Positions 1 through 20,172 of a DNA stretch of 20,172 bases are shown here, in pieces; position 1 is the first letter of the stretch, and each line of letters begins with the position of its first letter. The translations under genes and the position numbers were made by a program. The notes below the pieces were generated by a model, which worked only from the letters and a program-made list of their open reading frames with translations, was not told where the DNA came from and searched no databases. This stretch comes from Cyanobacteria bacterium P01_D01_bin.156 (GTDB taxonomy: Bacteria > Cyanobacteriota > Cyanobacteriia > Phormidesmidales > Phormidesmidaceae): contig JBCCQQ010000086.1 in the NCBI GenBank assembly GCA_039024555.1, positions 1 to 20,172 of the forward strand. The letters are read 5' to 3'.

Positions 1-192
1 TCAGCAGCGGGACCCGTGGGAGCCTTTTGTCTTTTCCATGGCTTCCTACAAACGTCGCAAACTCAATCAGCATCTGATGGACAGGTTTATTCGCAACTTA
101 GACTTAGACGAGACTTTGATTAAATCACACCCCAACTATTCCAGCCTTTGTGACTACGGGGTTCTCGTCTCCTAATGCTGTCCGGAGTATTG
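1..192 (+). mobile_element. Right end of an insertion sequence (transposase 3' end plus probable terminal inverted repeat CTGTCCGGAGTATTG at 178-192)
   Basis: Frame +2 is open from the window edge to TAA at 173-175 and is followed within 3 nt by CTGTCCGGAGTATTG, which resembles a cyanobacterial IS terminus as I recall it. The left end is outside the window, so the repeat cannot be confirmed. Confidence 0.6.
2..175 (+). CDS. DDE transposase, C-terminal fragment (partial; family uncertain)
   Basis: Manual translation: QQRDPWEPFVFSMASYKRRKLNQHLMDRFIRNLDLDETLIKSHPNYSSLCDYGVLVS*. The FSMASYKRR...IKSHPNY..LC.YG tail resembles cyanobacterial transposase C-termini. Not in the ORF track because it has no start in the window. 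Confidence 0.65.
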   Translation, partial: QQRDPWEPFVFSMASYKRRKLNQHLMDRFIRNLDLDETLIKSHPNYSSLCDYGVLVS

Positions 193-278
193 ACATAAGA
201 GAGATTTAATAAAAACGTCAGTATGGTCCAATACGCAAAAATGCCCCAGTGTCAGACCTAGCTTCTCCAAGGTTCGCT

Positions 279-863
279 TCAGTAAATCTTCTTTTCCTCA
301 ATTGTTAAGGAAAATCCAGGCAACACATCTTCTCCTGAGACTGTTGTCGGAAATTGCATTACTTCTACCGTTTGTCCAGCTCGATAAATCTCAACAGTTT
401 TTCCTTGAGGATTAATCAAAAAGCCGAGGCGTAAACCGCTATCGAGGTACTCTTTCATTTTTTCTTGAAGCGGCTTTAGTCGGTCACTTTGAGAACGTAA
501 CTCAATAACAAAATCTGGACAAATGGGTGGAAATTTTGTTCGCTGCTCTGGAGTCAACGCGTTCCATCGTTCTGACTGAACCCAGGCTGCATCCGGAGAG
601 CGATCTCCCCCATTAGGTAAATTGAAAATCGTTGAGGAATTAAATACTTCACCCAAACCTGTTTGACGATTCCAAATACCTAAATCGATGATGTAGTTTG
701 CTTCTTGTCTACCGCTTTCACCACCGACTGGGGACATGATAATTAGCTTTCCGGCTGAACTCCGTTCCATGGCAATATCTTTATTTGCCATGCATAGTTT
801 GTAGAACTGTTCATGGTTCAGTTCCTCGACTAACGGTTCTAAGTTGAGATTGATGGCAGTCAT
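279..863 (-). CDS. Uma2 family (DUF820) PD-(D/E)xK endonuclease
   Basis: 194 aa with typical motifs ERSSAGKLIIMSP, RSPDAAWV, FPPICPDFVIELRSQSD, LQEKMKEY..SGLRLGFLINP, GEDVLPGF. Confidence 0.93.
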   Translation of the reverse strand: MTAINLNLEPLVEELNHEQFYKLCMANKDIAMERSSAGKLIIMSPVGGESGRQEANYIIDLGIWNRQTGLGEVFNSSTIFNLPNGGDRSPDAAWVQSERWNALTPEQRTKFPPICPDFVIELRSQSDRLKPLQEKMKEYLDSGLRLGFLINPQGKTVEIYRAGQTVEVMQFPTTVSGEDVLPGFSLTIEEKKIY

Positions 864-946
864 CGCAGGTGAGCCAATCTATCCGTACCACCTCATTCTA
901 GGTGGTCAGACTTACTTTGGCGTGCTAATCCTTGGATGATATTCGC

Positions 947-2008
947 TTATTGAAACCCTCGCCCTCGATTGGCCGGTTTCCAAATCAGGATTTCTCCCTG
1001 ATCGCCGCCTGCGGCTAGATAGGTACCCTGGGGATGCCAAGCTAACGCTGAGAAACCGGAAGCCACACCTTTCAGAGTTTGTTGTAATGATTTAGCCTTG
1101 TGCCATAGACAGAGCTGACCATCTTGGGCCGCTGAAGCAAGCAGTCGAGTGGTGGGATGGAATGAGATCGCAACCACCGTCCCACGATGTTTTTCCAAGA
1201 CTCGATTTTCCCAGCCTTTCTCCTGTCGCTGCCATACCGTCACCGCTTCCAAACAGGCCGCAGCTATCATTGAGGGCTGCTTTTCCATGGGTGCAGCCCA
1301 GGTTACCTGCCGCACCTTGCCCGGAAACCCCTGCATCAGCCAGGGGGGCGGATTTCCCCAAGACACCACGGTTAACGTACGATCCAGATTACCCGATGCC
1401 AAATATCGACCATCTAAAGACCAGGCCACATCAATGCTGGCCCCCGGCACCTCAGCAAACTCAGGCTCAGCATCCCAGTCAACACTTTGCCACACCTTTA
1501 CCCCCGTATGGCCGCTAGCCGCCAGCAACGTACCGTCAGGATGCCATGCTAGGGACAGCACAGAAGATTCTTTAAAGTTTAGACTGGCCAGGGTTTGTGC
1601 ACCCTTGCAGTCCCACACTTGGAGCTGATTCCCCGTACCAAAGGCCAACCAGGAATTGTCTGGATGCCATGCCAGCTGATTAATCCAATGGGGAGAGTGT
1701 TGCAACACCGTTGGCGCCCGATCTAACATAGTTACCTGCCAGATAAATACCTCTCCCCGCTGCCCTGCTGCCACTAAATATTGGCCATTGCCAGAAAATT
1801 CCAGACAGTCAATGGCACTATCCGCTTGGGCAGACAGTAACAAAGTCAGGCCTGTTTCCGTCCAAATAACAACTTCGCCACTGGCAGATGCTGCGACTAA
1901 AGAATCTCTCTCAGAAGACCATGCTAACGCAGTAATATAGTCACCCAGTGCTCCTTTCCAGTGCACCTTGAAGGCATCTGTACGGGAACGACTTTTACGT
2001 ACGGCCAT
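947..2008 (-). CDS. WD40-repeat beta-propeller protein
   Basis: 353 aa with repeated blades such as LAWHPDGTLLAASG, VAWSLDGRYLASGNLD, ISFHPTTRLLASAAQDGQLCLW, LAWHPQGTYLAAGGDQGEILIW. Confidence 0.92.
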   Translation of the reverse strand: MAVRKSRSRTDAFKVHWKGALGDYITALAWSSERDSLVAASASGEVVIWTETGLTLLLSAQADSAIDCLEFSGNGQYLVAAGQRGEVFIWQVTMLDRAPTVLQHSPHWINQLAWHPDNSWLAFGTGNQLQVWDCKGAQTLASLNFKESSVLSLAWHPDGTLLAASGHTGVKVWQSVDWDAEPEFAEVPGASIDVAWSLDGRYLASGNLDRTLTVVSWGNPPPWLMQGFPGKVRQVTWAAPMEKQPSMIAAACLEAVTVWQRQEKGWENRVLEKHRGTVVAISFHPTTRLLASAAQDGQLCLWHKAKSLQQTLKGVASGFSALAWHPQGTYLAAGGDQGEILIWKPANRGRGFQ

Positions 2009-2201
2009 AAGATTATTAGCCCCAATCAGCTATCAAATATCGAAATCCCTCTTCTCAATTCTGAAGATGGCAAAACTCAAAGCTCCCAAAATTGGCAGGT
2101 GAATTAATCATTAAGAGAATATCCTGCTAAGAATGCTATGCCAGTAACTTGAAAGGTTATCGAGGCCCCCTTCCGTCCCCCAATACTGGGGAAGACTATC
2201 T

Positions 2202-2232
2202 TCAAAGCCTCCAAAATTAGGGGTTTGGGGGC
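2202..2232. repeat. Small dispersed G/C-run repeat, copy 1 (partial further copy at 2077-2095)
   Basis: TCAAAGCCTCCAAAATTAGGGGTTTGGGGGC matches 5017-5047 at 26/31 positions. TCAAAGCTCCCAAAATTGG at 2077-2095 matches its 5' half. Confidence 0.65.
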
Positions 2233-2280
2233 TGAACACCCTTAAGCCACAATAAATCACCTTCCAGAATTAGAAAAATA

Positions 2281-2390
2281 TAAGGAATCAGTATTTAATA
2301 ACGTCCATAATTTTGCTTAAAGCAAAGTAAGATATTCTGTCCCCTCCGGGGAGGGGATAAATCGGTACATTATTAAATTGCCGATCCTAA
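2281..2390. repeat. Degenerate MITE-like inverted-repeat element with internal hairpins
   Basis: The left arm TAAGGAATCAGTATTTAATAACGTCC (2281-2306) is an imperfect reverse complement of 2364-2390 (shared core ATTTAATAA). Internal hairpins: TCCCCTCC-GG-GGAGGGGA (2340-2357) and TTTGCTT-A-AAGCAAA (2312-2326). Confidence 0.45.
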
Positions 2391-2433
2391 GCAACCCATC
2401 AAACAGTCCGCCTACATCCCATAAAGAATAGGC

Positions 2434-3417
2434 TTAACTAGCCACCAAACAAGACCGAAACCCTTCCCTGAGCTCAGCCTCATTAAGATCGCGACCAATA
2501 AACACGAGCTCACTCTTACGGGTCTCCGATGGTTTCCAAGGACGCTCTGCCTTACCATCAAAAATCATATGCACACCCTGAAAAACAAAGCGATTGTCTT
2601 CTCCTTGAATATTGAGAATCCCCTTCATGCGAAAAATGTCAGGCCCTTTCGTCTGCAACAGTTCTGACATCCAGGTATTCAGTTTCTCCTTATCTAATTC
2701 TCCATTTTCCACAAACGCTAGGGAGTAAACCGATTCATCATGCTCGTGGGCATCTTCATCCAAAAACTCGGGATCAATTTCCAGGGCACGATCCAAATCA
2801 AACGCCCGTACTCCCAGAATAGAGTCCATCTGCAATTGAGAATTTTGGGTGCGATAAATCTTCACCAGGGCATTCATGTCACGAATCTTGCTCTCCAGGC
2901 TATCTAGTTCCTCGGGGGTAACCAGATCTACCTTGTTGAGTAAAATCACATCGGCAAAGGCAATTTGCTCCTGGGCTTCATCGCTATCCCAATGTTGGTG
3001 AATGTGCTTAGCATCTACCACGGTTACCACAGCATCCAACAACAGCTGCGACTGGATATCCTCATCTACAAAAAAGGTTTGAATCACCGGAGCCGGATCC
3101 GCTAACCCCGTTGTTTCGATTACCAGGTGGTCAAACTTATCGCGCCGCCGCATCAGATTACCAATGATGCGGATTAAGTCGCCTCGCACGGTACAACAAA
3201 TGCAGCCGTTGTTCATCTCAAAGATTTCTTCATCAGCATCGATTACCAGCTGATTGTCAATGCCCACCTCTCCAAATTCATTTACGATCACAGCCACCTT
3301 TTTACCATGTTCGTGGGTAAGAATATTGTTGAGCAATGTGGTCTTTCCCGCCCCTAAGTATCCCGTCAGTACGGTAACAGGAACAGTCGTTAATGCGTCG
3401 GGAGCTGCGGTGACCAT
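2434..3417 (-). CDS. COG0523/CobW-family G3E GTPase metallochaperone
   Basis: Walker A GYLGAGKT, IVNEFGE, metal-binding GCICC (CxCC), ETTGLADP, NKVD (G4), short His/acidic linker DEDAHEHDE, and a CobW_C-like tail (FRMKG...FQGVH...LVFIGR). Confidence 0.95.
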   Translation of the reverse strand: MVTAAPDALTTVPVTVLTGYLGAGKTTLLNNILTHEHGKKVAVIVNEFGEVGIDNQLVIDADEEIFEMNNGCICCTVRGDLIRIIGNLMRRRDKFDHLVIETTGLADPAPVIQTFFVDEDIQSQLLLDAVVTVVDAKHIHQHWDSDEAQEQIAFADVILLNKVDLVTPEELDSLESKIRDMNALVKIYRTQNSQLQMDSILGVRAFDLDRALEIDPEFLDEDAHEHDESVYSLAFVENGELDKEKLNTWMSELLQTKGPDIFRMKGILNIQGEDNRFVFQGVHMIFDGKAERPWKPSETRKSELVFIGRDLNEAELREGFRSCLVAS

Positions 3418-3547
3418 GAAGCAATTTTCCTAAAAATATGCACTGCCTACGATTATGAGAAGTGCATACCAGTAGATATGTTCACCGTAAACAAAACGAT
3501 CTATCTATTTAAAAAGCTTAAAACTAAACGCCCTTAAAGCTCCTTAG

Positions 3548-3832
3548 TCATGAGTCACAACAGTCTGTTGTGACTTTTTTAGTTAACGTCTGCACGATAT
3601 CATCCGCCGTAATCTCACTTGCCGGTTGGTGAATCTTATAGGTTTGGGGAGGCTGTGTCATGATGGCAATCACTGTTTCCAACGGTGGACATCCTGGCTC
3701 TGTACAGGTCAACTGACTAATGGAGAGGGGAACCCCTTCATCCAAAGACAATGTCTGATACACCCAGCCTTTAAGCTGTTTTAACTGTTCTAGAGAGATT
3801 TTAGTCGATGGGGAAGAATCAAATAGACCCAT
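3548..3832 (-). CDS. Small hypothetical protein with CxEPGCPP(L)ET motif and C-terminal CC
   Basis: 94-aa ORF starting 14 nt after the trtA stop, same strand. Contains CTEPGCPPLETVI and ends DCCDS. Confidence 0.8.
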   Translation of the reverse strand: MGLFDSSPSTKISLEQLKQLKGWVYQTLSLDEGVPLSISQLTCTEPGCPPLETVIAIMTQPPQTYKIHQPASEITADDIVQTLTKKVTTDCCDS

Positions 3833-3846
3833 GGTTCAACTGATAT

Positions 3847-4527
3847 TCAACTAACAACGGAAATCGGAGCCAGTGCTGACATCACCTGCTGTGCTGTGGC
3901 AGTCCATCCTACAATACCGCCTTGGGCACGAACCATATCGAGGGTGGCCTGTTTAAATTCTGGAAAATAACTTTCGGTGGCATCCTCCACCAGGAGACAT
4001 TCGTAACCCCGATCGTTGGCTTCGCGCATGGTGGTCTGCACACATACTTCGGTGGTCACTCCCGTAAAAATTAGATGGGTAATGTGGCGCGATCGCAACA
4101 TATCATCGAGTCCCGTATGATAAAACGCCCCCTTACCGGGCTTAGCAATCACCAGCTCATCGCCGTGGGGTTCTAGCTCTGGAATAATGCCGTTCCCCGG
4201 CTCCCCCAGCACCAAAATTCGGCCCATGGGTCCCTCGTCCCCAATCTTTAATGCACCCCGTCCTCGCTCTCGCTTTGACAATGGACAGTCCCTTAAATCT
4301 GCTCGATGCCCTTCCTGGGTATGAATTACCGTTAGCTCCAGCTTTCTAAACATCTGCAACAACTGTTGTACCGTGGGCACAATTGCCTGCAATTGAGAAA
4401 CATCATTACCCAAAGCCTCACCAAACCCCCCTGACTCCAGAAAATCCCGCTGCATGTCGATAACGACCAGGGCAAGCCCCTCCACGGGGAACTCATAATC
4501 GTAGGGCTGAGCAACAATCACCGGCAT
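3847..4527 (-). CDS. trtA: Triuret hydrolase (isochorismatase-like cysteine hydrolase)
   Basis: D-K-C triad (IDMQ, KPGKG, EVC). Shows TrtA-type rather than BiuH-type residues: [10 protein letters not shown] (F/L/N), TTEVC (E), ESYF (Y), GGIVG (I). Confidence 0.82.
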
Positions 4528-4530
4528 TAA

Positions 4531-4875
4531 TCAAACTTCCCCCTTGATAACAACAGGTTTTTCCCAAATAATCAGCACAATGCATCCCTCATCGCTGGCG
4601 ACGGCGTGGCTGGTATTAGGTGGATTGATCACCAAAGTACCTGCACTATGCTTCCCCTGGTGATCTTGCTGTGCTCCTGAGAGTACAAGAATGTGTTCAT
4701 AGCCGCTGTGATCATGGTCAGGTACGGTAGCCCCCGGCTCGTATTTTAATAACGCCGCTGCCGGACCTCGTTGGCCATCTCCATAGAGACGATGAATCTC
4801 AATGCCGGGACGAAACCGCTCCCACGACAGTTGTTCTGGATGCTCTGCAATGGAGAACACATCAGATAAAATCAC
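4531..4875 (-). CDS. ChrR-like cupin (Cupin_7) protein
   Basis: GTG start. Cupin motifs ALLKYEPGATVPDHDHSGYEHILVLSG and NPPNTSHAVAS. Stop lies 3 nt upstream of the trtA ATG. Confidence 0.88.
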   Translation of the reverse strand: MILSDVFSIAEHPEQLSWERFRPGIEIHRLYGDGQRGPAAALLKYEPGATVPDHDHSGYEHILVLSGAQQDHQGKHSAGTLVINPPNTSHAVASDEGCIVLIIWEKPVVIKGEV

Positions 4876-5016
4876 TTAACCTATGCCCCAGCTGACGTTA
4901 GCAACACATACTACACTAATTACTGATTTCCAATGCCCATTGAACATTCTGAGTTTTAAGGCATTTCCTTGAAAGACTACTTTGGTCGAAGCTCCTCAAT
5001 CCTAAAAGGGATAGGC

Positions 5017-5047
5017 TCAAAGCCCCCATAATTGGGAGTTTGGAGGC
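5017..5047. repeat. Small dispersed G/C-run repeat, copy 2
   Basis: TCAAAGCCCCCATAATTGGGAGTTTGGAGGC, 26/31 identical to 2202-2232; intergenic between the ABC ATPase and the cupin. Confidence 0.65.
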
Positions 5048-5100
5048 CTAGACAAGCAGGGAGCCCTTTTCTAGCAATGTCCTGACATGTGTACTACCTC

Positions 5101-6642
5101 CTAATGACCTGCCATGCGCTGACCGATGAGACTAAGATCAGCCTGGGAAATCTCACTTTCATAGACAAATTTACCCTCGCTAATCACAAAAATCCGATCG
5201 GCCAGAGCCAACAGTTCATCCAAATCTTCACTCACCAGCAAAACCGCCACGCCACGGTTACGGGCAGCCACAATGGCATTATGGATAAAATCGACCGCTG
5301 CAAAATCTAGACCAAAACAAGGATTCGCTGCAATCAACAGTTTTACTGACGTCGCTGACAGCTCCCTTGCTAATATGGTGCGCTGTACATTCCCCCCCGA
5401 TAAATGTCCCACTGGGGTTTCCACCGTGGGTGTTTTAACCGAAAATGTTGTTACCAATCCTTGGGCCATCTGCCGCATAGCCTTAAGTATCAGCAACCAG
5501 TTCCACTTAGCTTGGGGAGGACGGTCAAATGTACGCAGTGCCATATTTTCCGCCACACTCATGGTGGGCACACAGGCATTGCGCAGGGGTTCTTCCGGCA
5601 GGGCATAGACCTGGTGCTTAAACATCTCTGCCCGTGTAGCTTGGTAGGTTTCACCATTGACCTGAATCTCTCCAGCAGTAGGTAGGCGCTGTCCAGCTAG
5701 TACTTCGACGAGTTCTTTTTGACCATTGCCCGACACTCCGGCAATACCGACAATTTCTCCACCGTGCACCGTTAGGTTAATGCCATCCACCGCCGGGAGC
5801 CCATTATCTCGATTGGCATGGATATCGGTAATCGCCAGAACAGGCACGTTAGCTGCTGTCTCAGTTTTGTTGACTGATTTTGTCTCACGGGACTTACCTA
5901 ACATCATTTGGGCAAGATCTTCCACAGACAGATCTTTAACCGCCCCCTGCCCAGCTAGTTTACCTTTTCGCAGCACAGTCACTTCATCGGTAAAGGCCTG
6001 CACTTCTCGAAATTTGTGGGTGATTAGCAGAATGCTCAGACTCCCTTTCACCACTTCAGCACGCAGCAACCCCAACACTTCATCCGCTTCCCCTGGTGTC
6101 AGCACTGAGGTGGGTTCATCCAAAATTAAGATTCGGCTTTTAAGATAAAGCTGCTTAAGAATCTCCAGCTTTTGCTTTTCTCCAGCCGACAGTTGGGTCA
6201 CCGGGGTGTGAAGATCCACCTTAAAAGGAGACTGATCAATAAATGTCTGCAGCTGTTGAGATTCTTGTTTCCAGTTAATAATCGATTGAGTATCGTAGCG
6301 GGCTAGCACTAAGTTCTCTGCCACAGTCATGGCGGGGACCGATGTAAAGTGCTGATACACCATACCGATGCCGTAGCTATGGGCATCCTTGGGGCTGTAG
6401 ATCGTCTGCTGTTGTTGGTCAATCAGTATCTGGCCGGAGGTGGGGCGATAAAAACCCATGACACACTTTACCAGAGTGCTTTTACCAGCACCGTTTTCCC
6501 CCAGCAGCGCATGGACCGTCCCCGGCTTTAGGGTCATCGACACGCTATCGAGGGCTGTAAAGCTGCCAAACCGCTTGGTCATGGCCACCACATCCAGCTG
6601 CGGGGGTGCCTGGACCAGGGTGGAAAGGGTTGCAGTGTCCAT
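5101..6642 (-). CDS. ABC transporter ATP-binding protein, double-NBD (CUT2/nucleoside-sugar type)
   Basis: NBD1: GENGAGKST, LSAGEKQ, ILDEPT. Degenerate NBD2: GVSGNGQKE, LSGGNVQR, LLVSEDLDE. Starts 3 nt after the biuH stop. Confidence 0.95.
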   Translation of the reverse strand: MDTATLSTLVQAPPQLDVVAMTKRFGSFTALDSVSMTLKPGTVHALLGENGAGKSTLVKCVMGFYRPTSGQILIDQQQQTIYSPKDAHSYGIGMVYQHFTSVPAMTVAENLVLARYDTQSIINWKQESQQLQTFIDQSPFKVDLHTPVTQLSAGEKQKLEILKQLYLKSRILILDEPTSVLTPGEADEVLGLLRAEVVKGSLSILLITHKFREVQAFTDEVTVLRKGKLAGQGAVKDLSVEDLAQMMLGKSRETKSVNKTETAANVPVLAITDIHANRDNGLPAVDGINLTVHGGEIVGIAGVSGNGQKELVEVLAGQRLPTAGEIQVNGETYQATRAEMFKHQVYALPEEPLRNACVPTMSVAENMALRTFDRPPQAKWNWLLILKAMRQMAQGLVTTFSVKTPTVETPVGHLSGGNVQRTILARELSATSVKLLIAANPCFGLDFAAVDFIHNAIVAARNRGVAVLLVSEDLDELLALADRIFVISEGKFVYESEISQADLSLIGQRMAGH

Positions 6643-6645
6643 AGG

Positions 6646-7329
6646 TTACGCCTTGATCGCCTCGATTAAATCGGGCGATGTGGCCACCGCACCAAACACT
6701 CCGCCCTGCATTTTGATCATTTTTAGCGCGGCCAAGTAGTTGCCGTAGTCGGTGGCTCCGGTGCAGTCCGAAAGCACCATACACTCATAGCCCCGGTCAT
6801 TGGCCTCCCGCATGGTGGTATGCACACACACATCGGTGGTAATGCCCGTGAGGATTAAATTTTGGATGCCTTTACGACGCAGTAAAAGGTCTAGATCTGT
6901 AGCGAAAAACGCCCCCTTACCCGGTTTATCAATCACCGTTTCCCCTGAAATAGGCGCTAGTTCAGGAATAATTTCCCAGCCTGCTTCCCCCCGCACCAGA
7001 ATACGACCACAGGGACCTGGGTCACCAATACCCGCTCCAATTTGTTGAGATCGCCACTGCTTATTTTCCGGCAAATCCGATAGATCGGGGCGGTGGCCTT
7101 CACGGGTGTGCAAAATTACATAGCCCAGTTCTCGCATTACGGCTAGCAACTTTTGCAGCGGTTCAATGGGCGCACGGGTTAGGGATAGGTCGTACCCCAT
7201 TTTGTCCACATAGCCCCCTTTTCCACAAAAGTCCGTTTGCATATCAATCACGATCAGCGCCGTATTGTCAGGGCGCAGCTCGCCATTGTAAGGATATGGA
7301 TAGGGGTCTGAAGTTACGTAGCGTCCCAT
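6646..7329 (-). CDS. biuH: Biuret hydrolase (isochorismatase-like cysteine hydrolase)
   Basis: Closely resembles rhizobial BiuH as I recall it ([43 protein letters not shown]). D-K-C triad present. BiuH-type residues Y/M/Y (GGYVDKMGY), TTDVC (D), GATD (T), GGVFG (V). Confidence 0.9.
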
Positions 7330-7858
7330 AGATATCGCAGGTGTTCTAAAGCAGGGATACCATCTATATCTCTAACCAAAATGTTCGTAACGAACCAAGT
7401 CGTAATTCTTGACTTCAGGAACCCAGCCCTCAGGTATCCGTCCACAATTAAGCATGCGTATTATCGCGGTAGTCTTCAGGTGGCTTACCATCAGAGGTTT
7501 TCTAAGCCTTTGACAATATTCAGTAAATTCACAGCAGCTTCGTCACACACCTACAGTGCAAGAAGAAAACAAACTTGTATTAACGTCTGCCCTTGTCAGC
7601 CTGGGATTAATTAGTAGTTTTTTTGCCATGCTTTTCTTATTTGCCAATAGCCATAATATCCCCAGCATTAGGCTAAATACCGATGGCCAAAGCAGTGCTG
7701 TAGCGTTCTGAGTAACGGTCTTGTGTAGAACGCATTGGCTTGCTTATGTCAGCACGCCATCTACCTGTTTGCAACGAACCCAAGTTGCCAGTATTTAGGC
7801 TGCTATCCTGCCTCTTATAAAAATACTGCGTCTATGACGTACCAGAGGTAAAATAGGG

Positions 7859-10342
7859 ATGACATTGGTCATGCCTATGGATAATTTTTGGGATGTTTTT
7901 ATATCATATGGGCGTGCAGACAGTAGAGAATTTGCCGTTAAACTCAGCCAGCAACTGTCATCGGCACAAGTAAACGTTTGGATTGATATTAACGATATTC
8001 CCCTCGGCGTAGACTACCAAGTACAGATTGATCGCGATATTGAAAGTGCTGACAATTTTCTCTTTATTATTTCGCCCCACTCGGTCAACTCTCCCTATTG
8101 CGCCTTAGAAATTGAGCACGCCCTGCGCTGCAATAAGCGAATTATTCCACTACTACATGTGGAACAGATTACATTTGAAACCTGGCAGCAGCGTTATCCA
8201 GAGGGTACTGATGCCGAGTGGCAAGCGTTTGTAGCAGCTGGGAAACAGACAATTTCTGTTAATATACATCCCGCCATTCGCAAAATTAACTGGGTGTACT
8301 GTCGTGAGGGGATCGATAGTTTTGACCAGGCGGTTGCTGGAGTGCTGGAGCTAATGGCTCGAGATCGCACCTATGTGCGACACCACACTCATTCGCTACT
8401 CAAAGCATTGGCATGGCAGCGCCATCAAAAGCAGACAGAATTTTTGCTAATAGAAGAAGCGCGACAGCAGGCGCAACGGTGGCTAAAAACTCAGTTCAAG
8501 GGACAGCAGCCCCCCTGTTTACCCACTGACCTACAGTGCGAATTTATTACTGAAAGCCTTAAGTACGGCGACAATTTAATGTCTCAGGTCTTCCTGGCCT
8601 ACGCTGAGGAAGATAAGACCATAATGGAACAGATTCAGCGGTTTCTGAGACGTCAGGGAATTACAGTCTGGACAAATACCACCTGCGTTCAAACTGGCAG
8701 CGATTTCTCTGAAGCCATTGATCGAGGCATTGAAGCCGCTGATAATCTGGTCTACCTGTTGTCAACGGCAGCCCTAAATTCTCCCTGGTGTCAGCATGAA
8801 CTCAACTATGCCCTGGCATTAAATAAGCGAATTATTCCTATCCAGGTAAGCACCACTGCAGGATTTTCACCAGAATTGCAGAATTTACAGCACATTGCTC
8901 TAACGCAGGAGACTCCTCTGGAAGATACGGATTTTCTTAAAATCCTTAAGCAAGAGGAAGTGTACCATCGAGAACACAAGCTACTGTTAACCAAAGCGCT
9001 GAAGTGGCAGCAACAAAATCGCAATCCTAGTATTTTATTGCGGGGCTATAATCTACGCCATTCAGAAGCCTGGTTGAAAGTTGCTGACAAACAAGGGCAA
9101 TTTTCGCCAATACCACTCCAAATAGAATTTATTGCAACAAGCTTACAACACCCAGCAGAGAGTTCGTTAGATGTATTCATCTCTTACTCTAGAGTGAACT
9201 CTGAATTTGCACGTCAGTTAAATGATGCGTTGCAAACTCAGGGTAAAACCACCTGGTTTGACCAAGAAAGTATTGCTTCTGGATCTGACTTTCAACAGGA
9301 GATTTTTTCTGGCATTGAAAACTCTGACAACTTTCTGTTTGTAATTTCTCCAAGTTCAGTAAGCTCTCCCTACTGTGCTGAGGAGGTTAACTATGCGGCG
9401 AGCTTAAACAAGCGGATTGTGACTGTTCTGTATCAGCAAGTGGAATATGAGACTTTACCAGACGCTCTCAAAACTCTACAGTGGATTGATTTTAGAAACC
9501 ATCGGGGGGATTTTTATACTCACTTTGGTGAACTGGTAAGAACTTTAGATACCGATCGAGAGCATGTACACCAGCACACCCGCTGGTATCAGCGGGCTAT
9601 TGATTGGCAGCAAAAGGGCAAAAGTCAGGATTTATTACTGCGGGGTAGTGAGTTTGCGATCGCAAACGACTGGCTACAGATAGCTCAACAGAAACAACCA
9701 CCGCCAACGGCCCTCCAGCAAGCCTTTATACAGACTAGTGAAGCCAGCATTAAAGCCGCTGCAGAACGGGAAAACCAGCAAAAAGTCGTGTTGCGATCGC
9801 TGTTGGGGCTTATGAGTATTGCCTTTTTCACAGCCACAGGTCTGGGTGTGTGGGCCTTTTCCCTATGGCGACAGTCAGAGATGGCCCAGTTAGAGACACT
9901 GACCAGAACCGCCAAGGCACTTTTTCTAGCCGATCAAAAGCCAGACGCCCTAGTTACTGCCGTAAAAGCAGGACAGCAGTTACCTAGAATTCCTAGAGCG
10001 GATCAGGCCCCCGTACTCAGTGCTTTACAACAAGTTGTGTATGGCATTCGTGAGCTACGACAGCTAAACGGCCATGGGGACCGGGTCAACAGTGTGGCCT
10101 TTGCCCCAGATGGTCAAGTGTTTGCCACTGCCAGCGACGACAATATTGTCAAAATCTGGACCCGGGACGGAACCCTAATTCAGGCAATAACCGACCATCA
10201 AGACCGAGTAAACCAGGTCACATTTAGCCCCGATGGTCAGTTTTTTGCCACTGCCAGTGCAGCAATTCTCAGTATGAGATTTTTGTCCCGAAATTGGATC
10301 CTAATGCTCAGTTATCTGAACGAGGAATCAGGCTTTCAGTAA
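7859..10342 (+). CDS. N-terminal fragment: three TIR domains, TM helix, first ~2 WD40 repeats; terminates inside the MITE
   Basis: TIR motifs DVFISY..YCALEI, QVFLAY..WCQHEL, DVFISY..YCAEEV. Hydrophobic segment LLGLMSIAFFTATGLGVWAFSLW. The last ~27 residues are MITE-derived. Confidence 0.7.
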   Translation: MTLVMPMDNFWDVFISYGRADSREFAVKLSQQLSSAQVNVWIDINDIPLGVDYQVQIDRDIESADNFLFIISPHSVNSPYCALEIEHALRCNKRIIPLLHVEQITFETWQQRYPEGTDAEWQAFVAAGKQTISVNIHPAIRKINWVYCREGIDSFDQAVAGVLELMARDRTYVRHHTHSLLKALAWQRHQKQTEFLLIEEARQQAQRWLKTQFKGQQPPCLPTDLQCEFITESLKYGDNLMSQVFLAYAEEDKTIMEQIQRFLRRQGITVWTNTTCVQTGSDFSEAIDRGIEAADNLVYLLSTAALNSPWCQHELNYALALNKRIIPIQVSTTAGFSPELQNLQHIALTQETPLEDTDFLKILKQEEVYHREHKLLLTKALKWQQQNRNPSILLRGYNLRHSEAWLKVADKQGQFSPIPLQIEFIATSLQHPAESSLDVFISYSRVNSEFARQLNDALQTQGKTTWFDQESIASGSDFQQEIFSGIENSDNFLFVISPSSVSSPYCAEEVNYAASLNKRIVTVLYQQVEYETLPDALKTLQWIDFRNHRGDFYTHFGELVRTLDTDREHVHQHTRWYQRAIDWQQKGKSQDLLLRGSEFAIANDWLQIAQQKQPPPTALQQAFIQTSEASIKAAAERENQQKVVLRSLLGLMSIAFFTATGLGVWAFSLWRQSEMAQLETLTRTAKALFLADQKPDALVTAVKAGQQLPRIPRADQAPVLSALQQVVYGIRELRQLNGHGDRVNSVAFAPDGQVFATASDDNIVKIWTRDGTLIQAITDHQDRVNQVTFSPDGQFFATASAAILSMRFLSRNWILMLSYLNEESGFQ

Positions 10343-10401
10343 ATTGCCATTCTCAAAAATCAGGGTTTTACAGACCAATATTGTCATACTGAGAATTGCT
10401 G
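10260..10401. mobile_element. 142-bp MITE (non-autonomous IS derivative) with 18-bp perfect TIRs and 9-bp TSD
   Basis: CAGCAATTCTCAGTATGA (10260-10277) is the exact reverse complement of TCATACTGAGAATTGCTG (10384-10401). The direct repeat CTGCCAGTG flanks it at 10251-10259 and 10402-10410. No transposase inside. Confidence 0.95.
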
Positions 10402-12083
10402 CTGCCAGTGCCGATGGTAGCGCCAAGCTCTGGACTAGAGATGGCCTGCTAGTGCACACTCTCCGGGGACATCGAGGAGAAGTTAAAAGCGTTGTCTTTA
10501 ATTCCGATCCGCAGACAAACGCCCCCGTCTTAGCAACCGCTGATGTTGAAGGCAGTATCTATCTATGGAATCAGAATGGCCAGATCATAAACATCTTTCA
10601 AGCCCATCAAACATCGATTAATCGCTTAGTCTTTAGCCCTGCTCCTACCGGAGAACAGATAGAGAAAAACAGACTCACACTCGCCAGTGCCAGCGACGAT
10701 AGCACCGCCAAACTATGGACTCTAGATGGGAATTTACTGCAAACCCTCAGCGGTCACGGAAGTGCTGTCCAAGACATTACCTTTAGTCCCGACGGAGCGG
10801 TTATCGCCACCGTTAGCGATGATAAAGTCACCAAGATATGGAACCGTAATGGTCAAGAACAGCAAGCCTTAATTGGCCACAGTGCCCCTGTCAACAGTGT
10901 TGCTTTTTCCCATGATGGGGAGGTAATAGCTACCGCCAGCGATGACCGTACAGTGAGACTTTGGAGCCGAGAGGGAGAAACTCTACAAACCCTTAGCGGT
11001 CACCTCACCGAGGTTAAGGATGTCGCTTTTGCCCCCGATGGTCAAACCATTGCCACCACCAGCAATGACAACACGATTAAACTCTGGGAACTCACAGGAG
11101 ATCAACTACCCAGCTTTAAAGGCCATACAGATTGGGTGGTGAGTGTTGCCTTTAGTCCCGACGGTCAGACTATCGCCACCGCCAGTGGAGATAACACCGT
11201 CAAACTGTGGAACCGCCAGGGAAAAACTCTGCGGACCTTTACCGGGCATACAGATTGGGTCAATGAAGTGACTTTTAGCCCGGATGGTGCGACCATTGCC
11301 ACCGCCAGTAATGATAACACTGCTAAACTTTGGACCCTGCAAGGTCAAACCATCGCCACCCTGAGGGGGCATCAAGATCAAGTTAGTAGCGTCGCCTTTA
11401 GCCCGGATGGTCAAACCATTGCCACTGCCAGTGCCGACCAAACCATTAAGCTTTGGGACCGACAAGGCAATGAACGTCAGATGTTCACAGGCAATAACAG
11501 CTGGGTCAGAAGTGTTAACTTTAGTCCCGATGGTGACACCATTGCCTCCTCCTATGCTGATGGCGCGGTTAAGCTTTGGAACCGTGATGGCACAGTGTCA
11601 AAAACCCTCTTGGGTCACGATGACTGGGTTAGAGAAGTCATCTTTAGCCCCGATGGCCAAACCATCGCCACCGCCAGTGCCGACAACACCATTAAACTTT
11701 GGCACCGCAACGGTGACCTCCTACAAACCCTCTATGGTCATAACTATTGGGTTATCGGTGTTGCCTTTGCACCCGATGGCCAAACCATTGCCACCGCCAG
11801 TGCCGACAACACCATTAAACTTTGGCACCGTAACGGTGACCTCCTACAAACCCTCTATGGTCACAAAAACTGGGTTGTCGATATCGCCTTTAGCCCCAAC
11901 GGTCAGACCCTAGCATCTGCCAGTGGAGATAAAACAGTCATTCTGTGGAATCTCGATGACTTTACCTTAGAATCGCTCATTGCCAGGGGATGTCGCTGGC
12001 TGACCGACTACAGTCGCGACAGTGACGATACCACAATGACTAAAGTCACGGATCTCTGCCAGCACGAAATATTAGACCAATGA
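10344..12083 (+). CDS. C-terminal fragment: 12 complete WD40 repeats (TTG start lies within the MITE)
   Basis: Regular 41-aa GH...FSPDG..IATAS.D.T.KLW repeats. The first ~19 residues are encoded by MITE sequence. Confidence 0.5.
   Translation: MPFSKIRVLQTNIVILRIAAASADGSAKLWTRDGLLVHTLRGHRGEVKSVVFNSDPQTNAPVLATADVEGSIYLWNQNGQIINIFQAHQTSINRLVFSPAPTGEQIEKNRLTLASASDDSTAKLWTLDGNLLQTLSGHGSAVQDITFSPDGAVIATVSDDKVTKIWNRNGQEQQALIGHSAPVNSVAFSHDGEVIATASDDRTVRLWSREGETLQTLSGHLTEVKDVAFAPDGQTIATTSNDNTIKLWELTGDQLPSFKGHTDWVVSVAFSPDGQTIATASGDNTVKLWNRQGKTLRTFTGHTDWVNEVTFSPDGATIATASNDNTAKLWTLQGQTIATLRGHQDQVSSVAFSPDGQTIATASADQTIKLWDRQGNERQMFTGNNSWVRSVNFSPDGDTIASSYADGAVKLWNRDGTVSKTLLGHDDWVREVIFSPDGQTIATASADNTIKLWHRNGDLLQTLYGHNYWVIGVAFAPDGQTIATASADNTIKLWHRNGDLLQTLYGHKNWVVDIAFSPNGQTLASASGDKTVILWNLDDFTLESLIARGCRWLTDYSRDSDDTTMTKVTDLCQHEILDQ
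11649..11863 (+). repeat. Near-identical tandem duplication of a WD40 repeat (123-bp period)
   Basis: 11649-11740 and 11772-11863 are identical at 90/92 nt, and both differences are synonymous (ATC/ATT, CGC/CGT). Confidence 0.9.
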
Positions 12084-12099
12084 GATAACTAGATAGGCA

Positions 12100-13125
12100 T
12101 TAGATCTTGCTTACAACGCTCGATGGTAGTTCTTCCCCTTGATACTCACGAGTGGGGGCTTCAAAGCCGCAGGATGTACCGTCGGTATAGACCACCTCAT
12201 CTTCCCAGGGCAGGCGATAGTTACCGGCCACCATATCTTTCATATAGGTATAGGGGCAATCCTGGGCACCTCCTTTGACCGCTACATAGCCCCGGTGACC
12301 AAACTGGTAAATATTGTTCTCAACCGACCAGTGCTGACGGGCCTCGCGCACTAAATCAGGTCGCACTTCAGCGGTGATAATCTCGTCCGGGCGATGGCTG
12401 CCCATTACTAGGGGCTCACCATCAAAGTCAACGATCATGCCCTCACCCATGGAGTCAAAGGTGCCATCGGTACCACACATACATACGGATGCTGTGACTA
12501 TCAGATTACAAAAGGCATTGGCTTGATTTGTGACGCGCCAGCTGTGGCGAATAGGGGCTGTATAGCCTGCGGTGCGGATCATAATCTCAGCTCCCTTGTA
12601 GGCGCATTCTCTTGCCATTTCAGGAAACATACCATCGTGGCAAATGATCAGCGCCAGCTTACTGCCGTTGGGACCATCACACACAGGAATACCAATATTT
12701 CCCGGTTCCCAGGGTTCCACCGGCACCCAAGGATGGAGTTTGCGGTAGTAAAGCTTTAATTCTCCTGTGTCATCAATAATGATGCCGCTGTTGTAGGGAT
12801 TGCCATTGGGGTTGTATTCCATAATCGAAAAACAGCCCCAGATTTGATTATCAATACAAGCCTGACGGAATGCGGCCACTTCTGGCCCGTCTAGCTTGCA
12901 CATAATGTCAGGGTTGGTATCCATGGACAGACCATGGAGCGAATACTCGGGAAAGACAACCAAATCCATAGTAGGCATATTACGACGGGCTTTAGCCACC
13001 ATGTCGCAAATACGCTTGGTTTGAGCAGCCAGGTCATCTGGGGTAACAACATTGGGTAGCTGTAATTGGACCATACCCATAACAACCCCGTTTGGCGTTT
13101 TATTTAGACCACCCAAGCCACTCAT
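12100..13125 (-). CDS. amiF: Formamidase (nitrilase/aliphatic amidase superfamily)
   Basis: E-K-C triad: VFPEY, YRKLHPW, IICHDG (CHDG is the formamidase-type motif, versus CDDG in AmiE). FPEMARECAYKGAE also present. GAGGA RBS upstream. Confidence 0.85.
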   Translation of the reverse strand: MSGLGGLNKTPNGVVMGMVQLQLPNVVTPDDLAAQTKRICDMVAKARRNMPTMDLVVFPEYSLHGLSMDTNPDIMCKLDGPEVAAFRQACIDNQIWGCFSIMEYNPNGNPYNSGIIIDDTGELKLYYRKLHPWVPVEPWEPGNIGIPVCDGPNGSKLALIICHDGMFPEMARECAYKGAEIMIRTAGYTAPIRHSWRVTNQANAFCNLIVTASVCMCGTDGTFDSMGEGMIVDFDGEPLVMGSHRPDEIITAEVRPDLVREARQHWSVENNIYQFGHRGYVAVKGGAQDCPYTYMKDMVAGNYRLPWEDEVVYTDGTSCGFEAPTREYQGEELPSSVVSKI

Positions 13126-13156
13126 TAAACTATCCTCTGTATATTGATTTCACTAA

Positions 13157-13200
13157 AATCTAAGACAAAATATTTACTAAAAACTGTACCTTTTGCTGCA
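13157..13200 (-). promoter_or_regulatory. Possible NtcA-type promoter for the formamidase
   Basis: The minus strand reads TGCA-N8-TACA (13200-13185; one mismatch to TGTA-N8-TACA), then TAGATT (TAN3T) 23 nt after the TAC. The mismatch is at a conserved position. Confidence 0.3.
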
Positions 13201-13364
13201 AGTTAATTAGATTGTAATGATGTGATAACTTTGTAACCCCACATAGGTCACTGAAAAGTGTGTTAAAAGTTTGGCTTACACCTATACCTCCTCAGCTAAA
13301 AAAACTGGTTAATTTGTGTAAATGCCTAACGTTGGAAAGTTTCTACCGTTTTTTCTTATGACCT

Positions 13365-14156
13365 ATGCCATATTTCTCTTTCTTACGATATCTGGTTAGC
13401 GCAATTATAGGTTTTGCGCTCTTAATGTCTCTATCTAGCTGCACGGTCATCGACTCTTTAGTCCAAATAGGAGAACGAGGGGGCTATGTTTTTGATGTGC
13501 ATTTCACTGTGATTACAAGCAACCCTAACGCTATCGCACGGGCTACCGAAGAACAACTTGAAGAAGAAGTTAGTATTCTTAACAGATATTTCGTTACAGA
13601 GAACAGAGAGAACATTGTAGCGTTTGTCTTTAAGTCGACCACGCTCTATGCAGATGCACAGTTATCCAACTGCGACTTAGTACAGATGTCTAATGCAGGT
13701 ATCGCATACGAATCAAATGATTGGGAAGATGCCATTGATGCCTGTAGCGACCCTTCTATTGTGGACCCCAATGCTATTAATTTCTTTGTATACGATGATT
13801 ATGCAACCAATGATGATTATGCAACCAATGGATATACCAGTATCACAAGCCGAGGACGCCTCAATGGATACTATCCCTATGTGATACTCGATTGGGAAAG
13901 GTTAAATCACACAACACAAAGTCCGGAAGAGCATGAGATGGGCCATGCCTTTGGGCTTGATCATGTTTGTAATCCCACGGCAATCGACACTACCTCAACG
14001 AATATTATGGCTACAGCAGGAAAATACCCGAGCGCAACAGGCGAAGATGTAGACTGCGAGGGTCAAGGTGGCCTAAGAGATATCGGATTCAACTCAGAGC
14101 AAGAAACAACAATACTCGCTAACGCAGCACAAATAGAGACTACGCTAGCTCCGTAA
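13365..14156 (+). CDS. Lipoprotein zinc metalloprotease (metzincin, M43-like)
   Basis: Signal peptide with lipobox-like LSSC. HEMGHAFGLDH (HExxHxxGxxH) and a Met-turn-like TNIMA. Confidence 0.8.
   Translation: MPYFSFLRYLVSAIIGFALLMSLSSCTVIDSLVQIGERGGYVFDVHFTVITSNPNAIARATEEQLEEEVSILNRYFVTENRENIVAFVFKSTTLYADAQLSNCDLVQMSNAGIAYESNDWEDAIDACSDPSIVDPNAINFFVYDDYATNDDYATNGYTSITSRGRLNGYYPYVILDWERLNHTTQSPEEHEMGHAFGLDHVCNPTAIDTTSTNIMATAGKYPSATGEDVDCEGQGGLRDIGFNSEQETTILANAAQIETTLAP
13794..13829 (+). repeat. Perfect 18-bp in-frame tandem duplication (DDYATN x2)
   Basis: GATGATTATGCAACCAAT at 13794-13811 and 13812-13829. Confidence 0.9.
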
Positions 14157-14212
14157 AGTTCATATTGTCAGCTTCACAAGAGGCCGGCAAACTCAAGTCC
14201 ATTATTAGCACA

Positions 14213-14277
14213 TGTGATTAATTACACAGCATAGAGCAAATTTTGTAGGCATTCTATCTCTACAAAAGGTTCCTTTT
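14213..14277. promoter_or_regulatory. Cluster of palindromes upstream of the response regulator
   Basis: TGTGATTAATTACA (14213-14226, near-palindrome), TTTTGTAG-N11-CTACAAAA (14241-14267) and AAAAGG-TT-CCTTTT (14264-14277). Function unknown. Confidence 0.3.
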
Positions 14278-14296
14278 ATTTTGAGAGAAATAGGTC

Positions 14297-14968
14297 ATGC
14301 GTCTTCTGTTGGTTGAGGATGATAGTCAGCTTGCAGAGTCTTTAACGGAGGTGTTAGAGGCCCAGCGCTACGTGGTGGACACCGTTAAGGATGGCGAGTC
14401 GGGCTGGAGTCAGATGCAGCTGATGGACTACGACCTAACGCTGATGGATGTAACACTGCCCTATCTCGATGGAATTCAGCTATGCCAGCGGCTACGTAAC
14501 CATGGCTATGGTTTACCTGTGTTAATGCTCACCGCGCGGGATACCAGCCAAGATAAAGTGCGGGGTTTAGATTCCGGTGCCGATGCCTATATGGTGAAGC
14601 CGTTTAATTTGTCTGAGCTGTTGGCTCAAATTCGTGCCTTGTTGCGGCGGGGTAGTTCCCAGTCGGTGACGGCCCTGGTTTGGGAGAAACTTAGCTTAGA
14701 CCCAACTACTTACGAAGTAAGCTACGACCGGCAGCTGTTGCGCCTGACACCAAAGGAATTTTCTATCTTGGAGCTACTCATGCGCAATGGCCGCAGAGTT
14801 CTGAGTCGTTCATTTATTTTAGAGTCTCTTTGGTCAATGAAAAGCCCACCGGATGAAGAGACGGTTAAAGCCCACATTAAGGGTCTACGCAACAAATTAA
14901 AGGCCGTAGGTGCACCTAAAACACTGATTGAAACCGTTCACGGTGTAGGCTACCGACTGCATGCCTAA
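14297..14968 (+). CDS. OmpR/PhoB-family response regulator
   Basis: LLVEDD, phosphoacceptor in LMDVTLP, LTA and KPF. Winged-helix LTPKEFSILELL...HIKGLRNKL...IETVHGVGYRL. Confidence 0.95.
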   Translation: MRLLLVEDDSQLAESLTEVLEAQRYVVDTVKDGESGWSQMQLMDYDLTLMDVTLPYLDGIQLCQRLRNHGYGLPVLMLTARDTSQDKVRGLDSGADAYMVKPFNLSELLAQIRALLRRGSSQSVTALVWEKLSLDPTTYEVSYDRQLLRLTPKEFSILELLMRNGRRVLSRSFILESLWSMKSPPDEETVKAHIKGLRNKLKAVGAPKTLIETVHGVGYRLHA

Positions 14969-16698
14969 TCAATGCGGGGCAGCGTCACCTTAAAGGTTGT
15001 GCCTTTACCAAGCTTACTCTCACAGGAGAGGCTACCTTGATGTAACTGTAGACAGGCATTCACCACGGAAAGCCCTAAGCCTGTTCCCGTTATACTGCCA
15101 ACGTTAGCACCCCGATAAAACGCTTCGTGCAGGTGAGCCTGGTCCGTTTCAGAGATACCAATGCCCTGATCCTGTACTTGAAATACGATGTGATGTTGAT
15201 GGCAAAACAACTCTAGACTCACCACAGGGTCAGCCTCAGAATACTTCACTGCATTGGACAGTAAGTTGGTCAAAATCGCCCGCAGTAGCTGGGGGTCTAT
15301 GTAGGCTTTCTCGCAGTTACCAGATGCCTTGAAATGAATGACTGGTGTAGTCTCAAAGCTAAACTGAACTTCTTCTACCAGCTGTTGACAATAGTGGGAA
15401 AGATTAACAATTTCTGGCTCAAACTGGAGTTTACCCGACTCAGCCCTAGATAACGTTAACAGGTCATTCAACAACTGATTCATCCGTTTAGCCGTGGCCC
15501 GGATGCGGCCATAGATGCGATGGTGGCCACTCTCTAACTTATTGGATTCTAGGGTTTGGGCCGAGAGCAGAATAGTGCTCAGGGGGGTGCGCAGCTCATG
15601 GGATGCCATGGAAAAAAGACGAATCTTAGCTTCGCTCAGCTCTCGAGTTCTGGCCAGCTCTGCCTGGGCCTGGAAAAGATAACGGGCAACAATGGTGGTA
15701 AGGAGTAACCCGATAATCAGCGTAGATAATGCGCCCCAAGGAGTGAGCGCTGGATAGTTAGCGGATGGGGTAAAGGTAATGGCCCACTGGCGACCTCCGG
15801 TGGTTAGGGTGTGGGTGCAGTTGGTAGGACACTGTACTGATTTTTGAGGCGGTGGCTTCTCTTGGGTAGTGAAGGTTTGGGTAATGGCATCGTAGTGGCC
15901 TAGAAATTGCTGGGCCGGTGGGGCGGTGCGATCGCGCAAACTAAAGTCAATATTGTCGTTAAATGTTTCCAACGATTCTTCCACCACGTCCGATACTCGA
16001 AACACCCCCAGAAGGTAGCCGCTAAGCTGCTCCCGCCGTACCGCCTGGGATGGTGGGATAGTAGCTCCCTTATAGAGGGGTAAAAATACAAGAAAACCAA
16101 ACTGATTTTTGTTTTCTTGCACGAGTCGAGTCCGGCCCGAAGCCGCGATCTTACCCGTATCGCGGGCAGTTTCTAGGGCAGTGCGGCGGGTGAGATCGGA
16201 AGTGAGATCGTAACCAAAAGCGAGTTCATTACCTGCCAGGGGTTGAATATAGGTGACTGGAATATAATGAGGACGCGACACAGCACGGGTGAGGCCACCC
16301 CTACTTTCTCGTTCAGTAATTTGAAATGTAGGATAGCCTTCAGCTTGAACAGTTGCTTCAAATGTGTTGCGGTCCTGTTCTAGAACTAAGGGAGCCCATT
16401 CTAACGCTTGAATGCCAGGATAAGTGGTCAGTGCCCGCTGGACAAAGCGATTAAACTCTTTACGGGAGACGGTTTGTTCTGAAACGCTGTAAAAGTCTCC
16501 CAGGGCCAGCAGCAAATCAGTGTAGCGGTTGATGCTGCGCTGGAGTGCGGTAGTAAGGCTATCAGTTTGGCGTTGAAACTGCAGGCGATAGTTTGCACGT
16601 TCCCAGCGAGCAACAGCCAGGGTGGCCAGAAGAGACAGGCCACTACCCAAAAGTAAGGTTATGAGAATGGGTAATGTGGGACGACGAATACGCACCAT
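14965..16698 (-). CDS. CHASE-domain membrane sensor histidine kinase
   Basis: Two TM segments flank a CHASE-like region (YPGIQALEWAP, PVTYIQP..GNE.AFGYDL, GFLVFLPLY). H-box SHELRTPL, N-box NLLSNAVKYS, DQGIG, GTGLGLS. Confidence 0.93.
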   Translation of the reverse strand: MVRIRRPTLPILITLLLGSGLSLLATLAVARWERANYRLQFQRQTDSLTTALQRSINRYTDLLLALGDFYSVSEQTVSRKEFNRFVQRALTTYPGIQALEWAPLVLEQDRNTFEATVQAEGYPTFQITERESRGGLTRAVSRPHYIPVTYIQPLAGNELAFGYDLTSDLTRRTALETARDTGKIAASGRTRLVQENKNQFGFLVFLPLYKGATIPPSQAVRREQLSGYLLGVFRVSDVVEESLETFNDNIDFSLRDRTAPPAQQFLGHYDAITQTFTTQEKPPPQKSVQCPTNCTHTLTTGGRQWAITFTPSANYPALTPWGALSTLIIGLLLTTIVARYLFQAQAELARTRELSEAKIRLFSMASHELRTPLSTILLSAQTLESNKLESGHHRIYGRIRATAKRMNQLLNDLLTLSRAESGKLQFEPEIVNLSHYCQQLVEEVQFSFETTPVIHFKASGNCEKAYIDPQLLRAILTNLLSNAVKYSEADPVVSLELFCHQHHIVFQVQDQGIGISETDQAHLHEAFYRGANVGSITGTGLGLSVVNACLQLHQGSLSCESKLGKGTTFKVTLPRID

Positions 16699-16716
16699 TA
16701 AGTCATATGACCTTAC

Positions 16717-17352
16717 CTATGGGGTATTAGCTTCAAATATAAGTTTAGCACCCAGCAATGAAAGAATGGTTCCAGCGGTACGATCTAGCCATTTTTTAGA
16801 TGCAAGATACCGAGCGCGGGGTGTGGTAGCAGAAAGTGTTAAGGCAACTAAAGAGTACCAGCCTGCTTCGATGATAAATACGACAATGGGCAGGGCAATA
16901 ACTGCAAAAGCAGGAACATTGCTAGGGAGAAGAGATGCAAAAACACTGGTGTAGACAACAGCGGTTTTAGGATTGCTGATTTGGGTGGTTAGGCCCAGAA
17001 AAAATGAATACCAAACTGGATTGTTCTGCGTTTGTTGTTCGGTGGCGCTTAGGGTGACGGACTGAGCGGAGTCTTGCCAGATTTTATAGCCGAGATAAAT
17101 TAGGTAGGCTCCCCCGAGAACTTTTAGGAAAATGTAGAGAACGGGTACGGCGGTGAGGAGAGTCAAGAGACCAAGTAGGGCAATGGTGGCAAACAGGACA
17201 CCGCCAATACCCATGCCTAGCGCTGCGGCAAGACCATCTTTGCGAGAGACCGCTAATGCGGTACGGGCAACCATAACAAAGCTAGGCCCAGGGCTCATGG
17301 CTCCAATGGTTAGAGCTACGGCAATGCTAAAAATAGCAGCAAATATTTCCAT
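16717..17352 (-). CDS. LysE/RhtB family amino-acid exporter
   Basis: SPGPSFVMV, GGAYLIYLGYKIW and TQISNPK; about six hydrophobic helices. Confidence 0.93.
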   Translation of the reverse strand: MEIFAAIFSIAVALTIGAMSPGPSFVMVARTALAVSRKDGLAAALGMGIGGVLFATIALLGLLTLLTAVPVLYIFLKVLGGAYLIYLGYKIWQDSAQSVTLSATEQQTQNNPVWYSFFLGLTTQISNPKTAVVYTSVFASLLPSNVPAFAVIALPIVVFIIEAGWYSLVALTLSATTPRARYLASKKWLDRTAGTILSLLGAKLIFEANTP

Positions 17353-17578
17353 GGTAGGCTCCAGTAGTTAGCTGGTAGGCTATCACAGACTTATAAATGG
17401 AGCCATCGAAGCTATTCATATTCAAATATTGCATGTTGCCCGTCCTCGAAAATTGCTAAAAACCTTACAAGCTGACAGCCAGGAGTGAACACATTAGCCG
17501 CAACCAGACTGAGCGAACTAAAAATACGTATTCAGAACTCTCATTAAAAATATCTCATTACCTACAGACCAGTAATAG

Positions 17579-17923
17579 CTATACGTACAATAACTGATTA
17601 TGTATTTCATCAGCGGTCAAGGCGTTTAAGATAATGCCAGCTCGCTTGGCTACTTCATAGGCATTGTTCTGTGGCGTTACAATAATGCCTGAATGCTCCT
17701 TTTCTGCTTGCACATACTCTAGATGCAATCTTTCAAAATCTACTCGATTGTGGGTGAGAATGCAGCGTTCTAATGATGTGGCAAAAGCTAATTGTTCTAC
17801 ATCCGAGTATCCTGTCACTTCTGCTTCGACAGTTGTTAAGACATCTAAACCTCGACTTCGTAAAAGTGTTGCAACCAGATTGGCAATATCTTCATCTGTG
17901 TAGAGCGATGCAAATATTTTCAT
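17579..17923 (-). CDS. DUF5615 family PIN-like toxin (VapC45-like)
   Basis: LYTDED, G.DV, SDVEQL.FA...RCILTHNRVDF and HSGII. 4-nt ATGA overlap with the upstream DUF433 gene. Confidence 0.9.
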   Translation of the reverse strand: MKIFASLYTDEDIANLVATLLRSRGLDVLTTVEAEVTGYSDVEQLAFATSLERCILTHNRVDFERLHLEYVQAEKEHSGIIVTPQNNAYEVAKRAGIILNALTADEIHNQLLYV

Positions 17924-18237
17924 TCTGCTTCTAGGGCTTTACGAACAGCAGGATGAATGAGTTCTTCTGGAATGCGATTAAGCTCAATATATTCGTTAAT
18001 TTCTGCCTGATTGTCTAAGTAAAAGCTGAGGGCGTCAAAAACTTGTGCCAGGGTCAGCTGCGGAAACTGTGTGGGAATTTCTTCTGCAGGTGTACCCAAC
18101 CGCCATTGGCCAACGAGAGTTCTTACGGAGACACGAGTGCCGACAACAGTTGGTTCCCCATCTAGAATAGCTGGATTTCGGGTAACGTATCTTGATGTAG
18201 TGGTTGCTGTCATCGCTTCAATCCACGTAGGGGTCAT
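17920..18237 (-). CDS. DUF433 antitoxin (VapB45-like); alternative start at 18213
   Basis: ILDGEPTVVGTRVSV...EEIPTQFPQLTLAQVFDALSFY, the DUF433 signature. Confidence 0.92.
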   Translation of the reverse strand: MTPTWIEAMTATTTSRYVTRNPAILDGEPTVVGTRVSVRTLVGQWRLGTPAEEIPTQFPQLTLAQVFDALSFYLDNQAEINEYIELNRIPEELIHPAVRKALEAE

Positions 18238-18515
18238 TAGTCCTTAGTATAGTTTTTGTTAGTGCGGGAATAATCGGTTCACCAATATCAACGTGTAGTT
18301 TTTGACGTAGCAGTACTTGAAGCGTTTGCTGTGAAATGCATCTTAGTAGTTCATTCATGCTGACGGTACATGAGCTTATTCAGAAGAGAAGATTACATCA
18401 TTTTGTCACAAATAATTGCAGAACTTACTGATGCAATGCGAGCAAGCATGAATTTAATTTGGGATAATTACTGTTAGTGAGTATAAGTCCTTCAATTTTC
18501 ATAGAATTTTGAAAA

Positions 18516-19100
18516 ATGCCTTCGAAAAAAGAGCTTCAGGCCATCCTCCAAGATCAATATGGCATTAATAAAAATATTAGCCAGCCCCTTGGTACTGAAG
18601 ATTGTGAGCAGTTACTAGCAACTTTGCAAAGCCAGCCCAGTGCCGTTAAGCTTGTGGATTCTTATGCTTCAAAGAATTCAGAGTTGGGAAAAAATAACCA
18701 GCACTATGGTCGCCTTCGTAGCAATGCAGAAAAAAAGCTGAAGAAGCTCCAATCGGAATATCAGGATCTAGAAGTACAAATTGAAACAATGGAGAAGGCT
18801 AAAGTCAATCTTTCTGAGCGGAAGCAGGTCATTAGCAAGGAAACAGCGGCCCTTGAAGCAGAAATTAAGCGGTTAACGGCTGAAAAGTCATTGCTAAACT
18901 CCAGGGTTCAAAACCTAACCACACAGAATGACGAGTTGGTGGATGCGAATACTCAGCTCAAAAAGGATAATAGGGAACTCAAAAACTTCGTTGACCAGAT
19001 CCGCTTGCGGCTGGCCCGAGATACTAAAATGCTGCTGCAGTATGAGGATAGTGAAATCCGTAAAGCGCTGATTCGTTTATTCCGATGGACCCTGGGGTAG
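18516..19100 (+). CDS. Hypothetical protein with a long (~100 aa) coiled coil
   Basis: 194-aa ORF with heptad-rich EKKLKKLQSEYQDLEVQI...LKNFVDQIRLRL and small N- and C-terminal caps. First of three co-oriented genes. Confidence 0.85.
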   Translation: MPSKKELQAILQDQYGINKNISQPLGTEDCEQLLATLQSQPSAVKLVDSYASKNSELGKNNQHYGRLRSNAEKKLKKLQSEYQDLEVQIETMEKAKVNLSERKQVISKETAALEAEIKRLTAEKSLLNSRVQNLTTQNDELVDANTQLKKDNRELKNFVDQIRLRLARDTKMLLQYEDSEIRKALIRLFRWTLG

Positions 19101-19111
19101 AGGGTATCGCC

Positions 19112-19543
19112 ATGGCTACTAAGAAACGGAAAAAAAGCAAGAAGCGTCTCTTCAGCGGTATGAGTTACCGCGAGGTACAGCGTTCGAACTCAGATCGGCG
19201 TAGCAAGCTACCGAAAAAAGATCGAACTTTGCTCAAAGAACAGGGATATAAAAATGTTGGTTGGGACAATGTTATTGCCCTCTATCAAAAAATCAACGAG
19301 CTTCTGCTACAGCCCGATCCAAATGAAGATACGCTCGAAGAACTATTTTTGAAAGCGGATCGAATTGGTAATAAGTATCAAACTCCAGAGGAAATTGCTG
19401 ATTTTAATCGAAAGTTAGCTGCTGAGGCGAACGAAATTGCTGAAATAGTGGATCGGCAGTTTCCAGAACCGGAGACAGAGTTTATTGACTATAGCCAGTC
19501 GAAAACAAAGGCTAAATCAAGGTCTAAACGTAAGCGTCGATAG
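19112..19543 (+). CDS. Hypothetical helical protein with strongly basic N- and C-terminal tails
   Basis: ORF-track start is 19085, but the in-frame ATG at 19112 follows a GAGGG RBS and avoids overlap. Tails are KKRKKSKKR and KTKAKSRSKRKRR. Confidence 0.8.
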   Translation: MATKKRKKSKKRLFSGMSYREVQRSNSDRRSKLPKKDRTLLKEQGYKNVGWDNVIALYQKINELLLQPDPNEDTLEELFLKADRIGNKYQTPEEIADFNRKLAAEANEIAEIVDRQFPEPETEFIDYSQSKTKAKSRSKRKRR

Positions 19544-19578
19544 GTTCTAAAAATCTCTCTTGATTGGAATGATTTATT

Positions 19579-20016
19579 ATGGCTGATAAAACATTAGAAG
19601 AACTCTTTGCTTTAGCCGATAAGGTTGGTAAGAAGCGATACCACCGATTGACGACACAAGACTTTGAAGACTATCGAAAGTTTGACCATTGGCGATATGT
19701 CAACGGAAATAGCGAGTGTGGAACGACTGCTGAAAGCAAGAAATGGGTTCGCAACAACGCTGACCGTCATTGTCCCATTTGCAATCAACGGTTTTCTGAT
19801 TGCGGTGGTCCAACCATCGATCACAAACTTCCTCGGGCTCAGTATCCTTGGCTTTCACTTGATTTTAGGAATTTCTGGGTGATCTGCCAAGACTGTAATC
19901 GGGAAAAGGGGGAACGGCATTGGTATGAGTATGAGCATTATATGTTTATTCATCATCGCGATCGCTACGAAGAGGTGCAATTTGCCCGTCCAAGACAATT
20001 GCTAAAGAGTCTATAG
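19579..20016 (+). CDS. Zinc-binding HNH endonuclease
   Basis: CPIC...TIDHKLPR...RNFWVICQDCNREKG (CxxC, DH, N, CxxCN) with an N-terminal extension of ~60 aa. Confidence 0.9.
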   Translation: MADKTLEELFALADKVGKKRYHRLTTQDFEDYRKFDHWRYVNGNSECGTTAESKKWVRNNADRHCPICNQRFSDCGGPTIDHKLPRAQYPWLSLDFRNFWVICQDCNREKGERHWYEYEHYMFIHHRDRYEEVQFARPRQLLKSL

Positions 20017-20053
20017 CCTGACAGCCAGGTAAGAATAAGCTTCACTGTACTTA

Positions 20054-20172
20054 GGGTTTGCTGAAAAACTGAATAGAAATCTCAGGGGTTATCCCATCGC
20101 CCAGACAGGGTCAGTAGTCCCTTTCCTAGAGGCAAGGATTTTCAGCCAGTCCTTGCATAGCGTTTCTGTAAA
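20054..20172. mobile_element. Probable terminus of an IS5-like element or MITE running off the window
   Basis: TTA-GGGTTTGCTGAAAAA (20051-20068) resembles a terminal repeat I recall from cyanobacterial IS/MITEs. The partner repeat is not in the window. Confidence 0.4.

Follow-up and report, generated by a model that had tools for sequence, protein, structure and literature searches.

The window, that is, the whole stretch of DNA that was analyzed, is the entire contig C86 of 20,172 nt. Toward its end lie three co-oriented ORFs on the + strand, g1 (18516–19100, 194 amino acids), g2 (19112–19543, 143 amino acids), and g3 (19579–20016, 145 amino acids), separated by intergenic gaps of 11 nt and then 35 nt, in keeping with the tight packing noted in a preliminary description of this DNA. 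We set the start of g2 at the ATG at 19112; an upstream ATG, at 19085, is the one that the ORF finder picks. A sigma-70 promoter-like site was not found in the 278-nt gap upstream of g1, and the promoter-like count in this region was 6, compared with a shuffled mean of 5.6.

As first described, the three-gene cassette is divergent from a DUF433 + DUF5615 TA-type pair (17579–18237), both domains of which Pfam placed on the opposite (−) strand, and it abuts the end of a multi-copy IS-like element (20052–20172) that breaks the contig. This end lies near eight contig ends of the source genome with differing flanks, and a variant of it occurs at five further contig ends; a search for a plasmid match to it found none. 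We considered the TA pair and the IS end as parts of the system and rejected both because neither is conserved at other cassette loci; the context invoked at the outset consists of neighbors in this window only, and the element end lies outside the cassette. A relic of a second copy of g3, from its 3′ end, lies at 17436–17483 (+ strand), with 78% identity over 54 nt to 19975–20028. The gene order in Adonisia is DUF433-g1-g2-g3-DUF5615-DUF433. This order, with its two DUF433 copies, together with the relic g3 end, suggests that the layout of the window arose by a duplication via the two DUF433 copies and a subsequent deletion.

Elsewhere in the window, positions 7859–12083 encode a triple-TIR protein with terminal WD40 repeats and, 1 nt downstream, a WD40-only ORF with a TTG start; the two are possibly a single TIR-WD40 gene split by a frameshift or a stop, which may be defense-like itself. 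The stretches 279–7329 and 12100–13125 hold a Uma2 gene and a cluster of genes for a CobW GTPase, two isochorismatases, a cupin, an ABC ATPase, and a nitrilase-type hydrolase.

The product of g3 is a predicted zinc-HNH nuclease. It matched the Pfam HNH family (E 4.4e-6), and its zinc and catalytic residues, read as intact from the start, proved invariant in 76/76 aligned relatives (Cys-65, Cys-68, Asp-81, His-82, Asn-98, Cys-103, Cys-106, and Asn-107). The PADLOC model PDC-M01B matched residues 57–114 (E 1.1e-11), covering 54 of 285 model positions, and PtuB models matched the HNH core only, with a best E of 7.9e-9. Fold searches aligned 87 residues with the Gme HNH nickase (PDB entry 4h9d; VIA Z 5.1, rmsd 3.5), and McrA (PDB entry 6ghc) surfaced weakly. 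In front of the HNH core, g3 carries an N-terminal helix pair (19588–19674, + strand; residues 4–32) with the positions Leu-6, Leu-9, Phe-10, Ala-13, Gly-17, and Tyr-21.

The coiled-coil protein g1, initially put at ~100 amino acids, is actually 194 residues long and is composed of a ~60-residue N-terminal helical domain, a variable coiled coil, and a conserved C-terminal end. Pfam returned coiled-coil matches only, all of them sub-threshold, and a PDB sequence search for a solved relative of the C-terminal end gave nothing significant. Relatives are mostly 156–290 amino acids long, the coiled coil varying in length and the C-terminal end being kept. Some of them have the N-terminal domain swapped for an unrelated one, with the C-terminal end unchanged, and these alternative domains suggest a swappable sensor. 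In one subclade (L229-L231, L233, and L234) the different N-terminal domain is presumably UBA/RuvA-C-like, and the C-terminal end is the same.

No match to g2 was found in Pfam, PADLOC, or NCBIfam, and for g1 and g2 together, Pfam, NCBIfam, PHROG, and PADLOC gave nothing beyond generic coiled coils. The statement in the preliminary description that neither protein belongs to a recognized system therefore stands, and the PADLOC check proposed there returned no named family for g1 or g2 and HNH-core matches only for g3. The Atlas search matched only unnamed cyanobacterial clusters, and a g2 profile run over 1.84 billion representatives found only 114 clusters of the family. The protein has basic tails at both ends, an N-domain (19145–19306, + strand; residues ~12–65), and a docking module (19325–19462, + strand; residues 72–117) with the core Leu-75, Leu-78, Phe-79, Ala-82, Gly-86, and Tyr-89. 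Folded alone, g2 reached a pTM of 0.28, and the fold search, which barely reached the N-domain, gave nothing useful; a PDB sequence search for a solved relative gave nothing significant. Judging solely from its basic, aromatic make-up, the N-domain may bind nucleic acid. It also occurs outside cassettes (P0193, P0198, P0211, P0216, P0218, and P0223; L033 and L042), alone, in tandem, or fused, in one case to a DprA-type winged helix, and may be a new small nucleic-acid-binding domain.

The preliminary description had stressed the K/R-rich tails of g2. Our results point instead to a helix common to g2 and g3 as the key feature of the cassette: g2 residues 72–98 resemble g3 residues 4–32 (hhalign probability 94%), and the hydrophobic and glycine positions of the common helix are nearly invariant in both families. 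When a profile built from host g2 sequences only was run against the 22,995 ORFs of the source genome and the phage Lbo402, g2 scored 109 bits, a gene of Lbo402 35 bits, and g3 19.6 bits, the next best match reaching 10.2 bits. We followed weak g2 matches to two distant clades of three-gene cassettes (6 and 3 loci). Both keep the g2 N-domain (hhalign probability 98%), with a coiled-coil gene ahead of it and an HNH gene after it; family scans of their partner proteins found no named family. In the larger clade, g2 and g3 share a different C-terminal helix (E 2e-4, 48% over 23 columns), and in the smaller (third) clade the likeness of the g2 and g3 helices was not significant.

We modeled a complex of two g1 chains and one g3 with g2 as the scored partner. 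The docking score of g2 was 0.77, compared with 0.00 for the best of three controls. In a calibration, 116 of 157 solved complexes scored this high, as did 2 of 215 mismatched pairs, counts that apply only roughly, as the calibration used pairs of single chains, unlike the multi-chain job. The runs agreed in at least 93% of contacts, with a partner pLDDT of at least 71, and placed g2 residues 72–117 on residues 149–194 of both g1 chains, the predicted docking site on the g1 dimer (18960–19097, + strand). Conservation is 85% in the interface columns of g1 and 52% in its coiled coil. The lowest-error contacts are the six core residues of the docking module, and the best g2 contact positions are those conserved in g3 and in the phage copies described below. 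A control with g1 replaced scored 0.00, which is no evidence against a direct g2-g3 contact. Because the PDB searches found no solved relative for g2 or for the g1 end, a high score due to memorized structures is less likely. The complex modeling suggested in the preliminary description thus supports g1-g2 binding. The symmetric g1 dimer of the model would offer two docking sites, and g3 probably takes one of them, given the homology of its helix.

A genome-collection scan with the g2 alignment confirmed 124 relatives, the best 80 of which were analyzed: 77 were from cyanobacteria and 3 were labeled “uncultured bacterium.” Relatives carry names of Leptolyngbyaceae-type cyanobacteria. The co-occurrence check by homology and neighborhood, which had been proposed at the outset, bore out a fixed order: g1, g2, and g3 followed each other at 78 of these best 80 loci, the two misses being contig edges, and at 70 of another 78 loci (50 from metagenomes and 28 from the family), the remaining 8 ending at a contig edge; all 50 metagenome loci hold cassette g2 genes. 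Searched separately, g1 and g2 marked the identical 33 of 173 family genomes, and 31 of the 33 had a full-length g3; one miss was contig-cut, and the other (G002) has a transposase-interrupted g2, with g3 not found. Five genomes had a g3 match without g1 or g2, all of them without the N-terminal helix and one contig-cut. Loci and genomes are related and hence not independent in any of these counts. The cassette is a real, conserved, unnamed cyanobacterial operon.

Among 116 non-edge cassettes (24 edge loci were skipped), 108 were intact. The eight aberrant ones comprise three with a broken g3 (one with a second full copy), two with g1 frameshifts, one with a divergent g1 end, one that lost g3 together with g2, and one (G782) with an intact g3 without g1; a broken g2 beside intact g1 and g3 was seen in 0 of the 116. 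This pattern, taken from eight loci, is not significant (an estimate based on gene length gives ~0.17 for the five breaks confined to one gene), and breaks in metagenome-assembled genomes may be errors.

The dN/dS ratios against Adonisia turfae were 0.072, 0.071, and 0.078 for g1, g2, and g3, indicating purifying selection on all three genes in this comparison; the four further comparisons were largely saturated. A housekeeping DNA-processing complex that acts in repair, recombination, or natural transformation and is modulated by phages would suit the high conservation, the low dN/dS, the mostly housekeeping flanks, and the pairing of a coiled coil with a nuclease, which we take to be reminiscent of repair complexes. 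Such a role is nonetheless very improbable, as the distribution is patchy: strong matches occur in 68 of 401 class genomes, the cassette is present in just 33 of the 173 genomes of the family and 10 of the 22 of the genus, and it was not found in several near-complete genomes. It also has no fixed locus and leaves decayed remnants.

The flanks of the cassette are variable, with 796 neighbor clusters among 1110 neighboring ORFs, and one copy lies on a plasmid. TA, Uma2, XisHI, and Fic genes made up 20 of 147 nearest neighbors versus 1 of 140 genes >6 kb away within these loci (a manual count at Pfam E<=1e-8; the genomes are related and not independent). This >6 kb control set held a few other defense genes, e.g. 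a BamHI-type enzyme and Cas2, and the nearest neighbors were mostly housekeeping genes. From the variable flanks and the TA-type enrichment amid housekeeping neighbors we conclude that the cassette lands in insertion hot spots and rarely in classical defense islands. Only one examined locus, L126 of a distant clade, lies directly behind a restriction-modification operon; positions 268–10785 of this 45.5-kb contig (a plasmid of equal size is known) hold a type I restriction-modification operon together with XisH/XisI, Uma2, and YgjP genes.

The many insertion sites and the relic second g3 end could be read as traces of a self-mobilizing element, in which the HNH protein nicks target DNA and so spreads the cassette. 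We regard this as extremely unlikely. No terminal repeats or att-like flanks common to the 80 loci were found, which led us to reject att-site mobility, and the cassette has no recombinase. No conserved motif beyond HIP1 was found upstream or downstream, the relic is explained by duplication via the two DUF433 copies seen in Adonisia, and the phage copies of the g2 module would be left unexplained. No credible Rfam match pointed to an associated RNA. A conserved operator upstream of g1 was not found either: the top upstream 7-mers occurred in 12 of 77 sequences, compared with 7–10 in shuffles, and this would weaken a classical antitoxin-repressor role for g2.

The C-terminal module of g2 is also found in phages and in a plasmid-like region. 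A representative search placed it inside three unrelated long proteins, P0229, P0207, and P0225. P0229 is a DarB-like protein of 2420 amino acids (E 7e-111) whose module has 59% identity over 61 amino acids (85 bits), and P0207 has two tandem copies. The genome G017 holds both the cassette and a prophage gene, between portal and head protease, that carries the first helix (31 bits). In IMG/VR, 4/20 and 4/25 candidates were confirmed, the identical four contigs both times: a portal C-terminal extension (L237, 54 bits), related 1700–2000-amino-acid proteins in front of tail genes (L238 and L240, 53 and 18 bits), and a stand-alone 121-amino-acid gene inside a head cluster (L239, 44 bits). Neither g1 nor g3 was present within the fetched stretches of L237-L240. 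The cultured Leptolyngbya phage Lbo402-yong5 has a 57-amino-acid gene (WYD66234.1) that holds little beyond the module (35 bits; E 0.4 by BLAST, significant only with the profile); it lies at the start of the record, with an integrase at the record end. A 74-amino-acid stand-alone copy (L227, 28 bits) lies in a plasmid-like region of G684.

With the host-only g2 profile, the phage and plasmid copies score 28–85 bits per domain, apart from L240 at 18 bits; since chance matches reach 18–19 bits, L240 is counted solely via its homologue L238. Matches to Uma2 tails in G776 and G833 (18–19 bits), an off-frame match within another gene in G013, and weak matches in G278 and G353 were rejected as chance. 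At 18–19 bits, the C-terminal tails of Uma2 proteins (L228:2027-2899 and L247:627-1352) are similar to the latter half of the g2 module, a likeness due either to chance or to a remote source of the module. Copies of the module in phages are rare. Full-length g2 had no significant match among 50,697 GenBank phages, three scans of viral sequences, queried with patterns from host proteins only or with P0225 and P0207, found no copies, and word searches for long fusions returned only P0244 and P0207 itself.

In L237, L239, G017, and P0229 the module lies among head genes or is fused to portal, head, or DarB-like proteins. Head-packaged anti-defense proteins have precedent: PMC12810830 and PMC5512222 describe phage P1 Dar and polyvalent virion proteins that are packaged in the head and co-ejected for counter-defense, with portal and MuF fusions among them. 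P0229 is like the P1 Dar proteins in being DarB-like, and by analogy the module-bearing virion proteins would be packaged and ejected; unlike P1 Dar cargo, the copies here are a ~50-amino-acid piece of a host operon protein.

Together, these data make it most likely, at somewhat better than an even chance, that the cassette is a hub-assembled anti-phage nuclease against which phages carry docking mimics. The preliminary description had proposed an undescribed ATPase-less system; the linked unnamed unit, the coiled-coil scaffold, and the intact HNH residues stand, and the defense reading has gained indirect support, from the patchy distribution, the TA-type neighbors, and the phage-borne modules. 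We propose that the three proteins act as a module against phages and other mobile DNA. g1 would be a coiled-coil dimer whose conserved C-terminal end is the docking hub, as modeled for g2, and g2 and g3 would use this hub via their common helix, one site per dimer face. Phages and plasmids would have captured the docking module of g2, as virion-head fusions or as tiny stand-alone genes, and the captured module would plug the hub and block loading of the nuclease on g1. A host fragment kept in several unrelated phage scaffolds suggests a benefit to the phage, and the fragment is the modeled g1-binding surface, so that a plug is the simplest reading. Gene linkage, the intact active site, the common helix with its phage copies, and the modeled g1-g2 interface are computed results, whereas g3 docking, the trigger, the DNA or RNA substrate, the defense role, and inhibition by the phage copies are inferred. 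RNA is a possible substrate of g3, given that retron PtuAB cuts tRNA (PMC12673091).

Two versions of this proposal differ in the part given to g2. In the one that we tentatively favor, while holding it short of probable, g3 would become active when g1 holds or pairs it, and g2 would be a natural plug that sits in the docking sites and leaves the nuclease inactive until infection takes g2 away or diverts it. The two-helix g2 module would then make a larger contact than the g3 helix, and the breakage pattern fits weakly, without significance. In the other version, which we consider rather unlikely, a g1-g1-g2-g3 assembly is the active enzyme and the g2 N-domain picks the target; the fact that no conserved operator was found fits g2 as such a required targeting subunit.

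The phage copies can also be read in the opposite sense, with g1 as a guard that holds g3 inactive until a phage helix displaces and thereby activates it, the host module imitating a phage feature. Hosts and phages do have the motif in common, in proteins of which many are associated with the virion and would arrive early, and defense by retron Eco7 is triggered by release of PtuAB from its inhibitor (PMC12673091). However, phages retain the module within scaffolds that are unrelated, as a tandem pair (P0207), and as entire genes of 57 and 121 amino acids, all of which implies that the phage gains from it. In addition, G782 still has an intact g3 although it has no g1, and G017 contains a prophage copy alongside the cassette. 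We thus consider a guard distinctly improbable.

Small type II and tripartite TA operons place an antidote gene before the toxin gene, and phages carry copies of antidotes as antitoxin mimics. The cassette is similar in having a putative antidote gene before a toxin gene, a TA-rich neighborhood, and a phage copy of the putative antidote; it is unlike them in that the putative antidote was modeled on a third protein, g1, via a helix also present in the putative toxin, neither g1 nor g2 matched a TA family of Pfam, and no operator was found. A selfish tripartite addiction module with no anti-phage role, in which g1 and g3 form the toxin, g2 is the labile antidote, and the mobile copies are anti-addiction genes, would account for the TA-type neighbors, for g2 never being broken alone in 116 cassettes, for the interrupted g2 in G002, where g3 was not found, and for the plasmid-like stand-alone copy L227. 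Copies in virion-head genes fit an action at DNA entry better, though, and addiction is also at odds with the strong purifying selection on chromosomal cassettes, with the ready loss of the cassette, and with the failure to find a conserved operator, leaving it an improbable account.

The anti-phage nuclease that we favor resembles known HNH-effector systems in part. Zinc-HNH PtuB of Septu and retron Eco7 docks through helices onto a partner dimer (PMC12673091), and the core of g3 matches PtuB; like it, g3 has an HNH with a zinc finger. Unlike those systems, the cassette has no ATPase, reverse transcriptase, or RNA, and the putative docking helix of g3, unlike that of PtuB, is N-terminal and duplicated in a third protein. 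For Septu, a PtuA ATPase was sought and not found: g1 and g2 had no ATPase match, and no PtuA-type family occurred among the 147 nearest neighbors (E<=1e-8), where two SMC_N matches look like housekeeping RecN/SMC. The C-terminal helical domain by which PtuB binds PtuA is likewise absent from the 145-residue g3, whose matches end near 106–110 of 213–224 model positions (for example, positions 21–106 of 214). McrA (type IV) and ZorE (Zorya II) are, as in the cassette, HNH effectors with no cognate methyltransferase; the cassette differs in its obligate linkage to g1 and g2 and in having no ZorA/ZorB membrane motor genes, no Zor model being among the listed PADLOC matches for g1 and g2, and all three ORFs being soluble; a modified-base reader was not recognized either, in fold searches that barely reached the g2 N-domain. 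IscB-type HNH proteins bear a RuvC domain, exceed 300 amino acids, and have a conserved guide RNA. The IscB match of g3 (E 0.024) scored 13.8 bits against a cut-off of 175, and no conserved guide RNA was found. PDC-M01B and stand-alone HNH nickases such as Gme HNH are like g3 in the HNH core, at the domain level only, and g1 and g2 match no PDC-M01 partner. The cassette thus resembles HNH-effector defense or TA systems, yet it lacks tested features of Septu, Zorya II, IscB, and PDC-M01.

A literature search found no description of the cassette, which subscription papers or the supplementary tables of defense-prediction studies could list, and none of Lbo402-yong5. HNH-effector defense and phage mimics are kinds already known. 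What the cassette could add, a possibility that we put forward tentatively, is a class of immune nuclease governed by site occupancy on a two-faced hub, where nuclease and regulator compete via a duplicated helix and neither an ATPase nor a nucleotide signal nor a guide RNA takes part. A second clade uses this design again, with another helix, and cyanophages would have repeatedly captured the docking module of the regulator and would deliver it as a plug, in the virion or from a 57-amino-acid gene. About 1 in 6 sampled cyanobacterial genomes carries the cassette. If it serves in defense, it is a nuclease system of very small size (1.5 kb) that does without an ATPase and whose regulatory logic would be competition for a docking hub, for which we found no match in the literature. 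The phage copies argue for relevance in nature and offer ready candidate inhibitors, and residue-level predictions (Leu-78, Phe-79, Ala-82, and Gly-86 of g2; residues 155–163 of g1) and a cultured phage are at hand for testing. Anti-defense genes may be findable via host-operon fragments inside virion proteins; if the reading is true, the module marks an anti-defense protein family that can be found from host sequence alone.

Finally, related arrangements turned up beside the cassette and its phage copies. In P0244 (Leptothoe), g2 is fused after the first docking helix to an unrelated ~340-amino-acid domain, and L224:3184-6211 (G002) holds a fusion of this type interrupted by a transposase, g3 not being found in that genome. 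Cyanophage head proteins at L124-L125, L237, and L239 contain the repeated short motifs RxD and xFAE/xFSE, which may presumably be maturation-protease sites that free internal cargo. A fourth type of three-gene cassette (L222:2030-3266, G003:C421; 140, 137, and 135 amino acids, the last an HNH protein) lies among Uma2/DUF-type genes; by eye, its first gene has a short motif like that of distant-clade g1, and its middle gene is without the g2 N-domain.
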